64,000 bases of DNA. It comes from an uncultured Clostridia bacterium (GTDB lineage: Bacteria; Bacillota; Clostridia; TANB77; CAG-508). This document shows, in pieces, positions 1-64,000 of the stretch. The number at the start of each line of letters is the position of its first letter. Positions within the stretch are counted from its first letter, which is position 1. The notes beneath the pieces were generated by a model, which worked only from the letters and a program-made list of their open reading frames with translations, was not told the DNA's origin and made no database searches. The translations under genes were made by a program, and so were the position numbers. The DNA is taken from contig CALXAV010000005.1 in NCBI GenBank assembly GCA_944386385.1, positions 1,914 through 65,913 of the forward strand, read 5' to 3'.

Positions 1-1
1 C

Positions 2-2128
2 TATGATATAGGTCAAATTGTAATAGAAGCAAATGAATTAGTAAGTGGTGAAAAGAAAAGAAGAAGAGTTACAAATACAGCTTTTAAAGAGGGAGAAAAA
101 GTTGTTTTTGCGGATTTAAAACAAGGTGATTATGTAGTTCATAGAAGATATGGAATTGGTATTTATATTGGTGTAAATACCATTAAAGCCGATGGAATTG
201 TAAAAGATTATATTAAGATAAAATATAGAGATGATGCTATTCTTTATATTCCCACAAGTGATTTAGATAGTATAAGAAAATATGTTGGTGGAGATAGAAT
301 TAAGCCGAAGATAAATAAACTTGGAAGCAAAGAGTGGGATAATACTAAAGCTAGAGTAAAGAAGAATTTAAGAGAAGTTGCAAAAGAATTAATAGAACTT
401 TATGCAAAAAGAGAAAAAGCCACAGGTTTTAGTTTTAGTAAAGATACTCCTTGGCAAAAAGAATTTGAAGATAAATTTCCATACCAAGAAACAGATGATC
501 AATTAAGATGTATTGAAGAAATTAAAAAAGATATGGAAAAACCAAAACCAATGGATAGACTACTTTGCGGGGATGTTGGTTATGGTAAAACAGAAGTTGC
601 TATGAGAGCAGCATTTAAAGCAGCGATGGATGGAAAACAAGTTGCATATTTGGCTCCTACAACAGTTCTTGCAGAACAACAATATCAAGAATTTAAAGAA
701 AGAATGAAAGACTTTCCTGTAAAAATAGAGATATTAAATAGGTTTAAGAGCAAAAAGTATCAAAATGAAGTTGTTAAGAAGTTAAAACTTGGGGAAGTTG
801 ATATTGTAATAGGTACACATAGATTACTTGGAAAAGATGTAGAGTTTAAAGATTTGGGATTGCTAATAATAGATGAAGAGCATAGGTTTGGAGTAAAGCA
901 CAAAGAAAAAATAAAACAAATGAAGATGAATATAGACGTTTTAACAATGACAGCAACACCTATACCAAGAACTATGCATATGTCTATTGTTGGAATTCGT
1001 GATATGTCTGTTATTTACGAACCACCATATAATAGAAAGCCTGTTCAAACTTATGTATTAGAATATGACCAAGAAGTTATAAGAGAGGCAATTACAAAGG
1101 AACTTGAGAGAAATGGTCAAGTGTTCTATATATTTAATAATGTAGAAGGTATTGCAAGAAAGGCAGAAACAATATCAGAGTTGGTTCCAGAAGCAAAAGT
1201 TGCATATGCACATGGACAGATGACAGGAACTAGAATTGAAGATATTATGGAAGAGTTTGTTGAAGGAAATACTAATGTTTTGGTATGTACTACAATTCTA
1301 GAATCAGGAATTGATATCCCAAATGCTAATACTATTATTGTTGAAAATGCAGATAGAATGGGATTAGCACAGCTATATCAAATACGTGGTAGAGTTGGAA
1401 GGTCAGAAAGACAAGCATATGCATATATAACTTATAAAAGAGATAAATTGCTTACAGAAGTTGCAGATAAGAGGTTAAAAGCGATAAAAGAATTTACAGA
1501 GTTTGGTTCAGGTTTTAAAATTGCAATGAGAGACTTAGAAATAAGAGGAGCAGGAAGTTTACTTGGAGAAATTCAATCTGGACACTTAGAACAAGTAGGT
1601 TATGACACTTATTGTGATTTATTAGACCAAGTTGTAAAAGAAATGAAAGGTATTGAAGTAAAACCTGAAGTTGATATTCAAATTGATTTAGATATTACAA
1701 GTTATATACCAGACACTTATATTGAAGATAGTAGTGAAAAGATTGATATTTATCAAAAGATTGCTTTGTGCAGGACAGAAGAAGATATTGGGAATGTTAT
1801 TGATGAAATTATTGATAGATTTGGTAATATGCCAAAAGAATTGAATAACCTATTAGAGATTGCAAGAATTAAACAATTATGCAATTTAACAGCAGTTATA
1901 AAAGTTACAGAAAAGAAAAATAGAACTACAGGTTCTCAAAATGTTGTCTTCTATTTTGATAAAGATAAATATGATCCAAATATTATAACTACACTTTTAA
2001 AGAAATACGGAACTAAGATTAAGTTTTCAACTGGTATTGAGCCATATATTACCTTACTTCTTAAGAACAAGACAGAAGAACAACTTATTAAAGAGATAAA
2101 AGAGTTTTTGAATACAGTAAAAATTTAA
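2..2128 (+). CDS. mfd: Transcription-repair coupling factor Mfd, 5'-truncated by the window edge
   Basis: Frame is open from base 2. Translation shows a CarD-like region (DYVVHRRYGIGIY), helicase motifs (GDVGYGKTEVA, IIDEEHRFG, QLYQIRGRVGRS) and a TRCF C-terminal domain. Confidence 0.93.
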   Translation, partial: YDIGQIVIEANELVSGEKKRRRVTNTAFKEGEKVVFADLKQGDYVVHRRYGIGIYIGVNTIKADGIVKDYIKIKYRDDAILYIPTSDLDSIRKYVGGDRIKPKINKLGSKEWDNTKARVKKNLREVAKELIELYAKREKATGFSFSKDTPWQKEFEDKFPYQETDDQLRCIEEIKKDMEKPKPMDRLLCGDVGYGKTEVAMRAAFKAAMDGKQVAYLAPTTVLAEQQYQEFKERMKDFPVKIEILNRFKSKKYQNEVVKKLKLGEVDIVIGTHRLLGKDVEFKDLGLLIIDEEHRFGVKHKEKIKQMKMNIDVLTMTATPIPRTMHMSIVGIRDMSVIYEPPYNRKPVQTYVLEYDQEVIREAITKELERNGQVFYIFNNVEGIARKAETISELVPEAKVAYAHGQMTGTRIEDIMEEFVEGNTNVLVCTTILESGIDIPNANTIIVENADRMGLAQLYQIRGRVGRSERQAYAYITYKRDKLLTEVADKRLKAIKEFTEFGSGFKIAMRDLEIRGAGSLLGEIQSGHLEQVGYDTYCDLLDQVVKEMKGIEVKPEVDIQIDLDITSYIPDTYIEDSSEKIDIYQKIALCRTEEDIGNVIDEIIDRFGNMPKELNNLLEIARIKQLCNLTAVIKVTEKKNRTTGSQNVVFYFDKDKYDPNIITTLLKKYGTKIKFSTGIEPYITLLLKNKTEEQLIKEIKEFLNTVKI

Positions 2129-2169
2129 TTTCGCGTTTGGGACACATCTTAAGCGAAAAGGGGATTGTA

Positions 2170-2268
2170 GTAAGTTTTTAAATTTAAGCTTCGCTTAAGC
2201 GGCAATTTGCTACCCTTAATATCCCCTACGCAAATTGCCTAATTTAAAAACTTACTTATACTTTTTTT
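2170..2268 (+). terminator. Long composite terminator structure downstream of mfd
   Basis: 15-bp perfect inverted repeat GTAAGTTTTTAAATT (2170-2184) / AATTTAAAAACTTAC (2241-2255), followed by TTATACTTTTTTT. It encloses further 10-bp stems. Confidence 0.5.
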
Positions 2269-2315
2269 AAAAAATAAAAAATACCTTTAGATAAAATTAA
2301 TATCAATAGGTATTT

Positions 2316-2534
2316 TCATTTTTGCCTTGGATATGGTTTTGTTTCATTGGTTAAACCTAGTAAGTAGTCTATACTTGTGTTATAAAATTCAGATAATTTT
2401 ATTAATGATGATATAGGAATATTTATTTTGCCTAATTCATATTTACTATAATTTGTTTGAGAAATATTTAAAAATTTTGCAACATCTTCTTGCTTTAAGT
2501 CTTTGTCTTCTCTTAAATCTTTTAATCTTAGCAT
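2316..2534 (-). CDS. XRE-family helix-turn-helix transcriptional regulator (72 aa)
   Basis: HTH_3-like sequence (LKQEDVAKFLNISQTNYSKYELGK). RBS AAGGAGG lies upstream of the ATG at 2534. Divergent from the pilin-like gene at 2806. Confidence 0.85.
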   Translation of the reverse strand: MLRLKDLREDKDLKQEDVAKFLNISQTNYSKYELGKINIPISSLIKLSEFYNTSIDYLLGLTNETKPYPRQK

Positions 2535-2805
2535 ATAGCCTCCTTAAGATTATTATTTCAATTTTTAAATATTTTATAATAGTTACAATATGACTATTGA
2601 CAAATAGTTATATTTTGACTAAAATAATTGTAGATAATAATAAGATAAATACATGTATGAATTGTGTTTAAGATGATAATATCAGGAAATAATATAATAA
2701 ATGAAATTCTGTATAAGATATTTACAAATATCTTATGTTATATTAAGATGTTATTATAATACACGACATATATGTCGACAAATAACAAATGAAAGGAAGA
2801 AAAAT

Positions 2806-4228
2806 ATGAGAAACAAAGGAATTACACTAATTGCACTAGTGATTACTATAATTGTTTTATTAATACTTGCTGGGGTATCAATTGCAATGTTAACAGGGGA
2901 AAATGGAATACTTAATCAAGCACAAAGAGCAAAAAATGAGACAGAACAAGCGCAAATGGAAGAAGAAAATATCTTAGGTGAATATGAAAATTATTTAAGT
3001 CAGTATACAAATGGTGGATATGTAGAAAGCAAAGGAGTAAATGCTCCAGTATTAAAAGATGGAATGAAACTTGTAACTTATAATGAAGAAACTAAGAATT
3101 GGGATACAAATAATTCTAGTTCAGCTTATGATTATGTAGCAGGAGAAGGAACAGAAGATAATAATTCTAGCAAATGGGCAAATGCAAAGCTAACAATAGA
3201 TGGAGTAGATGGTTACTTTGTATGGATACCAAGATATGCATATAAAATAACATATAATGAAGATAGAATAGGTGGAATAATAGATGTAAAATTTTTAATA
3301 GGAACAACAGACCAATATTATGATGATGAAGGAAATTTACAAACAGCAAAAAGAGCAACAACAGGAAATGAAGACACATCAAATGATTACTATGTACATC
3401 CAGCTTTTACAAATAATGTGGAATTAGGTGGATGGAGTGAAGAATTAACGGGAATATGGGTAGGAAAATACGAAAGTAGTTTAGTAGATAAAACAGATAA
3501 AGATAATATAAAGAATATAGAAACTACTGAAGAAAACGGAAATATACTTTTGTCAGAAAACCCTAATAATGCAATAGCGGTGCAGCCAGGAATTAGTTCT
3601 TGGAGATATTGTACTATAGGAAATATGTATACAAATGCAAGATTATATGCAGAAAACTTAAATTCTCATATGCTAAAAAATAGTGAATGGGGAGCAGTAG
3701 CATATTTAACGTATAGTAGGTACCGGAAGAAATGGTTATGAGATAACTATAAATAATAGCAGTCAACATATAACTGGTTCGGCAGGAAATAGTGTAAATG
3801 CAGGAGAAGATGAGGGAACAACCAATGATTATACAAGTATACAGGGAGTACTTGCAAGTAGCACAGGAAATGTATATGGAATATATGATTTGTCAGGAGG
3901 CGCATATGAATATGTAGCAGCATATTACAATAGAGGAGATACTTTAGTAAATGGAAGTTCTTTCGCAAGTATAGGAAAAGATAATACAAAATGGAGTATG
4001 GCATATAAAGGACAAAATATTGAAATTAATGCTTTAATAGGGGATGCTACAAAAGAAGTAAAGAATTGGAATAATGATTCTTCTTATTTTGTAGCGAAAA
4101 CCGTACCATTTCTTGATAGAGGGGGAGGATATAAAAATAGTAGTAATGCAGGGATTTTCTTTTCTGGAAGAGAAGATGGTAGTAGCAAAGATAGTGCTGG
4201 ATTTCGAATGTGTATTATAACAAAATAA
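2806..4228 (+). pseudogene. Prepilin-type N-terminal domain protein with C-terminal FGE-sulfatase (SUMF1-like) domain, interrupted by a +1 frameshift near 3718
   Basis: RBS GAAAGGAAG precedes the ATG at 2806 (MRNKGITLIALVITIIVLLILAGVSIAMLTGENG). Frame 1 stops at 3741, while frame 2 is open from 3710 and continues (GTGRNGYEITINN...GNVYGIYDLSGGAYEYV...RGGGY...GFRM). It is collinear with the intact paralog at 61383-62651. Confidence 0.75.
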
Positions 4229-4257
4229 AACTTGCTAAAATACAAAAAAAGTTATAA

Positions 4258-4301
4258 AATACAATAGTACAGTAAATAATAAGAGTACTATTGTATTTTT
4301 T
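4258..4301 (+). terminator. Intrinsic terminator
   Basis: 13-bp stem AATACAATAGTAC / GTACTATTGTATT followed by a T run. Confidence 0.7.
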
Positions 4302-4305
4302 AGGG

Positions 4306-4336
4306 GCTGTTTTTTGACCCCGTCCTAAAAAACAGC
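4306..4336. repeat. GGACGGG-loop hairpin, copy A (inverted relative to copies B and C)
   Basis: GCTGTTTTTT-GACCCCGTCCT-AAAAAACAGC: a 10-bp A/T-rich stem with a GC-rich 11-nt loop. Near-identical to the copies at 15857 and 63560. Confidence 0.8.
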
Positions 4337-4352
4337 ATAAGGAGATTTATTT

Positions 4353-5144
4353 ATGAATGTTATTTCAAGTAAAGATAATGAAATAGTAAAAAGTGTTAAG
4401 AAGTTAAAAGAAAAGAAATATAGAGACTTAGAAAATGCTTACATAGTAGAAGGAATAAAAATGGTAAAAGAAGCAATTATGGAAAGAGCTTCTATTAGGC
4501 AGATAATAATATGTGATGATTGTGAAAAATCTGATAACATACCAAAAGAACTAATGTATGAGATAGCAAAATATGATTGTACGTATGTTACAAGTAAAGT
4601 CTTTAAATATATATCAGAAGTACAAACACCACAAGGAGTGTTAGCAGTAATTGAGAAAAATAATGGGATTAGTGATATAAATTATAATGAAGATATAATA
4701 GTAGCATTAGATGATATTCAAGACCCAGGAAATTTAGGGACTATTCTTAGAACTGTAGATAGTGTAGGCTTAACACAAATATTAGTATCAAAAGGAACAG
4801 CAGATTGTTATAATCCAAAAGTGGTTCGTTCCAGTATGGGAGCAATATATAGAGTAAAAGTTATAGAATGTGGAGATTTATTAGAAACATTAAAAGAAGT
4901 AAAAAGAAATAAGTTTAAAATATTAGTTACTTCTTTAGGAGATAGTAAAAATATTTATGATATGAAATATAATAAAAAAGTACTAGTAATAGGTAATGAA
5001 GCAAATGGTGTAGAAGAAAGGATAATGAACTTAGCAGATGAAAGAATTAAAATACCAATGCTTGGAAGAACAGAAAGTTTAAATGCAGCAGTTGCAACAG
5101 GAATAATTTTATATGAATATGTAAGACAAAAAGGAAAATATTAA
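4353..5144 (+). CDS. TrmH/SpoU-family RNA 2'-O-methyltransferase
   Basis: SpoU substrate-binding and methylase motifs (LDDIQDPGNLGTILRT, GNEANGV, IPMLGRTESLNAAVA). RBS AAGGAG. Confidence 0.85.
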   Translation: MNVISSKDNEIVKSVKKLKEKKYRDLENAYIVEGIKMVKEAIMERASIRQIIICDDCEKSDNIPKELMYEIAKYDCTYVTSKVFKYISEVQTPQGVLAVIEKNNGISDINYNEDIIVALDDIQDPGNLGTILRTVDSVGLTQILVSKGTADCYNPKVVRSSMGAIYRVKVIECGDLLETLKEVKRNKFKILVTSLGDSKNIYDMKYNKKVLVIGNEANGVEERIMNLADERIKIPMLGRTESLNAAVATGIILYEYVRQKGKY

Positions 5145-5167
5145 TTAAAAGAAAAGAGGAATAAAAA

Positions 5168-5671
5168 GTGAAAATAAATATAGTAATGGTGGAACCAGAA
5201 ATTCCACAAAATACAGGAAATATTGCAAGAACATGTGCAGCAACAGGTGCTAAATTACACTTAGTACATCCATTAGGATTTAGCATATCAGATAAGGCAG
5301 TAAAAAGAGCAGGACTAGATTATTGGGACAAATTAGAAATAGAAGAACATACATCATTTAAAGAGTTTTTAGAAAAATATAAACCAGAAGAAAATAATAT
5401 GTTTTTTGCAACAACAAAGGGAAAACATGTATATTCAGAGCCTGATTATAGTAAAATGGATGAAGTATTTTTATTATTTGGAAAAGAAACTAAAGGACTT
5501 CCAGAAGATATATTACAAAAATATATTGATAAAACAATAAGAATACCTATGAGAGAAACACTAAGATCTTTAAATTTATCAAATTCAGTTTCAATAGTTG
5601 TATATGAAGTATTAAGACAGAAAAGTTTTGAAGGTTTAGAGGAAATAAGTAGTTATTTTGATAATAAGTAA
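5168..5671 (+). CDS. trmL: tRNA (cytidine/uridine-2'-O)-methyltransferase TrmL-like
   Basis: GTG start after AAGAGGA. Motifs PEIPQNTGNIARTC, GKETKGLP and IPM...RSLNLSNSV are typical of TrmL/YibK-type SPOUT enzymes. Confidence 0.8.
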   Translation: MKINIVMVEPEIPQNTGNIARTCAATGAKLHLVHPLGFSISDKAVKRAGLDYWDKLEIEEHTSFKEFLEKYKPEENNMFFATTKGKHVYSEPDYSKMDEVFLLFGKETKGLPEDILQKYIDKTIRIPMRETLRSLNLSNSVSIVVYEVLRQKSFEGLEEISSYFDNK

Positions 5672-5712
5672 TTATTTTGTCGAATTTTGCGATGAAAAGT
5701 TAAAAAACATTG

Positions 5713-5741
5713 AGAGAAAAGCTTGGCTTTTCTCTATTTTT
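5713..5741 (+). terminator. Intrinsic terminator after trmL
   Basis: AGAGAAAAGC-ttg-GCTTTTCTCT followed by ATTTTT. Confidence 0.75.
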
Positions 5742-5931
5742 GTGAGATAATAAATAAGAATTATTAATTCAAAAAATTTTGTTCAAGATTTTTTAAATCT
5801 AAAAAATGAATTTCAAAGAAAAATTAAGCAAAAAAGAGAAAAAGGAATAGAGGTGAAGAACCAACATATAATTTACTTTTAAATAAAAGTTAATTAATGA
5901 TTTTAATTAACTTATAATAAGGAGGAAGGAT

Positions 5932-6948
5932 TTGGAAGTATTTACTTATAATGATTATATAAAGTGTATACACACTTTGCGTCTTAATGCTGTTTTTCAG
6001 TTAGCGGAGGAAAGCACAGAATATAATTTAGAAACAGGTAAACCAAAGAAAAAAATAAATAATGTGCATGATAAGATAATTAAAAAGATTTTAAAGAATA
6101 AAAAAGAAGTAGCGAATATGATAAATGATTTTGTAGGAACTAAAGAAAAAATTAAAGAAGAAAATTTAGTAAAATATACAAGTAGTTTTATAACAAGGAA
6201 ATATAAATCAAGAGAAGCGGATATAGTATATAAATTAAAAGATAAAAATATATTTTTCTTAATTGAACATCAATCATCAATAGATAATAATATTGCATAT
6301 ATGTTGTTAAATTATTGTATTGATATTATTTATGATTGGAATACTTCAGTAAAAATAAAAAAAGGAATACAATATCCAATAGTAGTACCAATAATTATTT
6401 ATACAGGTACAGATAAATGGAATATTTTTAATGATTTTAGTAAAATGCAAGTTAGTGATTATGTATTTCAAAATTATAAAATAGACTTTAAATATAATTT
6501 AATAGAAATAAATAAAATGTCGTTTAAAACATTAATTCAAAAAAATACCTTATTTTCTCAGACAATGGCTTTAGAGAAAACTAGAAATTATGAAGAATTC
6601 AAAAACATTTTAAATGAAATATTAACCCAAAGTAAAGGTGATTTTGAAGAAGAATTATATGAGATTTCAGCATTTTTACTTGAAAACATAATGAAAGATA
6701 GTTATGATGAAGAAATGTATTTAAAAATAGAAGGAGGAAAAAGTAGTATGTCTAGCTTATATGAAAGACAAGTTCAAGGATTTAGACAGGACATAAAAAA
6801 TTGGGTGAATGAATATATACAGGAAGGTAAAAGAGAAAGTATAAAAACTATTGTGAAAAATTTAATTGCTAATAATAGTTCAGATGAGTTCATTATTAAA
6901 ATTACAAATATAACAAAAAGTGAACTAGAGGAAATAAAAAAAGAATGA
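5932..6948 (+). CDS. Rpn-family recombination-promoting nuclease / putative transposase (PD-(D/E)xK, YhgA-like)
   Basis: TTG start after AAGGAGGAAGG. N-terminal HDKIIKKILKNKKEV... and ADIVYKLKDKNIFFLIEHQSSID match the Rpn/YhgA core pattern. Confidence 0.7.
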   Translation: MEVFTYNDYIKCIHTLRLNAVFQLAEESTEYNLETGKPKKKINNVHDKIIKKILKNKKEVANMINDFVGTKEKIKEENLVKYTSSFITRKYKSREADIVYKLKDKNIFFLIEHQSSIDNNIAYMLLNYCIDIIYDWNTSVKIKKGIQYPIVVPIIIYTGTDKWNIFNDFSKMQVSDYVFQNYKIDFKYNLIEINKMSFKTLIQKNTLFSQTMALEKTRNYEEFKNILNEILTQSKGDFEEELYEISAFLLENIMKDSYDEEMYLKIEGGKSSMSSLYERQVQGFRQDIKNWVNEYIQEGKRESIKTIVKNLIANNSSDEFIIKITNITKSELEEIKKE

Positions 6949-7187
6949 TTAGTTAATAAATGAAACTATTGATATACTAAAGAAAGAAGTCTCTTAAACT
7001 ATAATACTAAGTGACTTCTTGTTAACTAATTAGTAAACATTATATTGGAAGATTTAGAAAAGTTAGAAAAACGTTAAAAAAGTGAGAAAATTAAAGAATT
7101 AATAAATAAAAGTTTACAAATAAAGTGAAACAGGGATTGACTGAGTAAAACTCATCATGTTAAATTTACCTATAAGGAGGGATAAAA

Positions 7188-7535
7188 ATGGAAATCATTG
7201 ACGCAAATGTAGATTTTAAACTAATAGGACAAAGGATAAGAGAAGCAAGAGCTAAAAAAGGTTGGTCTCAAGAAAAATTAGCTGAAACTATAGATGTTGC
7301 AACAGCATATTTAAGTAGAGTAGAACGTGGAGGTTCTGCTATAAATTTAAAAAGATTAGGACAAATATCAATAGCACTAGATGTTCCTATGGAAGAATTA
7401 ATAACAGGGGTTGTTAAAGAAGATTATAGATATTTAAACAAAGAATTTGATGATCTATTAAAACAATGTTCAAAAGATAAACAAAGGTTAATATATAATA
7501 TTGCAAAAATAGTTGCAGGAGTAAAATTCGTATAG
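7188..7535 (+). CDS. XRE-family HTH transcriptional regulator (115 aa)
   Basis: IGQRIREARAKKGWSQEKLAETIDVATAYLSRVERG is a canonical HTH_3. RBS AAGGAGG. Confidence 0.85.
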   Translation: MEIIDANVDFKLIGQRIREARAKKGWSQEKLAETIDVATAYLSRVERGGSAINLKRLGQISIALDVPMEELITGVVKEDYRYLNKEFDDLLKQCSKDKQRLIYNIAKIVAGVKFV

Positions 7536-7590
7536 AAAAATTTCTTTACAAAAAGCAAAAAATAGTATAAACTACTTTCAGGTGATAGAA

Positions 7591-10500
7591 ATGTATTTAA
7601 AGAGACTAGAATTACAAGGGTTCAAATCTTTTGCAGATAAAACAGTATTAGAATTTATGCCAGGAATAACAGCAGTAATAGGGCCAAATGGTTCGGGAAA
7701 AAGCAATATATCAGATGCAATTCGTTGGATTTTAGGCGAGCAAAGTATGAAATCATTAAGAGGAAGCAAATCATTAGATATTATTTTTTCAGGAACACAA
7801 AACAGAAAATCTTTAGGTTTTGCAGAAGGCTCATTAGTATTTGATAATACAGATGGGAGTTTACCTATTGAATATACAGAAGTCACTATTACAAGAAAGT
7901 TATACAGAAGTGGTGAAACAGGATATTATATAAATAAAGTACCATGTAGACTAAAAGATGTATTAGAATTATTTATGGATACAGGTATTGGTAAAGACGG
8001 ATATTCTATAATTGGACAAGGAAAGATAGATGAAATCTTAAGTAATAAATCAGAAGATAGAAGAAATATTTTTGAAGAAGCAGCAGGAATTGTTAAATAT
8101 AGAGTAAGAAAACAAGAATCTGAGAAAAAATTAGAACGTACGAAGCTTAATTTACTTAGAATAAATGACATATTATCAGAAATAGAAAGTAATATAGAGC
8201 CTTTAAAAATGAGTGCGGAAAAAGCAAGAAAATATTTGAACTTAAGAGAAGAATTGAAAAATATAGAAATTGGGTTATTCATCTATAATATAGAAAAGTA
8301 CAAAGAAAGTTTAGAGCAAATTGTAAAAGATGAAGAGATTTATAAAGCAAATAGTGAAGAAGAAGAGCAAAAAATGGAAAGAATAAAGGCTTTAAAAGAA
8401 GAATTAAAATCTCAAATAGATGAAATAACAACTAGAATAGAAGAGATGTCGAACATGGGCTTTGAAAGCCAAAAAGAAATAGAGATGTTAAATTCTGATA
8501 TTAGTGTTGCAAAAACTAGAATAGAAAATAATAATGAAAATACGAGAAGATATGAAAAAGAAATAGAAGAAGCAAAAGAAAAATTGAATGACCTAAAAGA
8601 AGAGATGGAACAAAAGAAACAAAAGAAAGACAGTTTAAAAGAAAATAAGGAAAAATTCCAAAAAGAATTAGATGAAAAGCAAGAAGAATTAAGAAAAATC
8701 ACAGAGAAGTTGTCTAGTAAAGAACTTGAAATAGAAGGATATAAAACAAAAGTATCTGAGAATACTGATAAAAAATATGAATTACAAGGAGAGGTACATA
8801 CAGAAGAAATTAATTTTGAAAACTTTGAAAAAAGAGAAGTGCAAATTCAAAATGAGATAGCATCTAATATATCTGAATTAGATAGTACAAGAATGCAAAA
8901 AGAAGACATAGCAAAAGAATTTTATGAGATTGACAGCAAAAGAAATAAAATAGTAAAAAGCTTAGAGGAAGTGAATGCTAAGAAAGAAGAAGCAGATAAA
9001 AAGATAAAATTATATGAGAATAATATAAATGCATATCAAAGTGAAAAGAGAATCAAAGAATCAAGACTAAAATTTTTAGAAGAAACAGAAAGAGAAAAAG
9101 AAGGTTATATTAAGAGTGTAAAATCACTTTTGAAAGACTGTGAGAATATCAAAGAACTAGGGAAAGGTATGCATGGAGTATTAGCAAATATAATTGAAGT
9201 CCCAGAAGAATATCAAACAGCAATAGAAATGTGCCTAGGAGCAAGTCTTCAAAATATTGTAACAGATACAGAGGAAGATGCTAAAAAGTTAGTAGAACAT
9301 CTAAGAAAAAATAATCTTGGAAGAGCATCATTTTTACCTATAACATCAGTAAGAGGAAAGAAGCTAGACAGAATAAAAGGAAAAGAACCAGGTGTAATTG
9401 GAATTGCATCAGATTTAATAAAATATAGTAAAAAATATGAGCAAATAGTAACTAATTTGCTTGGAAGAACAGTAATAGTAAATAATATGGATACAGCAAT
9501 TAAACTTGCAAAACAAAATGGATATTCATTTAGAATAATTACTGTAGAAGGTGATGTGATAAATCCATCAGGAGCAATTACAGGAGGTTCAGTTACAAAG
9601 AAGACTGTAAATATCTTAGGTAGAGGAAGAGAAATAGAGAAACTTCAAAAAGAAATAAAAACTTTAGAAGAAAAAATAAAGAAACAAGAGCAAGAAAAGA
9701 AAGAATATGAAGATTCAATTGAAAATATCTTTGAAGAAGCAAGTAGTTGGGAGAAAGAACTTCAAGAGATTGATATAACATATGCAACAGAAAAACAAAA
9801 GCTAGTATCAATTGAGGAAAATATTGAAAAAATAGAAAAAAGAATAAGCAAACTAAAAGAAGAAAAGGAAAAGCTAAAAGAAGAAAAAGAACAAGCAATT
9901 AATATAAAGGAAACTATTCAAGAAGAGATTAGCAAAATAACTGAGGAAACAGAAAAATTAACTAGTATTATTCAAGAATTCGCAGAAATTAATAAAGATA
10001 ATCAAAAATATGTAGATGATTTAAATTTTGATATTACAAACTTAAAAATATCAGTATCATCATTTGATGAAAGTGAAGCTTCTATTGAAGAAATTGAAGA
10101 AAGAATAAATGCTGAAGTAGAAAATACAAAGCAAAGTATAGAAAATAAAACAAGACAAATAGAAGAGATAAAACAAGATAATATAACTTTAAATGAGTCA
10201 ATAAAAGATATAGAAGAAAAAATAGATAAAATAAAAGAAGAAGTAAAAAATAGCGGAAGTAAAATCGAAGAATTAAAACAAGATAGAATAAATAAAAACG
10301 AGAGACTAAAGAAAATAGAAGACGAAATAAATGATAAATTTAAAGTTATAGAAGATTTAAAAGCACAAATAGTGAAAATAGATGTTAAGAAAACAAAAAT
10401 CGAAGATGATATAAATGATATTATTAATAAGATGTGGGAAGAATATGAATTAACTCCAAATAATGTAAAAGACTGTAGAAAACCTGAAAATGTTGTAGCT

Positions 10501-11148
10501 ACACAGAAAAAAGTAAATAGTCTAAGAAAAGAACTAAAAGAGCTTGGAAGTGTTAATGTAGACGCAATAGAAGAATATAAAAACATGAAAGAAAGATATG
10601 ATTTTATGTGTGAACAAAGAGTTGACTTAGAAGATACAATGGCAAAATTAAGAAAAATAATTGCAGATATGACAACTACAATGAAAGAACAATTTAAGGA
10701 ACAATTTGAATTAATTAATAAAAACTTCCAAGAAGTATTTAGAGAATTATTTGGTGGAGGAAATGCTTCGTTAAAATTAGAAGATGAAGATAATATCTTA
10801 GAATGTGGAATTGAGATAAATGTTCAACCACCAGGAAAGAAATTACAAAATATGATGTTATTATCAGGAGGAGAAAAAGCATTTACAGCAATAGCATTAT
10901 TATTTGCAATACTTAAAATAAATCCAGCTCCATTCTGTGTACTAGATGAAATAGAAGCAGCGCTAGATGATGTTAATGTATATAGATTTGCAGATTACTT
11001 AAAGAAGTTTTCAGAAAATACACAGTTCTTAGTTATAACACATAGAAAAGGAACAATGGAAGCAGCAGACACAGTATATGGTGTAACAATGGAAGAAAAC
11101 GGAATATCAAAATTATTATCAATGAAATTAGCAGAAGTGAGACAGTAG
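7591..11148 (+). CDS. smc: Chromosome segregation protein SMC
   Basis: Walker A (GPNGSGKSN), long coiled coils, hinge (ITVEGDVINPSGAITGG), signature LSGGEK and Walker B (FCVLDEIEAALD). ATG at 7591 with AGGTGA upstream is preferred over GTG at 7582. Confidence 0.95.
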   Translation: MYLKRLELQGFKSFADKTVLEFMPGITAVIGPNGSGKSNISDAIRWILGEQSMKSLRGSKSLDIIFSGTQNRKSLGFAEGSLVFDNTDGSLPIEYTEVTITRKLYRSGETGYYINKVPCRLKDVLELFMDTGIGKDGYSIIGQGKIDEILSNKSEDRRNIFEEAAGIVKYRVRKQESEKKLERTKLNLLRINDILSEIESNIEPLKMSAEKARKYLNLREELKNIEIGLFIYNIEKYKESLEQIVKDEEIYKANSEEEEQKMERIKALKEELKSQIDEITTRIEEMSNMGFESQKEIEMLNSDISVAKTRIENNNENTRRYEKEIEEAKEKLNDLKEEMEQKKQKKDSLKENKEKFQKELDEKQEELRKITEKLSSKELEIEGYKTKVSENTDKKYELQGEVHTEEINFENFEKREVQIQNEIASNISELDSTRMQKEDIAKEFYEIDSKRNKIVKSLEEVNAKKEEADKKIKLYENNINAYQSEKRIKESRLKFLEETEREKEGYIKSVKSLLKDCENIKELGKGMHGVLANIIEVPEEYQTAIEMCLGASLQNIVTDTEEDAKKLVEHLRKNNLGRASFLPITSVRGKKLDRIKGKEPGVIGIASDLIKYSKKYEQIVTNLLGRTVIVNNMDTAIKLAKQNGYSFRIITVEGDVINPSGAITGGSVTKKTVNILGRGREIEKLQKEIKTLEEKIKKQEQEKKEYEDSIENIFEEASSWEKELQEIDITYATEKQKLVSIEENIEKIEKRISKLKEEKEKLKEEKEQAINIKETIQEEISKITEETEKLTSIIQEFAEINKDNQKYVDDLNFDITNLKISVSSFDESEASIEEIEERINAEVENTKQSIENKTRQIEEIKQDNITLNESIKDIEEKIDKIKEEVKNSGSKIEELKQDRINKNERLKKIEDEINDKFKVIEDLKAQIVKIDVKKTKIEDDINDIINKMWEEYELTPNNVKDCRKPENVVATQKKVNSLRKELKELGSVNVDAIEEYKNMKERYDFMCEQRVDLEDTMAKLRKIIADMTTTMKEQFKEQFELINKNFQEVFRELFGGGNASLKLEDEDNILECGIEINVQPPGKKLQNMMLLSGGEKAFTAIALLFAILKINPAPFCVLDEIEAALDDVNVYRFADYLKKFSENTQFLVITHRKGTMEAADTVYGVTMEENGISKLLSMKLAEVRQ

Positions 11149-11180
11149 GGACGGGCCTTAACTGTCTCATTTTTTATTTT
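11138..11180 (+). terminator. smc terminator; GGGACGGGCC-loop hairpin copy D
   Basis: 9-bp stem TGAGACAGT / ACTGTCTCA containing the TAG stop codon, loop AGGGACGGGCCTTA, then TTTTTTATTTT. Confidence 0.8.
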
Positions 11181-11836
11181 ATGAATTTAATAATTCCCAA
11201 AATTATAAGTAAGATACCAGAAACTATTGACCATATATTTGATGGTAGTTTGGAAAAATTATATAGTTTTTTACCTAAAAAATTTCCTATTCCTAAAAAG
11301 AATAATTGAAAAAATCCAATTAAGATAGGGAAAATATAAGTGTTAATTCCTATAACACTTCCACCAATTCCAACACATAAAGAATCTATAGAAAGCGCCA
11401 GACCAAGAAAAAGAGCCTCTTTACTATCTATTTTATTTGAATTATCAAAATCTGATGATACAGGATCCTTTATTATTTTTATTGTTATTCCTAAAAATTT
11501 TATGAAGAATGAATATGTTTTTTGATTATTATAGTTCTTTATTTTTTTCTCTTCAAACTTTTTGGCTTTTTTATCTTTTTTTAAGGCTTGAGAGCAAATA
11601 AATATTCCCATTAAAATAAATAAAAAACTACCTAAGTAATCTATTATAAAATTTGGAAATATAAGTTTTAGAATATTTCCTAAATATAAAGATATTAATG
11701 TAACTATAAAAGATATTAAGAAAATAACTAACTTTCCATTAAATGAAATTGCTGTATTTTTAATTCCATAAGTAATTCCAATGCCAAGAGAGTCTATACT
11801 ACTAGATATAGCTAAAAGAATTGTAGTAAATAACAT
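11174..11836 (-). CDS. DUF204 (MntP/YtaF-family) membrane protein
   Basis: Two repeats with (S/L)IDSL.(I/V)G motifs (AISSSIDSLGIGITYG; ALSIDSLCVGIGG), polytopic. RBS GGGGG. Confidence 0.65.
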   Translation of the reverse strand: MLFTTILLAISSSIDSLGIGITYGIKNTAISFNGKLVIFLISFIVTLISLYLGNILKLIFPNFIIDYLGSFLFILMGIFICSQALKKDKKAKKFEEKKIKNYNNQKTYSFFIKFLGITIKIIKDPVSSDFDNSNKIDSKEALFLGLALSIDSLCVGIGGSVIGINTYIFPILIGFFQLFFLGIGNFLGKKLYNFSKLPSNIWSIVSGILLIILGIIKFIK

Positions 11837-11891
11837 AATAATACCCCCTATAACATATTATGACAAAATTTTTAATATGTTAGGGGAAATT

Positions 11892-12113
11892 TTAGTTATC
11901 TAATTTTCTATTTGAAAAATCAGAAGTATCAAATAATTTTTCTACAGGTATTTCTAGAACCTTGCTAATTTTCCATAAGGTATATACACTTATTCCTTGT
12001 TCTATATGTTCACTTTCTAAGTTCCCTATTAATGCGGTAGAGACATTTGCTTTTTCTGCAAGTTCTGCTTGTGTTAATTTTCCTTTTTTTAGATTATATA
12101 ATTTTCTATAATT
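11892..12113 (-). pseudogene. 5'-truncated XRE-family HTH gene remnant
   Basis: The minus frame reads ...FINYRKLYNLKKGKLTQAELAEKANVSTALIGNLESEHIEQGISVYTLWKISKVLEIPVEKLFDTSDF...* (stop at 11892-11894). There is no start codon or RBS, and the frame runs head-on into the + ORF at 12115. Confidence 0.5.
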
Positions 12114-12114
12114 T

Positions 12115-12684
12115 ATGAATGATACAGCATTAAAAATTGCTCCTATAATACTTGAAACAATTACTAATATGCGAGGAGCCTTTAAAGGTTGTACTAGTTT
12201 AGAAAATGCACCAGCAATTCCTGGGAATGTAACTAATTTATTGGCAGCTTTTGAGAATTGTTCAAGTCTTTTAGAAGCTCCTGTTTTACCAGATAATGCT
12301 GAAAATATTAGTTGGGCATTTCATAATTGTACTAATTTAGAAACAGCACCTACTATACCTAATAAAGTAAAAAATATGCATGCGACATTTAATCAATGTT
12401 ATAATTTAGTAAATGGTTCAGATATTCCTGAAAGTGTTGAAGATATTACTTTTGTTTATTTCAGATGTTATAAGTTGAGTGGAAAAATAGAAGTAAATGC
12501 TAATGTTTCGGGAAAAAACGTTGATGACTATGATTATATAGATTATTATCAATGCTTCTATGATGCAGCAACTGATGAAAATGCAAATCTAACTGTAAAA
12601 TGTTCTGAAAATGTTTATAATTTATTTGCTGCTAATAGTTCATTAGTATATAGTTCTAATTCAAACATAAGTTTAAAACAATAA
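12115..12684 (+). pseudogene. BspA-type leucine-rich-repeat (LRR_5) protein fragment, probably 5'-truncated
   Basis: Repeats FKGCTSLENAPAIPGNVTNL / FENCSSLLEAPVLPDNAENI / FHNCTNLETAPTIPNKVKNM. No SD before the ATG and no signal or anchor sequence. Confidence 0.5.
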
Positions 12685-12688
12685 TTAT

Positions 12689-12717
12689 TTGACATATTTT
12701 AAGATAAATAGTATAAT
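12689..12717 (+). promoter_or_regulatory. Consensus sigma-A promoter (TTGACA-17-TATAAT)
   Basis: TTGACA at 12689-12694, a 17-nt spacer, TATAAT at 12712-12717. Confidence 0.7.
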
Positions 12718-12723
12718 TTGGTT

Positions 12724-12837
12724 AGTCATAAGGAATAATTATGATTCATAACAATAAAATAAAAAAGTAAGGCCGAAGTCTTACTTAGCATTTCTAGAAT
12801 TGGGGTCGCTTTGGGAAGGGATGACCTCAATTTTTTC
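12724..12837 (+). ncRNA. Candidate ~110-nt antisense sRNA (type I antitoxin candidate)
   Basis: Lies between the consensus promoter and an intrinsic terminator (AATTGGGGTC / GACCTCAATT with one G.U, then TTTTTT at 12798-12836). Its 3' ~70 nt are antisense to the predicted 3' UTR of the minus-strand peptide gene. Confidence 0.45.
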
Positions 12838-12851
12838 TTTGCCCATAATTA

Positions 12852-12944
12852 TTATGTATCTACAAAAGCTACAAATTCCGAACTAAAAGTCCGAAGACAA
12901 AGAATTATAAAGCCAATTCCTAAACATAGAAGAAAATTCCCCAT
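12852..12944 (-). CDS. 30-aa hydrophobic peptide, candidate type I toxin
   Basis: GGAGGTG SD lies 6 nt before the ATG (12944). Peptide MGNFLLCLGIGFIILCLRTFSSEFVAFVDT. The 5' UTR has CACUCACC, able to pair with the SD region. Minus-strand terminator AAGTAAG / CTTACTT plus T run at 12786-12757. Confidence 0.5.
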   Translation of the reverse strand: MGNFLLCLGIGFIILCLRTFSSEFVAFVDT

Positions 12945-13251
12945 GGCACTCACCTCCTACGAAGTATTTGCAACTATGCTGTCTTGGTGAGTGTTTCTAA
13001 AAATGATATACATATTATATAAAAGAATATATTTAATGTTAATATAAAGTTAAACAAAAAGGTTAAAAATAAAACTAAAAACAGAATAAGTAAAACAAAA
13101 ACTTATCTTTTATTTTTGTGAAAAAATTAGTAATAAAAACAGTATGTCCCACATAGATATTAAAAGAAACAAATGAAAATTAAGGATGTGTCCCAAATGC
13201 GAAATTTTTTGCGCAAAGGAAACGTCCCTAATGCGAACAAGGAGGAAAAAT

Positions 13252-15852
13252 ATGTGGGAAACATTAAGAAAAGAAGAAGTTTTAAGAAAACTTAAGACAA
13301 ATACGAGAAGTGGATTGAATGATGAAGAAGTGATATTTAGGCGAAATAAGTACGGAAAAAATAAGTTAGAAGATAAGCCTAAAGAAAGTTTATTAGTTAA
13401 GTTTTTAAAACAATTTAATGATTTTATGATTATCATTCTAATAATAGCATCTATTGTATCAGCTGCAGTTTCGTATTTTCAAGGAGAAAATGATTATATA
13501 GACTCGGTGATTATAATAGCAATTGTAATATTAAATGCAATTATGGGAGTTGTGCAGGAAGCAAAAGCTGAAAAGTCAATTGAAGCTTTAAAAGAGATGA
13601 CACCGCCCAGAGCAAAAGTTATAAGAGATGGAGTAACTAAAGAAATAAATGCTGAAGAATTAGTACCAGGAGATATTATAATTTTAGAGGCGGGAAATTA
13701 TGTACCGGCTGATTGTAGATTATTAGAGAGTCATAACTTGAAAATAGAAGAGTCAAGTCTAACAGGGGAGACAGAAGCTGTTTTAAAAAATGCAGATATG
13801 ATAGCTAGAAAAAATGTTGCTTTAGGTGATATGCTGAATATGGCATTTATGGCAAGTATAGTTGTAAATGGAAGCGGTAAAGCTGTAGTTACAGATACAG
13901 GAATGAATACTAATGTTGGTAAAATTGCAGGTATGATAATTGAAGATGAAACACCAGAAACACCTATACAAAAGAAACTAGGACAAGTAGGAAAAGTTTT
14001 AGGTCTTGTTTGTTTAGGAATTTGTGTATTAATATTTTTAATTGGAATGATAAAGAAAATAGATCCAATAGAAATGTTTATGACATCAGTAGGATTAGCA
14101 GTTGCCGCAATACCTGAAGGGCTACCAGCAATTGTTACAATTGTATTATCAATAGGCGTAACTAAGATGGCAAAGAACAATAGTATAATCAGAAAACTTC
14201 CTGCGGTTGAAACATTAGGAAGTAGCAAAGTAATTTGTTCAGACAAAACAGGAACTTTAACACAAAACAAAATGACAGTTGTAGAAATAAAATCAAATAA
14301 TGATAATTTGGCATTGGAACTTGCAAGTATGTGTACAGATTGTGATATTGTATATGAAAAAGGAAAAACAGAAGTAAAAGGCGAACCAACAGAAGTGGCA
14401 TTAGTGGAAGGAGCTTTAAAATATAATAAAAATAAAACAGAATTATATCATATGATGCCAAGAATAAATGAAATACCGTTTGACTCGAATAGAAAAATGA
14501 TGACTACAATACATAAATTAGATAAAGGATATAGAATAATTACAAAAGGAGCACCAGATGTTTTATTAAATAGATGTAATCTATCTATTGGAGAAAGAAA
14601 TAATATAGAGCGTCAAAATGAAATGATGGCTGAAAAAGCATTAAGAGTGATTGCAGTAGCATATAAGGATATTTCTGTTTTACCTCAAAAAATGGAGTCT
14701 AATTTTGTTGAAACAGGTTTAAAGTTTGTTGGGCTAATTGGAATGATTGACCCACCAAGAGAAGGCGTAAAAGAAGCGGTAGCTACTTGTAGGCGTGCTG
14801 GAATTAAGACAGTTATGATTACAGGGGACCATATAGTTACTGCGAAGGCTATAGCTAGAGAGTTGAATATTTTAGGCAAACATGATAAAGCAATAACAGG
14901 ACAAGAATTAGATAAAATACCACAGGATAAATTAGAAAAGGAAATAAAAGATTATTCAGTATTTGCAAGAGTAACACCTGAACATAAAGTAAGGATTGTT
15001 AAAGCTTGGCAAAGTACTGGTGCAGTTGTTGCTATGACAGGTGATGGTGTAAATGATAGTCCAGCACTTAAAAATGCAGATATTGGTATAGCTATGGGAA
15101 AAAACGGAACAGATGTTGCTAAAAGTGCATCTGATATGATACTTACAGATGATAATTTTGTAACAATTGTAAAGGCTGTAAAACAAGGAAGAAATATATA
15201 TGATAATATAAAGAAAGCAATACATTTCTTAATTGCAACAAATATAGGAGAGATAGTAACAATATTTATGGGATTAGTGCTTGGATTTAAATCTCCACTT
15301 CTTGCAATACAATTATTATGGGTTAATTTAGTAACAGATTCATTGCCAGCTATTGCAATAGGATTAGAGCCTCCGGAGAAAAATATAATGACAAGAGCCC
15401 CTGTTGATAGCAAGAAAGGTATTTTTGCAGATGGATTGTGGAATAAGATTATAGTAGAAGGTATAATGCTCGGAATGCTAACATTAATAGCGTTTAGTAT
15501 AGGAAATAAATATTATGGACTAGAAGTTGGAAGAACTATGGCATTTGTTTCCTTAGGAGTATTAGAACTTATACACAGTTTTAATATAAAAAGTGAAGAA
15601 TCTATCTTTAAAACAGGAATTTTCGAAAATAAATTTTTGATAGGAAGTTTTATATTAGGAGTGCTTATACAAACTATTGTAGTTATAGTACCAGCCTTTG
15701 CAAACATATTTAGTTTAGTTCCATTAACTAGTATGCAGTGGCTAATAGTAGCAATTATTTCAATCCTTCCAATACCTATTATGGAAGTACAAAAGAAGGT
15801 AAATGAAATAAAATTTGGAAAAGTAATTTATACAGAAAAACAAAAGATATGA
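13252..15852 (+). CDS. Ca2+-transporting P-type ATPase (P2A/P2B type)
   Basis: DKTGTLT, TGDHIVTA, MTGDGVNDSPAL and PEGLP motifs plus 10 TM-type architecture. ATG at 13252 follows AGGAGGA (the track ORF start at 13186 lacks an SD). Confidence 0.9.
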   Translation: MWETLRKEEVLRKLKTNTRSGLNDEEVIFRRNKYGKNKLEDKPKESLLVKFLKQFNDFMIIILIIASIVSAAVSYFQGENDYIDSVIIIAIVILNAIMGVVQEAKAEKSIEALKEMTPPRAKVIRDGVTKEINAEELVPGDIIILEAGNYVPADCRLLESHNLKIEESSLTGETEAVLKNADMIARKNVALGDMLNMAFMASIVVNGSGKAVVTDTGMNTNVGKIAGMIIEDETPETPIQKKLGQVGKVLGLVCLGICVLIFLIGMIKKIDPIEMFMTSVGLAVAAIPEGLPAIVTIVLSIGVTKMAKNNSIIRKLPAVETLGSSKVICSDKTGTLTQNKMTVVEIKSNNDNLALELASMCTDCDIVYEKGKTEVKGEPTEVALVEGALKYNKNKTELYHMMPRINEIPFDSNRKMMTTIHKLDKGYRIITKGAPDVLLNRCNLSIGERNNIERQNEMMAEKALRVIAVAYKDISVLPQKMESNFVETGLKFVGLIGMIDPPREGVKEAVATCRRAGIKTVMITGDHIVTAKAIARELNILGKHDKAITGQELDKIPQDKLEKEIKDYSVFARVTPEHKVRIVKAWQSTGAVVAMTGDGVNDSPALKNADIGIAMGKNGTDVAKSASDMILTDDNFVTIVKAVKQGRNIYDNIKKAIHFLIATNIGEIVTIFMGLVLGFKSPLLAIQLLWVNLVTDSLPAIAIGLEPPEKNIMTRAPVDSKKGIFADGLWNKIIVEGIMLGMLTLIAFSIGNKYYGLEVGRTMAFVSLGVLELIHSFNIKSEESIFKTGIFENKFLIGSFILGVLIQTIVVIVPAFANIFSLVPLTSMQWLIVAIISILPIPIMEVQKKVNEIKFGKVIYTEKQKI

Positions 15853-15856
15853 AATT

Positions 15857-15889
15857 GATGTTTTTTAGGACGGGGTCAAAAAACAACAT
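15857..15889 (+). repeat. GGACGGG-loop hairpin, copy B, 5 nt after the ATPase stop codon
   Basis: GATGTTTTTT-AGGACGGGGTC-AAAAAACAACAT. Confidence 0.8.
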
Positions 15890-16008
15890 TACGAAAGAGT
15901 TTCATAAACGAAAAAATTAAAAGTTATTATAAGAAGAAATAATAAAAAAGAACAAGAAGTTTTATTTTATAATAAAGCTTTTTGTTCTTTTTATATAAGT
16001 TTGATTTA

Positions 16009-17292
16009 TTATAAATTTTCATGATAAGCAACTGATTTTTGATAATTCTCTTTTACTTCATCACTTGATAATGCATGGTTATATAACCTTAATGTATATG
16101 CATTCATTTTACTATAATGCCACCAACCATCATAAGCCATAGAAGACCTTCCTATACAAAAAGTATTTAAATTTGCTAATTCGTTATTTATAAAATTATC
16201 CCATTGCTTTTTATTATATCTGCCTTCAAGAAATTTTTCTCCATTTAAATATATAGTTTGCTTATAGTATTCTCCTCCATTTTCTTTATAAATATTTGTT
16301 GTATCTAATGTAATTGTATAATATATTTCGTTTCCTAAGTTATAATTTATAGGATAGTTTATATTCCATGGAGCACCTTCTTGTGAAAAATCAGAAATAT
16401 TTCCTTGTGCTAATCCCATATTCCAATATAGAGATTTTTGATTTAATATTCCAAATCTACATTTTGCTTGCTGATTTTCATTCCCATTCCAATAACAAAA
16501 TATTCCGGTATAATCATTACCCGACAATTCTTTATAATTTATTATCTCTTTATTTTCATTATAAGAATTTCCTTTATCTATTGTTCCATAATATTCAAAT
16601 GTAAAACCATTTTGTGCTAATGTGTTCTTTTGCTCTTCACTATCATATTTTACTGTTATATAATCATCTATTCCATCAAAATTAAATTCCTTTGAAGTAA
16701 GGCCACTATCATTTGTCCAATTAAAGCCATTTAAAGTTGTATCTTTCCATAAAGTTTCGTAATTTCCACTTTTTAAATCTTCTATATTTGTTGTGTCTAT
16801 TATAGAAGGGTCTAAGTTAAATATCAAACCATCTGTAACTCCAATATTATCTCCATGTGTTAGATGAGTATAATTATCATCTATTTGTATTATTTCTCCA
16901 GTTTCGTAATTTACTAGCCATTCATTTTGTGTTGGCCCATAACTTTCGATATTAGTTCCTTTGCTTATATAATTCCAACCTGTTCCGTATGTTTTATTTT
17001 CATTATTATTTACAAATAAATCCCATATTGTACTGTTATCTGCGTTTTTATCATAAAGAGTAGTTCCTAATTTGTATTTTTCTTCATTAGCTAATTGGTA
17101 TTCGGGAACACTTAATTGAATAGCTTCTTTTTCACTTGCAAGCTCTGTTTTTTTCTTTGCATTTTGTGCTTGCGAAAGTATTCCATTATCTCCTGTTAGC
17201 ATTGTAATTGAAACTCCTGCCAATATTAGTAAAACAATAATGGTAATTACTAATGCAATTAGTGTGATTCCTTTTTCTTTTGAATATTTCAT
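16009..17292 (-). CDS. Prepilin-type N-terminal domain protein with C-terminal LamG/concanavalin-like domain
   Basis: N-terminus KGITLIALVITIIVLLILAGVSITMLTGDNGILSQAQNAKKK. C-terminus ...FCIGRSS...YTLRLYNHALSSDEVKENY resembles Laminin_G_3-type domains. RBS GGAGGA. Confidence 0.7.
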   Translation of the reverse strand: MKYSKEKGITLIALVITIIVLLILAGVSITMLTGDNGILSQAQNAKKKTELASEKEAIQLSVPEYQLANEEKYKLGTTLYDKNADNSTIWDLFVNNNENKTYGTGWNYISKGTNIESYGPTQNEWLVNYETGEIIQIDDNYTHLTHGDNIGVTDGLIFNLDPSIIDTTNIEDLKSGNYETLWKDTTLNGFNWTNDSGLTSKEFNFDGIDDYITVKYDSEEQKNTLAQNGFTFEYYGTIDKGNSYNENKEIINYKELSGNDYTGIFCYWNGNENQQAKCRFGILNQKSLYWNMGLAQGNISDFSQEGAPWNINYPINYNLGNEIYYTITLDTTNIYKENGGEYYKQTIYLNGEKFLEGRYNKKQWDNFINNELANLNTFCIGRSSMAYDGWWHYSKMNAYTLRLYNHALSSDEVKENYQKSVAYHENL

Positions 17293-17387
17293 TATTTATC
17301 CTCCCATACTATTAAGTGTTAACACTTACAAATATAACATAAAAAAATAATAAAATCAATATATAAAAATAAAATGGAGAGAATATT

Positions 17388-17654
17388 ATGTCTTTAATTG
17401 CAAAATTTAATAATAATATGAATGTTATAGGAAAAAGATTAAAAGAATATAGAACAAAGAAAAAGATATCTTATGAACAATTGGCTGGGAAATTAGAGCT
17501 AATGGGAATAAGTATACACAAGCAAAGTTTATATGATATTGAAAATAATAAAAGAACAGTAAAAGATTATGAATTATTTGGATTAGCATATGTACTAGGT
17601 ATAGATGTTAACGATTTACTAGAAGATATAAAATCAGAATTTGAAAAAAATTAG
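17388..17654 (+). CDS. XRE-family HTH regulator (88 aa), divergent from 16009-17292
   Basis: IGKRLKEYRTKKKISYEQLAGKLELMGISIHKQSLYDIENNKR. A 16-bp perfect palindrome TAAGTGTTAACACTTA (17313-17328) lies in the shared intergenic region. Confidence 0.8.
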   Translation: MSLIAKFNNNMNVIGKRLKEYRTKKKISYEQLAGKLELMGISIHKQSLYDIENNKRTVKDYELFGLAYVLGIDVNDLLEDIKSEFEKN

Positions 17655-17691
17655 TAAAAAAAGATATTTAAAAATTAATTTAAATATCTTT

Positions 17692-17880
17692 TTACTTCTT
17701 TATAAATTTTACAATTTCATCGTCTGGTATATCTAATGCTTTTACAATCTTTTTGAAGGTTGAAACTCTTGTGTGCTCTTCGTTTTGCTCTAGACGTTGT
17801 AAATGTCTTGAACTAATACCGATTTCTTCTGCAAGTTCTTCTTGTGATAGATTATGTCTTTTTCTATATTGTTTAATCAT
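17692..17880 (-). CDS. XRE-family HTH regulator (62 aa)
   Basis: IKQYRKRHNLSQEELAEEIGISSRHLQRLEQ. RBS GGAGGTAG. Confidence 0.8.
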   Translation of the reverse strand: MIKQYRKRHNLSQEELAEEIGISSRHLQRLEQNEEHTRVSTFKKIVKALDIPDDEIVKFIKK

Positions 17881-18044
17881 TTTCTACCTCCAATACAAGA
17901 TTTTAATCATTATATTATAGTTGTAGTTAAATTAGAACGACATTTTTGTCTTAGAGGCCTAGTTTTAGGAATTCATGGACAAATATAAATGTAATTCTAT
18001 AATTTTATTAAACAAAAAAGATTTTCAAAAAAGTACTAAAATAC

Positions 18045-18073
18045 TTGCAAAAACTTCAAAAATGTGGTAGAAT
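18045..18073 (+). promoter_or_regulatory. rpsF operon promoter (TTGCAA-17-TGgTAGAAT, extended -10)
   Basis: TTGCAA at 18045-18050, TG at 18065-18066, TAGAAT at 18068-18073. Confidence 0.55.
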
Positions 18074-18160
18074 AGCTATGCTTTGAGAATTAGCATGGCT
18101 ATTTTTCAAATCTCTACTTACAGTAAATGTAGGTTATAAATCCAAAGGGAGGTGAAAATA

Positions 18161-18445
18161 ATGAACAAATACGAAAGTATTATCATTGTTAATCCAAATG
18201 TAGATGAAGAAGGTTTAAAAGCTTTAGAGGAAAAATTTACAGGATTAATTAATGAAAATGGTAAAGTAGAATCAGTTGAAAATATGGGTAAGAAAAAATT
18301 AGCTTATGAAATCAAAAAGTTTAGTGAAGGAACTTACTTATTATTCAACTTTGAATCAAAGCCATCAGCAATAATTGAAATTGAAAGAATTTACAGAATT
18401 ACAGATGAAATTCTAAAACACATTGTTGTAAAAAAAGATGAATAA
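18161..18445 (+). CDS. rpsF: 30S ribosomal protein S6
   Basis: MNKYESIIIVNPNVDEEG...KLAYEIKK. RBS GGGAGGTG. rpsF-ssb-rpsR gene order. Confidence 0.93.
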   Translation: MNKYESIIIVNPNVDEEGLKALEEKFTGLINENGKVESVENMGKKKLAYEIKKFSEGTYLLFNFESKPSAIIEIERIYRITDEILKHIVVKKDE

Positions 18446-18495
18446 TCAAAAATAAAAATAAGGACCTATTATTAAAGTAGGAAAGGTGATAAAAA

Positions 18496-18924
18496 ATGAA
18501 CAAAGTTATTTTAATGGGAAGATTAACAAGGGATCCAGAAGTAAGATATACACAAACAAATAATACACTAGTTGCATCTTTTAGTTTAGCAGTAAATAGA
18601 AGATTTGTTAGACAAGGAGAAGAAAGACAAGCAGATTTTATAAATATTGTTGCTTGGAGCAAACTAGGAGAATTTTGTAGTAAATACTTTAAAAAAGGTC
18701 AACAAGTAGGAATAATCGGAAGAATTCAAACAAGAACTTGGGATGATGACCAAGGTGTAAAACATTATGTAACAGAAGTAGTTGCTGAAGAAGCATATTT
18801 TGCAGATAGCAAAAGAGAGCAAGAAGCAGGAAATTCTACTTTTGAAAATACATTTGGAAATACTGAACCAGGAAGTATGGGATCAGATTTTGAAATTTCT
18901 TCAAGTGATGACCTACCATTCTAA
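18496..18924 (+). CDS. ssb: Single-stranded DNA-binding protein
   Basis: [19 protein letters not shown]..., OB fold and acidic C-terminal tail DDLPF. Confidence 0.93.
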
Positions 18925-18947
18925 TAAGATTAGGGGGGAATAATAAA

Positions 18948-19223
18948 ATGGCAGATAAAAAACAAAATAAGAGAAATAAAAACTATGATGATGACTACAA
19001 TCCAAGATTTAGAAAACAAAGAAAGAAAGTATGTCTATTATGTAGTGATAAAAACTTCGTATTAGATTACAAAAATCCTGAACAATTAAGAAAATTTATT
19101 AATGATAAAGGAAAAATCTTACCAAGAAGAACAACAGGAGCTTGTAGTAAACATCAAAGAGACATAACAAAAGCAGTAAAAAGAGCAAGACATATTGCTT
19201 TATTACCATACACACAAAATTAA
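18948..19223 (+). CDS. rpsR: 30S ribosomal protein S18
   Basis: [60 protein letters not shown]. Confidence 0.93.
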
Positions 19224-19239
19224 TTTTAAAATGAAATAG

Positions 19240-19279
19240 AAACGTTTATAATACTATTTATAAACGTTTTTAATTTTTC
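19240..19279 (+). terminator. Intrinsic terminator after rpsR
   Basis: 12-bp stem AAACGTTTATAA / TTATAAACGTTT followed by a T-rich tail. Confidence 0.75.
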
Positions 19280-19357
19280 CATAAGAAAGATTTTCCACTT
19301 TACATTTAAAATATCCTATGATATAATTTTTGCAAATAGACAAAAGAGGTGAAAAAT

Positions 19358-20314
19358 TTGAATCAAATATTAAGTGTAGAACCTCCAAAACCTAACAAAG
19401 AAAAGAAACAAAAGGTACGAAACAGTAGTAGTGGAGGAACAATAGAGATAGAGAAAATAGTTAGATTTTTTGCAATTGTATTAATAGTTTTTGGTTTGAT
19501 AATGGTAGGAAGTGGTTCTTATTCTATGTATCAAGAAGCACAAACAGGAAATAGCCAAGCAAAACCAACTATTTCAGTTCAAGAAGTTACAGAGACACAA
19601 TTAGAAGTAGAAGTAAGCCACAATACTCCATTACAAAGAGTAACATATAATTGGAATAGTGATGAACCAGTAGAATTAGATGCATCAGGAAAAAGAAGTG
19701 TAACAGAAACAATAGAAATCCCAAGTGGAGAAAATACATTGAATGTATATGCTATTGATGAAGAAGGAAAAGAAACAAATTATTCTAGATTATACACAAG
19801 ACAAGGTGATATAACTATAGATGATTTCACAGTAGAGGGAAGTAAGATAAAAATTACAGCAAGTGGAAAAAATCAACTTTCTTATATGACATATAGATGG
19901 GATGATGACGAAGAGCAAAGAATAGATATAAATGATATGTCAACAGAACAATTAATAGATATACCAATGGGACAACATACTTTAACAGTTTCAATTGTAG
20001 ATGTTAATAATACAATGGAAACAAAAGAGCAAGAAGTAAAAGGAGTTACAAAACCTACTGTAGAAGTTACGACTGATGGTTCAGCAAATTTCATAATTAA
20101 GGCTTCAGACGATGAGGGAATTACAAGAATAGAATTCATACTTAATGACACAGAAAAATCTGCAATTGATTTGAATAGAGTATATCCAGATGCTGAACAA
20201 AGAAAACAATTTGAATATCAATATCCAATACGAGATGGAGAAAATAGACTAGAAATAACAGTTTATAATGAAAGTGGAGTAAGTGAAACAGCCAAAGTTA
20301 TGGTAAATAAATAA
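19358..20314 (+). CDS. Membrane-anchored hypothetical protein with repeated beta-rich (Ig-like?) modules
   Basis: Long ORF with one N-terminal TM (FFAIVLIVFGLIMVGSG). Start is uncertain: TTG at 19358 after AAGAGGTG, or GTG at 19349. Confidence 0.6.
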   Translation: MNQILSVEPPKPNKEKKQKVRNSSSGGTIEIEKIVRFFAIVLIVFGLIMVGSGSYSMYQEAQTGNSQAKPTISVQEVTETQLEVEVSHNTPLQRVTYNWNSDEPVELDASGKRSVTETIEIPSGENTLNVYAIDEEGKETNYSRLYTRQGDITIDDFTVEGSKIKITASGKNQLSYMTYRWDDDEEQRIDINDMSTEQLIDIPMGQHTLTVSIVDVNNTMETKEQEVKGVTKPTVEVTTDGSANFIIKASDDEGITRIEFILNDTEKSAIDLNRVYPDAEQRKQFEYQYPIRDGENRLEITVYNESGVSETAKVMVNK

Positions 20315-20364
20315 GATAAAGCCTCCTACAATTTGTAGGAGGTTTTTAATTAATAGGGGGAGAG

Positions 20365-21165
20365 ATGGGAAAGCAATTATTTTGGTTATTAACATATTTC
20401 TTAATCTATTCATTTTTAGGGTGGGTTATGGAATCAATTTTTAGGTCAGTAATGGAAAAGAAAGTGATAAACACAGGTTTTCTAAAAGGGCCAATTTGTC
20501 CAATATATGGTTTTGGTGCAATGATAATGACCACAATATTAAGCAGATTTTCAAATAATATTGTTTTATTATTTGTCAGTTCTGTGATAGTATTAAGTTT
20601 TTGGGAATATATTGTAGGCGTTTTATTAGAAAAAATCTTTCATACAAAATATTGGGATTATTCTGACCACAAAATTAATTTTCAAGGAAGAATATGTTTA
20701 TCAAATTCATTATATTGGGGAATTCTAGGAGTAGTTTTTGTTAAATACATTCATCCATTCATGCAATACTTTATAGGAAAAATAAATATAGATTTACTAT
20801 ATTTTGTAGTAGGAATTTCAAGTTTAGTGTTTGTAGTTGATGTAATAACAAGTGTTGTTAAGGTTAAGAGCATAAAACCAGCATTAGAAAGAATAGAAGA
20901 ACTAAATAATGAAATAAAAGAAAAATTAAAGGAAATAACAAAAGAAACAGAGAAGAATACAGAAAAATTGGAAATAACTGAAAATATACAAAAAATAGTA
21001 GAAGATTTAAATGAGAAGAGAAATAAGTTGATCTTAAGACTATATAAGAACGTCTATAGATTAAAAAAGGCCTTTCCAGCTATAGATACTAAAGAAATAA
21101 GAGAAATTTTGAATAAAAAAATAGAATTAAAGAAAATAGTAAAAAACAATAAAAATAATAAATAA
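20365..21165 (+). CDS. Polytopic membrane protein (putative 'ABC-transporter type IV'/DUF1113-like) with a K/E-rich C-terminal tail
   Basis: N-terminus FLIYSFLGWVMESIF...GPICPIYGFGA resembles that family. Function unknown. Confidence 0.55.
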   Translation: MGKQLFWLLTYFLIYSFLGWVMESIFRSVMEKKVINTGFLKGPICPIYGFGAMIMTTILSRFSNNIVLLFVSSVIVLSFWEYIVGVLLEKIFHTKYWDYSDHKINFQGRICLSNSLYWGILGVVFVKYIHPFMQYFIGKINIDLLYFVVGISSLVFVVDVITSVVKVKSIKPALERIEELNNEIKEKLKEITKETEKNTEKLEITENIQKIVEDLNEKRNKLILRLYKNVYRLKKAFPAIDTKEIREILNKKIELKKIVKNNKNNK

Positions 21166-21236
21166 AAGAAAAAAAGCTTGAAAAACATAAACATATTTGT
21201 ATATAATAAGACTAAATAAAATAAAGGAGTAGTCAA

Positions 21237-22160
21237 ATGGTACAAGAAATATATATTATAGATGATGATGATTCTTCAATCGTGATTTTTAGAGAATTAT
21301 TTAGAAATGACCCAGAATATAGATTTATTAGTGTAAAGACAGAGCAAATAGATATAGCACTTAAAAATATTCCATCATTAATTGTAATAAATGAAGATGC
21401 AATAGATAGAGATGTTATAGATTTATGTAGAAAAATTAGAAAAGATGAGGATAACACAATAACTCCAGTAATTGTAGTATCATCTAAAAGAAGTAGAGAA
21501 CATAGAGTAAGAATACTTAGAGAGTCAGTAGAATATTTTATAAAGAAACCTGTAGATGAACAATATTTATATTATACTGTAAAGAATTTAAATAGACTTC
21601 TTTCAAGTAACAGAAGAGTAAGTCCGTTAACTGGACTTCCAGGAAATGTACAGATACATGCGGAATTAAAGAAGAGAATAGGAAGAGGAGAAGCCTTTTC
21701 AGTATTGTATTTAGATTTGGATAATTTTAAAGCATATAATGATGTGTATGGTTTCTTAAAAGGAGACCAAATAATAGAGTTTACAGCAGATACAATTGTA
21801 AATTCAGTTCATAGTGATGAATTAGAAAACACCTTTGTAGGACATATTGGAGGAGACGATTTTGTAGCAATTGTGCCAGGAACTAATTGTGAAAAATTAT
21901 GTCAAAACATAATAACTCTTTTTGATACAAATGTATTAAAATATTTTACAGAAGAAGATATTGAAAAGGGATATATAGAAGTGGCAAATAGGAAAGGAAT
22001 AATAGAACAATTTCCATTGACATCTTTATCAATAGGAGTTGTTGTAGCAGATAAAGGAAGATTCCATAACATACTAGAAATAGGAGAAGTAGGAGCACAA
22101 GTAAAACATGCAGCTAAATCAGTTATGGGAAGTAGTTATGCAATTGATAAAAGAAAATAA
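21237..22160 (+). CDS. Receiver-like domain plus GGDEF-family domain protein (motif reads GGDDF)
   Basis: IIDDDD...PVIVVSS...IKKP is a receiver-like fold. LTGLPGN...YLDLDNFKAYND...HIGGDDFVAIV is GGDEF-type. Confidence 0.8.
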   Translation: MVQEIYIIDDDDSSIVIFRELFRNDPEYRFISVKTEQIDIALKNIPSLIVINEDAIDRDVIDLCRKIRKDEDNTITPVIVVSSKRSREHRVRILRESVEYFIKKPVDEQYLYYTVKNLNRLLSSNRRVSPLTGLPGNVQIHAELKKRIGRGEAFSVLYLDLDNFKAYNDVYGFLKGDQIIEFTADTIVNSVHSDELENTFVGHIGGDDFVAIVPGTNCEKLCQNIITLFDTNVLKYFTEEDIEKGYIEVANRKGIIEQFPLTSLSIGVVVADKGRFHNILEIGEVGAQVKHAAKSVMGSSYAIDKRK

Positions 22161-22276
22161 TATAAATTACAATATAAATAAAAGATTTTAGTAAAACTAA
22201 AGTCTTTTTATTTTTGTGTTCTAAATTGAGGATAACCTTCATAAACTAATACAAGAAAAAGTTTAGGAGGTTTTTT

Positions 22277-23329
22277 ATGGACAAGGTTAATTTGTTAGAA
22301 AAAGTTGAGGAGTTGACATTATATACGGGGACATTCGGAAGAAAAAAGTGTACATGTTCTTGTATAGGGTGTACACAAGAGAGTTATGGAAGAAGGCATA
22401 AAGACTATCAAGGGACTTTAGAAAAAATAGATGTTATAATAAAAAAATTACCTAATCTAAAAAATGCATACATATTAGGAAATCCAGATGTTTCGGTAGA
22501 TACTGAATTTTGTAATAAGGCAGCAAAAGAGTTTATAAAAAATGGTAAAAAAGTAATGTTTTCAACATCAGGATATAATGGAATGGAAGTAATAAAAAAG
22601 TTAACAGAAGGAATAGAAAGTCAAAATATTAATTATATAAGCTATAGTGTAGATACTATGGACAATAAGAAATTACAATACTTAAAGGGAAGTAATAAAA
22701 TAAATTTAGATGAAATAAATGAAGCAATAAAATATTGTTTAAGCAAAGGAATAACAGTAAAAATACAACCAACTATATGGGAAATAAATCAAGATGATTA
22801 TAAAGATATAATTGAGTTTTATTCTAAACTTGGGATAGAATGGTTTACTTTTCATGCAGGAAGTTTTGAAGCTTTACAAGGAAGAGAAATTCCGTTAAAT
22901 CATGTAACTCCGAAAAAGTGGATGGAAATAGTAAAAGAAATAAACCGTTTAGCAATAAGGAAAAACTTAAAAATAAAAGCTCCTAAAATATTTTTAGATG
23001 ATGAAGAGTGGAAGACATACAAAGAGGAAAATAAAGTTTACTGTCAAAATGGAGGAAGAGGATTACAAATATGGATGCAAGAAGATGGATTAAAAGCTAC
23101 TTTTTGTCCTGTTTTATCAGAGGTTATGCCAGAGTTCACTTTTGACTTGGAAAATGAAGAACCTAAAATTGTAAATAACGAAAAGAATAATTGTATGGTT
23201 TGTAGTAAATGTTTAGATAATAAAGTAAAAGATATGTCAGTAAAAAAAGATGGAAGAGAATTTTTATTGAATAATAAAATGATACATAATGTATGTCGTT
23301 ACTATTCAGAAAAAAGAAGATATGGATAG
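22277..23329 (+). CDS. Radical SAM domain protein with a Cys-rich C-terminus
   Basis: CTCSCIGC contains CX3CX2C. Additional cysteines occur near the C-terminus (NNCMVCSKC...NVCRYY). Substrate unknown. Confidence 0.6.
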   Translation: MDKVNLLEKVEELTLYTGTFGRKKCTCSCIGCTQESYGRRHKDYQGTLEKIDVIIKKLPNLKNAYILGNPDVSVDTEFCNKAAKEFIKNGKKVMFSTSGYNGMEVIKKLTEGIESQNINYISYSVDTMDNKKLQYLKGSNKINLDEINEAIKYCLSKGITVKIQPTIWEINQDDYKDIIEFYSKLGIEWFTFHAGSFEALQGREIPLNHVTPKKWMEIVKEINRLAIRKNLKIKAPKIFLDDEEWKTYKEENKVYCQNGGRGLQIWMQEDGLKATFCPVLSEVMPEFTFDLENEEPKIVNNEKNNCMVCSKCLDNKVKDMSVKKDGREFLLNNKMIHNVCRYYSEKRRYG

Positions 23330-23338
23330 GAGAAAATT

Positions 23339-25036
23339 ATGGATAATACAAAAGATATAACTATAAAAGATATTGTTTATAGGGCAAAGATAAGAAATGG
23401 AAATATCGATAAAAACAAGATAATAAGAGCATATGAATATGCACTTAAAATGCATAAAGACCAAAAAAGAAAGTCAGGTGAACCCTATATAATACATCCT
23501 TTAAATGTAGCATATATTTTAGCAGGGCTGGGATTAGATACAACAACAATATGTGCTGCACTTCTTCATGATGTAGTTGAAGATACGGAAGCAACTTATG
23601 AAGATATAGAAGAAAGGTTTGGAGAAGATACAGCAACACTTGTAGAAGGAGTAACTAAACTAAGTAAATTGTTTAAAACTGTAGAAGAAGCAAAAGCAGA
23701 AAATTATAAAAAAATGTTTATTGCAATGGAAAAAGATATTAGGGTTATAATATTAAAATTAGCAGATAGGCTTCATAATGTGAGGACATTAGAATATTTA
23801 AGAAGAGATAGACAAATTGCAATTAGTAAAGAAACAATAGAACTATATGCTCCAATTGCACATAAACTTGGAATGTACGATATGAAAATAAAATTACAAG
23901 ATGGAGCTTTTAAATATTTATATCCAGAAGATTATGAAAAAGTAAAAAAAGAATTAGAAGAAAATCTAGATAAAAATAAAATTTTTTTAGAAAAAACAAA
24001 AAATAGAATAATATCAGAATTAAAAAGGCAGAGGATATTTGTAAAAGTAAAGATAGAAACTAAAAATTTATTTGATATATATAAAAAGATGAAAGAAAAA
24101 AATATTAATGTAAAAGAAATGAAGGATTTGTTTGTAATAAAAATAATAACAAGAGGAAAAGCAGAATGTTATAGGATATTAGGAATTTTGAATACCATAT
24201 ATTCCATAATTCCAGGTACTTTTAGAGATTACATAGCATCACCTAGAAAAAATATGTATCAGGCAATACATGAAATATTATTAGGAGAAAATGGAGTGGT
24301 ATTTGAGACAAAAATATGTAGTTATACAATGAATAAAATAGCAAAATATGGAATTACAAATTATTTTTCATATATGATGTATGATGAAGCTAAAAATAAA
24401 GAAGCAATGTTTGAAAATAATTTATCAGGGATAAGAGATAGTTTAGAATTAGGAAATTTAATTGAAAACCCAAAAGGCTTTTTAGAAACTTTAAAAGATG
24501 AAATTTTAGACGATGAAGTTTATATATTTTCACCTAAAGGTGATATAAAAGCTCTCCCCAAAGGTTCAACTGGAATTGATTTTGCGTATGGAATCCATCA
24601 AGAAATTGGAGATCATATAAAAAGATGCATAATAAATAGTATTCCAATGCCGTTTATAACTAAATTAAAAAATGGAGATATAGTGGAAATAGAAGTAGGA
24701 AAAAAAGAAACAAATTTTCAAGAGGAATGGATAAAAGAAGTAAAAACAGCAAAAGCAAAAACGTGTATGGTTAAATTATTAAACAAAAATAAACAAATAA
24801 AAAAGAAGAAAAAGACTTTTGAAATATTTGCAAAAGATAGAAAAAATCTTGCCCTAGAAATAACAAATGTATTTACTAAAAATAAAATAAATATAGAAAG
24901 TTTAGAAGCAGATGTAAATGATGAAAAAGCTAAAATAAAACTTACTGTGAAGTCAAAAAATAATATAGACTTAAAGAATATAATAGAAAAATTACAAAAA
25001 ATAGAAAATGTTAAAAAAGTAAGTATAGAGGAGTAA
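23339..25036 (+). CDS. rel: RelA/SpoT-homolog (p)ppGpp hydrolase/synthetase (short, 565 aa)
   Basis: HD domain (HKDQKRKSGEPYIIHPLNVA...LLHDVVEDT), a synthetase-like core, TGS (VYIFSPKGDIKALPKGSTGIDFAY) and an ACT-like C-terminus. Confidence 0.85.
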   Translation: MDNTKDITIKDIVYRAKIRNGNIDKNKIIRAYEYALKMHKDQKRKSGEPYIIHPLNVAYILAGLGLDTTTICAALLHDVVEDTEATYEDIEERFGEDTATLVEGVTKLSKLFKTVEEAKAENYKKMFIAMEKDIRVIILKLADRLHNVRTLEYLRRDRQIAISKETIELYAPIAHKLGMYDMKIKLQDGAFKYLYPEDYEKVKKELEENLDKNKIFLEKTKNRIISELKRQRIFVKVKIETKNLFDIYKKMKEKNINVKEMKDLFVIKIITRGKAECYRILGILNTIYSIIPGTFRDYIASPRKNMYQAIHEILLGENGVVFETKICSYTMNKIAKYGITNYFSYMMYDEAKNKEAMFENNLSGIRDSLELGNLIENPKGFLETLKDEILDDEVYIFSPKGDIKALPKGSTGIDFAYGIHQEIGDHIKRCIINSIPMPFITKLKNGDIVEIEVGKKETNFQEEWIKEVKTAKAKTCMVKLLNKNKQIKKKKKTFEIFAKDRKNLALEITNVFTKNKINIESLEADVNDEKAKIKLTVKSKNNIDLKNIIEKLQKIENVKKVSIEE

Positions 25037-25091
25037 TATAATAAAAAAATTAAAATATAAATAATAATAGATATTATTTAGGAGATAATGT

Positions 25092-25824
25092 ATGTTTGTA
25101 ATAAGTCAAAAAAGAATAAAAATTATCTTAGGATTTTTGTTAATTTCATTATTTACATTTTCTTGCGGTGTTATAAAAAATGAAAGTAATAATATAGTAA
25201 ATGAATCAGTTGAGACAACAGCAACACCAGTATCGGGAAAGACTGTTATATTAGATGCAGGACATCGGTACCCCAGATGAAGGGGCCGAAAGTAGTGATG
25301 GTGTAACAGAAGCGGAAACTAATTTAAAAATAACATTAAAAGTACAGAAACTATTAGAGCAAAGCGGTTGTGAAGTTATATTAACACGTTCTGATGATAA
25401 TGCTATTTATAATTTAGATAGTAAAACTTTAAGGCAGAAAAAAGTATCTGATATTAAGAACAGAGTAAAAATAGGAAATGAATCTTCAGCAGATATATTT
25501 GTTTCAATTCACTTAAATAAAATATCAGAGTCTCAGTATTATGGTTGGCAATGTTTCTATAATACTAAAAACGATAAAAGTATTGACTTAGCAAAAAGTA
25601 TACAAGAAGGTTTGAATAAATCAATAGAAAAGGAAAATAATAGAGTTGCAATGAAATTAAATAGTGTATATATAATGAAAAATGTTGAAATTCCAATATC
25701 TATTGTAGAATGTGGATTTTTATCAAATCCTGAAGAAGAAAAACAGCTTTTAGAAGATAGCTATCAAGAAAAATTAGCTTGGGGAATTTATAACGGAATA
25801 ATGGAATATTTTTTAGAATCTTAA
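25092..25824 (+). pseudogene. cwlD: CwlD-like N-acetylmuramoyl-L-alanine amidase (Amidase_3), apparent +1 frameshift at ~25266
   Basis: Frame A ends ...VILDAGHRYPR*. Frame B continues GTPDEGAESSDGVTEAETNL...DIFVSIHLN...ECGFLSN. Removing one base restores LDAGHGTPDEGA. Confidence 0.75.
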
Positions 25825-25914
25825 GCAAAATAAGTGTGAAAATGCACGAATTTTGCTTTTTTTTAGTAAAAGTGGTATAATAGAAGTGTAGTAAATGCAA
25901 AGGAGGAAACTTTT

Positions 25915-26919
25915 ATGGGAGAGTATTTTGATAGAAGAAGAAGTGAATTTAATAGTAGAATAAGAAATGTACCATTAGCAAATCCAAAAAGAGAAAGACC
26001 AGTACAATTATCAGATGGGAGAATAGTATACACAACCATGTCAAAAGAAGACGCAGAACAATTCTTTTGGGAAATGGAAAATATTGTTTTTAAAGGACAC
26101 GAAGAAAGAGTTGCTGAAATGGAAAGAAGAGGCATAAGTTATTTGAAAAGAGGAGATATACCACAAACTACAAGAAGATATACTAACCCTGGGAAGACTA
26201 GAGTAGGAAAAACTTTAAAGACCCTATTTAAAGTTTTTGGAACAGCAGCTGTTATTGGAGCTTTAGCTTTTGCTATAAATAAAGGGCAGGAAGATTTTTA
26301 CAAAACATTACCAGAAAATCAACCAATAACTATGGAACAAGCAATTGGTAATGGTATAACATTAGAAGAAATGTCAATAACTCAAGAAACAGAGGATAAA
26401 ATAGTAGCGATACAAGATAGATTAAATAGTGAAGATATTGGAAATATAGGAGATACCCAATTAATTGAATTAGGTAAAGAAATAGATGACATTCAATTAA
26501 ATAAAATATTTAAAACGAAAGTAGCAGATGCATTAGGCATAAATCCTGAACAAATATCAGTATATTATAAAGCTGCTTCAGGCTCAAACGAATATAATTC
26601 ACAAGAAAGTTTTGCTATGGACATAAAAGATGATGAAGGTAAAGTGACATCTAGTTATGGTCAAGAAAATATGTCAGAGGAAATAAGAAAATATATAAGA
26701 AATATATCAGATATACAAAGCTTAGTTACAAGCATGGAGAATTCAGGAGATATTAGTAGATATTCAACAATAGGAGAATATAAAAGTGCAATGGAAGAAA
26801 CTTCTAAATTTGTAGCAGGAAAAATAAAATTTGATGGAAAAGATTTTACATTAGAACAACAAACACAAAAAGATATAGATGGCTCTTTAGAAATAGCAGA
26901 TGATGGAGAAGAAAGATAA
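25915..26919 (+). CDS. Hypothetical membrane-anchored protein
   Basis: RBS AAGGAGG, one TM (FGTAAVIGALAFAI). No family recognised. Confidence 0.6.
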   Translation: MGEYFDRRRSEFNSRIRNVPLANPKRERPVQLSDGRIVYTTMSKEDAEQFFWEMENIVFKGHEERVAEMERRGISYLKRGDIPQTTRRYTNPGKTRVGKTLKTLFKVFGTAAVIGALAFAINKGQEDFYKTLPENQPITMEQAIGNGITLEEMSITQETEDKIVAIQDRLNSEDIGNIGDTQLIELGKEIDDIQLNKIFKTKVADALGINPEQISVYYKAASGSNEYNSQESFAMDIKDDEGKVTSSYGQENMSEEIRKYIRNISDIQSLVTSMENSGDISRYSTIGEYKSAMEETSKFVAGKIKFDGKDFTLEQQTQKDIDGSLEIADDGEER

Positions 26920-26993
26920 TTTAATAAATGTATAAAATTACCACTCTTTGCAAACAATATGTGTAAAACATATTAGCAAGGAGTGGAATTTTT

Positions 26994-29900
26994 TTGAAAG
27001 TAAATAAGATATTAAAAATAGATGGAACACCACTAGATAAAACGCAGTTAGAAAATCATTTACAAAAAATTGCATCTTCACATAATTTAATAGGAAAATC
27101 AGCAAAAAATACTTATCCTGTACCACATTTATTAGAAAGTTTTAAAGTAATACAAGAAGTTTATAATTTATTAAATGAACATCTAAAATTAGGTATAAGT
27201 ATACACCCAGCTGGAGAATGGCTTTTAGATAATTTATATGTTATTGAAGAATGTGTGAAACAAATTGAGAAAGAACTAACTTTAAAGAGATATACAAGTT
27301 TTTTAGGGATTGCAAATGGTAAATATCAAGGTTTTGCAAGGATATATGTTTTAGCATCTGAAATAGTAGCTTATACAGATAATAGAATAGAAAGAAAAGA
27401 CTTAGAAAGCTATCTTGCAAGTTATCAAACTAAAAAGACACTAAGTATGGAAGAAATATGGAATATTGGAATGTTTCTTGAAATTGCAATAATCGAAAAT
27501 ATTAGAGAAGTTTGTGAAAAGATTTATATATCACAGATGGAAAAATATAAAGCAGAAAACATAGTAGAAAGATTAGTAGAAAATAAATCAAAACAGGAGC
27601 AAGTATTTAAAAATAATACTTTTAAAAAAGTAGAAAAAAATGTGTTAAATGATATGCAATATTCATTTGTGGAATATATGTCATATATATTAAAAAGATA
27701 TGGTAAAAAAGGGTATAGTTATTTAAAAGCATTAGAAGAAACAATTGAACTTACAGGAACAACTGTATCAGAAATAATAAAAAAAGAACATTTTGATATT
27801 GCTGTAAGAAAAGTATCAATAGGAAATAGTATTACAAGCATAAAAAAAATACAGAGAATCAATTTCCTAGAAATATTCGAGAAAATAAATGGAGTAGAAG
27901 AGTTATTAAAAAAAGACCCAAGTCATATATATGAAAAAATGGATAGTAAAACAAAAGAATATTATAGAAATAAGATAAAAGAAATATCTAAAAAAACAAA
28001 AATATCAGAGATATATATAACAAGGAAGTTACTAGAAATATCAAGTAAAAATGAAGGAAAAGGAAAGAAAAGCCATATAGGGTATTACTTAATAGATGAA
28101 GGAATAGAAGAATTATATAATATCTTAGGTTATAAAAAGAAAAGTTCTATTAACGTAAAAGAAAAAGTAAAAATCTATATTACTTTGGTATTAGTATTTA
28201 GTTTAGTACTTTCTTTTTATTTAGCAAATATGTTAAATAATAATATAAATAGTTGGGCTATATTAATAATTTCTTGGATGTTATTTTTTATACCAGCTTC
28301 GGAAATTGTAAATCAAGTAATATCATATGTATTAAGTAAAGTTGTTAAACCAAAGTTAATTCCTAAATTAGATTTTTCTAAAGGAATTGATAAAGAAAAT
28401 AGTACAATGGTAGTTATACCAACCATAGTAAACTCAAAAGAAAAAGTAAAAGAGTTAATTGAAAAATTAGAGGTATTTTACTTAGCTAATAAATCAGATA
28501 ATATATATTTTTGCTTACTTGGGGACTGTACTGAAAGTGACAAAAAAGAAGAAAGTTTTGATTTAGATGTGATAGAAGAAGGAAAAAAGGATATAGAAAT
28601 CTCAAATAGAAAATATGAAAGTAATAGCAAAATACCTATATTTAACTTTATATATAGAAAAAGAGAATGGAATGAAAAAGAAGGTTCATATCTAGGCTGG
28701 GAAAGAAAAAGGGGAATGCTATCTCAATTTAATGAATATTTGCTTGGAAATATAAGTAATCCATTTAGAGAAAATACAATTGAAAATTATGAAAACAGAG
28801 AAGAGATAAAAGAAGAATTAAAAAGTATTAAATATATAATAACATTAGATGCAGATACAGATTTAATATTAGACTCAGCTTTTGGACTAGTTGGTGCTAT
28901 GGCTCATATCTTAAATAGACCGGAAATTAATAAGAAAACAAATATTGTGACAGCAGGATATGGGATTATGCAACCAAGAGTAGGAATAAATTTAGAGGTA
29001 AGTAATTATAATCTATTTACAAAAATATTTGCAGGAGCAGGAGGAATAGACTCATATACAAATGCAATTTCAGATTTATATCAAGATAATTTTAAAGAAG
29101 GAATTTTCACAGGAAAAGGAATTTATGATTTAAAAGTATATTCTAAAGTATTAAAAGACCAGATACCTGAAAATACAGTTTTAAGCCATGATTTATTAGA
29201 AGGTTGTTATTTAAGGTGTGGACTGGTTTCGGATATAATGTTAATGGATGGGTATCCAACAAAATATAATAGTTTTATGAATAGATTATCTAGATGGATA
29301 AGAGGAGATGTTCAAATTGTAAAATGGATATCTTCGAAAAGACATCTAAATATATTATCTAGATATAAAATTTTAGATAATATAAGAAGAAGCTTATTAG
29401 AAATAAGTATAGTACTATCAGGAATTTTTACAATGATAATTGGAAAGATTTATAATAAAAGCGTTTATGCTATACTTATAGGATTACTTGTTGTTGCTAT
29501 AATTCCGTTTATATTAGAATTTTTAAATTATATAGTCTTTAAGAAAAATGGTGAGAAGAAGCAGAAAACATTTACACCCAAAATATCAGGAATAAAAGGT
29601 GGCTTGATAAGAGGAATATTAACTTTAGGATGTTTACCATATAAAGCATATATATCGTTAAAATCCATACTTACAAGCATATATAGAATTATTTTTAGTC
29701 ATAAACATTTATTAGAATGGACAACATCAGAGGAAGCGGAAAAACAAGCAAAGGAAGATTTATTTTCATATATAAGACAAATGATTGTGAATATTGTCTT
29801 AGGTTTTATTTGTATATTTAGTGGAAATATATTTGTAATTTGCCTTGGACTTTTATGGATAATGACACCTGTTTTTATGTGGTATATAAGTAGAAAGAAA

Positions 29901-32900
29901 AAAGAGGAGAAGAAGTTAGAAGAGTTAGATGTAGGAGAAAAAGAATATATAAAGGAAATAGGAAGAAGAACGTGGGAGTTCTTTAACACCTATTTAACTC
30001 AGGAAAATAATTATTTAATTACTGATAATTATCAAGAAGATAGGAAAGAAAAAATTGTTCCAAGAACTTCATCAACAAATATTGGGCTATCACTTCTTGC
30101 TGTAATTTCAGCAAATGACATTGGTTATATTGATAAAGAAAAAGCATTAGAATTATTAAGTAATATGTTATTAACAATAGAGAGTCTTCCAAAATGGAAT
30201 GGACATCTATATAATTGGTACCAAATCGAAACAAAAGAACCTTTAATACCAAGATATATATCAACTGTAGATAGTGGTAATTTTGTTGGCTATCTTTTTG
30301 TAGTTAAATCATTTTTGAAAGATATGTTAAATGAAGAAAAAGAGAAAAATCGAGAAACAGAAAAAAATGAGGATTTAAAAAATCTAATATCATTAGTGGA
30401 TAGATTAATAAAAAATACAGATTTCTCAGTATTATATAACAATGAATTACAAATATTTTCAATTGGATTTAATGTAGAAGAAAATAAGTTAACAGATTCA
30501 TATTATGATTTATTAGCATCAGAAGCAAGACAAGCAAGTCTTGTTGCAATTGCAAAAAAAGATGTACCATCAAAACATTGGAATAGTTTAAGTAGAACAA
30601 TGACAACTTTAGGAAAGTACAAAGGACTGGTTTCTTGGTCAGGTACAGCTTTTGAATATTTAATGCCAGATATAAATATACCTAGATACAAGGGAAGTCT
30701 TCTTGATGAATCTTGCAGGTTTATGATAATGAGCCAAAAAGAGTATAGTAAAAAATTAAATATACCTTGGGGAATTTCAGAAGCAGCTTTTAATGTAAAA
30801 GATTTAAAATCAAATTATCAATATAAAGCATTTGGAATACCATGGCTAGGACTTAAAAGAGGTTTAGCAGATGAACTAGTTGTATCTAGTTATGGAAGTA
30901 TTTTGGCAATTAATGATTGCCCGATAGAAGAAATTCAAAACTTAAAAAGATTAGAACAAGAAGGAATGTTCGAAAAGTTTGGATTTTATGAGTCAATAGA
31001 TTATACGCCAGAAAGGGTAGAAAAAGGAAAAACTTTAAGTATTGTAAAAACTTATATGGCACATCATCAAGGATTAATACTTCTTTCAATAAATAATTTA
31101 TTTAATAATAAAATACTTCAAAAGAGATTTATGGAAAATCCAGAAATAAAAGCAGTAAGTATATTATTACAAGAAACAATGCCAGAAACGGGAGTTATAA
31201 CTAAAGAAAAGAAAGAAAAAGTAGAAAAGTTAAAATATAAAGATTATGAAAATTATATAAAATTAGATTATAACAAAATAGATGAGAGGTTAATTACAGG
31301 AAATGTTATTTCAAATGAAGATTATGTTATAGCAATGAATCAAAAAGGAGAAGGTATAAGCAAGTATAAAGATATTTATATAAATAGATTCAAGCCGACA
31401 GATGATTATTCTCAAGGAATATTCTTTGTTATGAAAAATATAAAAACAAAAAGAATGTGGAGCTCTAATTATTTGTTTAATGACAAAAAAGAAAATTACA
31501 AAGTGAGTTTTATGCCAGATAAAAATGAACAAGAAATATTAGAGGGAAATATAAAAACAAAAATAAGAACAACAATTAGTTCAAATGAGCCAGTAGAATT
31601 GAGAAGGATAACATTAGAAAACCAAGGAAATGAAGAAGAAATAATAGAAGTAACAGTATATTTTGAACCTGTTTTATCAAAAAAAGAAGATGATTATGCA
31701 CACCCTGTATTTAATAATTTGTTTTTGAAAACTAAATATGATGAAGAAGTAAATAGTTTAATTATAAAAAGAAAGAAAAGAGAAAAGAATGCAAGAGAAA
31801 TGTATTTAATGACAGGGTTATCCACAAATTGTGAAACAATTGGGGATTTGGAGTATGAAATTAATGAGTCGAAGTTTATTGGAAGAGGAAATTTAGGAAT
31901 TCCGAACATGATACAAAATTCTATACCATTATCTAAGAAAATAGGTTTAGTGACTGAGCCGATTGTTGCTATGAAGAGAACTATTAAAGTAAAGCCACAA
32001 GATAAAGTTGACATTGATTTTATATTAAGTGTTGGAGAAGACGAAAAACAAGTAAAGCAAAATCTAGAAAAATATAAAATATATGAAAATGTGAAAAAAG
32101 AATTTGAGTTATCAAAAGCAAGAGTAGAAGCAGAAAGTAGATATTTAAGAGTAAAGGGAAAAGAAATTGCAATATACCAAAAAATATTGTCTTATATAAT
32201 TTTTGATAATCCAGTTAAATCAGAAAAATTAAAAAGAATAAATCCAGGAGAGTATAAACAAAGTAATCTTTGGAAATATGGAATATCAGGAGATTTACCA
32301 ATAATACTTGTTAAGATAAGAGACGTAAATGACGGGTATATTATAAAAGAGGTTTTAAAAGCATATGAATTTTTTAGAACGAAAAATGTAGATACCGAAA
32401 TTGTTATTTTAGATGAGGAAAGACATAGTTATGAAAATTATGTAAGAGAAGAAATAGAAAATGAGATATTAAATAGACATATGTCATATTTGAAAAATAT
32501 AAAAGGAGGAATTTTTACACTCGTAAAAGGAGAAGTAGATAAAAAGGATATATGTTTATTAGAATTAATTGCATGTGTTACTGTTGATGGAAGAAAAGGT
32601 GGATTAGAAAACAATATAAGAGACTTAGAAGAAGAGTATTTAGATAAATATAAGTTGGTCAATGAAAGTGAACAAAATGTAATAATGCAAGAGGATAATG
32701 ATGAAGATATAGATGTACTAAAAAATAGTGAAAGGCTAAAATACTACAATGAATATGGCGGATTTTCTGAAGACGGAAAAGAATATTTAATAAGAGTGAA
32801 TAAGGAAAATAGACTTCCAAGTGTTTGGTGTAATATCCTAGCAAATGAAAAATTTGGAACAGTTGTAACTGAAAATATGGGAGGATATAGTTGGTTTAAA

Positions 32901-35123
32901 AATAGTAAATTAAATAGAGTAACGGCTTGGGATAATAATCCAAGTTTAGATGTACCAAGTGAAATTATATATATGAAAGAGGAAAATGGAAAAGCATGGT
33001 CTTTAGGATTAAACCCAATGCCAGATAACAGAAACTATAATATTGTATATGGATTTGGATATGTAAAATATATACACAAAAGTTCTGGCATAGAGCAAGA
33101 AATAGAAACATTTGTGCCAAAAGAGGATGCATGTAAAGTGAGTATTTTGTGCTTAAAAAACACAACTCCAAATAAGAAGAAATTTAAATTATATTATTAT
33201 ATAAAACCAGTTCTTGGAGAAGATGAAATAAAAACAAATGGATATTTAAATGTAATTTTAGATGGAAATAATAATCTTGTATATGCTAAGAATTTATATA
33301 AAAGAGAAGAAGAAGATTATTTCATATATGTTTCTTGTAGCGAGAAAATAGAATCTTTTACAGGAGATAAAAACTCATTCTTAGGGGCAGGAGGACTTTC
33401 AAATCCACAAGGATTAAAAAAGGTAAGATTAAATAATGATTCTGGACTAGGTAAAAAGCCTTGTATGGCGTTTGTTGTTGAAGTAGAACTTGAAAGTTAT
33501 GCAAGTAAAGAGATATCTTTTCTCTTGGGAGCTGATGAAAGCTTAATTGATTGTAAAAATGTAGCTTATAAATATAGTAAATTAAATAATTGTAAACAAG
33601 AATTACAAATTACTAAAAATAATTGGAAAGATATTTTGGGAAGGTTACAAGTTTATACTCCTTTAGAGTCTACAAATATATTATTAAATGGTTGGATAAC
33701 ATATCAAACAATTGTAAGTAGACTTTTAGGAAGAAGCGGATATTATCAATCAGGAGGGGCGTTTGGATTTAGAGACCAACTTCAAGACACTTTAGGTTTA
33801 AAATATTTGGATACAAATATCATGAAAAATCAAATATTAAAACACAGTAGACATCAATTTTTAGAAGGAGATGTAGAACATTGGTGGCATGAAGAAACAA
33901 TGCGCGGTATCAGGACAAGATTTTCTGACGACTTACTATGGATTGCCTTTGTAACAATAGAGTATATTAAATTTACAGGAGATAGAAGTATATTAGATAT
34001 AGAAACGCCATATTTAAAGGGGGATGTATTACAAGAAGGACAAGATGAAAGATATGATAAATATATAGAGTCTGAAGAACAAGGAACTATATATAATCAT
34101 TGTATAAGAGCAATAGAGAAATCATTAAATTTTGGAGAAAATGGTCTTCCTAAAATTGGTTCTGGAGACTGGAATGATGGATTTAGTACTGTAGGTAATA
34201 AAGGTAAAGGTGAAAGTATTTGGCTTGGATTTTTCTTATATGATATTTTAGATAATTTTATTACTATATGTAATGAAAAAGGTGATGAAGAACTGGGAGA
34301 AAAATATGAAAAAATAAAACAAGAATTAAAAAAAGCATTAAATACAAAAGGTTGGGATGGAAGATGGTATAAAAGAGCATATATGGATGATGGAAATATA
34401 TTAGGTAGTATGGAAAATGAAGAATGTAGAATTGATAGTATTGCACAAAGTTGGGGTGTTATCTCAAATGCAGGTGATAATGATAAAAAATATATTTCTA
34501 TGGAAAGCTTAGAAAATCATTTAGTTGATAAGGAAAATGGAATTATTAAATTGTTAGACCCACCTTTTGAAAAAAGTAAATTAGAACCAGGTTATATAAA
34601 AGCATATCTACCAGGAGTAAGAGAAAACGGTGGACAATATACACATGCAGCGATATGGGTTATTATTGCAGAAAGCATGCTCGGTTTTGGAGATAAAGCA
34701 TTAGAGTTTTATAGAATGATTAATCCAATAGAACATTCAAGGACTAAAGATGCATGTAATAAATATAAAGTAGAACCATATGTTATAGCAGCAGATATTT
34801 ACGGACAAGGAAATCTTGTAGGACGTGGTGGTTGGACTTGGTATACAGGTTCTAGTAGTTGGTATTATAAAGCAGGGATCGAATATATTTTAGGATTAAG
34901 AATAGAAAATGGTTATATGACAATTGAACCTTGTATTCCAAAAGATTGGAAGGAATATCAAATACAATATAAATGGAAAGATAGTATTTATCATATTAAT
35001 GTTAAGAATCCAAATGGGAAGAATATGGGAGTTACTAAAGTACTTTTAGATAATAATGAAATAGAGAATAAAATAAAATTAGATGGTTCAAGAAAGATTT
35101 ATCATATAGAAGTGATATTATAA
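26994..35123 (+). CDS. Giant (2709 aa) cyclic beta-1,2-glucan synthase-like protein: membrane glycosyltransferase region plus GH94 glycosyl phosphorylase-like C-terminal region
   Basis: TTG start after AAGGAG and multiple TM segments. DADTD-type GT motif (IITLDADTD). C-terminal GH94-like stretches (GGAFGFRDQLQD, GDWNDG, GGQYTHAA) as in NdvB/Cgs and cellobiose/chitobiose phosphorylases. Confidence 0.8.
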   Translation: MKVNKILKIDGTPLDKTQLENHLQKIASSHNLIGKSAKNTYPVPHLLESFKVIQEVYNLLNEHLKLGISIHPAGEWLLDNLYVIEECVKQIEKELTLKRYTSFLGIANGKYQGFARIYVLASEIVAYTDNRIERKDLESYLASYQTKKTLSMEEIWNIGMFLEIAIIENIREVCEKIYISQMEKYKAENIVERLVENKSKQEQVFKNNTFKKVEKNVLNDMQYSFVEYMSYILKRYGKKGYSYLKALEETIELTGTTVSEIIKKEHFDIAVRKVSIGNSITSIKKIQRINFLEIFEKINGVEELLKKDPSHIYEKMDSKTKEYYRNKIKEISKKTKISEIYITRKLLEISSKNEGKGKKSHIGYYLIDEGIEELYNILGYKKKSSINVKEKVKIYITLVLVFSLVLSFYLANMLNNNINSWAILIISWMLFFIPASEIVNQVISYVLSKVVKPKLIPKLDFSKGIDKENSTMVVIPTIVNSKEKVKELIEKLEVFYLANKSDNIYFCLLGDCTESDKKEESFDLDVIEEGKKDIEISNRKYESNSKIPIFNFIYRKREWNEKEGSYLGWERKRGMLSQFNEYLLGNISNPFRENTIENYENREEIKEELKSIKYIITLDADTDLILDSAFGLVGAMAHILNRPEINKKTNIVTAGYGIMQPRVGINLEVSNYNLFTKIFAGAGGIDSYTNAISDLYQDNFKEGIFTGKGIYDLKVYSKVLKDQIPENTVLSHDLLEGCYLRCGLVSDIMLMDGYPTKYNSFMNRLSRWIRGDVQIVKWISSKRHLNILSRYKILDNIRRSLLEISIVLSGIFTMIIGKIYNKSVYAILIGLLVVAIIPFILEFLNYIVFKKNGEKKQKTFTPKISGIKGGLIRGILTLGCLPYKAYISLKSILTSIYRIIFSHKHLLEWTTSEEAEKQAKEDLFSYIRQMIVNIVLGFICIFSGNIFVICLGLLWIMTPVFMWYISRKKKEEKKLEELDVGEKEYIKEIGRRTWEFFNTYLTQENNYLITDNYQEDRKEKIVPRTSSTNIGLSLLAVISANDIGYIDKEKALELLSNMLLTIESLPKWNGHLYNWYQIETKEPLIPRYISTVDSGNFVGYLFVVKSFLKDMLNEEKEKNRETEKNEDLKNLISLVDRLIKNTDFSVLYNNELQIFSIGFNVEENKLTDSYYDLLASEARQASLVAIAKKDVPSKHWNSLSRTMTTLGKYKGLVSWSGTAFEYLMPDINIPRYKGSLLDESCRFMIMSQKEYSKKLNIPWGISEAAFNVKDLKSNYQYKAFGIPWLGLKRGLADELVVSSYGSILAINDCPIEEIQNLKRLEQEGMFEKFGFYESIDYTPERVEKGKTLSIVKTYMAHHQGLILLSINNLFNNKILQKRFMENPEIKAVSILLQETMPETGVITKEKKEKVEKLKYKDYENYIKLDYNKIDERLITGNVISNEDYVIAMNQKGEGISKYKDIYINRFKPTDDYSQGIFFVMKNIKTKRMWSSNYLFNDKKENYKVSFMPDKNEQEILEGNIKTKIRTTISSNEPVELRRITLENQGNEEEIIEVTVYFEPVLSKKEDDYAHPVFNNLFLKTKYDEEVNSLIIKRKKREKNAREMYLMTGLSTNCETIGDLEYEINESKFIGRGNLGIPNMIQNSIPLSKKIGLVTEPIVAMKRTIKVKPQDKVDIDFILSVGEDEKQVKQNLEKYKIYENVKKEFELSKARVEAESRYLRVKGKEIAIYQKILSYIIFDNPVKSEKLKRINPGEYKQSNLWKYGISGDLPIILVKIRDVNDGYIIKEVLKAYEFFRTKNVDTEIVILDEERHSYENYVREEIENEILNRHMSYLKNIKGGIFTLVKGEVDKKDICLLELIACVTVDGRKGGLENNIRDLEEEYLDKYKLVNESEQNVIMQEDNDEDIDVLKNSERLKYYNEYGGFSEDGKEYLIRVNKENRLPSVWCNILANEKFGTVVTENMGGYSWFKNSKLNRVTAWDNNPSLDVPSEIIYMKEENGKAWSLGLNPMPDNRNYNIVYGFGYVKYIHKSSGIEQEIETFVPKEDACKVSILCLKNTTPNKKKFKLYYYIKPVLGEDEIKTNGYLNVILDGNNNLVYAKNLYKREEEDYFIYVSCSEKIESFTGDKNSFLGAGGLSNPQGLKKVRLNNDSGLGKKPCMAFVVEVELESYASKEISFLLGADESLIDCKNVAYKYSKLNNCKQELQITKNNWKDILGRLQVYTPLESTNILLNGWITYQTIVSRLLGRSGYYQSGGAFGFRDQLQDTLGLKYLDTNIMKNQILKHSRHQFLEGDVEHWWHEETMRGIRTRFSDDLLWIAFVTIEYIKFTGDRSILDIETPYLKGDVLQEGQDERYDKYIESEEQGTIYNHCIRAIEKSLNFGENGLPKIGSGDWNDGFSTVGNKGKGESIWLGFFLYDILDNFITICNEKGDEELGEKYEKIKQELKKALNTKGWDGRWYKRAYMDDGNILGSMENEECRIDSIAQSWGVISNAGDNDKKYISMESLENHLVDKENGIIKLLDPPFEKSKLEPGYIKAYLPGVRENGGQYTHAAIWVIIAESMLGFGDKALEFYRMINPIEHSRTKDACNKYKVEPYVIAADIYGQGNLVGRGGWTWYTGSSSWYYKAGIEYILGLRIENGYMTIEPCIPKDWKEYQIQYKWKDSIYHINVKNPNGKNMGVTKVLLDNNEIENKIKLDGSRKIYHIEVIL

Positions 35124-35128
35124 TTTGC

Positions 35129-35157
35129 TTGATAATTCACATAAAAAGGAGTATAAT
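35129..35157 (+). promoter_or_regulatory. Near-consensus sigma-A promoter (TTGATA-17-TATAAT) directly upstream of the GC-rich island
   Basis: TTGATA at 35129-35134, a 17-nt spacer, TATAAT at 35152-35157. The GC-rich sequence begins ~8-10 nt downstream. Confidence 0.6.
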
Positions 35158-35164
35158 AAGAAGT

Positions 35165-35855
35165 ATAGCTACTTTGGTAGCTTGGCAGAAAAAGGTGCTT
35201 TAGAGAAAGGACGATGATGGAAGTACCTAATAGTGTTAGGCGGAGCAAGATTGCTCCCAAGTTCAAGTTCGACAATCCGACCAGGCGGAACCATCTGAGC
35301 AAGAAAGGTGTAAACGGTTGGGGCAACCAAAGGTTTACGAGCGATGATTGTCCGAAGGCCTTTAACGGAATCTTTATTCGTGAAGAAAAAGATTCCGAAG
35401 ATGAGACCGTGACTCATCCCTCGTACCTAATAGTCGCGTCCACAAAACCGTGGGTGCCTTTTGGCCTACGAGGCTGGAATGCTTGTGATGAGCTTGACCT
35501 CATGACGAGGAAGCTCTGGATACAGGAGCATCTCAGCGTCAGATGCGCAAGGGAGGAGGACCTTAAAGGACTGAAGGTGCCCAAAGGAAAGTTCTGGCTT
35601 GCAGAAACTTCCTTTGACATCGACGAGAACGGCGCCCACTTCGGTATGAAGTACGTCGACGATGGAGTAGTCAAGCTAGCCGAACTATGTCGTGTTCATG
35701 GTTCGGAAGCTGTTGAGACCGAAGGAGACGTCGGTGCTGGACTTCTGGCAGTGGTGACCCTTGATACAATCGTCATCAACGACTTAAAAGTACCGTCGTT
35801 GTGGGGCTAAGATCCACTAAGGCACTTTTTTGTGGGAGCTCCGTTGGGGCTCCCT
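35165..35855 (+). ncRNA. Candidate large (~690 nt) highly structured RNA of unassigned class, possibly dual-function
   Basis: ~50% GC body in a ~27% GC genome, coinciding with a promoter-to-3'-hairpin unit. It has at least 14 local hairpins, including 10-bp perfect, 10-bp with U.G, and 13/15-bp stems, plus a possible 15-bp closing helix 35189-35203/35817-35831 with two G.U pairs. See findings. Confidence 0.5.
35214..35810 (+). CDS. Alternative reading of the island: 198-aa ORF of unknown function with foreign (GC3 ~55%) codon usage
   Basis: The frame is open 35181-35810. By manual count, ~27 stop trinucleotides all fall out of frame. First-position G is ~37% and third-position A ~16%. The SD (AAAGGA) is only 2-5 nt from the ATG pair. 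No family recognised. Confidence 0.4.
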   Translation: MMEVPNSVRRSKIAPKFKFDNPTRRNHLSKKGVNGWGNQRFTSDDCPKAFNGIFIREEKDSEDETVTHPSYLIVASTKPWVPFGLRGWNACDELDLMTRKLWIQEHLSVRCAREEDLKGLKVPKGKFWLAETSFDIDENGAHFGMKYVDDGVVKLAELCRVHGSEAVETEGDVGAGLLAVVTLDTIVINDLKVPSLWG

Positions 35856-35883
35856 ACTTAATTTAAAAAAGGAAAGGTTAATT

Positions 35884-36879
35884 ATGAAAAGTAGAGATAT
35901 AAACCAACTATTAGATGGGCTGAGAAAAAATATGTTGGAATTTTCAGGTACAGAAGAAGATAAAGAAATAAAAATGGCATTATATGTAGCTATAGAGCTT
36001 GCTAAAAGTAAATCGTTTGATGAAAGATATTATCTTGGGAGTGACCAATTAGCAAAAAGAATAGTAAAACAAGCAAGAGAAGATAGTAAAAGTGAAAATT
36101 TCGAAAGAACATTAAACAAAAGAAAGCTTATATGCATTTCTATAGCAAATACATATAAAAGAATATTAAATAACCTATGTATAGATTGTGAAGTATTTAG
36201 AGTGATGAATTCGGACCATTTATATAATATTGTAACATTAAGTAATGGAAGAAAAATATGTGTTGACGTGCAAGAGGATTTATACCGTATTCATACTGGA
36301 AGAACATTAAATCATTTTTATGCATTGGGAGAAATAGACTTTTTACCAGATGACAGACTAATACCCATGCTGGTAGAATTAGGTTATACTAAAGATAAAG
36401 ATAGTTATAATGATAGAGATAATAAAATAGAAGCTGTTAGACAGAAAGTAGCAGACCTTACGCCTGATGAGGCTTTAGATGTTATATTTAGTTCTGATGA
36501 GCTTTTCCAAGGACTAGAAGAACTGGAAACTTCAGAAGCATACAGTTATTATTATGCTTTAAGGAGAGATACATTAGATAGAAAGAGATTCAAAAGAACA
36601 TATCAATTCCCATGTGCTAGATTAGACGATAATGGTGAACCTAAAGATTTCACCTTTTGTATATATGCAGATACATATGATTATAGAACAGTAAAACCAT
36701 ACTTATACTCTGAAAAAGAAGGTAGAATAATGCTATGTGATTTAATAACACTGGATAAATTACAAGATGATGGATTAAAATTAGGAAGATTAGGAGTAGA
36801 AACTAGGATTAGAAAGCTAAGAAGATACATGAAGCAAGCAGTAAAGGCAGGTAAGAGAAGAGAGGAAGAAACAAGATAA
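35884..36879 (+). CDS. Hypothetical protein, possible transglutaminase-like (Cys-His-Asp) fold
   Basis: RBS GGAAAGG before the ATG at 35884 (the track start at 35830 lies inside the island hairpin). Ordered C (LICISIANTY), H (SDHLYNIV) and D (ICVDVQED) resemble the TGase-like core. Weak call. Confidence 0.6.
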   Translation: MKSRDINQLLDGLRKNMLEFSGTEEDKEIKMALYVAIELAKSKSFDERYYLGSDQLAKRIVKQAREDSKSENFERTLNKRKLICISIANTYKRILNNLCIDCEVFRVMNSDHLYNIVTLSNGRKICVDVQEDLYRIHTGRTLNHFYALGEIDFLPDDRLIPMLVELGYTKDKDSYNDRDNKIEAVRQKVADLTPDEALDVIFSSDELFQGLEELETSEAYSYYYALRRDTLDRKRFKRTYQFPCARLDDNGEPKDFTFCIYADTYDYRTVKPYLYSEKEGRIMLCDLITLDKLQDDGLKLGRLGVETRIRKLRRYMKQAVKAGKRREEETR

Positions 36880-36880
36880 T

Positions 36881-36920
36881 AGACATACAAAAATTTGTTT
36901 TGTATGTCTATTGACTTTTT
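36881..36920 (+). terminator. Intrinsic terminator
   Basis: 12-bp stem AGACATACAAAA / TTTTGTATGTCT followed by ATTGACTTTTT. Confidence 0.65.
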
Positions 36921-36976
36921 ATGATTAAATATATATAATTAGCAAAGTTAGGAAGAGTAAAATATGGGGTGATAAA

Positions 36977-37531
36977 ATGAAAGAAGAATTTTTAAATTTG
37001 TTAAGACAAGTAAAAAGAGATGGAATAGAAGATGTAATAAACTTTTTAGAAAAATCAGACTTTTTCATAGCGCCAGCAAGTACTAGATTTCATGGTAACC
37101 ATGAAGGTGGGCTTGTAGAACATAGCTTAAAAGTCTATGAAATATTAAAACATAAAGTAGCAAATTGCATAATGGATATAGATATTCCAGATGAATCTAT
37201 AATAATTATTGGTTTATTACATGATATATGTAAAACAAACTTTTATAAAGTTGACTATAGAAACGCCAAAAATGCATTAGGAGTATGGGAAAAAGTACCA
37301 TATTATACAATAGATGATACTATACCATATGGACATGGGGAGAAATCAGTTATGATGATAACTGAATATATGAAACTAACTCCAGAAGAAAAATATGCAA
37401 TTAGATGGCATATGGGGTATACAGAGCCAAAAGAAAATTATAATGCAATAGGTGCAAGTTATACTAAATATCCAATAGCATTATTAACACATGAAGCCGA
37501 CTTAGAAGCGACTTATTTTTATGATACATAG
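36977..37531 (+). CDS. HD-domain phosphohydrolase
   Basis: FHGNHEGGLVEHSL...IIGLLHDICK...GHGEKS... Confidence 0.65.
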   Translation: MKEEFLNLLRQVKRDGIEDVINFLEKSDFFIAPASTRFHGNHEGGLVEHSLKVYEILKHKVANCIMDIDIPDESIIIIGLLHDICKTNFYKVDYRNAKNALGVWEKVPYYTIDDTIPYGHGEKSVMMITEYMKLTPEEKYAIRWHMGYTEPKENYNAIGASYTKYPIALLTHEADLEATYFYDT

Positions 37532-37560
37532 GAAAATTGATAAGAAAGAGAGAAAGTAAA

Positions 37561-38190
37561 ATGTTAGCATATATAAAGGGAAAATTAGAAATGAAAATGA
37601 CAGGATATGTTGTAATAGACGTAGGAGGTCTTGGTTACAAAGTATTTATGTCAGAAGCAGGAATTGAAAGTTTAGGAAATATTGGAGATACAGTTAAAGT
37701 TCATACTTACTATAGAGTAAGAGAAGATGATATTAGCATATATGGATTTAATACACTAGAAGAACTTAAAATGTTTGAATTATTATTAGGAGTAAGTGGA
37801 GTAGGGGCAAGAACAGCTTTAACAATGCTTGCAACATGTAAACCATCTGAATTTGCTTTAGCTGTTGTTTCAGAAGATGTAAAAGCTTTGACTTCAATTC
37901 CAGGAATAGGACCAAAATCAGCTAAAAGAATAATATTAGAGTTGAAAGATAAAATAAAGAAAGAACAAGAAGTAGAGGCTATAAAAGAACAGATAGATAA
38001 AAAACAAAAAGATGATAATATGTTTAATGAAGCAATTGAATTAAAAGAAAAAGTAAATGAAGCAATGGCTGCACTTCAGGTACTTGGATATAATAAAAAA
38101 GAAATTGAGAAAGTCTTTGAAAAATTAGATTATAAAGAATTATCTACAGAGGAATTAATTAAAAAAGGATTAAGCTTATTGAGTAGATAA
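37561..38190 (+). CDS. ruvA: Holliday junction DNA helicase subunit RuvA
   Basis: MLAYIKGKL...VIDVGGLGYKV...FELLLGVSGVGARTAL...IPGIGPKSAKRIILELK. ATG at 37561 is preferred over the upstream TTG. Confidence 0.9.
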   Translation: MLAYIKGKLEMKMTGYVVIDVGGLGYKVFMSEAGIESLGNIGDTVKVHTYYRVREDDISIYGFNTLEELKMFELLLGVSGVGARTALTMLATCKPSEFALAVVSEDVKALTSIPGIGPKSAKRIILELKDKIKKEQEVEAIKEQIDKKQKDDNMFNEAIELKEKVNEAMAALQVLGYNKKEIEKVFEKLDYKELSTEELIKKGLSLLSR

Positions 38191-38217
38191 ATTAAATAAA
38201 GCAAAGGAGGTAAAAAG

Positions 38218-39522
38218 ATGAAGGCTAATGAACCTTTAGCTTTTCGTATGAGACCAAAAACTTTAGATGATTATGTTGGTCAAGAACATGTGTTAGCAAA
38301 AGATAAAGTATTATATAGAACAATTAAAGCAGATAGATTATCAAGTATTATATTATTTGGACCTCCTGGATGTGGAAAAACATCACTTGCAAGAGTAATT
38401 AGTGAAACAACTAAGTATAAATTTTATAAGATAAATGCAGTAACGGCAGGAGTTGCAGATATTAAAAGAGTAATTGAAGAAACTAAAAACTTTATGCTAA
38501 ATCCAACAGGAAAAAGTATATTATTTATTGATGAGATTCATAGATTTAATAAATTACAACAAGATGCACTTCTTCCATATGTAGAAAATGGAACAATTAT
38601 TTTAATCGGAGCAACAACTGAAAATCCTTATTTTGAGGTAAACAAAGCTTTGATTTCAAGGTCAATGGTAATTAAATTGAACCCATTAACAGAGGAAAAT
38701 ATATTTCAAATATTAAAAAATGCTATTACAAAAAAAGAGGGACTTGGAGAATATAATATAAAAATAGATGATAGTACATTAAGAAAATTAGCAGTTATTA
38801 GTAATGGCGATGTAAGAACAGCTTTAAACGGTTTAGAGGTTGCAACACTAACTACTGCAATGTCAGAAGATGGGTATATTCATTTGACAGATGATATAAT
38901 TAAAAACAGTGTTCAAGAAAGAAAAGCCGTATTTGATAAAAATGGTGAAGAACATTATGATAATATAAGTGCATTTATAAAATCAATGAGAGGCTCTGAC
39001 CCAGATGCAGCAGTATTTTATTTAGCAAGAGCATTAAATGGTGGAGAAGATCCAATGTTTTTAGCAAGAAGAATTACAATATGTGCATCTGAAGATGTTG
39101 GTATGGCAAATCCAAATGCTTTAGTTGTAGCAAACAGTGCTATGCAAGCTGTTCATATGATAGGAATGCCAGAAGCAAGAATATTGCTTGCAGAAGCGGC
39201 AGTATATGTAGCAACATCTCCAAAATCTAATGCATCTTATATGGCAATTAATAAAGCGTTAGAAGATGTAAAAAATAAAGATACAGGAGAAGTTCCTATG
39301 CATATTAGGAATGCACCAATAGAGCAGATGAAGAACTTAGGATATCACGAAGGATATTTATACCCACATGACTTTCCAGGGCACTATGTAGAGCAACAGT
39401 ATCTTCCAGATAAAATGGTTGGAACTAAATATTATGATGATAGTGATATACCAGAGAAAGTAGAAAAACAAATAAAAGGTCCAAGAAAAGTAAAAAAAGA
39501 AGAAAAACAAAATAAAAATTAA
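38218..39522 (+). CDS. rarA: Replication-associated recombination protein A (RarA/MgsA AAA+ ATPase)
   Basis: MRPKTLDDYVGQEH...ILFGPPGCGKTSLA...FIDEIHRFNKLQQDALLP...ATTENPYFEV... and a MgsA C-terminal domain. Confidence 0.9.
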   Translation: MKANEPLAFRMRPKTLDDYVGQEHVLAKDKVLYRTIKADRLSSIILFGPPGCGKTSLARVISETTKYKFYKINAVTAGVADIKRVIEETKNFMLNPTGKSILFIDEIHRFNKLQQDALLPYVENGTIILIGATTENPYFEVNKALISRSMVIKLNPLTEENIFQILKNAITKKEGLGEYNIKIDDSTLRKLAVISNGDVRTALNGLEVATLTTAMSEDGYIHLTDDIIKNSVQERKAVFDKNGEEHYDNISAFIKSMRGSDPDAAVFYLARALNGGEDPMFLARRITICASEDVGMANPNALVVANSAMQAVHMIGMPEARILLAEAAVYVATSPKSNASYMAINKALEDVKNKDTGEVPMHIRNAPIEQMKNLGYHEGYLYPHDFPGHYVEQQYLPDKMVGTKYYDDSDIPEKVEKQIKGPRKVKKEEKQNKN

Positions 39523-39568
39523 TAAAAAAATAAAAATTGGAAAACCTACTATAAAGTAGGTTTTTATT

Positions 39569-39916
39569 ATGTTGAAAAAAGGATTAATCGGTATAATTGC
39601 AGGGGTAATTAGTGGATTATTTTCAACTGGTGGTGGAATGATAATAGTTCCTGCATTTATACATTTATTAAATATGGAAGATACTAAAGCTAGAGGGACA
39701 TCAGTTTTTTGTATTTTACCAATGGTAATAACTAGTAGTATTTTTTATTATCAAGGAAACTATATCAATTGGAAAACGGCTATTCTTTGCGCTATTGGTG
39801 GAACTATTGGAGGATATTTTGGTGCTAAACTATTAAAAAAGTTACCAGAAAAAGTTCTAAAAATTGCTTTTACTGTATTTTTAGTTTATGTGTCTTTTAG
39901 AATGATAACAAGTTAA
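39569..39916 (+). CDS. TSUP (TauE/SafE) family permease, half-size N-terminal-type unit (115 aa)
   Basis: GIIAGVISGLFSTGGGMIIVP... 4 TM segments. Confidence 0.7.
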   Translation: MLKKGLIGIIAGVISGLFSTGGGMIIVPAFIHLLNMEDTKARGTSVFCILPMVITSSIFYYQGNYINWKTAILCAIGGTIGGYFGAKLLKKLPEKVLKIAFTVFLVYVSFRMITS

Positions 39917-39933
39917 AAAAGGAAGATATTATT

Positions 39934-40311
39934 ATGTTTGAAGTACTAATAGGAGTAGTTTCTGGAATTGTTTCAGGGACTGGTATGGGAGGAGGAACTA
40001 TTCTAATATTTCTTCTCACATTTGTTATGGGAGTAGAACAAAGAGTAGCCCAGGCTACAAACCTAATATTTTTTATTCCAACATCTTTGATTGCAATTAT
40101 TGTTAATTTTAAAAATAAAAATTTGGATATAAAAACTGGAATTATAATTTCAATTTTTGGAATCTTTGGAGCGATTGTAGGAGCAAACTTGGCAATTCAC
40201 ATGGACGTAAATATTTTAAAGAAATGTTTTGGTATTTTTCTAGCATTAATTACAGTAAATGAAATATATTCCATAACAAAAGAGTATAAAAAAGTAAAAA
40301 ATAAAGAATAA
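39934..40311 (+). CDS. TSUP (TauE/SafE) family permease, half-size second unit (125 aa)
   Basis: GVVSGIVSGTGMGGGTILIF... 4 TM segments, own RBS AAGGAAG. Confidence 0.7.
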   Translation: MFEVLIGVVSGIVSGTGMGGGTILIFLLTFVMGVEQRVAQATNLIFFIPTSLIAIIVNFKNKNLDIKTGIIISIFGIFGAIVGANLAIHMDVNILKKCFGIFLALITVNEIYSITKEYKKVKNKE

Positions 40312-40336
40312 TAAATAAAAAAGAGAGGTGAATTTT

Positions 40337-40477
40337 ATGAAATTTATTAAAGGTGTTATGATAGGTGGATTAATTACAACAGGTTTAGTTATGATGTATG
40401 CTGAAAGTGGTAAAATGAATAAAAAGAATGTTATGAAACAAGGAAAAAAGATGGCTAAGAAAATGGGTATTATATAA
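40337..40477 (+). CDS. Small (46 aa) membrane/basic protein
   Basis: RBS AGAGAGGTG. MKFIKGVMIGGLITTGLVMMYAESGKMNKKNVMKQGKKMAKKMGII. Not in the ORF track (under 60 aa). Confidence 0.5.
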   Translation: MKFIKGVMIGGLITTGLVMMYAESGKMNKKNVMKQGKKMAKKMGII

Positions 40478-40814
40478 AACAGAAGGAGGTAGCGACATCT
40501 TAACGATATATTACTACCTCCCAGGACACTTGTCCTTTTCTGTCCATTGAATAAAAATGTAAAAGGGCTGTAAGAGAGCTGCGTAGACCATCTCTAACAG
40601 GCAGTATTCCTCCTTTTCCGGATGAGGAATTTATAACTATATACGTCAGCTTTAGAATCCGTACATAGCCATAACCAATTACAGACAATGGATAAAAATA
40701 TAATGCCTCGGTTGCAAACTTGTGCAACCCTTACATAGAAGATGATAACAAAAGATAGTGTGAATGTCAATGTTTTCCATAAAGGATGAAGGGAAAAAGA
40801 TAATATTAAAGATA

Positions 40815-40960
40815 TAAAAAGGAGGTGCTCTCGCCAAAGCACCTCCAATACCCAAAAGCGAATATGCTCCTAGGTATCCGATAACGGAGAATTTAAAAGT
40901 TGTACGTAGAGTGAGTACAAAAGAGGAGAGGAACTAATTAAATTCTCCGTTAGTCGGTAA
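40815..40960 (-). ncRNA. Candidate ~145-nt sRNA with a CU-rich internal loop
   Basis: Minus-strand terminator GGAGGTGC-N10-GCACCTCC plus TTTTT (40846-40816). It is preceded by a 17-bp bulged helix (40878-40894/40940-40957) enclosing UUCCUCUCCUCUUUU and a 6-bp hairpin. No clear promoter, so it may be a 3' UTR-derived RNA of 41028-41510. Confidence 0.35.
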
Positions 40961-41027
40961 AAACAATAGTTGCAATTTGCAACCTAAAGTCTATTTTATT
41001 ATAAAATGATTTTTTTGTCAAATATTA

Positions 41028-41510
41028 TTAAAAGTTTAAGTCTTTAAAATCTTCCTCTTTTAAAAATGTCTCTTTATCTTTTTTGCAGTGACATTTTTCT
41101 TTTCTATCATCTATAAAGCAATCACATTTATCGTGTTTTTCACCTTTTAAACATTTACCTTCATGATGACATTTAGCACAAATTTTTATTTTCTTTGTGT
41201 TATTTACCCATATTTGGATAGCATATTCTTTACCAGGGCATAAAGGACCAAATACAAACTCTCCTTCTTCATCTGTAAAAGTATGGCCTATTGGTCTTCT
41301 TTCTTCTTTTCCATCTTCACAAACAATTTCAACTAATTTTATAACAGCATTATCAACTGGCTCTTTGAAACAGTCTTTAACAACACCATATATAACATCA
41401 CGATTATCTTCTGGTAGAGTTATATCTAAGTCGAATTGTTTTCCTCCTGATATAACACCATCAACATCTAAAACTGGGCAATAAGGTTTTTTGCAATCTT
41501 CTTTTTCCAT
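41028..41510 (-). CDS. Hypothetical small protein with a Cys/His/Lys-rich C-terminus
   Basis: Second ATG (41510) has AAAGGA 9 nt upstream. The central region resembles prealbumin/carboxypeptidase-regulatory-like folds (VKDCFKEPVDNAVIKLVE...FTDEEGEFVFGPL). Function unknown. Confidence 0.6.
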   Translation of the reverse strand: MEKEDCKKPYCPVLDVDGVISGGKQFDLDITLPEDNRDVIYGVVKDCFKEPVDNAVIKLVEIVCEDGKEERRPIGHTFTDEEGEFVFGPLCPGKEYAIQIWVNNTKKIKICAKCHHEGKCLKGEKHDKCDCFIDDRKEKCHCKKDKETFLKEEDFKDLNF

Positions 41511-41670
41511 AATTCTCATTCCTTTCTAAATAAACAACATATATGCTGTTTATATATCATATGAATAAAAACAAAGAAGTTTGACAAGTTTTGTCTAATT
41601 TTTCTATAGATAAATATTGTAAAAATGTCATAAATATAGTATAATAAATATATGATTGGAGGAGATAATT

Positions 41671-42162
41671 ATGGATGAGAATAATAAAAAAGAAGAATTA
41701 GAAATAAAAAGTGAAGAAGTTAAGCAAGAAGAAAAACAAGAAGTAGTAGAAATTGCTAAAGAAGAGCCAGTAAAAGTAGAAGAAGAAAAAAAAGAAGAAC
41801 CAAAAACTGAGGCTAAACAACCAGAAAAAGATAGAAAAGGATTAGCAATAGCAGCAATGGTACTAGGAATTGTATCATTAGTATTATTCTGTATATGGTA
41901 TATATCTGTACCTTGTGCAATACTAGCAGTAGTATTTGGTATTTTATCATTAAAATCAAGTAAAAAGGGAATGGCAATTGCTGGTATCTCTACAGGTGCT
42001 GTAGGATTTGTATTAATGGCTATACTTTATGTATTTATTTTCTTTGTAATAGGTGTTGGAACATATTCAGGATTACAAAATATAATAGACGATTATGAGG
42101 ATTATAAATATGATTATGAGTATCATTATAATTCATATGATGATTATAATGATTGGTTCTAA
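41671..42162 (+). CDS. DUF4190-like small membrane protein with a K/E-rich N-terminus
   Basis: GLAIAAMVLGIVSLVLF...ILAVVFGILSLKSSKKGMAIAGISTG. ATG at 41671 follows GGAGG. Confidence 0.6.
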   Translation: MDENNKKEELEIKSEEVKQEEKQEVVEIAKEEPVKVEEEKKEEPKTEAKQPEKDRKGLAIAAMVLGIVSLVLFCIWYISVPCAILAVVFGILSLKSSKKGMAIAGISTGAVGFVLMAILYVFIFFVIGVGTYSGLQNIIDDYEDYKYDYEYHYNSYDDYNDWF

Positions 42163-42251
42163 AAAGAGTAATATTAGGATATTCAAAAAAAGAATATCCT
42201 TTTTTTTCTTTTTTTGATATAATGATAAAAACAAAAAACAAAGAGGATGAA

Positions 42252-44984
42252 ATGGAAAAAAGAGATTTAAGAAAATATATTGTTCCAGTCGAAATAGAGA
42301 ACACAAATGAATTTGGAGAAATAGAAGATGAATATTCTACAATTGATTTAATCTATATAGAAAATGCTGATGAATATACAAGGCACAATAGAGAGTGGAA
42401 GCAAGAAGATGTTACAGATTATTCATTAATGAATGGTGGGGTGCCAGAGTTATGGTTGAGAAGTACAGCTAGTTATCCATATATAGATACAACCAGTTAT
42501 AGTGAGGTTTATGGGGATGATTCTTCAAGAACAGAATATAGTATAATGCCTTGCTTACATTTTAAAATCTCTAAAGAAATAGAAGTTTTTAATCTTAGTG
42601 AAGAAAATGATGGGAAAAATGTTACAAGACATGTATTGAACATAGGAGAATATCCAAAAGATAAAGTTAGTCAAGAGTTAGGAGATGAACTAGAAAAATT
42701 ATATCATGGAGGTAAACTTAGAAAAGGAATAGAAGCAACCGGAAGATGGTACTCAGTAAATGGTGGAGGTTTAGCCTATGGGGAAAAACATAATCCAGAA
42801 TTTGAATATGAAGGTAATAAGTATGTAAGAGTAGTACAAAATGTGTGTAATGATTCTATAGAGTATTCAGATGGAACAAAAGCAGGAGAAGATGGAGTAG
42901 TAAGATGGGTAAAAGTAGAACCTATATCTTTTGAAATATTGAATTGGGATAGTTTACCAAAAAGTATAAATCCAAATGGTAGAGGTAAAGATGATTGTTT
43001 TAAGTTAAAAGCAAGTAAGGGAATTGTATCTAGTATTCCATTCATACAAGTTGGAAGTAATCTGGATATTTCAAAATCACTTTGGGAGCATAGTACAATA
43101 AGAGGATTTTTAAATGGCAATAGTGTAAGAGATATTTATAGTAATTTTGGAGGAGATTTTTCAAAAGAATGTAGTTTTTTAGATGAAGCTTTTGACTTAT
43201 CAAGAGAACCAATTAGAGAGTATGAAATACCAGAAGGTGAAAAAGAAATTGCAGATAATGCTTTTAATGGATGTGTATCATTAGAAAGAATAAAATTACC
43301 TACAGGAGTAAATAGACTAGGAAAAAAAGCATTCAGTGGACTGGATTTTAAATTCTTGTATGTAAATGATATTGATGGAAGTATAATTTTTTCAAAAGAT
43401 GAAATACAAAAAGAGGAGTATAGAAGAGTAGATACATTTGATAAAGTAATGAGAACTTTGGATGATGTTGACTATGATGAAATTTTAAGAAATGCAAAAG
43501 CTTATGCATTTGATAGTAAAACAAATCAATTAATAGATCTTGCAGAAAAATTAAGTAAAAGTAAATTTAGGATGCCATATGTTTATGTAGAACAGTTAAT
43601 TAGAAATAATTTAGCAAAAAGATTAATAGAAAATGGAGAGTTTAGATTTTTAAGAAGTGAAATTCCAGATATAAATGATAAGTTACTAGATTTTTCCGAC
43701 GATGAAAAAATAGACTTTTATAAGTTTGCGAGTGCATTAGGATGTTTTTCAAAAGAAAGAATGCTAGATGATAACGGGAAAGAAACTGAAGTAATAATGG
43801 GACAAAAAGCTACATCTCTTCTTATGCGATTTTTAAAAACAGGGGCTTTAGAATTAGGACAGTTCAAAAATTTAGTTGGAATGATGCCACTTGGAGTTGA
43901 ACCTAATCAAGATTTTTTGAAATTCTTATCTATCAAAGGAAAAGGTGGAAATTTTGAAAATTTAGAGACATTAATTGAATTAAATAAAAAATATAGACGT
44001 TTAATTTCAAAAGTAATGCAAGATTTTAACGCTGTAAAAAGTTATAGAGAATCTGCAAGCGAAACAGGAAAGCCTATATTGGTATCATGGAGAGAATGTT
44101 TAGAAAAGTTTTATCTTAATAATAAGTATATTGGGATAACTGATGAAAATAAGGATATAGCAAAACTATATGCGAGAAAGGGAATAGGACAGGCAGATTT
44201 TGATTATGCAAGTGAATTAAGAAGTAGAGCAATAGAAGAAGGAATACCAGAACATATTTTAGGAAAGCCACTTAAAGAAGAATCTATAATAGAAAGCATA
44301 GAAAGAATAAAAAGACAAACAGAAGAAGAATTACAAGATGGAAGAAAAATAATAGATGAATTATATGATAAACAGTTTTACTATGAATGGCTGAATAAAA
44401 GGGATTCAGTAAATGGAATAATTGGTATATATTGTAGTTGTTGTGCAAGTATAAATAATTTAGGATATGGAGCAGATATAGCAGAAGCGACAATTATTTC
44501 TCCTGATGTACAAAATCTAGTTGTTAAAAATTCAAAAGGAAATATTATCGCCAAAGGAGCGATGTATGTTAATAGAAAATATGGATATGCAGTAATAAAC
44601 GATTTTGAATTAAATAGAAAATATAAACATCATGAGAGGTCTTCAGAAATGAAATATGAACCAGATGATAACACGGGAAGATATGATGTACCTGAAGATA
44701 GTAAAGAGGAAGAAGAAAGAGAACTGATATTTAAAGCATTTCAGAGAGGAATACAAGCTTTTATAGAAGAATATGATAGCCAAAATCCAGACAACCCAAT
44801 AAAGCAGATAAATGTAGGAAAAGGATATAACAGACTTAAAAGGCAAATAGATAGGTTCGAAATGGCCCTTGAAAAATTAGATGTACCGTCTGACTACAGA
44901 TTTTGGGATGCAACAGAGAATTCACAGTATGTTTTATATAAAAGAGAGGAAGATAAAACAAGAGAAAGTGGTGATGAAAGATAA
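42252..44984 (+). CDS. Large multidomain hypothetical protein (WLRS-motif/DUF6273-like region, one BspA-type LRR segment, uncharacterised C-terminal half)
   Basis: ATG at 42252 follows AAGAGGA. ELWLRSTAS...IMPCLHFKI, then IADNAFNGCVSLERIKLPTGVNRLGKKAF. Confidence 0.6.
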   Translation: MEKRDLRKYIVPVEIENTNEFGEIEDEYSTIDLIYIENADEYTRHNREWKQEDVTDYSLMNGGVPELWLRSTASYPYIDTTSYSEVYGDDSSRTEYSIMPCLHFKISKEIEVFNLSEENDGKNVTRHVLNIGEYPKDKVSQELGDELEKLYHGGKLRKGIEATGRWYSVNGGGLAYGEKHNPEFEYEGNKYVRVVQNVCNDSIEYSDGTKAGEDGVVRWVKVEPISFEILNWDSLPKSINPNGRGKDDCFKLKASKGIVSSIPFIQVGSNLDISKSLWEHSTIRGFLNGNSVRDIYSNFGGDFSKECSFLDEAFDLSREPIREYEIPEGEKEIADNAFNGCVSLERIKLPTGVNRLGKKAFSGLDFKFLYVNDIDGSIIFSKDEIQKEEYRRVDTFDKVMRTLDDVDYDEILRNAKAYAFDSKTNQLIDLAEKLSKSKFRMPYVYVEQLIRNNLAKRLIENGEFRFLRSEIPDINDKLLDFSDDEKIDFYKFASALGCFSKERMLDDNGKETEVIMGQKATSLLMRFLKTGALELGQFKNLVGMMPLGVEPNQDFLKFLSIKGKGGNFENLETLIELNKKYRRLISKVMQDFNAVKSYRESASETGKPILVSWRECLEKFYLNNKYIGITDENKDIAKLYARKGIGQADFDYASELRSRAIEEGIPEHILGKPLKEESIIESIERIKRQTEEELQDGRKIIDELYDKQFYYEWLNKRDSVNGIIGIYCSCCASINNLGYGADIAEATIISPDVQNLVVKNSKGNIIAKGAMYVNRKYGYAVINDFELNRKYKHHERSSEMKYEPDDNTGRYDVPEDSKEEEERELIFKAFQRGIQAFIEEYDSQNPDNPIKQINVGKGYNRLKRQIDRFEMALEKLDVPSDYRFWDATENSQYVLYKREEDKTRESGDER

Positions 44985-45394
44985 TGACACAAACTCAAAA
45001 TAGAATTGTAGTTCTAACTATGAAACTAGACTTAAAAGCAAGAGAATATAAAGAATTATGTCTAGAATTAGATAAAATAAAAAATGAAGAACAAGTAAGT
45101 AATGAAGAATTACTTGAGTTAAAAAATAAATTCCAAAAAAATCATGATGAAATAGTAGAAATTAATAAAGAACTTAGAGAATTAAAAGAAAAAAATAATG
45201 ATATAGAAGATAGTAGTTTTAAAGAAAAGGATTTGTTTAATAGAAATAAAAAGTTTAATGTATGTAAAGAAGATAATAAAGAATTAGTAGTAGAAAAAGA
45301 AAAAAGCATAATAAAGAAATTAGTTGAAAATTTGAAATCATTTTTTAAAAAATTTAAACGGTATAAAATAATAAATAAAAAGAAAATGTATTAG
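44984..45394 (+). CDS. Coiled-coil hypothetical protein
   Basis: Start overlaps the upstream stop (ATAATG). K/E/L-rich heptad-like sequence. Confidence 0.5.
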   Translation: MTQTQNRIVVLTMKLDLKAREYKELCLELDKIKNEEQVSNEELLELKNKFQKNHDEIVEINKELRELKEKNNDIEDSSFKEKDLFNRNKKFNVCKEDNKELVVEKEKSIIKKLVENLKSFFKKFKRYKIINKKKMY

Positions 45395-45591
45395 AAATAA
45401 TATATTCAAAATACAAAATACTAGTTCTAATCAAATTAAATAGGCTCTAATAAAGGCTAGATTTATCTAGTCTTAATTCTATGTTATAATAATTATGTGA
45501 TTTTATAAAAATAGTTTTTTGGAATATTAGTGTAACATTTCTTTAATAATGTTTGTATAACTAATGTATGAACAAATAAAAGGAGGAGCAC

Positions 45592-46143
45592 ATGGAAATA
45601 AGCGACAAAGAATTATACCAAAAGTATTTAGCTGGTGATATTAGTGCTTTTGAAGAAATAGTAAAAAGACATAAAGAACATATAATATATTTTATTGCAA
45701 GATACACAAAAAATACAGATATTGCAGAAGATATATCACAAGATGTATTTGTATATATACTTATACATAAAGACCAGTATGATTTTAAATATTCATTTAA
45801 AACATATTTATATATGATAGCTAAGTGTAGAGCGATAAATTATTTGAAGAAAGAAAAAAGAGCAATAAGTGGACTGGATTATAATAATCTATATATAGAG
45901 GATAATGATTTAGAAGAAATTGTATATAAAAATGAAACTTCTCAAAATATAAGAAGGGCCATTAATAAATTAAAACCTGATTACCAAGCAGTAATATGTC
46001 TTACTTCTCTAGAAGGATTTAAATATAAAGAAGTTGCAAAAATCATGGATAAAAATGTAGGACAAGTAAAGGTAATGCTAAATAGAGCAAAAAGAAAATT
46101 AAGAGAGGCTTTGGAAAAGGAGGGATTTTCTTATGAAGTCTAA
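45592..46143 (+). CDS. ECF-type RNA polymerase sigma-70 family factor
   Basis: Region 2 (DIAEDISQDVFVY) and region 4 (EGFKYKEVAKIMDKNVGQVKVMLNRAKRKL). RBS AAGGAGGAG. Confidence 0.85.
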   Translation: MEISDKELYQKYLAGDISAFEEIVKRHKEHIIYFIARYTKNTDIAEDISQDVFVYILIHKDQYDFKYSFKTYLYMIAKCRAINYLKKEKRAISGLDYNNLYIEDNDLEEIVYKNETSQNIRRAINKLKPDYQAVICLTSLEGFKYKEVAKIMDKNVGQVKVMLNRAKRKLREALEKEGFSYEV

Positions 46144-47254
46144 TAAAGAATATTTACAAGAAGTTTATGATAAAAAAATAGAAGTATTAGAATCTAAAGA
46201 AAAAGATGAATTTTATAATATTAGATTTAAGAAACCAAAGAAAAGTCCTTTAAAAATAGCAGCTACATTTGTATTGGCAATAAGTTTAACAGTTGGAGTT
46301 GGATATTGTGGAACAGTAGCATATCAAAATATTTGGAAAGAGCCTAAAAAATATACAATAAACCAAGAGGTGTCAGATGAAGATAAGGAAAAATGTATAT
46401 CAGCAGAAGAAGCAAATGAATTAGGAAATAAATATTTAAAACAAGTAGGATTAGAAGATGAAGAGGTCTTAAATCAAAACTTAAATAAAGAATTTTTATC
46501 AGATAAAAACGAATGGAGTATGTCTTCTAAGAAAGCTACAATTACAATTGATGGGGAAACAGGAAAACTAAAAAGTATTCAAGTACCTACCTGGAATTAT
46601 AAAATACCTTATAATTATGGAATAACTAGAGAGGAAGCAAGAGAAACAGCAAATGAATTATTCCAAAAATACAAACCAGATGATATTGAAGGAGATTATG
46701 AATTACTAAAACTAACAAAAAATATGGAAACAGATGAAGCATCATATATTTGGTATGCAGAGTTTTATAGAAAATATGGAGACGAAATAAACTTTAATGA
46801 AAAAGTATTTATTGGTTGGATTCCAACAATAAATGGACTTTACCAATTAAACATAGAAAGAGGTACATTTGAAAATAATGAAGTTGTTAAAACAAAAGAA
46901 GAAGCAATAGAAATTGCAAAAAATAAAGATAAAGAAATAGAGCCAAATAGGACGATAGAAAGTGTAACAGCTAATCAAGCAATCGAGAAAATGAATCCGG
47001 AAAGCTATTTAAGAGAAACTAGAAAAGAGGATTATGAAAATGGAAAAATATCTTTAGAAGATGGATATTATGTGGCAGAAGATAGAGTAAGAAGAGTATG
47101 GCTTGTAGATATAAAATATGTAGAAGAAGAAAATAAAATAGATTCTTACACATATTTTGTGGACGCAACAACTGGTGAAATAATCGGTGGAGCAATGTAT
47201 AATCCACTAGATACAATAGAAAGTTTGAAGAATGATCCTAATAATTTGGCATAA
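46133..47254 (+). CDS. Putative anti-sigma factor / membrane-anchored PepSY-like protein
   Basis: Overlaps the sigma gene end. Single TM (LKIAATFVLAISLTVGVGY) after a short cytoplasmic N-terminus. Confidence 0.45.
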   Translation: MKSNKEYLQEVYDKKIEVLESKEKDEFYNIRFKKPKKSPLKIAATFVLAISLTVGVGYCGTVAYQNIWKEPKKYTINQEVSDEDKEKCISAEEANELGNKYLKQVGLEDEEVLNQNLNKEFLSDKNEWSMSSKKATITIDGETGKLKSIQVPTWNYKIPYNYGITREEARETANELFQKYKPDDIEGDYELLKLTKNMETDEASYIWYAEFYRKYGDEINFNEKVFIGWIPTINGLYQLNIERGTFENNEVVKTKEEAIEIAKNKDKEIEPNRTIESVTANQAIEKMNPESYLRETRKEDYENGKISLEDGYYVAEDRVRRVWLVDIKYVEEENKIDSYTYFVDATTGEIIGGAMYNPLDTIESLKNDPNNLA

Positions 47255-47399
47255 TTAAATTTTTAGAAGAACTTGTGCTTTTGAAGTATAAGTTCTTTTT
47301 ATTTTAAATATTAGTAAGCATATAATAAAATAGTTTGACAAACAACTTAAATGAATATATATATTATATAATAAAAAACTATAAGGGGAGTAATATACG

Positions 47400-48332
47400 T
47401 TGAAAAAAGAAAGTATTGAAATGATGCAAGAATTATGCCAAGAAATGGATATAAAATTAGAAGAATTATCTTATGGTTGGATTTTTAAATTATCTAAAGA
47501 TGGTAAGGTGAAATATATAACAGGAAATTTTGACATAAACAAAACAGCATCAAGTAAAATTGCATCTGATAAGTATGGAACATTTGAAGTGTTAAAATCA
47601 CAAAATATACCAGTAATAAAACATACAATGGTTTTTAACCCAGAAGAAAGAAAAGAGTATGTAAAAGAAGAGGAAGTTTGGGATATTGTTTATAAGGAGC
47701 TTGATAAAGAAAAGAAGATAGTTGTAAAGCCTAATTATGGATTTGAAGGAAAAGGTGTGTTTTGTTGTAATAGTATTAACGAGTTAGAAGAAGCGGTTAA
47801 GTTTTTATTAAATAGAAACAGTTCTATTAGTGTATGCCCTTTCTATGATATAAAAAAAGAGTACAGAGCTTTTTATTTAAATGGTAAAATTCTATTGATT
47901 TATGAGAAGGAAAAGCCTTTTGTTATTGGAAACGGTAAAGATAATGTTAGAACTTTAACAGAGAAATTAAATCTTCCCAATAATGATGTAGTGAAAAATA
48001 ATTTAAAGAAAATAGATATGAACTATATACCAAAAGAAAATGAAAAAATAGAACTTTCATGGAAGCATAATCTATATGGTGGTGCTACTGCAAAAGTAAC
48101 GAATAAAAGGGATGAATATTATAAAAGAATAGAGAACTTAGCAATCGAAAGTGGACAAGCACTTGATATGACATTTGCGACTATTGATATTATAAACACT
48201 AAAAATGATGAATTATATGTATTAGAAATAAATTCAGGTGTTGCAGCAAGTATATTTTCAAGAGTAGTAGAACACGGAAAAGAATTAACTAAAGAGATAT
48301 ATAAGAAAGCATTGATAGATATTTTTAAATAA
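47400..48332 (+). CDS. ATP-grasp fold ligase-like protein
   Basis: KKIVVKPNYGFEGKGVF...YRAFYLNGK...YVLEINSGV. Confidence 0.6.
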   Translation: MKKESIEMMQELCQEMDIKLEELSYGWIFKLSKDGKVKYITGNFDINKTASSKIASDKYGTFEVLKSQNIPVIKHTMVFNPEERKEYVKEEEVWDIVYKELDKEKKIVVKPNYGFEGKGVFCCNSINELEEAVKFLLNRNSSISVCPFYDIKKEYRAFYLNGKILLIYEKEKPFVIGNGKDNVRTLTEKLNLPNNDVVKNNLKKIDMNYIPKENEKIELSWKHNLYGGATAKVTNKRDEYYKRIENLAIESGQALDMTFATIDIINTKNDELYVLEINSGVAASIFSRVVEHGKELTKEIYKKALIDIFK

Positions 48333-48333
48333 G

Positions 48334-48361
48334 TAAGTATTTTTCTCCAAGAACAAGCATA
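48334..48361 (+). repeat. 28-bp direct repeat, left copy
   Basis: TAAGTATTTTTCTCCAAGAACAAGCATA, identical to 49737-49764. Confidence 0.9.
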
Positions 48362-48494
48362 TATATTATGGGATTGTTCTTGGAATTTTTTAACAAACAA
48401 ATAGATAGCAAAAACTTATTTGAAAATGAAAGTTTTTGCTATGAAGAGCAAAAACTTGACAAAATAAAATTATTATATTATAATAAACGTGGTG

Positions 48495-49712
48495 ATGAAA
48501 TTGAAACCAAAAATTATATATAGAGAAAATTATATGAATAAACTTAATTCATATAAAGATAAGAAAATAATAAAAGTTTTGACAGGAATAAGACGATCAG
48601 GAAAATCAACAATTTTAAATGAATTTAAAAAAGAATTAATAGATAGTGGAGTTTTAGAAAAAAATATAATATCTATAAACTTTGAAGATAATGATAATAA
48701 AGAATTATTAGATTACCAAAAATTACATGATTATATAATAAAGAATACAGATAAAAAATGTATGAATTATATTTTTTTAGATGAAATACAAAATGTAAAT
48801 GAATTTCAAAAGTGTATAGACAGTTTGTTTTTAAGAGAATATTTAGATATATATATAACAGGATCTAATTCTTATATGTTATCAGGCGAACTTGCTACAT
48901 ATTTAACAGGTAGATATATACAAATACACGTATTACCTTTATCATTTAAGGAATACATAAGTTATTACGGCGAAGGGGACGAACTAAAAAAATATAATGA
49001 ATATAGTATGTATGGAGGATTTCCATATTTAATAAACTTAGAAAATCCAAATGAGAAACTAGAGTATCTAGATAGTATTTATAGTACAGTAATAATAAAA
49101 GATATAATAAACAGAAAAAAAGTAAAAGATGTAATGATTTTAGAGAGTATATGTAGGTTTTTATTTGATAATATAGGTTCAAATGTATCTACAAAAAAAA
49201 TAAGTGATACATTGGCTTCGAATGGAAGAAAAAATTCAGTGCATACAATAGAAGAATATTTAAGTAGTTTATTAGAAAGTTATATATTGTATAAAGTAAA
49301 TAGGTTTGATATAAAAGGTAAACATTTATTAAAGACACAAGAAAAATATTATTTATCAGATTTAGGACTAAGAACATATTTACTTGGAAGAAATTATAAT
49401 AGAGATTTAGGACATATTTTAGAGAATATAATATTTTTAGAGTTAAAAAGAAAAGGTTATAGAATTTATATAGGAAAAAATGATTCCAATGAAGTTGATT
49501 TTGTAGTGGAAACCAATGATGAGTATATTTATATTCAAGTGGCGTTATCTGTTAGAGAAGAACAAACGTTAAGAAGAGAATTAAAATCATTAGAGACAAT
49601 ACCAGATCATTACAAAAAATATTTAATAACATTAGATTATGATACAAATAATTATAATGGAATAAAACAAATAAGTGCTATAGATTTTCTACTAGGAAGA
49701 GCCCAAATATAG
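48495..49712 (+). CDS. AAA+ ATPase of the COG1373 type (AAA_14 + DUF4143-like)
   Basis: IKVLTGIRRSGKSTIL Walker A, FLDEIQ Walker B. Start is uncertain (GTG 48489 or ATG 48495). Confidence 0.75.
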   Translation: MKLKPKIIYRENYMNKLNSYKDKKIIKVLTGIRRSGKSTILNEFKKELIDSGVLEKNIISINFEDNDNKELLDYQKLHDYIIKNTDKKCMNYIFLDEIQNVNEFQKCIDSLFLREYLDIYITGSNSYMLSGELATYLTGRYIQIHVLPLSFKEYISYYGEGDELKKYNEYSMYGGFPYLINLENPNEKLEYLDSIYSTVIIKDIINRKKVKDVMILESICRFLFDNIGSNVSTKKISDTLASNGRKNSVHTIEEYLSSLLESYILYKVNRFDIKGKHLLKTQEKYYLSDLGLRTYLLGRNYNRDLGHILENIIFLELKRKGYRIYIGKNDSNEVDFVVETNDEYIYIQVALSVREEQTLRRELKSLETIPDHYKKYLITLDYDTNNYNGIKQISAIDFLLGRAQI

Positions 49713-49736
49713 AAAATAAAAGTAAAAAACAACAAA

Positions 49737-49764
49737 TAAGTATTTTTCTCCAAGAACAAGCATA
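49737..49764 (+). repeat. 28-bp direct repeat, right copy
   Basis: Identical to 48334-48361. Confidence 0.9.
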
Positions 49765-49796
49765 CAATTAAAGTAGCTTGAACTTGGAGGTTTTTT

Positions 49797-50570
49797 ATGT
49801 TTTTAGTATTTAACAAACAAAAAATAGTAACATATTTTATATCAGTGCTTACAGTTGTCTTTTTATTCTTTGTTGCAAGTACGTTAAATAAAGAAAGTGA
49901 AACTGTAGAGACGTCGGCATCTGGAGAGAGATTATTACCAATATATAATGTGGAAACAGATGAAAAAAAGGTAGCATTTACGATGAACTGTGCTTGGAAT
50001 GCTGATGATATTGATAGTATATTAGAAACATTGGAAAATGAAAATGTAAAAATAACTTTCTTTATGGTAGGAGAATGGATAGATAAATACCCAGAGGCAG
50101 TAGAAAAAATATATAATGCAGGACACGAAATAGCAAATCATAGTGATACACATAAACATGTAAATAATTTGAGTTATGAAGATAATGTAAAGGAAATAAA
50201 ATCAGCAAATGAAAAAATTAAAAATATAACAGGAGAAGAAAACAAACTTTATAGAGCTCCATATGGAGAATATAATAATACAGTTATAAAAGCAGCAAAA
50301 GAAAATGGGTATATACCAATTCAATGGAATCTAGATACATTAGATTATACAGGAATAACAGGAGAAGAAATGTGGAGTAGATTAAAAGGAAAACTAAAAG
50401 AAGGAGATATAATACTTAGTCACAATGGAACAGAGCATACGGCAGATTCTTTGGGTATGTTATTAAAAAACATAAAAGCAGAAGGTTTTGAAGTAGTAAA
50501 AGTATCTGATTTAATTTATCAGGACAATTATGAAATTAATATAAATGGAACTCAAATTAAAGATAAATAG
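49797..50570 (+). CDS. Polysaccharide deacetylase (NodB homology domain)
   Basis: VAFTMNCAWNADD...ITFFMVGEW...GHEIANHSDTH...YRAPYGEY. Confidence 0.85.
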   Translation: MFLVFNKQKIVTYFISVLTVVFLFFVASTLNKESETVETSASGERLLPIYNVETDEKKVAFTMNCAWNADDIDSILETLENENVKITFFMVGEWIDKYPEAVEKIYNAGHEIANHSDTHKHVNNLSYEDNVKEIKSANEKIKNITGEENKLYRAPYGEYNNTVIKAAKENGYIPIQWNLDTLDYTGITGEEMWSRLKGKLKEGDIILSHNGTEHTADSLGMLLKNIKAEGFEVVKVSDLIYQDNYEININGTQIKDK

Positions 50571-50627
50571 TATAAGTTGGGAAAAATAGGGAACTATAAA
50601 AATATAAAGAATTTAAGGGGTTAGAAA

Positions 50628-51173
50628 ATGACTTTTATTGGAATGGTTTCAGATTATACAAGTTTTGAAAATATCAAAGAGATATTAAAAAAGAATGAAA
50701 AAAATGATATTAACTTAATTCATATAGGAAAGAAGAGCATCAGTAATATAAAGAACATAAGGTTTGAAACGATAATTATAGATTCTATTTTAAATGAATT
50801 TAAAGAAGAAATATTGCTAATAGAAAATCTATGTTTACATGCAAAGTATATAGCAATAAATACTGATATAAATACTAAAATACCAAAGTTTATAAAAGAT
50901 TCTAAAGCTCATATTATAACTTATGGTTTAAATCAAAGAGCAACAGTAACAATATCTAGTATAACAGAAAGTAGTATTTTAATATATTTACAAAAAAACT
51001 TAAAGGATATAAAGGGAAAAAACATTGAAATAGGAGAAAAGATGGTAAAAATGAGTGAAGAAAATAGGTTAAAAACATATGAGGTTTTAATAAGTTATAT
51101 CATTTTTCTAATAGAATCCAAACCCATAATGGAGCAAACACAGGAAAAATCTAACTTTTTTGAAGAAAATTAA
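50628..51173 (+). CDS. Hypothetical protein
   Basis: RBS AAGGGG. No family recognised. Confidence 0.5.
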   Translation: MTFIGMVSDYTSFENIKEILKKNEKNDINLIHIGKKSISNIKNIRFETIIIDSILNEFKEEILLIENLCLHAKYIAINTDINTKIPKFIKDSKAHIITYGLNQRATVTISSITESSILIYLQKNLKDIKGKNIEIGEKMVKMSEENRLKTYEVLISYIIFLIESKPIMEQTQEKSNFFEEN

Positions 51174-51280
51174 CTTTTTATGTAGACAAAACCAAAAAAA
51201 AGGTGTATAATAGAAAATGTAAGTTAAACCTCAAGGAAAAATATACAATTGATAAATTATGAAAATAGGAGGAAAAGGAA

Positions 51281-51982
51281 TTGAATACAAATTATTTAGA
51301 AAACAACTATTTAACATTAGTTGGAAAAGTTACAGGAGAGAAAAAATTTAGTCATGAGATTTATGGTGAAAGTTTTTACGTATTTAATTTAGAAATACCA
51401 CGTTTAAGTGGAAATAGTGACATAATCCCAATAACAGTTTCAGAAAGACTAATTAAAGAAGATACATTAACTGAAGGTAAAAAACTATTAATAAAAGGTC
51501 AATTTAGATCTTATAATAGTTATGAAAACGAAAAGAACAGATTAATTTTAACAGTTTTCGCAAAAGACATAGTAGAAGTAGAAGAAAATGAAGAAGATGA
51601 AGAAAATGAAATGGTGAGAAAAGATACAGTAACAAACGAAGTAGTATTAGTAGGTTATATTTGTAAAAAACCAATATACAGACAAACACCATTTGGACGT
51701 GAAATATCAGACCTATTACTTGCAGTAAATAGAGCATATAATAAATCTGATTATATCCCATGTATAGCTTGGGGAAGAAATGCTAGATTCTGTCAAAACT
51801 TAGAAGTTGGAACAGAAGTAAAAGTAGTAGGAAGAGTTCAATCAAGAAATTACGAGAAAAAACATGAAGATGGAACAGTAGAAACAAGAGTTGCTTATGA
51901 AGTTTCTATTGGAAGTCTAGAAGTTATAGAAGAAAAAGATGATGAAAAAGAAGCAGATACAGAAAACAAAGAAGCTGTTTAA
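51281..51982 (+). CDS. SSB-like protein with two OB-fold units and an acidic tail
   Basis: TTG start after AGGAGGAAAAGG. NEVVLVGYICKKPIYRQTP...IPCIAWGRNARF...VKVVGRVQSRNYEKK. Confidence 0.55.
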   Translation: MNTNYLENNYLTLVGKVTGEKKFSHEIYGESFYVFNLEIPRLSGNSDIIPITVSERLIKEDTLTEGKKLLIKGQFRSYNSYENEKNRLILTVFAKDIVEVEENEEDEENEMVRKDTVTNEVVLVGYICKKPIYRQTPFGREISDLLLAVNRAYNKSDYIPCIAWGRNARFCQNLEVGTEVKVVGRVQSRNYEKKHEDGTVETRVAYEVSIGSLEVIEEKDDEKEADTENKEAV

Positions 51983-52085
51983 TATAATATAAAATATAAA
52001 ATGTAAAAAGTTTCAAAAGACTATCTTTTTGAAACTTTTTTATGTTATAATAAGAATCAGAATTTTTATTTAAAGGAGACTTTAT

Positions 52086-53786
52086 ATGGAAAAACAGCTA
52101 ATTAAAAACAAAGAAGAGAAAAATAAAAAATCAAGGATAAAATCAAGTACTAAATTTACAATAATGGCAGTAGTGTTAATTGCAATTTTTTGTTTAGCGC
52201 TAACACCTGTAACTTTACAAAATGACACATATTATACAATAAAAATAGGAGAGCATATTGTAAATGAGGGAATAGATATGCAAGACCCATTTTCTTGGCA
52301 TGAGGACTTACCATATACATATCCTCATTGGTTGTATGATTTATTAACATATCTGATTTATAATGCATTTGGAATGACAGGGATATATGTTACAACTTGT
52401 ATATTATCTGTAATATTAGGATTGTCTATTTATACAGTAAATAGAAAACTATGTAAAAATCAATTACTTTCTTTTTTAATTACAATAGGAGTAATGTATT
52501 TAATAAGAGGATATATTGCAGCAAGAGCGCAACTTGTAACATTTATACTATTCATATGGACAATATATTTTATAGAAAAATTCTTGGAAACAAAGAAAAA
52601 GAGGTATGCGGCTGGATTAATAATAATTCCTATACTTATTGCAAATTTACATGTAGCAGTATTTCCATTTTATTTTGTACTTTATTTACCATATATAGCA
52701 GAATATGTAATTGCAGTTATATCTGAGAGTATTATATATAGGAAATCAGAAGTAAGAAGATTAAAATTAAAAATAAAGTTATTATCTAAAAAACCCGAAA
52801 ATAGTGAAAAAGTAGAGAAATTAAAAGAAGAATTAAAAGTATTATTAGAGAAAATAGATAAAGTAAAAGTAAAAAGAACAAAAGAATTACAAAATCCATA
52901 CAAATTAAGATTAACTAAGAAAGATGCAACTAAATGGCTAATATTAATATTTATAATTTGTTTATTTACAGGATTACTAACACCAATAGGAAATACGCCA
53001 TATACTTATTTATTTAAAACAATGGAAGGTAATACTACACAAAACATTAATGAACATTTACCAATGACACTTGCAAATGATACAGAAGTAATTTGTACAC
53101 TTATATTATTTTTGGGAATAATGATATTTACCAAAGTAAAAATCAGATTATGTGACTTATTTATGATAGGTGGTTTATGCTATCTAATGCTTGCAACTAG
53201 AAGACAAGTCACGATGTTTGCATTAATGGGCTCTGTAATACTAAATAGAATGTTAATGGAATTAATAAAAATATATACAAAAGAAAATATAGAAGATGCT
53301 GTTAAGAAATTAACAAAAGTTGTCGGAATATTAATTATATCTGTAATAATGTTGGGATTTAGTTATTATATGGCAAAAGATAAATTTGATGATAACTTTA
53401 TAGATGAAACAACATATCCTGTACAAGCATGTGACTATATAATAGAAAATATAGATTTAGGAAAAGCTAGATTTTATAATGAATACAATTACGGAAGTTA
53501 TATGTTATTTAGAGGAATTCCTGTATTTATAGATTCAAGAGCAGATTTGTATGCACCAGAGTTTAGTGGAAAAAAAGATGATATATTTATGGATTTTATA
53601 AATACTTCAAATATAGGAGAATTTTATGAAGATACATTTGAAAAATATGATATTACACATGTAATAACTTATAAGAATTCAAAGATGAATATGATAATAA
53701 CTAAAACAAATGATCCAAAGTATAAAGAATTATATAGTGATAAATATTTTGTTGTTTATGAAAGATTACAAAATGTAGAAAATTAA
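52086..53786 (+). CDS. Polytopic membrane protein, possibly a GT-C-type glycosyltransferase
   Basis: More than 10 TM segments with a soluble C-terminal domain. Family assignment is tentative. Confidence 0.55.
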   Translation: MEKQLIKNKEEKNKKSRIKSSTKFTIMAVVLIAIFCLALTPVTLQNDTYYTIKIGEHIVNEGIDMQDPFSWHEDLPYTYPHWLYDLLTYLIYNAFGMTGIYVTTCILSVILGLSIYTVNRKLCKNQLLSFLITIGVMYLIRGYIAARAQLVTFILFIWTIYFIEKFLETKKKRYAAGLIIIPILIANLHVAVFPFYFVLYLPYIAEYVIAVISESIIYRKSEVRRLKLKIKLLSKKPENSEKVEKLKEELKVLLEKIDKVKVKRTKELQNPYKLRLTKKDATKWLILIFIICLFTGLLTPIGNTPYTYLFKTMEGNTTQNINEHLPMTLANDTEVICTLILFLGIMIFTKVKIRLCDLFMIGGLCYLMLATRRQVTMFALMGSVILNRMLMELIKIYTKENIEDAVKKLTKVVGILIISVIMLGFSYYMAKDKFDDNFIDETTYPVQACDYIIENIDLGKARFYNEYNYGSYMLFRGIPVFIDSRADLYAPEFSGKKDDIFMDFINTSNIGEFYEDTFEKYDITHVITYKNSKMNMIITKTNDPKYKELYSDKYFVVYERLQNVEN

Positions 53787-53806
53787 TTAGAAAGAGGCAA
53801 ATAAAT

Positions 53807-54736
53807 TTGAGAACATTTATAGTAGAAAAAGAATATGAAGGAAATAGAATAGATAGTTATTTGGCAAAAAAAGATGAAGATTTATCAAGAGTAGCAATAC
53901 AAAGACTAATAAAAGAAGAAAAAATATTAGTAAATGGGAAAAAGGTAAAAGCATCTTATAAAGTGCAAGAAAATGATAGCGTAACATTAGAGGAAGAAGA
54001 ACCTAAAGAGATAGAATTGAAAGCACAAGATATACCAATTGAAATACTTTATGAAGATAACGATATAATAGTTGTAAATAAACCAAAAGGATTAGTTGTA
54101 CACCCTGGAAACGGAAATCCAGATGGAACTCTAGTAAATTCTTTAATGAATATTTGTAAAGATTCTTTATCAGGAATAGGTGGAGAAATAAGACCGGGAA
54201 TAGTTCATAGATTGGATAAAGATACATCAGGAGTAATAGTTGTTGCTAAAAATGATAAAGCTCATATTAATTTAAGTGAACAAATAAAAAATCATGAAGT
54301 GGAAAAAACTTATATAGCGTTAGTAAGAGGAATAGTAAAAGAAAATGAAGCAACAATAAATATGCCAATAGGAAGAAATAAAAATGATAGAAAAAAGATG
54401 GCTGTTGAAAAAGACGGAAAAGTTGCAATAACAAACTTTAAAGTATTAGAAAGATATCCAAAAGATAATTGTACTTTATTAGAAGTAAAAATAGAGACAG
54501 GAAGAACGCATCAAATAAGAGTACATTTAGCTCATATTGGGTATCCTGTAATTGGAGATACTACGTATTCTAATGGTAAGAATAAATGGGGAGTAGTTGG
54601 ACAATGTCTTCATGCAAAAAGATTAAAGTTTAAACACCCAACAACAGGAAAAGAAATGACAATAGAAGCAGAGCTACCAGACTATTTTAAAGATATTTTG
54701 AGACAATTGGGGGACGGGCCTTTTTTGTCTCACTAA
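53807..54736 (+). CDS. rluD: RluA-family 23S rRNA pseudouridine synthase (RluD-like)
   Basis: S4 domain followed by VVNKPKGLVVHPG...HRLDKDTSGVIVVAKN...GRTHQIRVH. The last 8 codons are encoded by repeat copy E. Confidence 0.88.
   Translation: MRTFIVEKEYEGNRIDSYLAKKDEDLSRVAIQRLIKEEKILVNGKKVKASYKVQENDSVTLEEEEPKEIELKAQDIPIEILYEDNDIIVVNKPKGLVVHPGNGNPDGTLVNSLMNICKDSLSGIGGEIRPGIVHRLDKDTSGVIVVAKNDKAHINLSEQIKNHEVEKTYIALVRGIVKENEATINMPIGRNKNDRKKMAVEKDGKVAITNFKVLERYPKDNCTLLEVKIETGRTHQIRVHLAHIGYPVIGDTTYSNGKNKWGVVGQCLHAKRLKFKHPTTGKEMTIEAELPDYFKDILRQLGDGPFLSH
54698..54732 (+). repeat. GGGACGGGCC-loop hairpin, copy E, overlapping the rluD 3' end
   Basis: TTGAGACAA-TTGGGGGACGGGCCTTTT-TTGTCTCA. Homologous to copy D at 11138-11169. 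Confidence 0.75.
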
Positions 54737-54746
54737 TGGAGGAAAA

Positions 54747-55478
54747 ATGGAAAAAGTAAGATTACAAAAATATTTAGCAAATTGTGGGATAGCTTCAAGA
54801 CGAAAAGCAGAAGAGTTAATTACAAGTGGGAAAATTAGTGTAAACGGAAAAGTTATTACAGAACTTGGAACAAAAATAAAACCAAGTACTGATAAAGTTT
54901 TATATAACGGAAAAGAAGTAAAAGAAGAAAGCAAACATGTATATATATTATTGAATAAACCAATAGGATATGTAACAACAGCAAAAGACCAATTTGATAG
55001 AGATTCTGTAATGGACTTAGTAAAAGTGAAAGAAAGGATAGTTCCAGTAGGAAGGCTTGATATGTATACTTCAGGTGCACTAATTTTAACAAATGATGGG
55101 GATTTTGTGTATCAAGTAACCCACCCAAAACATGAGATTGAAAAAACTTATACAGTTACAATAAAAGGAATTGTAACAAATGAAGAAGTAGAAAAATTAA
55201 GAAAAGGTGTTGAGATTGATGATTATATAACTAAAGAAGCCAAAGTAAAAATCTTAAAAACAGATGAAGAGAAAAATCAGTCAAGGTTAGAAATTACTAT
55301 TCATGAAGGAAAGAATAGACAAGTAAGAAAGATGTGTGAAGCAATTTGTCATAAAGTTTTAGCGTTACATAGAAGTAAGATTGCAGGGATAGGAGTAAAA
55401 GATTTAAGCTTAGGAAAATGGAGATATTTAACTAAGCAAGAAGTAAATAAAATTTTAAATCAAAATGTTGAAAAATAA
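54747..55478 (+). CDS. RsuA/RluB-family pseudouridine synthase
   Basis: S4 domain (RLQKYLANCGIASRRKAEELI), then LLNKPIGYVTT...GRLDMYTSGALILTNDG...GKNRQVRKM. Confidence 0.88.
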   Translation: MEKVRLQKYLANCGIASRRKAEELITSGKISVNGKVITELGTKIKPSTDKVLYNGKEVKEESKHVYILLNKPIGYVTTAKDQFDRDSVMDLVKVKERIVPVGRLDMYTSGALILTNDGDFVYQVTHPKHEIEKTYTVTIKGIVTNEEVEKLRKGVEIDDYITKEAKVKILKTDEEKNQSRLEITIHEGKNRQVRKMCEAICHKVLALHRSKIAGIGVKDLSLGKWRYLTKQEVNKILNQNVEK

Positions 55479-55529
55479 ATGTATTATATATATAATAAAA
55501 CAAACATAAGATAAAAGGAGAATCAACTA

Positions 55530-56330
55530 ATGAATACATTAAAGTTTGAACCAGAAGGCTGGAATAATGAAATTACAAAAGTAGATAAATCTAATTTAAA
55601 AACATACATGGAAAACCAAGAAACATTACAAGGATTAGTAAGAAATTGTGATGATAATTATAATTTATATGTAAAATTTGAAAATGGATTAGTGGGAAAA
55701 ATACCACGTGAAGAAGTAGAAGCAATAAAAACAGAAGATAATGGACTTCCAAGGACAAATTTATGTGTAGGAAAAGTACATAAATTTGTACAATTTAAGA
55801 TAAAAGATGTAGAAGATGATGGAATTATATTATCTAGAAAACAAGTACAAAATGAAGCAATTAACTGGGTTAAGAATGACTTAGAAGTAGGACAAAAAGT
55901 AGATGGAATAGTAAAAAATATAAAACCATATGGAGCTTTTATTGAAATTGGAGGAGGCATTGTTGGATTAGCTCACATTGAAGATTTATCTGTTGCAAGG
56001 ATAAAGTCACCTTACGAAAGGTTGAAAATTGGACAAAAGCTTGAAGTTGTGGTAAAATCTATAAATAGAGAGCAAGGAAAAGTAATTTTATCTTATAAAG
56101 AACTATTGGGGTCATGGGAAGAAAATGCCTCAAAGTTTAAAGCAGGAAGTAAAGTTAGAGGAAAAGTAAGGGAAACAGAGAAAAATAAAAATGGTATTTT
56201 CATAGAACTTACACCTAACTTAGTTGGAATGGCAGAATATGAAGATGGACTGGAATATGGGCAAGATGTAGATGTCTATATTAAAAAAATAGACTATGAT
56301 AGAAAAAAAGTAAAATTGCTTATTGTATAA
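55530..56330 (+). CDS. S1 RNA-binding domain protein
   Basis: GQKVDGIVKNIKPYGAFIEIGGGIVGLAHIEDLS and further S1-like repeats. Confidence 0.75.
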   Translation: MNTLKFEPEGWNNEITKVDKSNLKTYMENQETLQGLVRNCDDNYNLYVKFENGLVGKIPREEVEAIKTEDNGLPRTNLCVGKVHKFVQFKIKDVEDDGIILSRKQVQNEAINWVKNDLEVGQKVDGIVKNIKPYGAFIEIGGGIVGLAHIEDLSVARIKSPYERLKIGQKLEVVVKSINREQGKVILSYKELLGSWEENASKFKAGSKVRGKVRETEKNKNGIFIELTPNLVGMAEYEDGLEYGQDVDVYIKKIDYDRKKVKLLIV

Positions 56331-56349
56331 AACAAGAGGAGGAATAAAG

Positions 56350-57285
56350 ATGGTTGAAGATGAAGAAATAAAAACTAAAGTATCACCATTTGCAATAAGA
56401 GAGGGAGAAATAAAAACATTTGATGGTAAAGATGGATATGTTTCAATGAATCAAATTGTACATAAAATAAATATTGGACATATTAATGATATTCATTTTG
56501 CTATCTTAGATTTAGTAAATGAGTTTGAATTTATAACATCAAGACAAATCTATCAAATGCTAGAGATTAAAGGAGTCGAGATTAAATCTCAAGATAAATT
56601 AAATAATAAATTAGATCAACTAGTAAAATCAAAGATTTTAACTAGATATTACTTTAATTCTGAAGAAGGTAAAGGAATTTATCGTATTTATTGTATGGAA
56701 AAAATGGGTAAATACTTATTAACTTCTCAAGAAAAAGAATGTAAATGGCAACCATCTGATAACACAAAACCAGTTGCTATGATTAAGAAAAGATTAGCAG
56801 GAAACCAAGTTTTAATTGCTTATTTAAGAAAAGTAAAAGCTTTTGACGAGTTTACTGTAAAACCAACATTAACAGCAAAAGTTGCAGGGAAGGTATTCAA
56901 AGCAACAGGTGGTAGTGTAAAACTTACTAAGAATAAAAAATCTATTCAATTTGTATTTGAAGTTATTAGAAGAGAATTAGATTGGGAGAAAAAATTAGTT
57001 GAAAAAATGAGATTATATAAAGACTTCTATGAGAATTTTGTCCCAGGTGATTCTGGATTTTCAGGAATGCCACAACTAATACTTGTTTGTGAAGATGAAA
57101 GACATATGGCAGAAACTTTCAAAGAAATTGTAACAAATCAAGTAGAAATACCTCAAATAAAATTATATTTTACAACTGATTTAAGACAAAATGAAGAAAC
57201 ACTAGAAAACACTTTAGTAGAATTTAAACTAGTAGATGGTAAATACAAGATGGAAAATGTAGAATTAAAATTATTGGGTATGTAA
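56350..57285 (+). CDS. Hypothetical protein with an N-terminal winged-helix, possibly replication-relaxation family
   Basis: ATG at 56350 follows AGAGGAGGA. ILDLVNEFEFITSRQIYQML...LVKSKILTRYYF. Family call is tentative. Confidence 0.5.
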   Translation: MVEDEEIKTKVSPFAIREGEIKTFDGKDGYVSMNQIVHKINIGHINDIHFAILDLVNEFEFITSRQIYQMLEIKGVEIKSQDKLNNKLDQLVKSKILTRYYFNSEEGKGIYRIYCMEKMGKYLLTSQEKECKWQPSDNTKPVAMIKKRLAGNQVLIAYLRKVKAFDEFTVKPTLTAKVAGKVFKATGGSVKLTKNKKSIQFVFEVIRRELDWEKKLVEKMRLYKDFYENFVPGDSGFSGMPQLILVCEDERHMAETFKEIVTNQVEIPQIKLYFTTDLRQNEETLENTLVEFKLVDGKYKMENVELKLLGM

Positions 57286-57427
57286 ACTTAATGAAAAATA
57301 TATTAAAAACTTTTAGGATAAAAGATAATGGATAGTTTAAAATATCCAGTTTCATATTAGAAAGACTTTACAATCAAGTTTAATAATGATAATATTATTA
57401 TTAAAGAAAGGTTAAAATGGTGAAAAA

Positions 57428-58123
57428 ATGAGAGAATACGATGAAAATGGATTTGATGAAAAAGGATTTGACAAAAAAGGAATACATAGAGAAACAGGAA
57501 CAAAATTTGATCCTTATGGTTATGATAAAGATGGATTTGATGAAAATGGCTTTAATATGTGGCTTGTAGACAGAGAAGGATTTGGAATTGATGGATATGA
57601 TTACCAAGGTTTTGATAGGAACGGAATACATAAGGAAACAGGGACAAGATTTGCCCCTGATGGATATGATAGAGATGGGTTTGACAAAGATGGATACGAT
57701 ATAGGTGGATTTGACAAAGATGGATATGGCAGAGGTGGATATGACAGAGAAGGATATGACAGAGAAGGATTCAATATAGATGGAATTAATAGAGAAACAG
57801 GAAATGAATATGATGTAGATGGCTATGATGAATATGGATTTAATGAAGAAGGAATACATAAAGAAACAGGAACAAGATTTGCCCCTGATGGTTATGATAT
57901 ATATGAATTTGATGAAAAGGGTATTAATAAACATACAGGGACAGAGGTTAATGAAGAAGGTTTTTCATTAGAAGATTTGAAAAAAATGTATGGAATGACA
58001 AGTTTGGCTGCTAAAGAATCTAAACTAGAAGAGTTAGAAGAAGAAGCACAGAAAATTTCAGAAGCAGAGAAGCTTGTAGAGCAAAGAGAAGGCAAATCTG
58101 AAGAAAAAAGTAAAGATGAATAA
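57428..58123 (+). CDS. Tandem-repeat protein rich in G(F/Y)D motifs with a coiled-coil acidic tail
   Basis: About five ~35-40-aa repeats (GIHKETGTRFAPDGYDRDGFDKDGYD...). No family recognised. Confidence 0.6.
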   Translation: MREYDENGFDEKGFDKKGIHRETGTKFDPYGYDKDGFDENGFNMWLVDREGFGIDGYDYQGFDRNGIHKETGTRFAPDGYDRDGFDKDGYDIGGFDKDGYGRGGYDREGYDREGFNIDGINRETGNEYDVDGYDEYGFNEEGIHKETGTRFAPDGYDIYEFDEKGINKHTGTEVNEEGFSLEDLKKMYGMTSLAAKESKLEELEEEAQKISEAEKLVEQREGKSEEKSKDE

Positions 58124-58133
58124 GGAGAAACAT

Positions 58134-58514
58134 ATGAAAAATAGTGAGGAGAAACATCTAATAGATGTAAAAGAAGAAAGTATATTTCATAAAATAAAAA
58201 TATTTTTTATAAATTTGTTTAAAAAGCAGGAAAAAGATAGTGGTGTAGAAGAGAGAATAAGAAGTGTTGTAAGTAATGATAGGCAAAAAGATAATTTTAT
58301 AAATTCAGTTAAAAAGGTTGAAGATGAAGAAACTAAATTATTAAAACTTCAAAAACAATATCGTAATGGAGAAATAAAAGAAGAAGACATGACAAGTAAG
58401 CAAGTTAAAGCTCTATGTGATTTATATGATAAGCAAATAGCAGAATTAGAAAAGTCAAATGCTATGAGAAAGCAAAAACTTTTAGAATACAGAAAAAATA
58501 TGAAAACTGCTTAA
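58134..58514 (+). CDS. Coiled-coil hypothetical protein
   Basis: ATG at 58134 follows AAGGAG. K/E-rich. Confidence 0.5.
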   Translation: MKNSEEKHLIDVKEESIFHKIKIFFINLFKKQEKDSGVEERIRSVVSNDRQKDNFINSVKKVEDEETKLLKLQKQYRNGEIKEEDMTSKQVKALCDLYDKQIAELEKSNAMRKQKLLEYRKNMKTA

Positions 58515-58567
58515 AAAGTGCATCTCGAAAGAGGTGTATTTTTTTGTGTGAATTTTTATAAAAACTA

Positions 58568-58624
58568 TTGACAATTGAGTAAATACTCAACTATAATATA
58601 AGTAACAGTTGAACAATTATTCAA
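58568..58624 (+). promoter_or_regulatory. Promoter with two ArsR/SmtB-type inverted-repeat operators
   Basis: TTGACA (58568-58573) and TATAAT (58592-58597). TTGAGTA-AA-TACTCAA (58575-58590) fills the spacer. A second repeat, TTGAA-CAATTA-TTCAA, lies at 58609-58624. Confidence 0.65.
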
Positions 58625-58662
58625 TTATTAACATATAATTGATTAGAAAGGAGAAAAAAGAT

Positions 58663-59022
58663 ATGTCAAAAAATGAGTTTATATGTGATTGTAATATAAT
58701 CCATGAAGATATTGTAAAAGATACATTAAGTAAAATGCCAAAAGATGATTTATTTAATAAATTAGCAGAATTTTTTAAGATTTTAGGTGATACAACAAGA
58801 GCAAAAATATTATTTGCATTAGACCAAAATGAAATGTGTGTATGTGATATTGCAAATGTATTAGGTATGAGTAAATCATCTATATCACATCAACTTGGAA
58901 CATTAAGAAGAATGAGTATCGTAAAATGTAGAAGACAGGGAAAAGAAGTATATTATACAATTGATGATGACCATGTAAAAGGGTTATTCGAACTAGGAAT
59001 TGAACATATAGAACATAAATAG
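58663..59022 (+). CDS. ArsR/SmtB-family metalloregulator (CadC-like)
   Basis: N-terminal CDC, ELCVCD-like MCVCDI and HTH (SKSSISHQLGTLR). ATG at 58663 follows AAGGAGAAA. Confidence 0.85.
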   Translation: MSKNEFICDCNIIHEDIVKDTLSKMPKDDLFNKLAEFFKILGDTTRAKILFALDQNEMCVCDIANVLGMSKSSISHQLGTLRRMSIVKCRRQGKEVYYTIDDDHVKGLFELGIEHIEHK

Positions 59023-59034
59023 GAAGGTGATTTT

Positions 59035-59253
59035 ATGAAAAAAAGTTTTAAACTAAAAGGGTTAGACTGTGCAAATTGTGCAACTAAGATAGAAGAACAT
59101 GTAAAAAAAGTAGATGGAGTAGAAAATGCATCTGTTAGTTTTATGACACAGAAAATGACTGTAGAAACTAGTAGTGACGATGAAGAAATATTTAAGAAAA
59201 TAAAAAAGGTAGTAAAAAGAGAAGAACCAGATGTTAAGGTAGAGGAAATTTAA
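59035..59253 (+). CDS. Heavy-metal-associated (HMA) domain protein / metallochaperone
   Basis: GLDCANCATKIE (CxxC) with a ferredoxin-like fold length. Confidence 0.8.
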   Translation: MKKSFKLKGLDCANCATKIEEHVKKVDGVENASVSFMTQKMTVETSSDDEEIFKKIKKVVKREEPDVKVEEI

Positions 59254-59263
59254 GGAGGATACT

Positions 59264-61105
59264 ATGAAGAAGAGTTTAATACAAATAATAATTTCATTTA
59301 TTCTATTCTTAGTAGCAATGGCCGTTCCTTTTGAAAACGATTTAATAAATAAAGGACTTTATATAATTGCTTATTTAATAGTCGGTCTAGAAATTGTATG
59401 GAAGGCAATCAGGAATATATTTAGAGGAAGAGTATTTGATGAACATTTCTTAATGGCAGTAGCAACAATAGGTGCTTTTGTTATTGGAGAATTCCCAGAA
59501 GCTGTTGCTGTTATGTTATTTTATCAAGTAGGAGAATTATTCCAAGATTATGCAGTTGATAAATCAAGAAAATCAATTACAAGCCTTATGGATATAAGGC
59601 CAGATATAGCTTTTGTTAAACGTAATGGAAAAATAGAAAAGATATCCCCAGAAGATGTAAAAATTGGGGAAAACATAGTTGTGAAACCAGGTGAAAAGAT
59701 ACCTTTAGATGGGATTATAGTAGAAGGTAGTTCAATGGTAGATACATCAGCATTAACAGGAGAATCAGTTCCTAAAGAAGTAACTGTTGGAGATGAAGTA
59801 CTAGGTGGTTGTATTAACGAAAATGGATTACTTACTATAAAAGTAGAAAAAGAATTTGGAGAATCTACTGTAAGCAAAATATTAGACTTAGTAGAAAATG
59901 CAAGTAGTAAAAAATCTAAATCAGAAAACTTTATAACTAAATTTGCAAAATATTATACACCAATTGTAGTTATAATAGCAGTACTTCTTGCAATTATCCC
60001 ACCATTTGTACTAAACTTAGGAGAATTTACAGAATGGCTTTATCGTGCATTAACATTCTTAGTTGTGTCTTGCCCTTGTGCTTTAGTAATATCAATACCA
60101 CTAGGATTCTTTGGAGGAATTGGAGGAGCATCTAAAACAGGAATTTTAGTTAAAGGAAGTAATTATTTGGAAGCTTTAGCAAATACAGAGATAGTTGTTT
60201 TTGATAAGACAGGTACATTAACAGAAGGTGTATTTGAAGTACAAAAAGTAGAAGCAAATGGAATATCTAAAGAAGAATTATTAAAATATGCAGCATATGC
60301 AGAAAGTAATTCAAATCACCCAATTTCAATATCACTAAAAAAAGCATATAACAAAGAAATAAATCAAAGCAGTATTTTAAATACAGAGGAGATAGCAGGA
60401 AGAGGAGTATCTTCAAATGTAGAGGGAAGAGAAGTTCTGATTGGAAATGATAAGTTAATGAAAGAGAAGAATATCTCTTATATTCCTTGTAATGAAATAG
60501 GAACAATTCTTTATGTTGCAATTGATAACAAATATGCAGGATATATATTAATTGCAGATAAAATAAAAGAAGACACTTTTAAAGCTATAAAAACATTAAA
60601 GAAAAATAATATAAAAGAAACCGTAATGCTCACAGGAGACAAAAAAGAAGTGGGAGAAAAGGTAGCAAATGAATTAGGTTTAGATAAGGTATATACAGAA
60701 TTATTACCAGATGGAAAAGTTGAAAAAGTAGAAGAATTAATGAAAGATAAATCTGAAAAAGGAAAGTTAGTATTTGTAGGTGATGGTATAAATGATGCTC
60801 CAGTATTAGCACTTTCAGATATAGGAATTGCAATGGGAGGACTAGGCTCAGATGCAGCAATAGAAGCAGCAGATGTAGTTATCATGACAGATGAACCATC
60901 AAAAATAGGTACTGCAATCAAGATTTCTAAAAAGACCATGAAAATAGTAAGACAAAATATAGTATTTGCAATAGCTGTTAAAGTATTAGTTTTAATTTTA
61001 ACAGCATTTGGAATAGGGACTATGTGGGAAGCTGTTTTTGCAGATGTAGGTGTTTCAGTACTTGCAATAATAAATTCATTAAGAGCTCTAAGTGTTAAAA
61101 AATAG
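59264..61105 (+). CDS. cadA: P1B-type heavy-metal (Cd/Zn/Co-type) translocating ATPase
   Basis: CPC motif (SCPCALVIS), DKTGTLT, GDGINDAP. Lacks a fused N-terminal HMA domain. Confidence 0.9.
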   Translation: MKKSLIQIIISFILFLVAMAVPFENDLINKGLYIIAYLIVGLEIVWKAIRNIFRGRVFDEHFLMAVATIGAFVIGEFPEAVAVMLFYQVGELFQDYAVDKSRKSITSLMDIRPDIAFVKRNGKIEKISPEDVKIGENIVVKPGEKIPLDGIIVEGSSMVDTSALTGESVPKEVTVGDEVLGGCINENGLLTIKVEKEFGESTVSKILDLVENASSKKSKSENFITKFAKYYTPIVVIIAVLLAIIPPFVLNLGEFTEWLYRALTFLVVSCPCALVISIPLGFFGGIGGASKTGILVKGSNYLEALANTEIVVFDKTGTLTEGVFEVQKVEANGISKEELLKYAAYAESNSNHPISISLKKAYNKEINQSSILNTEEIAGRGVSSNVEGREVLIGNDKLMKEKNISYIPCNEIGTILYVAIDNKYAGYILIADKIKEDTFKAIKTLKKNNIKETVMLTGDKKEVGEKVANELGLDKVYTELLPDGKVEKVEELMKDKSEKGKLVFVGDGINDAPVLALSDIGIAMGGLGSDAAIEAADVVIMTDEPSKIGTAIKISKKTMKIVRQNIVFAIAVKVLVLILTAFGIGTMWEAVFADVGVSVLAIINSLRALSVKK

Positions 61106-61382
61106 AATTATAGTTATATATCAATTATAATTAATTTAGTTGATATATAACTATTTTTATATATTAAAATAAAAATTATATAAAAATTTAAAGCTATAAA
61201 AAGCAAAAGATAGATATATAAATATGATATGTTTTATTTCACATATCATACTATATATTTTTTTAGTTCTATAATTATTAAGATAATTTTAGTTACATTG
61301 TTTTGTCTAATATAGATAAATAAATTTTACTTATCTATTATTACTCATTTTAAATTGATTACATCATTATGTATATAAATGA

Positions 61383-62651
61383 TCAATATATTGTCACTCT
61401 AAATCCGGCACAAAATAAATTATGCTCAAATGTGTAGGGATTATAACTACGATAACTAGCAAAAGTGTTTTTTCCAGAGTGATAAAAACCACCGCCTCTA
61501 ATTGAGCACGGATTATCGGGAAGCCCTGAATATTCTAAAGTCCATTCCCAAACATTTCCTGCTAAATCATAGATATTTTGTTTACAATTTTGGTTTGAAG
61601 CGCCAGTTGTACATAAAATAGAGTAATTGTCTTTATTAGTTGTTGACAATTTAGTGCCATTTTGTACACATTCATTTAAATTATCGGTATAAGTATACCA
61701 TGTATCTAAGGTGTTTATTTGTGCGTATTTTCCATTATTTAAAGTAAATGTAGAATCATAATAATTTCCCCAACTTGTACTATTTTCCATTAAATTTTTT
61801 TGAGCTGTATCTGATTCAGAAATATTCCACTGTGCGTTTTTTTCCAAATAAACTAAAACTAAGTCCCACTGAACTCCAAACATTATATTACTTGAATATC
61901 CTTTTATATTATATTTTTTAGCAATTTCTTCTGCTTCTTTACAATATACATATGTTAGTGGATATAGTCCTTTTTGTGATAATGGCATTAAATTGGATAT
62001 ATTTGTATGTGTGGTTCTTTTTTCTAAAGCCCCTATTTCATATCGACTTATCCAAAATCCAGCATTTAGGTAAACACTTTTTAACATATTTTTCTTTAAG
62101 GAATTATATTCTGCTTCAGACAGTCCCGTAGTTTCGTATGAGTAGTACACATCATTATAATTTGTTTCATTACGGTATAAATAGGTATAAGTATGTAAGT
62201 CATTTTCTATTTTTTCATAATCGCTATTAGTGAAATCAACTATATTTGTTCCAGCGGTAGGATATACTTCTGCTGTTCTTGGAACTTCTATCCATACATA
62301 TTCATTTTCGTTAGAATCTATTATTACTAATCCAGTTTTTAGTGTGTTTTCTCCATCTACTTGTGAGACGGCAAATCCAGGTGGTATTATTATTGTTTTT
62401 TCTTCTCCAGTACTATTATCTATATATGTTGTATTTTCTAAATTTGTTGCAGCTTCTAATGCTGTTAACCTTCTTAGTTCGTCTTCTTTTGATTGTTCAG
62501 TTTCTTTTTTGGCTCTTTGTGCTTGTGTTAATATTCCATTTTCTCCTGTTAGCATTGCAATTGAAACTCCAGCTAAAATTAGTAGAACAATTATAGTTAT
62601 CACTAATGCAATTAATGTAATTCCTCTATTTTTTTCTTTTGAATAATTCAT
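61383..62651 (-). CDS. Prepilin-type N-terminal domain protein with an FGE-sulfatase (SUMF1-like) domain
   Basis: RGITLIALVITIIVLLILAGVSIAMLTGENGILTQAQRAKKE... then NIYDLAGNVWEWT...IRGGGFYHSG...AGFRV. Confidence 0.75.
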   Translation of the reverse strand: MNYSKEKNRGITLIALVITIIVLLILAGVSIAMLTGENGILTQAQRAKKETEQSKEDELRRLTALEAATNLENTTYIDNSTGEEKTIIIPPGFAVSQVDGENTLKTGLVIIDSNENEYVWIEVPRTAEVYPTAGTNIVDFTNSDYEKIENDLHTYTYLYRNETNYNDVYYSYETTGLSEAEYNSLKKNMLKSVYLNAGFWISRYEIGALEKRTTHTNISNLMPLSQKGLYPLTYVYCKEAEEIAKKYNIKGYSSNIMFGVQWDLVLVYLEKNAQWNISESDTAQKNLMENSTSWGNYYDSTFTLNNGKYAQINTLDTWYTYTDNLNECVQNGTKLSTTNKDNYSILCTTGASNQNCKQNIYDLAGNVWEWTLEYSGLPDNPCSIRGGGFYHSGKNTFASYRSYNPYTFEHNLFCAGFRVTIY

Positions 62652-62844
62652 TTTATCAAATCCTTTCTTTTAAAAAACTAGTTTGGCAAATTGAAGTACT
62701 TCTAGTATAACATAACAAAAACTTCAATGCAACAAACTAGTTCGATAAATTGAAAATATTTTCTGTTTTTTCAATTAGCCAAAGTATTAAGGATAAGCAT
62801 TTATATATAATTTCATTAGAATTTAGATGTTTTGGAGGCAAAGA

Positions 62845-63081
62845 ATGAAATTATCAGATGCTATTAGAAAAAGAATAGAATATTATTTAGAAGAAAAAAA
62901 TATGAATGTTTGGAAATTATGTAAGATGTCAGGAATACCATGTTCGACTATTTCGACTTTTATGAGCGGAAAAACGGAATTATTAAAAATAGATACTTTA
63001 CTTCATATTTGTGAAGGCTTTAATATAACCTTAAGAGAATTTTTTTCAGATGAAATGTTTGACACGGCAGAACAAGACTAA
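62845..63081 (+). CDS. XRE-like HTH regulator, divergent from 61383-62651
   Basis: ATG at 62845 follows GGAGGCAAAG. IRKRIEYYLEEKNMNVWKLCKMSGIPCSTISTFMSGK. Confidence 0.75.
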   Translation: MKLSDAIRKRIEYYLEEKNMNVWKLCKMSGIPCSTISTFMSGKTELLKIDTLLHICEGFNITLREFFSDEMFDTAEQD

Positions 63082-63269
63082 ATTTATTTGTAAAACTTTA
63101 TATAAATATTGACACTATAATTAAAATTTGATATATTAGAGATCGATGAAGTGACTCCTTCAAGTTGGGTGCATAAATTAGTATTTTGTATACAACTAAA
63201 TATTAGTTTATGCACCTGACTATTACATAATATGTTAGGGGCAAATATACGAAAGAAGGGGGACATCCT

Positions 63270-63434
63270 ATGGAGAAATACCTAGGTATCGGTTTTGTTA
63301 TACTTTGCGTAGCAGTATTAGTAGGCATAATCGGAGTTGTAGGATACCAATTCTATGCAAGCAAAGAAAAAGTTGATATTAGTCCTGCGAAAACTAATAT
63401 CAACAACAATTCTGATACTTCATCTAATGAGTAA
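63270..63434 (+). CDS. 54-aa single-TM small protein
   Basis: RBS GAAGGGGGA. MEKYLGIGFVILCVAVLVGIIGVVGYQFYASKEK... Not in the track (under 60 aa). Followed by hairpin AAGGC...GCCTT plus a T run. Confidence 0.5.
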   Translation: MEKYLGIGFVILCVAVLVGIIGVVGYQFYASKEKVDISPAKTNINNNSDTSSNE

Positions 63435-63559
63435 GGCATCTAGCCTTGCTCTTTTTATATTATATGTTTTTAAAACATTTAATATTTATCTTACAAATTA
63501 ATTATAATATTTTTAAATATAAAAGTCAATATTTATTAATAATTTTATAAAATACTTCT

Positions 63560-63590
63560 GATGTTTTTTGACCCCGTCCCAAAAAACATC
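63560..63590 (-). repeat. GGACGGG-loop hairpin, copy C, 3 nt after the pflA stop
   Basis: GATGTTTTTT-GACCCCGTCCC-AAAAAACATC with a perfect 10-bp stem. In pflA mRNA sense the loop reads GGGACGGGGUC. Confidence 0.8.
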
Positions 63591-63592
63591 TA

Positions 63593-64000
63593 TTAATTAA
63601 TACCTAAAATTTCTTTTGCTCTTTTAACATCATTATTATCTGCTTGTCTAACGCCTTCTAAAGGATAAGTTAAACCAAGCTCTTTCCACTTAAATTCTCC
63701 GACATTATGATATGGTAAAATTTCTACCCTTTCTACAGTTTTAAGAGAATTAATGAAATCTTTTAGTTTTAATAAATCTTGTTCATCATCTGTATATCCT
63801 GGAACTAATACTTGTCTAATCCATATAGGAATGTTATTATCACTTAAATATCTAGCGAAGTTAAGTTCTAACTTATTTGATCTTCCAACTAAGTCTTTAC
63901 ACTTTTCGTCATCAATATGTTTGATGTCTAATAAAAATAAATCAGTTATATCTATTAGTTTTTTAATATCATCAGTTAGTGCGACCATACCTGAAGTATC
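63593..64000 (-). CDS. pflA: Pyruvate formate-lyase activating enzyme, C-terminal part (5' end beyond the window)
   Basis: ...LLDIKHIDDEKCKDLVGRSNKLELNFARYLSDNNIPIWIRQVLVPGYTDDEQDL...EILPYH..G..KW. The frame stays open to the window edge. Confidence 0.85.
   Translation of the reverse strand, partial: DTSGMVALTDDIKKLIDITDLFLLDIKHIDDEKCKDLVGRSNKLELNFARYLSDNNIPIWIRQVLVPGYTDDEQDLLKLKDFINSLKTVERVEILPYHNVGEFKWKELGLTYPLEGVRQADNNDVKRAKEILGIN

Follow-up and report, generated by a model that had tools for sequence, protein, structure and literature searches.

A probable chromosomal member of a phage-associated, type I toxin-antitoxin-like family, with a twice-interrupted peptide gene, in an uncultured Clostridia bacterium

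Analysis of a 64,000-nt stretch of DNA from an uncultured Clostridia bacterium (the window) indicates that the locus at 12689–13042 (locus 1) is probably a chromosomal member of a phage-associated family resembling toxin-antitoxin (TA) systems of type I, a level of confidence that concerns the type I TA-like identity and the architecture only. As far as sequence can tell, the family is previously undescribed, and in it a gene for a small membrane peptide faces an antisense RNA gene. The first-pass annotation of this DNA had proposed a well-formed type I TA locus with a complete 30-aa toxin gene. Reading the sequence directly, we found every feature that it listed in its place, and the convergent, 3'-overlapping layout of mRNA and antisense RNA is backed by conservation and covariation of the promoters, the terminators and the sequestration of the Shine-Dalgarno (SD) sequence. 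The layout and the SD sequestration therefore stand, whereas the well-formed, complete gene does not, because the open reading frame (ORF) is frameshifted: on the predicted translations, the 30-residue peptide corresponds to no more than the beginning of a protein of 53 residues. The anatomy of locus 1 is as follows.

12689–12717, plus strand: antisense RNA promoter, TTGACA-17-TATAAT (scores 12/12)
12724–12842, plus strand: antisense RNA, putative antitoxin, ~119 nt (from fold, covariation and conservation)
12725–12745, plus strand: antisense RNA hairpin SL1
12765–12786, plus strand: antisense RNA hairpin SL2
12796–12842, plus strand: antisense RNA hairpin SL3 with U run, terminator
13014–13042, minus strand: peptide mRNA promoter, TTAACA-17-TATAAT (scores 11/12)
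12757–13007, minus strand: peptide (putative toxin) mRNA, ~250 nt, from predicted start to terminator
12995–13005, minus strand: 5' arm of the long-distance helix, CAUUUUUAGAA, pairing with 12799–12789
12986–12993, minus strand: anti-SD sequence, CACTCACC / CACUCACC, 8 bp with 12954–12947
12953–12957, minus strand: Shine-Dalgarno sequence, GGAGG
12947–12954, minus strand: stretch paired with the anti-SD sequence, GGTGAGTG / GGUGAGUG
12852–12944, minus strand: 30-codon ORF with stop, MGNFLLCLGIGFIILCLRTFSSEFVAFVDT (ATG 12944, TAA 12854–12852)
12891–12893, minus strand: frameshift site 1, in-frame CGG after CUU (extra base 12893, +1 codon GGA)
12878–12880, minus strand: frameshift site 2, CGG after GUU (extra base 12880, +1 codon GGA)
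12781–12879, minus strand: C-terminal reading frame, GICSFCRYIIIMGKEKIEVIPSQSDPNSRNAK, closed by a TAA that falls within the terminator's 5' arm
12789–12799, minus strand: UUCUAGAAAUG, forming the 3' arm of the long-distance helix; directly upstream of the terminator, within the antisense-covered region
12757–12786, minus strand: peptide mRNA terminator (complement of SL2; AAGTAAG...CTTACTT) with U run

The antisense RNA is the best-conserved part of the locus. Its promoter, reported earlier as perfect and indeed scoring 12/12, has an invariant -35 box and a nearly invariant -10 box across six orthologues, and together with the 11/12 promoter of the peptide mRNA it ranks as one of the best two within 1.8 kb; weaker 9/12 matches (14 found, 11.6 expected from shuffles) were not enriched. 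The RNAfold prediction for the plus-strand RNA (-34.6 kcal/mol, z = -5.0) was equalled by 0 of 200 shuffles, and the alignment consensus comprises three hairpins, in which compensatory changes occur as well as G.U pairs that fit the plus strand only. The earlier argument that a G.U pair fits the terminator (hairpin and T run, 12796–12842) to the plus strand only holds, and it extends to several pairs, each G.U on this strand in the majority or the whole of the orthologues; read on the other strand, they would be A.C. Across species SL1 and SL2 are 91–94% identical, compared with 52–73% at the 4-fold sites of the neighbouring ATPase gene, used as neutral reference. A covariance model, R1, matches the antisense RNA in 19/19 further family loci, antisense to the 3' end of the ORF; in its alignment 90% of the cells pair (43–46% with the partners slid; 0/500 shuffles reach the observed values) and 30 of the 34 pairs change on both sides. 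A simple terminator scan, restricted to unbroken stems with loops of 3–8, returned 0 sites and picked up neither terminator of locus 1; RNAfold predicts the hairpins of both, that of the minus strand (AAGTAAG/CTTACTT and U run, 12786–12757) lying where it had been placed before. In Rfam, no family reached its gathering score anywhere in the window, and only chance-level hits at E <= 10 were returned around the locus. Two conserved sRNA patterns had no match in JGI metagenomes and a 24-mer had none in IMG/VR; a 17-mer, AARGAAAAAATTGAGGT, retrieved 82 IMG/VR loci, none encoding a family member by tblastn, and all were set aside as chance matches. The idea that SL1, which lies outside the overlap, acts in trans on the 5' part of the mRNA was rejected because the duplex energies equalled those of shuffled controls in 6/6 orthologues.

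On the opposite strand, the promoter noticed previously at 13042–13014 is present, and five relatives share its invariant TATAAT with TTGACA in 4/5 of them (TTGATA in L012). The predicted folds and their covariation indicate an mRNA that blocks itself both by SD occlusion and by an interaction between its 5' and 3' parts. AGGAGGT is invariant in the six orthologues, and the 5' UTR stem that had been proposed to occlude it was recovered as an anti-SD helix of 8 bp when the minus-strand mRNA was folded (z = -2.0), in MFE and centroid structures alike, and again in the alignment consensus; elsewhere both sides of this helix have switched, to CCCACC/GGUGGG in L096 and to CUCCUUC/GAAGGAG in subfamily 2. 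Relatives carry an extra central hairpin of ~55 nt between 12976 and 12975, which is deleted in the window copy. Owing to this deletion MAFFT misplaced the 5' end of the window copy in the whole-mRNA alignment, and the long-distance helix was therefore tested by comparing cognate with non-cognate duplex energies: over 14 loci the cognate duplexes average -10.2 kcal/mol against -5.7 for the non-cognate ones, and that of locus 1 (-10.3 kcal/mol) ranks 1/14. Compensatory changes in this helix occur in all orthologues and in the second subfamily; the linker that holds its 3' arm is the least conserved stretch (58% identity), yet always matches its own 5' end. In the terminator stem, the window copy has an A.C mismatch where relatives have A-U.

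The two predicted transcripts overlap by ~84 nt (12757–12840), and not by ~70 nt as first estimated. At the sequence level, the antisense RNA gene has a promoter and a terminator of its own and overlaps the peptide mRNA, an arrangement conserved in 6 orthologues and in 19/19 further loci, and the whole layout of mRNA and antisense RNA recurs in these 19 loci and in a paralogue within the window. Locus 1 is flanked by an LRR gene on one side and a Ca-ATPase gene on the other. The search of related genomes for the peptide/sRNA pair, proposed in the first-pass annotation, gave a divided answer: five other species carry the whole unit, again upstream of the ATPase gene (syntenic in L001, L002, L003, L012 and L015), but residues 18–30 of the ORF are not conserved. 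The locus is precisely absent from L005 and survives as a decayed remnant in L006, a pattern of presence and absence that is typical of such modules. The sequencing runs that contain it are DNA only, from chicken-gut and faecal metagenomes, no RNA run being indexed.

The paralogue, locus 2, lies at 63109–63529; it is diverged and its peptide gene is intact.

63109–63137, plus strand: peptide mRNA promoter, TTGACA-17-TATATT, with TG before the -10 box
63270–63434, plus strand: intact 54-aa ORF, MEKYLGIGFVILCVAVLVGIIGVVGYQFYASKEKVDISPAKTNINNNSDTSSNE
63429–63451, plus strand: peptide mRNA terminator
63365–63529, minus strand: antisense RNA gene (RNA from ~63494 to 63365)
63529–63501, minus strand: antisense promoter, TTGACT-17-TATAAT
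63404–63372, minus strand: antisense terminator

Its predicted transcripts, like those of locus 1, are convergent and overlap at their 3' ends, as do those of TxpA/BsrG with RatA/SR4. The mRNA fold (z = -7.7) contains the anti-SD helix, a long hairpin and the 5'-3' helix, and the antisense RNA matches R1 (29.4 bits, E = 0.0045) and folds into three hairpins (z = -4.35). On the locus 2 mRNA, the sRNA of locus 1 is predicted to form a collinear duplex of -62 kcal/mol (shuffles, -45 +/- 4; cognate, -155), and pairing of the locus 2 sRNA with the locus 1 mRNA is at background.

Full-length members of the family have 52–54 aa, with one hydrophobic span in the N-terminal half and a charged tail, SKEK(I/V)(E/D)(V/I)xP. 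They fit the usual definition of a type I toxin gene as a hydrophobic, membrane-directed ORF of <60 aa with a ribosome-binding site; the ORF of locus 1 is split and gives 30 aa in frame. The locus 2 ORF has 48 homologous clusters at 60–98% identity, and 41 representatives of the family were found among 1.84 billion proteins. About 40 gut-metagenome protein clusters share the architecture, most of them between phage endolysin and integrase; the genes have endolysin/holin on one side and integrase on the other, are convergent with the lysis cassette, possess a promoter and a terminator of their own, and occur on 7 IMG/VR contigs. One member is located in an island with zeta-toxin and HEPN/nucleotidyltransferase genes. 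As first reported, the peptide falls outside recognised families: it passes the threshold of no curated family, and Pfam/NCBIfam toxin families gave no hit at E <= 10. Below threshold, the best similarities were to OAD_gamma (PF04277, 23.3 bits vs a cut-off of 27), DUF3951 (24.9 vs 26.3), TIGR01195 (18.1 vs 36.05) and a holin PHROG (E = 0.02). The label OadG (oxaloacetate decarboxylase gamma chain), given by JGI as the one source, was rejected, the scores being below the PF04277/TIGR01195 cut-offs and no decarboxylase genes being adjacent. For the 54-aa member, tblastn (low-complexity filter on) found nothing at E <= 10 in 50,697 phage records, blastn against deposited phages gave only a 51-nt chance hit, and a protein search with the 54-aa read-through sequence of locus 1 found no candidate sharing enough words; evidently, subfamily-1 fragments are not called as genes.

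The 30-aa ORF at 12944–12855 does exist and has a proper SD and ATG, as the earlier reading held, but it is not a complete gene, the rest being encoded downstream in the two other frames. Only its codons 1–17 (12944–12894) correspond to the conserved N-terminus of the family; intact relatives of 52–54 aa align to locus 1 in three different frames, and in 6/6 orthologues the N- and C-terminal parts of intact members align in different frames. Removal of one base at 12893 and one at 12880 yields a read-through product of 53 aa resembling the intact P0061, and removing one or two bases gives 52–53 aa in each orthologue. Site 1 also occurs in L002, L001, L012, L003a and L097 and is missing from L015 and the intact L096; site 2 also occurs in L015 and in L002, where it reads AGG, and is missing from the L001 type and L096. 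All 10 shift sites (seven loci, three positions), which are not independent observations and probably represent 3–5 evolutionary events, have the form codon-C/A-GGN, and so place CGG, or in one case AGG, in frame. The extra C is found at three different glycine codons in two subfamilies, once on a phage contig; the third position is known from one viral contig. No codon of the genome is rarer than CGG, which occurs a single time among 13,561 codons (0.07 per 1000, compared with 4.5 for AGG and 38.6 for GGA) and never stands in frame in 13 intact family ORFs; the window contains no tRNA gene, for tRNA-Arg(CCG) or otherwise. The sites consequently combine a slow in-frame codon with a readily decoded +1 codon, as programmed +1 sites do. 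In the literature we searched, no publication connects programmed frameshifting to type I toxins.

Substitution patterns follow the corrected frame. For codons 2–17, pN/pS is 0.43 in this frame and 0.73 and 4.5 in the other two, and in each of the three segments the corrected frame has the lowest ratio (0.43, 0.55 and 0.56). The window copy and L002, which have both shifts in common, differ there by 6 synonymous and 2 non-synonymous changes, three of them confirmed in an independent contig, and L001 and L012 differ in the mid-segment by 4 synonymous and 1 non-synonymous. Between genomes sharing shifts, 7/8 mid-segment substitutions are synonymous, a count from few, non-independent sequences in which recombination is possible. 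Separate translation of the tail from its own ATG (MGKEKIEV...), present in the window and L002, was rejected as a general explanation because L001, L012, L003a and L015 have no such ATG. Another family member, P0071, is shifted in an A run.

From these features we propose the following scheme. The ~250-nt mRNA would encode a small single-pass membrane peptide, presumably toxic, and would be built translationally silent, its extreme 5' end being paired with a stretch just before the terminator and the upstream CACUCACC being paired across the ribosome-binding site. The strong plus-strand promoter would drive a three-hairpin antisense RNA of ~119 nt, whose final ~84 nt match the 3' part of the mRNA with full complementarity, a stretch that takes in the terminator as well as the 3' arm of the long-distance helix. 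On the model of txpA/RatA, bsrG/SR4 and the RCd RNAs of C. difficile, the duplex would lead to RNase-mediated degradation of the mRNA, and the peptide would not be made. The peptide gene is itself interrupted twice by an extra C before a glycine codon (CUU-C-GGA, 12893; GUU-C-GGA, 12880), so that in-frame reading meets CGG and would end as the 30-aa product. Our preferred reading, which we hold tentatively, is that the full-length peptide may depend on rare +1 ribosomal shifts at the starved CGG, leaving the toxin strongly attenuated and not simply killed. It is likewise conceivable, if somewhat doubtful, that the extra C is a device and not damage, a translational throttle on a type I toxin: with CGG effectively unreadable in this very AT-rich lineage, a NNU-CGG-N gene would be completed only when a stalled ribosome takes the +1 GGN. 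Such a throttle, with one, two or no sites per copy, would add to the antisense RNA and to mRNA folding. Against frameshifting, the codons before CGG (CUU, CUA, UUA, GUU) are not uniformly slippery, and two successive shifts would be needed; the small number of evolutionary events behind the sites and the single viral contig behind the third position weigh the same way.

A rather unlikely explanation, though one that accounts for much of what is seen in the window copy, is that a decaying toxin gene has retained its antitoxin. The frameshifts would then be ordinary inactivating mutations in a peptide gene that is dead or dying, and the conserved antisense RNA would persist because it is still useful, for instance by neutralising the related toxin mRNAs of prophages (anti-addiction) or through an acquired regulatory role. 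The defects of the window copy all lie on the toxin side (TTAACA where most relatives have TTGACA, the 55-nt UTR deletion, the A.C terminator mismatch and the two frameshifts) and are equally compatible with a gene that is dying and with one that is attenuated; the RNA gene, which is conserved best of all, is intact. The remnant in L006, the empty site in L005 and other defects in the family, such as the A-run shift of P0071, point the same way, and the pairing of the locus 1 sRNA with the locus 2 mRNA does exceed that of shuffles. This cross-duplex is, however, far weaker than the cognate one, and the reciprocal pairing does not rise above background. Random inactivation, moreover, does not predict that all shifts take one specific form, C before GGN, nor downstream frames that stay open, of the right length (52–53 aa) and synonymous-biased between genomes sharing the shifts, although such a bias can linger in a young pseudogene or arise by recombination with intact alleles. 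In the frameshifted lineages the mRNA promoter, SD, anti-SD and 5'-3' helix are also maintained, with compensatory changes.

That locus 1 is well formed, with the 30-aa peptide MGNFLLCLGIGFIILCLRTFSSEFVAFVDT as its complete and functional toxin, is very improbable. Some known type I toxins do have only ~19–30 aa (Ibs, TisB, BsrE), the SD and ATG are proper, codons 1–17 are under protein-level constraint, and ORFs of 21–30 aa begin at the same start in all six orthologues. Residues 18–30, however, are an out-of-frame read after the frameshift and differ between orthologues (L002 stops at codon 22, the L001 type ends in RHFSYTY, and L015 reads the third frame), and the window–L002 and L001–L012 substitutions there are all non-synonymous in the ORF frame. 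The hydrophobic run of such a product would span only ~14–17 residues, codon 18 is the CGG that is otherwise so nearly absent from the genome, and the remainder of the 53-aa homologue is encoded downstream in other frames. A role outside TA systems is also improbable: the peptide would be a small phage or host membrane protein, acting in lysis timing or superinfection exclusion or as a single-pass subunit of the kind that the OadG label suggests, and the antisense RNA would merely tune its expression. The family does adjoin holin and endolysin genes, its sub-threshold similarities are to single-pass families (OAD_gamma, DUF3951, holin PHROG), toxicity is only inferred for the family, and the lack of detectable homology to any characterised type I toxin speaks, at the level of sequence, against a type I identity. 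Nevertheless, none of these matches rises above a curated threshold, the gene runs convergent to the lysis cassette under its own promoter and terminator, one member shares an island with zeta-toxin and HEPN/nucleotidyltransferase genes, and a silenced mRNA opposed by a dedicated, strongly promoted antisense RNA typifies type I toxins, not housekeeping membrane subunits.

As a type I TA-like family, these loci would add uncultured gut Clostridia of low GC content, with their phages, to the carriers of a class that has mainly been described in a handful of model organisms, and no curated peptide or RNA family covers them. Their design would combine two features usually found in separate systems: an antisense RNA overlapping at the 3' end, known from Bacillus and C. 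difficile, and a 5'-3' locking helix in the style of hok and aapA1. With intact copies on phages, chromosomal ones bearing one or two frameshifts, remnants and empty sites, the family offers a natural series for the domestication or decay of a module. If the CGG interruptions were indeed leaky frameshift sites, they would constitute a new way of dosing a toxin and a natural example of how ribosomes behave at a near-unassigned codon. For annotation, a short ORF that a gene finder or reader picks out at a locus of this kind can represent one fragment of a longer gene that is recoded or broken.

Among known systems, txpA/RatA and bsrG/SR4 of B. subtilis are type I TA pairs borne by prophages or the skin element, with convergent transcripts overlapping at their 3' ends. 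The loci described here resemble them in their convergent genes, in an antisense RNA that overlaps the 3' end of the toxin mRNA, in the small hydrophobic membrane peptide, in an SD sequestered in a structured mRNA and in the prophage location of the family. They differ in having no sequence similarity to TxpA or BsrG, no Rfam match to RatA or SR4 and a hok/aapA1-like 5'-3' helix in the mRNA; locus 1, in addition, is chromosomal, between LRR and Ca-ATPase genes, and its ORF is frameshifted. Comparison with hok/Sok and with aapA1/IsoA1 of Helicobacter gives the converse picture. The mRNAs share SD occlusion and a covarying helix, which ties the extreme 5' end to a position close to the 3' end. 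In hok/Sok and aapA1/IsoA1, the antisense RNA targets the 5' region and the translation initiation region, whereas in our loci the 3' end is covered, the 3' arm of the long-distance helix with it, and the sequences are unrelated. The aapA1 study describes metastable and locking structures (PMC6733600).

The type I TA modules of C. difficile (CD0977.1/RCd11, CD0956.2/RCd10 and relatives) are convergent and lie inside prophages, where unannotated copies were found only by tblastn; their toxins, 34–47 aa long, are hydrophobic at the N-terminus and charged in the C-terminal tail, with AGGAGG 7–8 nt before the ATG (PMC7699646). The position of our family beside phage lysis genes agrees with these and with the B. 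subtilis precedents (PMC7699646). A clostridial host, convergent TA genes, a hydrophobic N-terminus with a charged tail, AGGAGG at 7–8 nt before the ATG, modules inside prophages (for the family) and unannotated copies are all common to both. Homology to the C. difficile toxins is not detectable, because the tblastn search of the 50,697 phage records remained without match; their tail is lysine-rich, whereas here it is of mixed charge (SKEKVDISPAK...), and CGG interruptions such as those found here are not described there.

The interruptions themselves can be set beside programmed +1 sites. Their P-site codons vary (CUU, CUA, UUA, GUU), two sites stand in series, no stimulatory element was identified and some relatives are without one or both sites, all of which distinguishes them from the sites of prfB, Ty1 and Ty3. 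Programmed +1 shifts occur at starved codons, as in CUU-UGA-C of prfB and, in yeast, CUU-AGG-C of Ty1 and GCG-AGU-U of Ty3. With these the candidate sites share a very slow in-frame codon (CGG or AGG), a common +1 codon (GGA) and, apparently, a conserved +1 frame, and site 1, CUU-CGG-A, has the same P-site codon as prfB and Ty1.

The locus at 12689-13042 (locus 1) combines a gene for a predicted toxin-like peptide mRNA on the minus strand with a predicted antisense RNA gene on the plus strand, convergent and overlapping at their 3' ends, and the first-pass annotation had read it as a candidate type I toxin-antitoxin (TA) locus. Direct reading of the sequence recovered every element on which that proposal was built:

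13042-13014, minus strand: promoter of the peptide mRNA, TTAACA-17-TATAAT
12993-12986, minus strand: anti-SD sequence, CACTCACC
12957-12947, minus strand: SD, GGAGG/GGTGAGTG
12944 (ATG) to 12852 (end), minus strand: ORF of 30 codons
12786-12757, minus strand: hairpin and U run, terminator of the peptide mRNA
12689-12717, plus strand: promoter of the antisense RNA, TTGACA-17-TATAAT
12796-12842, plus strand: hairpin and U run, terminator of the antisense RNA

The two promoters score 12/12 and 11/12, the top two values within 1.8 kb, and weak promoter-like matches are no more frequent than in shuffled sequence. A simple terminator scan reported no terminator at locus 1, but folding speaks for both terminators: the plus-strand RNA gave z = -5.0, and the mRNA has its anti-SD helix in the MFE structure as well as in the centroid. 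Rfam returned no match at the locus. The window has a G+C content of 27.6%, and its nearest relatives are uncultured gut Clostridia MAGs, e.g. 'Clostridium sp. CAG:343' and chicken-gut bins. A BspA-type leucine-rich-repeat ORF (LRR_5, 12115-12684) is just 189 aa long and stops 5 nt short of the sRNA promoter; it may be N-terminally truncated, since the homologous frame in a related locus, L005, extends much further upstream.

Using the neighbouring Ca-ATPase gene (13252-15852) as anchor, we gathered 80 loci of related species. L001, L002, L003, L012 and L015 have the whole unit upstream of this ATPase gene, L003 with an additional partial copy; the unit is exactly absent from L005, missing together with the LRR gene from L004, and reduced to a promoter and 5'-UTR remnant in L006. 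The ATPase gene of these species has an identity of 0.52-0.73 to that of the window at 4-fold degenerate sites. Within the unit, mean pairwise identity across six sequences is 0.91 for the first antisense RNA hairpin (SL1, 12725-12745), 0.94 for the second (SL2, 12765-12786) with the U run, 0.82-0.84 for the 5' UTR, 0.73 for the ORF core, which falls into two deep allele types 0.62 identical to one another, and 0.58 for the linker between SL2 and the terminator hairpin SL3.

The six orthologues and the extra L003 copy share a three-hairpin consensus for the antisense RNA. Across most or all sequences, several of the pairs are G.U when read on the plus strand, the minus-strand equivalent being A.C, and the terminator stem shows compensatory changes (e.g. 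GAGGTC/GACCCC to GAGATC/GATCTC or to GAGGTT/AACCTC). The covariance model R1, built from these seven sequences, matches a diverged second copy in the window (63350-63488, minus strand) and, in 19/19 further family loci tested, gives a hit antisense to the peptide gene's 3' end. When these further loci were aligned to R1, 90% of cells pair, against 43-46% with the partners slid; 30 of the 34 pairs show double changes, and none of 500 shuffles reached the observed values. SL1 lies outside the mRNA-complementary region, yet is near-invariant (0.86-0.97 identity to the window) and contains a G.U pair invariant across species; a search for a pairing partner in the mRNA found none. The partial copy in L003 (L003:1805-1979) follows the complete one in tandem, comprises the antisense RNA gene and the start of the overlap, and scores 141.9 bits with R1; a minus-strand ORF region of ~1.2 kb (L003:~1980-3210) separates this pair from the ATPase leader.

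On the mRNA side, the 5' UTR of the relatives has the anti-SD sequence, next a ~55-nt hairpin that shows compensatory changes, and finally the SD; in the window a deletion between GTTG repeats has removed this hairpin. The anti-SD/SD pairing differs on both sides between subfamilies: CACUCACC/GGUGAGUG in the window, CCCACC/GGUGGG in L096 and CUCCUUC/GAAGGAG in subfamily 2, the branch that includes the second window copy. A further helix joins the extreme 5' end of the mRNA to the variable linker that immediately precedes the terminator (11 bp in the window, 13005-12995 with 12799-12789); its 3' arm is covered by the antisense RNA. Over 14 loci, the mean duplex energy is -10.2 kcal/mol for cognate versus -5.7 for non-cognate ends; in seven loci no other partner beats the cognate one, elsewhere those that do are mostly close relatives, and L093 is a clear outlier (rank 13). 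A silent, locked message accompanied by its own antisense RNA is the hallmark of type I toxin mRNAs.

The second window copy, locus 2 (63109-63529), repeats the design of locus 1 in the opposite orientation and is intact. Its peptide mRNA has a TTGACA-17-TATATT promoter, a highly structured 5' UTR, a 54-aa ORF (63270-63434) and a terminator whose 5' arm contains the stop codon; a convergent TTGACT-17-TATAAT promoter precedes an antisense RNA with its own terminator. In all 8 subfamily-2 loci examined, an opposite-strand promoter matching 10-12 of 12 positions follows the ORF. The peptide has 48 homologous clusters (60-98% identity), and a profile search of 1.84 billion proteins yielded 41 representatives, making this a small, lineage-restricted family, with consensus MEKYIGIGFVILCLAVLVGIxGILGYQFxxSKEKVDISPA... 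Pfam, NCBIfam and PHROG gave no family above threshold; the name 'OadG' in one source derives from a sub-threshold score. Family genes occur in five distinct contexts convergent to phage endolysin/holin genes and adjoining an integrase or prophage end, once among zeta-toxin and HEPN/nucleotidyltransferase genes, and on seven IMG/VR viral contigs, mostly close to contig ends. Near locus 2 lie genes for a Replic_Relax-domain protein (56323-57282) and a Cro/C1-type HTH protein (62827-63081), the latter directly upstream as in L082 and L094; these neighbours suggest a position for locus 2 at the border of an integrated mobile element, next to pflA.

Comparison with intact members shows the locus 1 ORF to be interrupted. 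In all six orthologues, intact proteins align to the N-terminus (~residues 1-17) and to the C-terminal part (~19-52) in different frames, so that residues 18-30 of the 30-aa ORF are an out-of-frame read. Deleting bases 12893 and 12880 yields a 53-aa protein, MGNFLLCLGIGFIILCLGLLVGICSFCRYIIIMGKEKIEVIPSQSDPNSRNAK, closely matching the intact P0061 (...MESFLLLVGIGFVILCIGLLVGFTGIFKYIVKLSKEKIEVSPAKSNPNSNEHIE), and corrected proteins are 52-53 aa in 6/6 orthologues. Uncorrected, the L002 ORF stops at codon 22 and the remaining orthologues end differently. Every interruption is a single extra base immediately 5' of a glycine codon:

Interruptions of the peptide ORF (preceding codon, extra base, glycine codon)
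Window: site 1 (12893), CTT-C-GGA; site 2 (12880), GTT-C-GGA
L002: site 1, CTT-C-GGA; site 2, GTT-A-GGA
L012: site 1, CTA-C-GGC; site 2, none
L001 and L003a (complete copy in L003): site 1, TTA-C-GGC; site 2, none
L015: site 1, none; site 2, GTT-C-GGT
L097 (further relative): site 1, GTT-C-GGA
L186 (subfamily-2 gene, IMG/VR contig): site 3, GTT-C-GGT (GTT-GGT in its relatives)

The in-frame codon thus created is CGG nine times and AGG once. Among the 13,561 codons in long ORFs of the window, CGG is used a single time and GGA is the commonest glycine codon; 13 intact family ORFs have no in-frame CGG. For AT-rich genomes, CGG loss is described in Mycoplasma capricolum (PMC4695839). In the window, the two sites form a short direct repeat, TTCGGA(C/A)T...TTCGGA, 13 nt apart (12877-12895, minus strand). 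L097, a 580-nt ENA contig that carries the site-1 frameshift and misses the usual 5' UTR, has a database protein (P0083, 268-489) called with TGA as tryptophan; under table 11 this call contains two stops and does not translate to P0083, and the real ORF has a later start.

That the 30-aa peptide is the complete toxin, as first annotated, is very improbable: between the window and L002, which have both shifts in common, all three mid-segment changes are non-synonymous in that frame, and the same three changes recur in an independent metagenome contig. Likewise, the in-frame read after the shift differs at 3/7 residues between L001 and L012 (RHFSYTY vs RHIGYNY). In the corrected frame, the window and L002 differ by 6 synonymous and 2 non-synonymous changes, the L001 and L012 mid-segments by 4 and 1, and pN/pS over all pairs is lowest in 3/3 segments (0.43, 0.55 and 0.56; other frames 0.73-4.5). 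Together with the mRNA regulatory helices, which are still compensating in the frameshifted lineages, this argues that the frames downstream of the shifts are translated, or were until very recently.

Two readings are retained. Plain decay of the peptide gene with retention of the antitoxin, somewhat the less likely of the two, would fit the further signs of decay on the window's toxin side. The insertions take one narrow form, and this speaks for selection of a leaky kind of frameshift: a starved CGG precedes a glycine codon in the +1 frame, which resembles the sites known from prfB, Ty1 and Ty3. We propose leaky +1 frameshifting at these sites only tentatively, at somewhat below even chance: besides those signs of decay, the preceding codons are not uniformly slippery, the window requires two shifts in series, the interruption events are few and non-independent, and the third site is known from one contig. 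A literature search returned no report joining programmed frameshifting to type I toxins. The interruptions carry an unusual and testable signature.

Just 5' of the Ca-ATPase start (13252) lies a ~52-nt element (13185-13237), GTGTCCCAAA-[hairpin TGCGAAATTTTTTGCGCA]-AAGGAAACGTCCC, without an Rfam match. Its depth exceeds that of the flanks 10-50-fold in chicken-gut and faecal metagenome contigs, many of which break precisely at 13185 and 13237, so the element is present in multiple copies, or shared widely, in these communities. ATPase-leader alignments (L001, L004, L006, L015) keep the GTCCC/GGGAC boxes, and the hairpin between them changes sequence while keeping its pairing; a third box, GTCCCAC, lies at about 13146-13152. 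The element could serve as a regulatory leader or as a repeat that binds protein.

Taken together, the observations behind the type I TA reading stand, and its interpretation holds in part, the putative toxin gene being interrupted: judged from its sequence, locus 1 belongs to an undescribed family of type I TA-like modules. This family shares the layout of txpA/RatA, bsrG/SR4 and the C. difficile prophage modules (PMC7699646), all convergent and prophage-borne with a hydrophobic and charged peptide. Membership in any of these families fails on sequence. The 5'-3' lock of the mRNA is similar to that of hok and aapA1; unlike in those systems, the antisense RNA is here predicted to act at the opposite end of the mRNA.

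Follow-up and report, generated by a model that had tools for sequence, protein, structure and literature searches.

The window, that is, the whole 64-kb stretch of DNA analysed here, has a mean GC content of 27.6%, and one island within it, at positions 35165 to 35856, reaches ~50%. In consecutive intervals of 100 nt, the GC fraction is 0.20 to 0.29 before 35150, 0.43 to 0.55 at 35200 to 35850, and 0.29 past 35850, in line with the jump at ~35165 and the drop at ~35856 that the initial annotation had described. The island is the sole GC peak in 64 kb; all other 200-nt stretches have at most 42% GC. A promoter and a terminator hairpin frame the GC-rich body, as had been proposed for a single promoter-to-terminator unit, and the GC island is indeed a single-gene transcription unit (Table 1). 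The break in composition coincides with the borders between the coding sequence (CDS) and the untranslated regions (UTRs); promoter, leader, and terminator are AT-rich and are conserved throughout the gene family to which the island belongs.

Table 1. Features of the GC island and of the gene that follows it
Feature	Position	Strand	Basis or remark
Sigma-A-type promoter, TTGATA-17 nt-TATAAT	35129..35157 (-35, 35129-35134; -10, 35152-35157)	+	promoter scan, 11/12
5' hairpin, AGCUAC-UUUG-GUAGCU	35167..35182	+	~3 nt from the putative start at ~35164
Closing helix, 5' strand, AAAAAGGUGCUUUAG	35189..35203	+	ends 1 nt 5' of the Shine-Dalgarno sequence
Shine-Dalgarno region, AGAAAGGA	35204..35211	+	conserved in the leader alignment
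CDS, 197 aa, uncharacterised family	35217..35810	+	homologues, dN/dS, codon-position pattern, AF2
Coding-region hairpin, GUAAACGGUUGG...CCAAAGGUUUAC, over the VNGW.NQ.FT motif	35310..35338	+	inverted repeat I12
Perfect 10-bp coding-region hairpin, CGGAAUCUUU / AAAGAUUCCG	35366..35397	+	inverted repeat I13, 100% complementary
Coding-region hairpin with 15-nt arms, CAAAGGAAAGUUCUG / CAGAAACUUCCUUUG	35582..35616	+	inverted repeat I3, 87% complementary
Closing helix, 3' strand, CUAAGGCACUUUUUU	35817..35831	+	3' UTR, 7 nt past the stop codon
Intrinsic terminator, GGGAGCUCC-GUU-GGGGCUCCC + U-rich tail	35834..35863	+	terminator scan
Neighbouring 331-aa gene, ATG 35884	35884..36879	+	30% GC, normal composition

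The near-consensus promoter noted in the initial annotation was recovered by the scan and lies directly 3' of the TAA stop codon (35121 to 35123) of a 2709-aa open reading frame (ORF). The same promoter sequence is found upstream of the homologues, with the spacer (ATTCACATAAAA) likewise conserved, and within the 64-kb window it is unique even if up to 3 mismatches are allowed. The leader has no second copy in the window either; when metagenome and viral contigs were scanned with a 16-mer for further copies, the matches listed were chance matches only, a 16-mer being too short for the purpose. Judged from the -10 box, transcription would start at ~35164. The hairpin close to this position folds in the leaders of all family members, with ΔG values of -4.7 to -9.3 kcal/mol, and its stems covary (AGCC/GGCU, AGUC/GACU, GGUCAUC/GAUGGCC). 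Stabilising hairpins at the 5' terminus are known from Gram-positive and enteric mRNAs, as in the ermC, aprE, and ompA leaders. Like these, the hairpin of the island lies a few nucleotides from the predicted 5' end, in 15 of 15 leaders, and is followed by a strong Shine-Dalgarno sequence; unlike in these, its distance from the 5' end is deduced from the -10 box. The Shine-Dalgarno sequence, AGAGAAAGG(A/G), is located 6 to 8 nt 5' of the start codon in most aligned leaders. At the other end, the arms GGGAGCTCC/GGGGCTCCC at 35834 to 35854 form 9 pairs, one of them U.G as described before, and are followed by TACTTAATTT; the GGGAGCTCC...GGAGCTCCC terminator is conserved in the relatives, with covarying variants.

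Within this unit, the 198-aa frame mentioned in the initial annotation was confirmed as the ORF from 35214 to 35810. The in-frame ATG at 35214 has no counterpart in the relatives, and the family start is at 35217. The resulting CDS has 50.3% GC and a GC3 of 55.6%, compared to a GC3 of ~15% in host genes; GC fractions at the three codon positions are 0.56, 0.39, and 0.56, and G makes up 38% of the first positions. When the island was shuffled 5000 times at the mononucleotide level, 4991 shuffles had a shorter ORF. Furthermore, 14 homologues with 33 to 90% amino acid identity were found, all from AT-rich uncultured Clostridia, and the ORF is intact in all 15 members of the family with a length of 197 to 214 aa (counted in L020 and L022 from the family-consensus start and not from the longer called ORF). 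A comparison with the closest relative, L001, gave 19, 6, and 53 substitutions at the first, second, and third codon positions and not a single indel, with a dN/dS of 0.09 for frame 0; the other frames gave 1.2 and 4.4. Across the family comparisons, dN/dS ranges from 0.09 to 0.32. These computations show that the 197-aa frame is under purifying selection.

The initial annotation had claimed a noncoding RNA gene of ~690 nt at this place. OLE, ROOL, GOLLD, raiA, and HEARO are large, GC-rich noncoding RNAs of AT-rich Firmicutes that were discovered via GC-rich intergenic regions (PMC6429828). The island resembles them in having a GC content far above the genome mean that is confined to one transcript, in its size of 600 to 700 nt, and in folding strongly beyond expectation, but it differs from them in holding a conserved frame that is predicted to be translated and in lacking both an Rfam match and a conserved internal architecture. 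In the same study, about one third of the unknown GC-rich intergenic regions in HIMB5 turned out to be unannotated protein-coding genes (PMC6429828). The Rfam search suggested at the outset, covering OLE, ROOL, GOLLD, HEARO, raiA, RNase P, tmRNA, and group I/II introns, gave no match: no family of Rfam 15 reached its gathering score anywhere in the window, a threshold of E ≤10 brought up microRNA and snoRNA noise only in 35000 to 36000, and the island of the 14 relatives gave nothing. Retron, DGR, and group II readings were rejected, as there is no reverse transcriptase nearby and no Rfam match.

A structured RNA of a new class, in which the 198-codon frame is fortuitous, would account for the match between GC island and transcript borders, the very negative folding z-scores and the covarying UTR helices described below, and the failure of the frame to match any known protein family. 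It was expected at the time that homologues differing only at synonymous sites, with no compensatory stem changes, would argue against such an RNA, and the nearest homologue follows this pattern in part, its substitutions being frame specific and free of indels. Purely noncoding RNA is already refuted by the codon-position pattern with its low dN/dS, by the confident AlphaFold2 (AF2) model of the product, and by the homologous frames, which 15 lineages keep intact at identities as low as 33% and which have a conserved Shine-Dalgarno sequence and AUG. In addition, the coding region has no conserved consensus structure, and the substitutions between the window and L001 break 29 of its predicted pairs and keep 25. 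We therefore give the noncoding reading next to no credence: the island is a monocistronic protein-coding gene and not a noncoding RNA gene. The initial interpretation is thus largely wrong: its single transcription unit is supported, its noncoding RNA gene is not.

The AF2 model of the 197-aa protein, calculated from 11 sequences, has a mean pLDDT of 88.7 and a pTM of 0.82, with 125 of the 197 residues at a pLDDT of at least 90. By computation, the product is predicted to be foldable and mostly beta, without known relatives. Searches against Pfam, NCBIfam, PADLOC, PHROGs, and a PDB sequence profile gave no credible match (single-member noise with E values of 0.04 or worse), Foldseek with the AF2 model reached E values of 0.46 (PDB) and 0.056 (BFVD) at best, with TM below 0.25, and the family was not found in IMG/VR. 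Several candidate assignments were tried and rejected. A weak phmmer match (E = 6.7e-4) to a protein of 2644 aa with MBG_2 repeats had brought up MBG_2 (YGX-type MBG domain); here, hhalign gave a probability of 0.1%, and the Pfam search at E ≤10 did not assign MBG_2 to any member. A C-type-lectin/DUF6273-like C-terminal half is unsupported by Pfam for the island family and by Foldseek, and a similar assignment for the L010 ORF at 3524 to 4081, scanned against PADLOC and PHROGs only, is likewise unsupported. Oblin-1 of Obelisks was considered because of the size of ~200 aa, a YVDxG motif, and the strongly folded RNA. Oblin-1 is helical. This idea was dropped because the island is encoded in DNA and mostly syntenic in the chromosome, the model is mostly beta, the RNA does not fold into a rod, and the full HMMER search brought up no distant homologues of the Oblin type.

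A predicted 15-bp helix closes the transcript by pairing the 5' UTR with the 3' UTR; it is present in both the minimum free energy (MFE) and the centroid fold. On alignment A5, 83.7% of the cells pair, compared to 34 to 58% in slid controls, and its covariation score was reached by 1 of 500 shuffles. AU, GC, and GU variants occur at the same pair among the relatives, and the helix is conserved with covariation in 11 of the 15 family members. The canonical helix is missing in L010, L016, L017, and L018; in L012, L014, L019, and L023, the duplex extends into the Shine-Dalgarno sequence. In the icaR mRNA of Staphylococcus aureus, a segment of the 3' UTR base-pairs with the 5' UTR of the same message, either at the Shine-Dalgarno sequence or beside it (PMC3868564). 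The predicted closing helix of the island is similar in joining the two UTRs beside the Shine-Dalgarno sequence, and the duplex, at 12 to 18 bp, would be long enough for a substrate of RNase III. Unlike in icaR, the helix in the window ends 1 nt before the Shine-Dalgarno sequence and does not cover it, and the 3' UTR is short (~45 nt). Excess structure and elevated GC in the CDS between the strands likewise have no parallel in icaR, and the encoded proteins are unrelated.

Beyond its ends, the message is folded to an unusual degree. The whole transcript has a z-score of -6.4 against dinucleotide shuffles, and the coding sequences of the 15 members, compared to synonymous-codon shuffles, have a mean z of -3.8. 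In a set of eleven, the scores were -3.8, -3.4, -4.5, -5.6, -4.7, -2.7, -4.3, -4.7, -4.6, -1.6, and -4.8. Seven control genes treated in the same way have a mean z of -0.15 (range, -1.9 to +1.1). In the window, the native MFE of the CDS lies below that of its synonymous shuffles at a z of -3.2 to -3.8. The excess is found in most members and is weak in L019 and L022. These computations show that in nearly every member the mRNA pairs beyond what its protein sequence and codon usage need. The suspicion of an unusual RNA structure therefore holds (transcript z of -6.4, CDS z of -3 to -6, covarying UTR helices), whereas the noncoding class attached to it does not.

How the coding region folds, in contrast to that it folds, is variable. 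Over the 15 coding sequences, alifold found no consensus structure; restricted to four GC-rich members, it gave a z of -3.5 and some shared structure. The MFE structures of the window and L001 differ by 333 base pairs, and stems are not depleted in substitutions. Among the individual hairpins, the one over the conserved VNGW.NQ.FT motif is kept by alifold in the 15-sequence alignment and has a two-sided synonymous change in L018 (GUGAAC/GUUCAC). The perfect 10-bp hairpin retains its stem in L001 with a changed loop, and the hairpin with 15-nt arms is weakened there, an example of the lack of strict conservation among the helices of the coding region. Individual helices of the CDS are thus not kept across the family, and only the helices of the UTRs covary.

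These observations bear on the idea that the transcript has two functions, being translated while its folded body also acts as scaffold, decoy, sensor, or RNase-resistant message. RNAIII/hld, SgrS/SgrT, and SR1/SR1P are dual-function RNAs, with peptides of 26 to 43 aa within a mainly regulatory RNA. The island shares with them that one transcript is both translated and structurally selected but differs in that its 197-aa protein fills ~85% of the transcript. The excess structure in most of the 15 members, a 5'-3' closure typical of stable RNAs, the structure shared by the four GC-rich members, and the conservation of terminator and leader sequence far past generic functional need all fit a second function. 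Nevertheless, we consider it a minor and unlikely possibility, given that no specific coding-region architecture is conserved across the family, that the island has no Rfam-like motif and no sign of any RNA partner, and that generic foldedness fits the pattern equally well.

A different explanation places the cause in the DNA: at a hypervariable locus prone to recombination, template switching between quasi-palindromes or biased gene conversion, and not selection on RNA, would have generated the hairpin-rich sequence. Consistent with it, the antisense strand folds almost as far past expectation as the sense strand (15-member mean z of -3.3 versus -3.8) and in the window even further (CDS, -5.4 versus -3.2; transcript, -8.1 versus -6.4), G.U pairs are not enriched, many short inverted repeats are present, and the locus diverges faster than its flanks. 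The strong antisense excess thus keeps a DNA-level or antisense cause under consideration. We still regard the DNA-level cause as highly improbable: the sense strand is the stronger one in 12 of the 15 members, the closing helix holds two G.U pairs that are A.C mismatches on the opposite strand, the equally hypervariable 331-aa gene lies outside the island and is not GC-rich, and the borders of the island coincide with the transcript.

The 331-aa gene downstream has its own ribosome-binding site, as stated in the initial annotation, with the start codon following AAAGGAAAGG. Its AF2 model has a pLDDT of 76 and no PDB match. A papain/transglutaminase-like assignment (invariant C84, H112, and D128) was rejected, as Foldseek gave only non-significant USP-type matches, and a 334-aa ORF at 25915 to 26919, considered as a paralogue, showed no paralogy. 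The same neighbours surround the island in the twelve members with enough flank, and the context is different in L016; two to four contigs, L018 and L020 among them, are too short to tell. Between L012 and L014, the island gene and the 331-aa gene are 3 to 4 times more diverged at synonymous sites than their flanks. A comparison of the window with L001 gave the same dS for the island (0.60) as for the glucan-synthase-like gene at its flank (0.61). From the sequence comparisons, the island gene and its 331-aa neighbour appear to form a fast-diverging cassette whose two genes co-vary.

Host genomes have ~26 to 29% GC for every member with usable flank (L018, L020, and L021 being too short), and GC3 of the island gene varies from 19 to 59% across members. 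It is 10 to 40 points above the host in most of them and near host level in L021, L022, and L024; some lineages have ~50% GC and others are near 33%. An import of the gene, or of GC-rich alleles, from a donor of ~50% GC without subsequent amelioration could explain a GC3 of 56% among host genes at ~15%, and the synonymous divergence between L012 and L014 suggests allele exchange; L002 has an IS-type transposase upstream. Against this stand the same place of the gene in the twelve relatives with enough flank (though not L016), the absence of members outside AT-rich hosts among ~15 billion proteins, the equal dS of island and flank between the window and L001, the break in composition at the CDS/UTR borders with family-wide AT-rich control elements, and the native composition of the co-varying 331-aa neighbour. 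Moreover, foreign origin leaves the excess folding relative to codon shuffles unexplained. Transfer is therefore very unlikely in our judgement. Neither an integrase nor a tRNA was found at the island borders in the window, and the gene is probably not foreign, being atypical in composition but not patchy and having no mobility genes at these borders.

In sum, we consider it likely that the island encodes a GC-rich, over-folded mRNA that has been selected for compactness and stability. In our model, transcription would start from the near-consensus sigma-A promoter at ~35164 and stop at the hairpin at 35834 to 35854, and the AUG at 35217, behind the conserved Shine-Dalgarno sequence, would give rise to the 197-aa protein. 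Selection would favour a compact and stable transcript. Stable helices need G-C pairs in a genome of 27% GC, and therefore, synonymous and some amino acid sites may have drifted GC-rich, strongly so in the lineage of the window and in two or three others. Such a drift within a folded transcript would produce a GC island whose borders match those of the transcript. By analogy with known messages, the 5' hairpin may block decay that depends on the 5' end, the closing helix may hide both ends of the transcript, and the folded body may leave few AU-rich single-stranded targets for endonucleases. With its position right beside the Shine-Dalgarno sequence, the closing helix could also modulate translation or provide a site for RNase III, as in icaR.

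It is imaginable, though distinctly unlikely, that the transcript serves as an "armoured message" in an intracellular conflict module that evolves fast and consists of the island protein plus the 331-aa protein in one or two copies. The mRNA, being closed, GC-enriched, and rich in double strands, would then have been selected to survive and remain translatable under RNA attack, such as cleavage of AU-rich single strands by toxin ribonucleases or by ribonucleases that phages induce, or the folded RNA would itself serve as sensor or decoy.

For AT-rich genomes, the analysis implies that a GC-rich island with borders matching those of a transcript is insufficient to call a noncoding RNA, and that comparing the reading frame with that of a single relative is enough to decide between coding and noncoding. 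The GC3 above that of the hosts, the excess folding (3 to 5 standard deviations in most members), and the 5'-3' closure together would make this family an unusually clean natural case of synonymous-site selection for mRNA structure in bacteria, and it can be used to test how mRNA folding and end pairing affect message lifetime and translation in Clostridia. The island also draws attention to an uncharacterised protein family whose fold is predicted with confidence, for which PDB and BFVD gave no relative, and whose genomic setting is hypervariable. If the message is indeed armoured against RNA attack, the family would represent a new coupling of mRNA architecture to a defence-like function, together with a new protein fold family.

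Our data point to a protein-coding gene in the GC-rich island between the 2709-aa giant gene and the 331-aa gene. The GC content per 100-nt window rises from 0.20-0.29 to 0.43-0.55 within ~35150-35850 and then falls to 0.29, and no other 200-nt stretch exceeds 42% GC in the 64-kb window (mean, 27.6%). All sequence features listed in the initial annotation, which had proposed a noncoding RNA gene of ~690 nt, were found in place. The island unit belongs to no Rfam family, and none reached its gathering score anywhere in the 64-kb window (no tRNA, riboswitch, T-box or similar). An ORF fills the island; a frame of such length occurred in only 9 of 5,000 island shuffles, and its GC content by codon position (0.56/0.39/0.56), together with 38% G at the first position, is a coding signature. 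The first protein search revealed one 90% identical cluster, P0001, to which contigs L001-L009 belong. Compared to the related contig L001, the frame aligned without indels, and the 78 substitutions were distributed 19/6/53 by codon position, with a dN/dS of 0.09 in the ORF frame and >1 in both other frames. Since the first ATG of the frame (35214) is ACG in relatives, the start was set at 35217. A scan of species-representative genomes by way of the 331-aa neighbour led to two uncultured Clostridia MAGs, both with an island homologue (45-48% identical) at the same site, and further members, as low as 34% in identity, came from a profile search and a full HMMER search. DNA was obtained for 15 lineages in total; the frame is intact in all 15, and the Shine-Dalgarno sequence AGAGAAAGG(A/G) is conserved ahead of the ATG. 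AlphaFold2 predicted a mostly beta fold for the island protein (pLDDT 88.7, pTM 0.82; 11 sequences only), and none of Pfam, NCBIfam, PADLOC, PHROGs, PDB (sequences and structures) or BFVD yielded a credible match for the family. The frame-specific substitutions, the intact frame in 15 lineages and the predicted folded protein establish the coding status computationally, and a purely noncoding RNA gene is therefore excluded; part of what the initial annotation had itself listed as speaking against an RNA gene was found. The GC-IGR literature likewise cautions that many GC-rich "intergenic" matches turn out to be unannotated coding genes (PMC6429828).

Features of the island and its surroundings (positions in the window unless a contig of a relative, L002-L014, is named)
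Feature	Position	Strand	Remark
Giant gene, 2709 aa	26994-35123		putative glucoamylase domain, GH94 supersandwich and catalytic domains
Promoter TTGATA-17-TATAAT	35129-35157	+	score 11/12
Closing helix, 5' strand AAAAAGGUGCUUUAG	35189-35203	+	5' UTR; ends one base ahead of the Shine-Dalgarno sequence
Island ORF	35214-35810		
Exact 12-nt direct repeat GTACCTAATAGT	35223-35234, 35423-35434		coding sequence; 200 nt apart
Alternative partner AAAAGUACCGUCGU	35786-35799		end of coding sequence; faces 35816-35829
Closing helix, 3' strand CUAAGGCACUUUUUU	35817-35831	+	begins seven bases past the stop codon
Terminator-like hairpin	35834-35854	+	9-pair stem, one U.G pair
331-aa gene	35884-36879		
RarA-like gene	38218-39522		after ruvA; RuvB_N/AAA and MgsA_C (RarA/MgsA-type), not canonical ruvB
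Cassette (island gene and 331-aa gene or genes)	35217-36879; L012 6001-8717; L014 3695-6411; L010 4230-6939; L011 4291-6993		
DDE transposase gene	L002 875-1885		in place of the giant gene end
Additional 185-aa ORF	L010 3524-4081		33-40% GC; between giant gene and island gene
Split giant gene	L012 1-5687; L014 1-3379		2582-aa part and separate 135-aa GH94 fragment

The structured-RNA ground on which the island had been flagged survives in changed form, as excess folding of an mRNA. The 701-nt transcript folds with -259 kcal/mol (z -6.4 vs dinucleotide shuffles). In a stricter control, in which synonymous codons were permuted while protein and codon usage were kept, the window coding sequence was also more stable (z -3.8), and ten other members gave z-scores of -1.6 to -5.6, compared to -1.9 to +1.1 (mean about -0.15) for seven comparably long control genes in the window. 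A second run over 15 members gave a mean z of -3.8 for sense and -3.3 for antisense, with sense stronger in 12/15. Alifold over the 15 coding sequences revealed no consensus structure, and four GC-rich members had some common structure (z -3.5). The MFE structures of the window and L001 are 333 base pairs apart, and the substitutions between them disrupt 29 predicted pairs and preserve 25. What is conserved in the family is the amount of folding, not one architecture. Set beside the excess folding on the one side and the alifold results on the other, a dual-function RNA, in which the translated transcript is accompanied by a role of its own for the folded RNA, seems unlikely.

Unlike the fast-diverging coding sequence, the noncoding ends are conserved in sequence across the family, as a shell of promoter and spacer, leader, Shine-Dalgarno sequence, short 3' UTR and terminator. 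All 15 leaders have a hairpin at the predicted 5' end, beginning 0-3 nt from the inferred transcription start, and its stems vary (AGCUAC/GUAGCU, AGCC/GGCU, AGUC/GACU, GGUCAUC/GAUGGCC). Furthermore, a closing helix connects the two UTRs: in the 15-sequence UTR alignment, 83.7% of its cells pair vs 34-58% in slid controls, and its computed covariation score was matched by only 1/500 shuffles. The central pair is A-U in 8 members, G-C in 2 and G-U in 1. The helix is present in 11/15 members (L010, L016, L017 and L018 are without it or have other pairing), and in some the duplex extends into the Shine-Dalgarno sequence. Read on the opposite strand, its G.U pairs would turn into A.C mismatches, so a sense RNA is indicated. 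The 3' strand also has an alternative partner at the coding-sequence end (14-nt arms, 79% complementary), a segment similar to the family-consensus 5' strand GGUACUUUA; this pairing is possibly a translation-sensitive alternative structure.

In our model, the island unit is a protein-coding gene whose mRNA has been selected for compactness and stability, a reading we consider likely. The 5' hairpin would counter 5'-end-dependent decay and so stabilize the message, end-to-end closure adjoining the Shine-Dalgarno sequence may be a site for RNase III or translational control, the coding body would offer few AU-rich single-stranded stretches, and a strong terminator would form the transcript end. 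In a 27% GC genome, added helix stability would be obtainable only from G-C pairs, a need that would push synonymous sites, and partly amino acid composition, GC-ward and so give an island bordered where the transcript is. However, excess folding is nearly as strong on the antisense strand, and stronger there in the window; G.U pairs show no enrichment; z-scores are weak in two members; and this reading does not account for the lineage-specific rise to ~50% GC. Hairpin generation at the DNA level, weighed between this antisense folding and the G.U pairs of the closing helix, appears very improbable.

Among members, the island-gene GC3 spans 19-59%, the GC-rich ones being the window lineage (56%), L001 (47%), L016 (59%), L017 (43%) and L018 (51%). 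Flanking DNA has ~26-29% GC where long enough (too short to judge in L018, L020 and L021). Such a step might be read as import from a GC-richer donor. The gene occupies the same site in the 12 relatives with enough flank (neighbours differ in L016), the family shares an AT-rich promoter, leader and terminator, all homologues with usable flank in a search of ~15 billion proteins are in AT-rich hosts, and dS between the window and L001 is 0.60 in the island vs 0.61 in the giant gene. Therefore, the island is probably not foreign DNA, and we regard import as improbable.

Downstream, L001-L009 have the gene order of the window: island gene, 331-aa gene, HD-domain gene, ruvA and RarA-like gene. The latter is called as two overlapping ORFs (291 and 148 aa) in L001-L005, which suggests a frameshift or assembly error. 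Upstream, L001 and L006 carry the giant gene, which is strongly conserved among relatives and whose domains suggest a cyclic beta-1,2-glucan synthase-like protein; elsewhere in this group, several contigs differ in their upstream sequence or end at the promoter. A junction ~25 nt ahead of the island promoter is seen in L002-L005 and L007-L009; the sequence changes just before GGTAATACTATAATTTGCTTGATAA in several of these metagenome contigs, and many contigs break there. The additional ORF of L010, seen in one MAG, had no significant match in PADLOC and PHROGs, and we take its "WVASPS...GFRPLVCL" motifs to be reminiscent of C-type-lectin-like DUF6273 domains. The lineage of protein clusters P0016/P0017, with the split giant gene, has ~310 nt of spacer ahead of the island gene.

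The island gene and the 331-aa gene diverge far more quickly than their flanks. In syntenic relatives, identity to the window is 88-97% for flanking proteins, 33-48% for the island protein and 37-71% for the 331-aa protein. For the close pair L012/L014, dS is 0.06-0.15 and dN 0.002-0.009 in the flanks, compared to 0.28-0.38 and 0.06-0.075 (dN 8-30 times flank) in the three cassette genes. Two paralogues of the 331-aa gene lie in tandem in L010-L014, L017 and L023. Judged by sequence, the cassette looks like a small unit undergoing allele exchange or diversifying evolution. Since the equally fast-diverging 331-aa gene keeps a native composition (GC3 0.17), the GC island is not explained by hypervariability or biased gene conversion alone. 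Searches of Pfam, NCBIfam, PADLOC and PHROGs placed the 331-aa protein in no family. Its invariant C84, H112 and D128 suggest a papain/transglutaminase-like triad, but its AF2 model (pLDDT 76; segment 45-81 disordered) gave only non-significant USP-type matches in Foldseek.

The closing helix beside the Shine-Dalgarno sequence resembles the 5'-3' UTR interaction of icaR (PMC3868564), and the predicted 5'-end hairpin resembles those that stabilize known structured mRNAs. Excess folding that is family-wide and coding-sequence-wide, coupled with GC3 values shifted by as much as 40 points, is a combination that we could assign to no described class. In sum, the noncoding RNA claim fails, but the locus still offers a clean example of an mRNA whose structure is under selection, and its hypervariable cassette encodes a protein with an orphan fold.

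Follow-up and report, generated by a model that had tools for sequence, protein, structure and literature searches.

A hairpin-dense, G+C-rich island in a Clostridia genome as a conserved protein-coding mRNA with a predicted 5' UTR/3' UTR closing helix

Is the short, hairpin-rich island that interrupts an otherwise A+T-rich stretch of Clostridia DNA a large structured noncoding RNA, or is it a gene? The window analyzed here is the whole 64,000-nucleotide stretch of contig CALXAV010000005.1 (assembly GCA_944386385.1), which derives from an uncultured Clostridia bacterium. Positions 35167-35854 form an island of 50% G+C, while the remaining window has 21-32%, and the island accounts for the only kilobase of the window with elevated G+C content (0.42 vs 0.21-0.32). 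A preliminary description, made from the sequence letters, had noted an exceptional density of hairpins in this island, assigned them to a plus-strand RNA, and pointed to a possible helix enclosing the whole body.

We found every stem listed in that description at its place in the sequence. An unbiased count of perfect Watson-Crick stems (at least 6 bp, loops of 3-30 nt) across the 688 nt of 35167-35854 yielded 12, compared with 3.59 +/- 1.90 in dinucleotide-preserving shuffles, and 0 of 1000 shuffles reached 12. The hairpin density is thus exceptional, as claimed; the accompanying chance expectation of about 2 stems was slightly low, but the excess is genuine. A stem of 10 bp was present in 1.6% of the dinucleotide shuffles.

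Folding of the whole 706-nt transcript likewise gave a minimum free energy (MFE) of -259.3 kcal/mol, against -216.8 +/- 8.9 kcal/mol for dinucleotide shuffles (z = -4.8). The minus strand, at -235.9 kcal/mol, also beats its own shuffles (z = -5.4), so the z-score cannot pick a strand. Absolute energy (-259 vs -236), G.U pairs, the promoter and the terminator point to the plus strand. The proposal of a plus-strand RNA therefore stands in that its structure lies far above chance and these other features agree with it, while the z-score is strand-neutral.

The island is filled by an open reading frame (35214/35217-35810), here called gene X, and the internal stems of the preliminary description fall inside its coding sequence (Table 1). 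One close relative of the product was identified (P0001, 90% identical); it occurs on nine metagenomic contigs, gene order being unchanged. Aligned to locus L001, gene X shows zero indels across 594 nt, and its differences are distributed over codon positions 1/2/3 as 19/6/53. Forty-five codon differences are synonymous and 21 are non-synonymous; the resulting dN/dS of 0.09 lies within the range of four neighboring genes in the same comparison (0.03-0.11). Gaps in the DNA alignment of the coding sequence are multiples of three, and homologues at 33-90% amino-acid identity hold the frame from end to end – including where amino-acid identity has dropped to 33% and nucleotide identity to 47-60%. 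An AGARAGGA Shine-Dalgarno sequence precedes the ATG by 5-9 nt in 11 of 11 homologous loci. Two minus-strand ORFs of 82 and 86 aa were considered as well and ruled out, the substitution periodicity fitting the plus-strand frame only.

Strong purifying selection on this conserved ORF makes the RNA an mRNA. We regard it as almost certain that the island is protein coding, and the view of its body as a structured RNA instead of a gene does not survive the substitution pattern (19/6/53; dN/dS 0.09). The start codon can also be refined. Tandem in-frame ATGs occupy 35214-35219, the first of which is ACG in the closest relative and missing from the other relatives. Because ATG 35214 is not conserved, the conserved start is 35217, and the annotation should use it.

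Table 1. Features of the gene X locus and of its neighbors. Positions refer to the window except where a locus handle is given.
Feature	Position	Strand	Remarks
2709-aa ORF	26994-35123	+	Glycoamylase, GH94_b-supersandwich and Glyco_hydro_94 domains
Sigma-A-type promoter, TTGATA-17 nt-TATAAT	35129-35157	+	11/12 consensus matches
5'-proximal hairpin, AGCUAC-UUUG-GUAGCU	35167-35182	+	a few nt from the predicted 5' end
Closing helix, 5' arm, AAAAAGGUGCUUUAG	35189-35203	+	ends right at the Shine-Dalgarno sequence
Shine-Dalgarno region, AGAAAGGACG	35204-35213	+	AGARAGGA kept in all loci
Coding sequence of X, 197-residue protein of an uncharacterized family	35217-35810	+	codon bias, dN/dS, homologues, AlphaFold; GC 50%, GC3 0.56
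Closing helix, 3' arm, CUAAGGCACUUUUUU	35817-35831	+	6 nt past the stop codon
Intrinsic-terminator-like hairpin, GGGAGCUCC-GUU-GGGGCUCCC, with U-containing tail	35834-35864	+	hairpin 35834-35854
331-aa neighbor gene	35884-36879	+	just downstream of X
Tandem paralogues of the 331-aa type	L012 4768-6751; L014 4745-6732; L016 4696-6670; L011 3007-4993		

Gene X appears to carry its own signals for transcription. A promoter of the form TTGayA-17-TATAAT stands at equal distance in 11 of 11 homologous loci, and in the window transcription is predicted to start at about 35162-35165. Folding the 5' ends locus by locus, because the MAFFT alignment is out of register there, we found a hairpin of 5-9 bp at the equivalent place in all 11 loci. 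Its stem sequences differ between lineages (AGCUAC/GUAGCU, UAUAGUC/GACUAUG, AUGGUCAC/GUGACUAU and GUAGCC/GGCUAU). The leader continues in these 11 loci with AAAGURCUUUAG, directly followed by the Shine-Dalgarno sequence. Beyond the stop codon, 10 of 11 loci carry the box CUAAAGYRCUUUU, and a G+C-rich terminator hairpin of the GGAGCUCC type shows compensatory changes across all 11 (RNAalifold columns 777-803, for example GC:7/AU:4 and CG:8/UA:2). The leader motif is not distinctive by itself: a scan of metagenome contigs with GTRCTTTAGAGARAGGA returned at least 120 loci, none of which encoded a member of the X family by tblastn, the pattern being too unspecific. Together, these signals suggest that the island is probably transcribed by itself, as a monocistronic unit of about 700 nt that runs from its own promoter to its own terminator, both ends being predicted.

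The protein family to which X belongs is rare. Our search of 1.84 billion representatives returned only seven further credible relatives; a profile search identified five additional relatives, and synteny in Clostridia MAGs two more. The family amounts to approximately 13 clusters, and the relatives beyond P0001 are 197-219 residues long and align end to end at 33-50% identity. X had no sequence match in Pfam, PHROGs, PADLOC, NCBIfam or PDB. AlphaFold2 predicted a mainly beta fold (12 sequences; pLDDT 86.7, pTM 0.82), for which a Foldseek search of PDB and BFVD returned nothing at E<0.05, with TM-scores of at most 0.23. X probably encodes a conserved 197-residue cytoplasmic protein of unassigned function.

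One match within X concerned P0008, a giant MBG_2-repeat (YGX-type) surface protein of 2644 aa with a Por secretion tail. Residues 126-195 of X matched it at E 6.7e-4 and 26% identity, which is too marginal for a domain name; the regions of P0008 that resemble X are residues ~1721-1787 and five other stretches. From this similarity, the C-terminal beta half of X may resemble an MBG-type domain.

Wherever the contig reaches that far, X precedes one or two uncharacterized genes of about 330 aa. Its surroundings usually comprise a gene for a 2700-aa GH94-family protein on the upstream side and HD-ruvA-ruvB on the downstream side. Because gene order is kept in the relatives, X is an old syntenic gene rather than a recent insertion. 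The 331-aa neighbor had no match in Pfam, NCBIfam, PHROGs, PADLOC or PDB, so that both X and its constant neighbor represent protein families without a match in these collections. Only five homologue clusters of the neighbor were found, and most relatives carry two tandem paralogues of it, compared with one in the window. Cys84, His112 and Asp128/Asp132 are invariant within it; in our own reading of the sequence, their order and spacing could correspond to a papain- or transglutaminase-like triad. Its AlphaFold model (pLDDT 76) had no significant PDB neighbor in Foldseek (nothing at E<0.05, TM-scores of at most 0.23) and only faint USP/UCH-like matches.

On the upstream side, the 2709-aa ORF resembles a cyclic beta-1,2-glucan synthase or phosphorylase and ends 6 nt ahead of the -35 box of the X promoter. 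A gene of this type stands before X in most loci, and other genes do so in L010 and L015. In L002 (875-1885) and L008, which are metagenomic copies of the close relative, the GH94 gene has lost its end and a gene for an IS-type DDE transposase (DDE_Tnp_1) stands there instead; these loci diverge from the window at approximately position 35110, about 20 nt upstream of the -35 box, and the X promoter and transcript are intact.

The element that best withstood comparison was the closing helix. In the window its arms (35189-35203 with 35817-35831) form 13 Watson-Crick and 2 G.U pairs, and the helix is part of both the MFE and the centroid structure. The preliminary description had called this helix only weakly significant on its own; in our comparison of 11 loci it is instead the best-supported element. 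RNAalifold recovered it de novo from the 11 full transcripts, along with the terminator. Across homologues, 89.1% of its alignment cells are paired – compared with 34-56% when one partner was slid – and 0 of 500 shuffles reached its covariation score. The central pair, 46/766, appears as AU:5, GC:3 and GU:1. Covariation of the helix is therefore present but limited, only two pairs showing double changes, and its support is mostly the conservation of two complementary boxes. G.U pairs occur within it at 43/769 (GU:4), 45/767 (UG:3) and 49/763 (UG:2); since these would be A.C on the other strand, they fit a plus-strand RNA only.

Energies gave a similar picture. The arm-to-arm duplex of the window has -22.8 kcal/mol, against -13.8 +/- 3.0 for shuffles, and the duplex beats its shuffles (p<=0.05) in 7 of 11 loci. 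In full-length folds, 12-16 UTR-UTR pairs spanning ~650 nt are part of the ensemble in 9 of 11 loci; the helix is absent or weak in the other two (L010 and L019).

The main helix abuts the Shine-Dalgarno sequence without covering it. The predicted probability that the latter is unpaired ranges from 0.02 to 0.98 across members, and because predicted accessibility varies in this way, occlusion of the type described for icaR does not seem general in the family. RNAalifold put forward a further helix, of 5 bp, in which the 3' flank of the Shine-Dalgarno sequence pairs with the coding sequence (35209-35213, GGACG, with 35349-35353, UGUCC, in codons 45-46); we do not rely on it. Its 3' side consists of Cys/Tyr-Pro codons, and all 11 of 11 sequences keep its G-C pairs unchanged; it may be a coincidence, as the invariant Pro codon fixes that side, and three sequences contradict the apparent C-G/U-A covariation.

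The structure extends into the coding region, which we compared with two kinds of shuffles – dinucleotide shuffles and synonymous-codon shuffles that preserve the protein and the gene's own codon usage. The window coding sequence has z = -5.2 against the former and -3.1 against the latter. Across the family, dinucleotide z-scores range from -2.4 to -5.2 (8 loci), compared with -0.8 to -2.0 for pieces of host genes, and synonymous-codon z-scores range from -1.2 to -5.7 (11 loci), compared with -0.54 on average and -2.0 at the lowest for 11 host-gene controls. In 9 of 11 members, 0 of 40 synonymous-codon shuffles were as stable as the real coding sequence, shuffle numbers being modest at 32-40 per gene. 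The coding region is thus shown to fold far more stably than its protein and codon usage require.

Composition at third codon positions is also distinct, with GC3 values of 0.56 in the window, 0.21-0.51 in the relatives and 0.13-0.19 in host genes. Given that members have drifted apart to 33% identity while staying at one fixed locus, and in A+T-rich genomes, the high G+C content must be maintained and is not a relic of import.

Individual internal stems are conserved to a lesser degree than the fold as a whole. Most are lineage-specific, while as a set they stand above slid controls. Stems S2, S4 and S10 are common to the window, L001, L011 and L010, and the hairpin at 35310-35338 is common to most members. 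The 11 internal stems of the preliminary description have 64.6% of their cells paired across homologues, compared with 39-43% after sliding, and 38 of their pairs show double-sided changes, compared with 19-27, a margin partly explained by the fact that the window sequence itself supplied the structure. A reduced dS, as a sign of RNA constraint, was not seen between the window and L001 (0.60 for X vs 0.39-0.54 for neighbors). Single synonymous sites of X thus show no visible freezing, and selection on folding, if it exists, must go along with turnover of single pairs.

How do other explanations fare against these observations? The one originally proposed – a structured noncoding RNA of about 690 nt, its ORF being a side effect of G+C content – would account for the hairpin excess (z about -5), the closing helix, the island's own promoter and terminator, and a G+C island in an A+T-rich genome such as rRNAs and large noncoding RNAs form. 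We consider it very improbable nonetheless, as substitutions follow codon positions at a low dN/dS, the frame outlasts nucleotide conservation down to 33% amino-acid identity, the Shine-Dalgarno sequence and ATG are conserved, and the AlphaFold model is confident; in addition, Rfam yielded no match and most internal stems are unconserved. Just as remote is a DNA-level role for the two boxes, which, as conserved 15-nt inverted repeats flanking the ORF, might be the terminal repeats of a small mobile cassette or paired operators, with no RNA helix involved. The G.U pairs seen across homologues would be mismatched in DNA and equally on the opposite strand; the repeats do not enclose the promoter, the locus is syntenic and not mobile, and X has no transposase-like domain.

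Two explanations that accept the gene deserve more weight, though both are unlikely. Recent import from a G+C-richer donor, with the hairpins as a by-product of composition or of donor sequence, fits the highly atypical GC3 (0.56 vs 0.15), the rarity of the family, and a bias among differences between the window and L001 (49 GC-to-AT vs 25 AT-to-GC) that looks like amelioration in L001. X nevertheless occupies a constant gene order on A+T-rich contigs in all relatives down to 33% identity. Such synteny makes X old at its locus, so its synonymous sites should have equilibrated. Moreover, none of the homologues recovered from the 1.8 billion representatives came from a G+C-rich organism, the window shows neither mobility genes nor a tRNA or direct repeats at the edges of the island, and shuffles that preserve composition and codon usage fail to reproduce the folding; we judge import to be quite unlikely. 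Somewhat less unlikely is an RNA of dual function, in which the messenger for the protein has a further role as an RNA, for instance as scaffold, as decoy or sponge, or as a long-lived RNA kept in store. Family-wide selection on folding and G+C content would then be due to that further role. This explanation draws on the closed-loop architecture, folding beyond the needs of the protein in 9 of 11 members, and GC3 of up to 0.56 held in hosts with GC3 of ~0.15. Against it, we saw neither an unpaired motif conserved among members nor an internal helix common to the family, as a binding site would have, dS is not reduced, and mRNA stability alone accounts for the same data.

Our preferred reading, to which we assign a probability of roughly 70%, is that gene X is expressed from a closed-loop mRNA, selected for its structure, that resembles the hbs and icaR mRNAs most closely and is organized for stability or translational control. 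As to purpose in particular, our analysis leans towards stability or translational control. [quoted passage not shown] With its 5' hairpin, end-to-end helix and compact, G+C-rich body, such an mRNA could resist the Firmicutes RNases Y and J – that is, single-strand-specific and 5'-end-dependent RNases. These features may also tune ribosome access or initiation at the adjacent Shine-Dalgarno sequence. That selection acts on the RNA as much as on the protein, keeping a closed-loop, globally folded and G+C-enriched transcript in genomes with GC3 of ~0.15 either as an exceptionally long-lived or stored mRNA or for a second, bifunctional role at the RNA level, is conceivable but doubtful; if true, gene X would provide a natural bacterial case of structure optimization across a whole coding sequence coupled to pairing of the 5' and 3' ends.

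Several implications follow from the locus. For annotation, a hairpin-dense, G+C-rich island with its own promoter and terminator resembles a new large noncoding RNA and yet is a gene, and a codon-position test with a single 90%-identical relative decides between the two. [quoted passage not shown] Its synonymous codons, moreover, appear to be under selection for folding that works against a very strong mutational pull towards A+T. The X mRNA could thus serve as a clean natural test system for how compaction and end pairing affect RNase Y/J decay and translation in Clostridia.

The X mRNA shares with the large structured noncoding RNAs of Firmicutes OLE, GOLLD, ROOL, HEARO and raiA a length of several hundred nucleotides, a high hairpin density, and a G+C-rich island with its own promoter and terminator in an A+T-rich genome; unlike theirs, its body is a translated-type ORF under purifying selection. 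Rfam 15 gave no match anywhere in the window at gathering thresholds. Relaxing the cutoff to E<=10 brought up nothing beyond miRNA and snoRNA matches at chance level. In Gram-positive bacteria, 5'-terminal stabilizer stem-loops, of which the leaders of ermC and aprE are examples, are known to impede RNase J in its decay of mRNAs from the 5' end. The X hairpin likewise lies a few nucleotides from the predicted 5' end, although it forms part of a larger closed architecture and its role is putative.

In Staphylococcus aureus icaR, a UCCCCUG motif in the 3' UTR pairs with the Shine-Dalgarno region, blocks initiation and makes the mRNA a substrate for RNase III (Ruiz de los Mozos et al. 2013, PMC3868564). 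L014, L020 and, in part, the window have a short 3'-side stretch complementary to the Shine-Dalgarno sequence. The main X helix, however, is placed upstream of the Shine-Dalgarno sequence and leaves it uncovered, the accessibility of that sequence is predicted to be variable among members, and the 3' UTR is very short (~45 nt vs >300 nt). [quoted passage not shown] The encoded proteins are unrelated, hbs encoding HU, and the X mRNA differs further in a coding sequence that is itself G+C-enriched and folded far past expectation, and in a separate hairpin at its very 5' end. Like hbs, it would be a short monocistronic Firmicute mRNA whose 5' UTR is structured, with a predicted helix of ~14 bp joining its 5' and 3' UTRs, a strong Shine-Dalgarno sequence beside that helix, and a terminator of its own.

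Follow-up and report, generated by a model that had tools for sequence, protein, structure and literature searches.

A GC-rich island in an AT-rich Clostridia genome is a protein-coding gene whose mRNA fold appears to be under selection

A GC-rich island in the genome of an uncultured Clostridia bacterium is a real protein-coding gene. This is firmly supported by its substitution pattern and by its homologues. The DNA analyzed here, called the window below, is a stretch of 64,000 nucleotides from contig CALXAV010000005.1. Comparison of related lineages shows the gene as a resident of this genome, not a new arrival. What seems to maintain its odd base composition and its numerous hairpins is selection for the way its mRNA folds. 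We consider it probable that this is a resident gene whose foreign-looking composition and hairpins come from an additional layer of selection on the message. In such a gene the synonymous positions would serve to build a compact GC-rich mRNA fold. Pairing of the 3' UTR with the leader immediately 5' of the ribosome-binding site would tie the ends of the message together, and the fold or this closing helix may have a role in mRNA stability. The rare G/C-ending codons would turn translation down.

GC-rich islands in AT-rich genomes are a classic signpost for structured RNAs. The same signature can mark a genuine protein gene whose message is under structural selection, and pipelines for discovery of non-coding RNAs would mis-call or discard such a gene. 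The island appears to be an unusually clean natural case of how far synonymous sites can be recruited into mRNA folding. A GC content at third codon positions (GC3) four times the genome norm, a folding excess in ten lineages and a covarying helix that joins the 5' UTR with the 3' UTR underpin the case for synonymous sites. The protein family is also new, without sequence or fold relatives in the databases searched, and its taxonomic range is very narrow. The locus also provides a hypervariable two-gene slot, formed by the ORF and its transglutaminase-like neighbour, in the otherwise conserved backbone of uncultured gut Clostridia.

The open frame and its protein

The following feature was annotated from the substitution pattern, dN/dS, homologues and the AF2 model.

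35217..35810, plus strand: coding sequence, 197 codons and TAA

One frame of the plus strand is open over the GC-rich body, from the TAG at 35178-35180 to the TAA at 35808-35810, as was reported in an earlier note made from the letters of the window alone. Its count of about 27 stop trinucleotides, all out of frame, was reproduced: of the 27 TAA, TAG and TGA in 35214-35807, 0 are in frame, and the remaining two frames have 13 and 14. The base composition of the island itself gives a stop probability of 0.051 per codon and therefore a probability of ~3e-5 for 198 open codons. A chance origin of the frame is improbable, as had been argued, and the recalculated value is slightly stronger than the previous estimate of ~1e-4. 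Recounting also agrees with the values given for G at codon position 1 (37.9%, previously ~37%) and for A in the first 100 codons (37/33/16% at positions 1/2/3). Two details had to be corrected. The number of tryptophans is 6, not 7 of 198. The frame had been taken to begin at ATG 35214 and to have 198 codons; orthologues carry ACG or ATT at that position, the start is the second ATG, at 35217, and gene callers predict a product of 197 aa.

The earlier note had left it uncertain whether the frame is coding. Relative to the orthologue in lineage L001 (~90% DNA identity), the ORF has 79 substitutions, distributed 19/7/53 by codon position, and 0 indels, which resembles the pattern of true flanking genes. 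The dN/dS ratio is ~0.1 (0.09-0.17 in five close pairs within allele classes). Full HMMER and profile searches gave ~25 intact homologues of 197-214 aa, with 33-50% identity between classes and conserved motifs. In alignments of 13-16 sequences all indels are multiples of three, and the frame is intact down to 33% identity. The homologues are thus free of the stops and frameshifts that had been named as the sign of a pure non-coding RNA. AF2 run with 13 sequences produced a confident model (pLDDT 89.7, pTM 0.84); AlphaFold on the single sequence was uninformative, with pLDDT of only 28.6. By these data the protein is real, folded, mostly beta and cytoplasmic; its calculated pI is ~6, its GRAVY is -0.40, and no TM segment is predicted.

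These data effectively refute a pure non-coding RNA whose frame is open by chance through GC richness, and we assign this reading a negligible probability. It is true that GC-rich structured RNAs of AT-rich genomes are poor in stop codons, that frames of the minus strand are likewise open for up to 93 codons, and that the protein family is not recognizable. Against this stand the third-position bias, the dN/dS of ~0.1, indels of homologues exclusively in multiples of three, ~25 homologues with an intact frame down to 33% identity, the confident AF2 fold, and the open-frame chance of ~3e-5.

The long ORFs of the opposite strand, mentioned previously, do exist. We rejected them as genes because they do not exceed 93 codons and because it is the plus frame that is conserved across the family and that yields the predicted fold. 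One of the minus-strand ORFs shares its wobble position with the plus frame, so codon-position bias by itself cannot exclude it.

No family had been recognized in the peptide, and none was revealed here. Sequence and profile comparisons with Pfam, PHROGs, NCBIfam, PADLOC and PDB gave no relative of the protein, and Foldseek searches of PDB and BFVD gave none either (best E 0.12 in PDB and 0.09 in BFVD, TM <0.25). The protein is a founding member of a new family, whose members turned up only in a single genus-level clade of uncultured gut Clostridia with very AT-rich genomes. A 2644-aa protein from the representative search (P0017) was dropped as a spurious match to MBG repeats. A shorter variant of the family (P0016, 147 aa) may be a decayed copy.

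The transcription unit and the fold of its message

The signals of the transcription unit are listed below with the source of each annotation.

35129..35157, plus strand: sigma-A/sigma-70-type promoter, TTGATA-17 nt-TATAAT, 11/12 consensus matches (promoter scan)
35167..35182, plus strand: 5'-terminal stem-loop of the transcript, AGCTAC-TTTG-GTAGCT (covariation, 15 lineages)
35204..35211, plus strand: Shine-Dalgarno region AGAAAGGA, 5 nt before the start codon (leader conservation)
35834..35864, plus strand: intrinsic terminator, GGGAGCTCC-GTT-GGGGCTCCC and then a T-rich tail (terminator scan)

From these signals the island appears to be a self-contained monocistronic transcription unit, and this is part of the explanation that we prefer. 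The promoter hexamers and their spacing are kept upstream of every family member examined, across allele classes too, and transcription would start near 35164. The promoter scan found no antisense promoter in the island. In the 5' stem-loop 88.8% of cells are paired across 15 lineages, and two pairs switch between CG and UA; the covariation score is 0.343, and sliding the partners by 1-3 columns leaves 0.07 at most. The Shine-Dalgarno sequence lies within GTRCTTTAGAGARAGGA, a leader motif that is nearly invariant. Since the conserved start is ATG 35217, AAAGGA lies 5 nt upstream of it, and the spacing that had looked poor is normal. Scanning IMG/VR and JGI metagenomes with the leader motif gave only chance matches inside unrelated genes. 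Every lineage has a hairpin at the position of the terminator, with changed sequence. With only 28 nt between the terminator and the start codon that follows, the downstream gene probably needs read-through.

The elements of the predicted mRNA fold are as follows.

35189..35203, plus strand: 5' arm of the closing helix, AAAAAG-GTGCTTTAG, immediately 5' of the Shine-Dalgarno sequence (MFE fold, covariation)
35817..35831, plus strand: 3' arm of the closing helix, CTAAGGCAC-TTTTTT, in the 3' UTR (MFE fold, duplex energy, covariation)
35309..35339, plus strand: conserved intragenic hairpin, codons V-N-G-W-x-N-Q-x-F-T (RNAalifold)
35581..35616, plus strand: strongest local hairpin of the window's copy, covering the best-conserved peptide motif, PKGKFWLAETSF (MFE and centroid folds)
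35729..35756, plus strand: second conserved intragenic hairpin, codons D-V-G-A-G-L-L-A-V-V (RNAalifold)

The two arms of the closing helix pair in the MFE fold of the whole transcript, forming 9-15 bp. The duplex energy is -25 kcal/mol vs -14 +/- 2.8 for shuffles, and duplex energies are better than those of shuffles in 13 of 15 lineages. The 9-bp core is 98.9% paired in 10 lineages vs 24-48% when slid; it contains one switch between AU and GC and also U.G variants, which are legal on the plus-strand RNA only. The distance from the 3' arm to the stop codon varies by lineage, from overlapping the stop to +9 nt, with the pairing retained. The helix is weak or missing in lineages L029, L031 and L062, which counts against the preferred explanation. 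In some lineages the spacer between the Shine-Dalgarno sequence and AUG additionally pairs with the last codons.

Inside the coding sequence, the hairpin at 35309..35339 has 12 bp and is 82% paired in 11 lineages, with synonymous compensatory changes such as GTA..TTT to GTG..TTC. The one at 35729..35756 has 11 bp and is 76% paired, with several pair types per position. The saturation with hairpins described earlier was confirmed: on either strand, dinucleotide shuffles fold far less well than the region of the island itself (z -4.9 and -6.8). The fold was also compared with shuffles of synonymous codons. The native MFE is lower in 10/10 lineages (z -2.25 to -4.84), and four control genes gave z of only -0.1 to -1.1. 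The energy of the consensus structure is -51.0 vs -38.5 +/- 3.5 for shuffled codon alignments, none of 100 being as low (z -3.6). In 5 of 6 lineages the plus strand gives a stronger folding signal than the minus strand; the copy in the window is the reverse, with the larger z on the minus strand (-5.6 vs -3.7), and this counts against the preferred explanation. Purifying selection accompanied by disrupted stems had been proposed as the mark of an ordinary horizontally transferred gene. The outcome is mixed: the selection was found, and the stems are not disrupted.

The same structural data bear on the possibility of a bifunctional RNA, i.e., of an mRNA that doubles as a structured RNA with a separate task (regulator, scaffold, or sponge), with the GC-rich fold kept for the latter and not for stability alone. 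We regard this as a doubtful reading. It is favored by structure conserved beyond what protein constraint explains, by a covarying helix that closes the ends, as in many stable structured RNAs, and by very poor codon adaptation, which suggests that translation is not maximized. Additionally, lineage L036 is without the coding sequence, still keeps the 5' stem-loop, and retains the whole shell of promoter, hairpin and terminator. On the other side, no gathering-score match to Rfam 15 (OLE, ROOL, GOLLD, raiA, HEARO, riboswitches, and others) was found in the whole window, and up to E = 10 the island attracted only chance miRNA and snoRNA matches with E of 0.12-3.5. The hairpin at 35581..35616 accounts for the spurious matches to miRNA models. 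The internal hairpins are only partly conserved in position (76-82% paired) and are absent from some alleles, and a DNA identity of 41-55% between classes is hard to square with a precise tertiary architecture. Strong constraint at the protein level marks the peptide as the primary product.

In its full form, to which we likewise give a low probability, this reading would make the whole 0.7-kb transcript bifunctional: a compact, end-closed GC-rich RNA held against a strong AT mutational bias, together with a protein of new fold. Variants of it possibly include an RNA fold with its own cellular role and a gene born inside a pre-existing small RNA unit; the latter is suggested by the shell that survives empty in L036. 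If true, either variant would provide a natural bacterial case of CDS-wide selection on RNA architecture. As for the dual-function RNA suggested in the earlier note, conserved structure at synonymous sites and in the UTRs supports it in part.

Composition, chromosomal slot and origin

Selection on the message of a resident gene, which we prefer, has to be weighed against explanations by origin and by DNA-level processes. The island has a GC content of 50-52% vs 27-30% in the background. The ORF has a GC3 of 0.56, in agreement with the ~55% estimated before against an A/T-ending genome, vs 0.10-0.20 in the other 40 window ORFs of at least 150 aa. The codons AGG, CGG, CTG, CTC, GTC, CCG and GGC are over-used 5- to 100-fold; the first two had already been listed as frequent. 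The CAI-like index is 0.22 vs 0.60-0.81 in other genes. Such rare-codon usage and a near-consensus promoter make an odd pairing, which speaks against the preferred explanation. GC exceeds that of the flanks in every allele (0.34-0.51 vs 0.25-0.29). GC3 varies from 0.20 to 0.58 across alleles, so the strength of the underlying pressure, whatever its nature, differs among them.

The order of genes in the slot is the GH94 giant gene, the ORF, the transglutaminase-like ORF, HD and ruvA. The same slot is used in all but one of the lineages examined, in at least seven deep allele classes of congeneric species; the exceptions to the arrangement are L029, whose copy is located elsewhere, and L036 with its missing coding sequence. 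There is an IS upstream in the contig of L002. Some strains have an IS or extra genes within the slot. Flanking proteins are 82-97% identical between species vs 33-50% for the ORF and 35-67% for its downstream neighbour. DNA identity between classes falls from ~90% to 41-55% exactly across 35191-35865. The neighbour was annotated by alignment and weak Pfam matches.

35884..36876, plus strand: downstream partner gene orf331, 331 aa, hypervariable together with the ORF

Residues Cys84, His112 and Asp128 of orf331 are invariant in the alignment, and some members have sub-threshold Pfam matches (Transglut_core, E 0.0034; DUF553, 0.0056; Transglut_core2, 0.11). Its dN to other classes is 0.44-0.47 vs 0.03-0.08 for flanking genes, and its GC3 of 0.17 is native. 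The genome scan for relatives was seeded with the orf331 alignment, the alignment of the ORF family being too variable as a seed. As these comparisons show, the slot is a hypervariable one, in which the ORF and orf331 occur as deeply diverged allele classes with purifying selection within each. A hypervariable slot in a conserved backbone usually means conflict or partner-specific systems. The co-variation of the ORF with its transglutaminase-like neighbour and the turnover of alleles hint at such a function. A spore-coat substrate of a transglutaminase was considered and would be disfavored by the vegetative sigma-A type of the promoter.

Foreign origin from a GC-richer donor could involve repeated imports into the same slot, mediated by the conserved flanks with promoter and terminator, or a single old import that is still ameliorating at different speeds in the allele classes. 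We find it unlikely. The ORF has the atypical composition and codon usage expected after recent transfer (GC, GC3, CAI-like index) and is an extreme outlier in both; the spread of GC3 among alleles is wide, the divergence of the allele classes long predates the species backbone, the unit stands at another site in L029, and there are IS or extra genes in the slot of some strains. However, no relative of the ORF outside the clade was found in searches covering 1.8 billion representative proteins plus 5.8 billion clusters, IMG/VR, INPHARED and PLSDB yielded nothing in protein scans, and scanning the contigs of GTDB representatives gave no match. A donor pool or relatives in mobile elements were therefore not seen in the collections searched. 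Neither was patchy presence or variable location with mobility genes, apart from the exceptions L036, L029 and L002. The equally hypervariable orf331 has native composition, the leader and promoter are conserved and native-looking, and the composition of a donor fails to explain the folding excess over synonymous shuffles.

Substitutions at third positions were examined for ongoing amelioration. The GC-to-AT rate per site is 0.124 in the ORF vs 0.235 in flanking genes (p = 0.0015), i.e., G and C are lost there at twice the rate of the ORF, and the AT-to-GC rate does not differ. Altogether there are 33 GC-to-AT vs 40 AT-to-GC changes. Polarized changes of the window's allele class only (class A) lean toward GC-to-AT (9 vs 3), which is compatible with slow decay and favors foreign origin, with the reservation that polarization by parsimony is biased in the flanks. 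The very recent foreign gene proposed earlier disagrees with the presence of the same slot in at least seven classes, the lack of relatives outside the clade in the searches above, and the retained G/C third positions.

A by-product of a recombination hot spot at the DNA level, i.e., GC-biased gene conversion or palindrome-rich substrates with no selection on RNA, seems to us very improbable. The slot clearly undergoes allelic exchange and gain and loss of genes, and both strands outfold their shuffles; both points favor such a process. But orf331 lies in the same hypervariable segment and has ordinary GC, and the folding excess is larger on the plus strand in 5/6 lineages; for these two reasons we rejected GC-biased gene conversion as the main cause. 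In addition, the closing helix tolerates U.G pairs, for which the opposite strand or a DNA cruciform would have C.A mismatches, and the extent of the structured region is exactly that of the transcription unit.

Comparison with known systems

A close parallel to the message of the resident gene is hbs of Bacillus subtilis, where a 14-bp interaction of the 5' and 3' UTRs modulates RNase Y cleavage of the leader and controls access of RNase Y and RNase J1 (Braun, Durand & Condon 2017, PMC5737220). Both are small monocistronic genes of Firmicutes with a structured 5' UTR and a Shine-Dalgarno sequence near structure. The ORF transcript has the corresponding interaction, a predicted helix of 9-15 bp that is conserved and covarying (pairing of the core helix, one compensatory pair). 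In contrast to the ORF, the hbs product is a known protein of universal conservation, its codon usage is native, and no CDS-wide GC enrichment or synonymous-site structure is described for it.

In icaR of Staphylococcus aureus a 3'-UTR motif pairs with the Shine-Dalgarno sequence itself and blocks translation (Ruiz de los Mozos et al. 2013, PMC3868564). Here, too, the 3' UTR is predicted to pair with the 5' leader of its own mRNA beside the ribosome-binding site, but the partner of the conserved arm is the 9-nt stretch immediately upstream of the Shine-Dalgarno sequence, and predicted accessibility of the site is not consistently altered. In partition functions of full-length vs truncated transcripts, the unpaired probability of the ribosome-binding site falls in only 4 of 12 lineages. 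A shut-off of this site by the 3' end, as in icaR or hok, is unsupported by so inconsistent an effect, and the translational switch was therefore left out of our main model.

In type I toxin mRNAs of the hok family the 3' end pairs with the 5' end, which gives a compact, stable and inert message (fold-back inhibition). The ORF message is similarly predicted to be compact, highly structured and closed end to end. Its product is a 197-aa soluble beta-rich protein, unlike the hydrophobic peptides of <60 aa in the hok family, and neither a small hydrophobic toxin nor a cis antisense RNA of a type I toxin-antitoxin system was found in the island. RNAIII/hld, SgrS/SgrT and SR1/SR1P encode short peptides in mostly non-coding RNAs with known base-pairing targets. 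They share with the ORF a structured transcript with a translated frame (translation being predicted here), whereas 85% of the ORF transcript is a well-constrained gene of 197 codons.

GC-rich islands of AT-rich genomes were used to find structured non-coding RNAs in the GC-IGR approach, where about a third of the "unknown IGRs" proved to be protein-coding genes (Stav et al. 2019, PMC6429828). The present locus was flagged in the same manner, by a long GC-rich stretch in an AT-rich genome. Unlike the usual false positives of that approach, which are unannotated ordinary genes, the ORF is compositionally aberrant, and the aberration looks selected.

Coding status of the island gene

GC content is 50-52% at 35181-35820 and approximately 27-30% for the window. 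One frame of the + strand is open here between TAG at 35178-35180 and TAA at 35808-35810, and the earlier note suspected it of coding. Its counts were reproduced: of the 27 stop trinucleotides in 35214-35807 none is in frame, the two remaining frames having 13 and 14; G occupies 37.9% of first codon positions, and A 37/33/16% of positions 1/2/3 in the first 100 codons. Given the island's own base composition, the probability of a chance open frame is about 3e-5. The atypical codon choice was likewise confirmed. GC3 of the ORF is 0.56 against 0.10-0.20 for the window's 40 other long ORFs, and G/C-ending and CGN/AGG codons are over-used 5- to 100-fold. A CAI-like index trained on those 40 ORFs is 0.22 for the ORF and 0.60-0.81 for every other long ORF of the window.

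Several details required correction. The start had been placed at ATG 35214, with a poorly spaced Shine-Dalgarno sequence, and seven Trp residues had been reported. The codon aligned to this first ATG is ACG in L001 and ATT in L016 (two related contigs), and gene callers give a product of 197 aa. The start is thus the second ATG, at 35217, from which the Shine-Dalgarno sequence is normally spaced. The product contains six Trp residues.

One matching cluster, 90% identical, came out of 5.8 billion proteins in a word-indexed search; the gene order of its contigs is that of the window. Between the window and L001 (6 kb aligned, DNA identity 90.6%) the ORF has 79 substitutions, distributed 19/7/53 by codon position, and no indels; substitutions in the flanking genes are distributed likewise (46/19/142 in the upstream GH94 gene, 24/10/60 in the downstream 331-aa gene orf331). 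The ORF is under purifying selection, with dN/dS 0.09-0.17 (Nei-Gojobori, five close pairs). When 1.84 billion representatives were scanned in full with HMMER, six diverged relatives of full length emerged (34-47% identity, 201-214 aa), and two profile searches gained further ones. In the alignments all indels among homologues are whole codons, and the family motifs are clear (NGW-NQ-FT, HP-Y, GW, R-A---D, PKGKFWL, Y--G-IK, AGILAVV-L). AlphaFold2 gave pLDDT 28.6 from the single sequence and pLDDT 89.7 with pTM 0.84 from 13 family members; the latter model is mostly beta with three short helices. The product has pI about 6 and GRAVY -0.40, with no signal peptide or membrane segment.

Because of the substitution pattern, dN/dS, intact relatives, motifs and predicted fold, the ORF is a genuine coding gene and belongs to a new protein family. 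The frame therefore codes, and a reading of the island as pure ncRNA is excluded. Protein genes are a known outcome of screens of GC-rich “intergenic” islands, accounting for about one third of unknown IGRs in one study (PMC6429828). What is new is a family without sequence or fold relatives: the product had no match in Pfam, PHROGs, NCBIfam, PADLOC or PDB sequences, and Foldseek found no fold relative in PDB and BFVD (best E about 0.1, TM below 0.25).

The transcription unit and the pairing of its ends

In the flanks of about 20 family members the shell of the unit is far better conserved than the CDS. Its elements in the window, together with two hairpins inside the CDS, are as follows.

35129-35157, +: promoter, TTGATA-17 nt-TATAAT, 11/12 to consensus
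35167-35182, +: 5' stem-loop at the predicted transcript end, 88.8% paired
35195-35211, +: leader motif GTRCTTTAGAGARAGGA, nearly invariant, including the Shine-Dalgarno sequence
35195-35203 (extended to 35189) with 35817-35831, +: closing helix of the MFE fold, CTAAGGCAC(TTTTTT) in the 3' UTR
35217, +: start codon of the ORF (orthologue comparison and gene callers)
35309-35339 and 35729-35756, +: recurring hairpins, at homologous positions across lineages
35834-35854, +: intrinsic terminator, found in every lineage with the stem sequence changed

Two pairs of the 5' stem-loop switch between CG and UA (covariation 0.343 versus at most 0.07 in slid controls). Since orf331 starts just 28 nt beyond the terminator, with no promoter between them, the genes downstream probably rely on read-through from the ORF promoter; this fits the retention of the shell in L036, a lineage without the CDS.

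In the MFE fold the closing helix, whose 5' arm is bases 1-9 of the leader motif, shuts the entire message. The duplex has an energy of -25 kcal/mol versus -14 +/- 2.8 with shuffled partners, and 13 of 15 lineages have comparable duplexes. With ten lineages aligned in register, 98.9% of cells are paired, compared with 24-48% for a slid partner. A switch between A-U and G-C is seen at one pair, and four pairs have U.G variants, legal only in + strand RNA. The 3' arm varies in position from overlap of the stop codon to +9 nt with pairing retained. L029, L031 and L062 have a weak helix or none.

Such a message would be compact and ribonuclease-resistant. Pairing between 5' and 3' UTRs is already known, and the closest experimentally studied analogue is B. 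subtilis hbs mRNA, in which a 14-bp interaction of this kind modulates how RNase Y cleaves the leader, and RNase J1 is blocked by the 5' structure and a bound ribosome (PMC5737220). A second analogue is S. aureus icaR mRNA, where the Shine-Dalgarno sequence pairs with the 3' UTR (PMC3868564). An icaR/hok-like occlusion of the ribosome-binding site was set aside because its accessibility, computed with and without the 3' end, falls in only 4 of 12 lineages.

RNA structure at synonymous sites

Both strands of the island fold far more stably than dinucleotide shuffles (z -4.9 and -6.8). We also used synonymous shuffles, in which codons are swapped among positions of the same amino acid and protein, codon usage and GC are held constant. 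Against these the native CDS had z = -2.25 to -4.84 in 10 of 10 lineages; for four control genes of the window z was -0.1 to -1.1. The excess is larger on the + strand in five of six lineages, the window being the exception. For the codon alignment of 11 lineages, the RNAalifold consensus energy is -51.0 natively versus -38.5 +/- 3.5 after shuffling (z -3.6; 0 of 100 as low). The two recurring hairpins contain synonymous compensatory changes, e.g., GTA...TTT to GTG...TTC.

GC content is raised in every allele (0.34-0.51 versus 0.25-0.29 in the flanks; allele GC3 0.20-0.58). Outgroup-polarised third-position changes in the ORF are balanced, 33 GC-to-AT versus 40 AT-to-GC; the window's allele class alone has 9 versus 3. 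The GC-to-AT rate per site is 0.124 in the ORF and 0.235 in flanking genes (Fisher p = 0.0015) and the AT-to-GC rates are alike (0.120 and 0.108). Parsimony polarisation is visibly biased in the AT-rich flanks. Taken together, the folding excess, the recurring hairpins and the G/C retention make the GC richness and hairpins look maintained rather than donor-derived and decaying. The CDS-wide GC enrichment, to a GC3 four times genomic, is new; selection on mRNA structure apparently maintains it across deep allele classes.

A foreign origin, with repeated replacement out of a GC-richer pool that sampling has missed, is improbable, as it leaves unexplained both the folding excess over synonymous shuffles and the native composition of the co-varying orf331. 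The same two points, together with the strand bias of folding and the U.G pairs of the closing helix, make a DNA-level cause, e.g., biased gene conversion, unlikely. The earlier note had also raised a dual-function RNA. Structure at synonymous sites and in the UTRs is supported by the shuffle tests and the covarying helix, but a role of the transcript beyond the message is in our view improbable: conserved structure and poor codon adaptation speak for it, and an inter-allele DNA identity of only 41-55% and the lack of any known RNA family or target speak against it.

A hypervariable two-gene slot

Nearly all members with readable context lie between a 2,710-aa GH94/GT84-type gene and orf331-HD-ruvA, L029 being the exception. 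The genomes that carry them are MAGs, recovered from metagenomes of animal-gut type and labelled “uncultured Clostridia bacterium” or “Clostridium sp.”. No relatives turned up when GTDB representatives were searched with the ORF, nor in IMG/VR, INPHARED phages or PLSDB plasmids. This constant slot, the absence of outside relatives and the retained G/C do not bear out the suggestion of a very recent foreign gene.

Flanking proteins are 82-97% identical across lineages (HD 91-97%, RuvA 84-96%, GH94 C-terminus 82-93%; dN 0.03-0.08, dS 0.4-0.8). The ORF forms at least seven allele classes, the seventh being the protein P0023, with mutual identity of only 29-55%, and orf331 is equally divergent between lineages (dN 0.44-0.47; identity 35-67%). 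Aligned with L019, the window has a DNA identity of about 90% to 35190, 41-55% in the ORF, 45-70% in orf331 and about 90% again at 36916. Since the ORF diverges within a class at about its neighbours' pace (window versus L001: dN 0.055, dS 0.60), and so strongly between classes, the origin of the classes long predates the species backbone. Such a pattern is the hallmark of allelic turnover or diversifying selection at a slot, and this hypervariable pair of genes is new.

In orf331, Cys84/His112/Asp128 are invariant; Transglut_core/DUF553 Pfam matches are sub-threshold, and PADLOC matched neither orf331 nor the ORF. The co-variation of the two genes suggests a partner-specific or conflict-related role of the ORF. 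One or two tandem paralogues of orf331 occur in L019, L022, L025, L031, L032 and L061. More distant Clostridia (L039-L043) keep orf331-HD-ruvA without the ORF.

In L036 a 150-nt spacer in front of orf331 still contains the promoter, 5' hairpin and terminator.

L036:4840-4992, homologous to window 35124-35883: empty shell, TTGATA...TATAAT; hairpin ATAGC-ttatt-GGCTAT; terminator TAGGAGTCC-ttttta-GGGCTCCTA

As L036 nests among ORF-bearing lineages by GH94 identity, the missing CDS would most simply be a loss. The shell would yield a transcript of about 90 nt or an attenuating leader for orf331-HD-ruvA. The family member P0016 (147 aa), which has lost about 40 internal residues and diverges at its C-terminus, may be a degenerating copy; the two cases jointly suggest that the ORF is dispensable.

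The complete unit (promoter, hairpin, CDS, terminator) lies in another genomic context, with an unrelated minus-strand gene upstream, at L029:270-1148 and in L030; the whole unit can therefore relocate. Downstream of the L029 unit, at the contig end, a putative 3' part of a minus-strand tRNA gene was read by eye; ARAGORN found no tRNA there. The slot gathers variable genes. In one allele class (L061-L064:4295-4852) an extra unrelated 185-aa gene (GC 0.35) lies between the GH94 gene and the ORF, with a remnant TATAAT/hairpin-like sequence directly after GH94. At L002:875-1885 (metagenomic contig of the sister species) the place taken in other contigs by the end of the GH94 gene, about 560 nt upstream of the ORF, holds an IS transposase of the DDE type (DDE_Tnp_1).

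The GH94 gene itself (26994-35123; 2,709 aa as listed from a TTG start) has Glycoamylase/GH94 domains and resembles cyclic beta-1,2-glucan synthase or glucan phosphorylase. Across the clade its conservation is 82-97%, and its size is unusual for a small AT-rich Clostridium. The gene following ruvA (38218-39522) has RuvB_N, AAA and MgsA_C domains and a length of 434 aa, and on these grounds its product looks like a RarA/MgsA-type recombination ATPase, not canonical RuvB. Its homologue is split into two ORFs (291 + 148 aa) in several related contigs, suggesting a frameshift or assembly error there. The 550 nt at 40478-41027 lack a convincing ORF and show no Rfam match up to E = 1; their GC is somewhat elevated (0.35-0.37), and several strong hairpins occur, e.g., GGAGGTAGCGAC...CTACCTCC and GGAGGTGCTCTCGCCAAAGCACCTCC. 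The stretch could be a further structured RNA or the remains of a gene.
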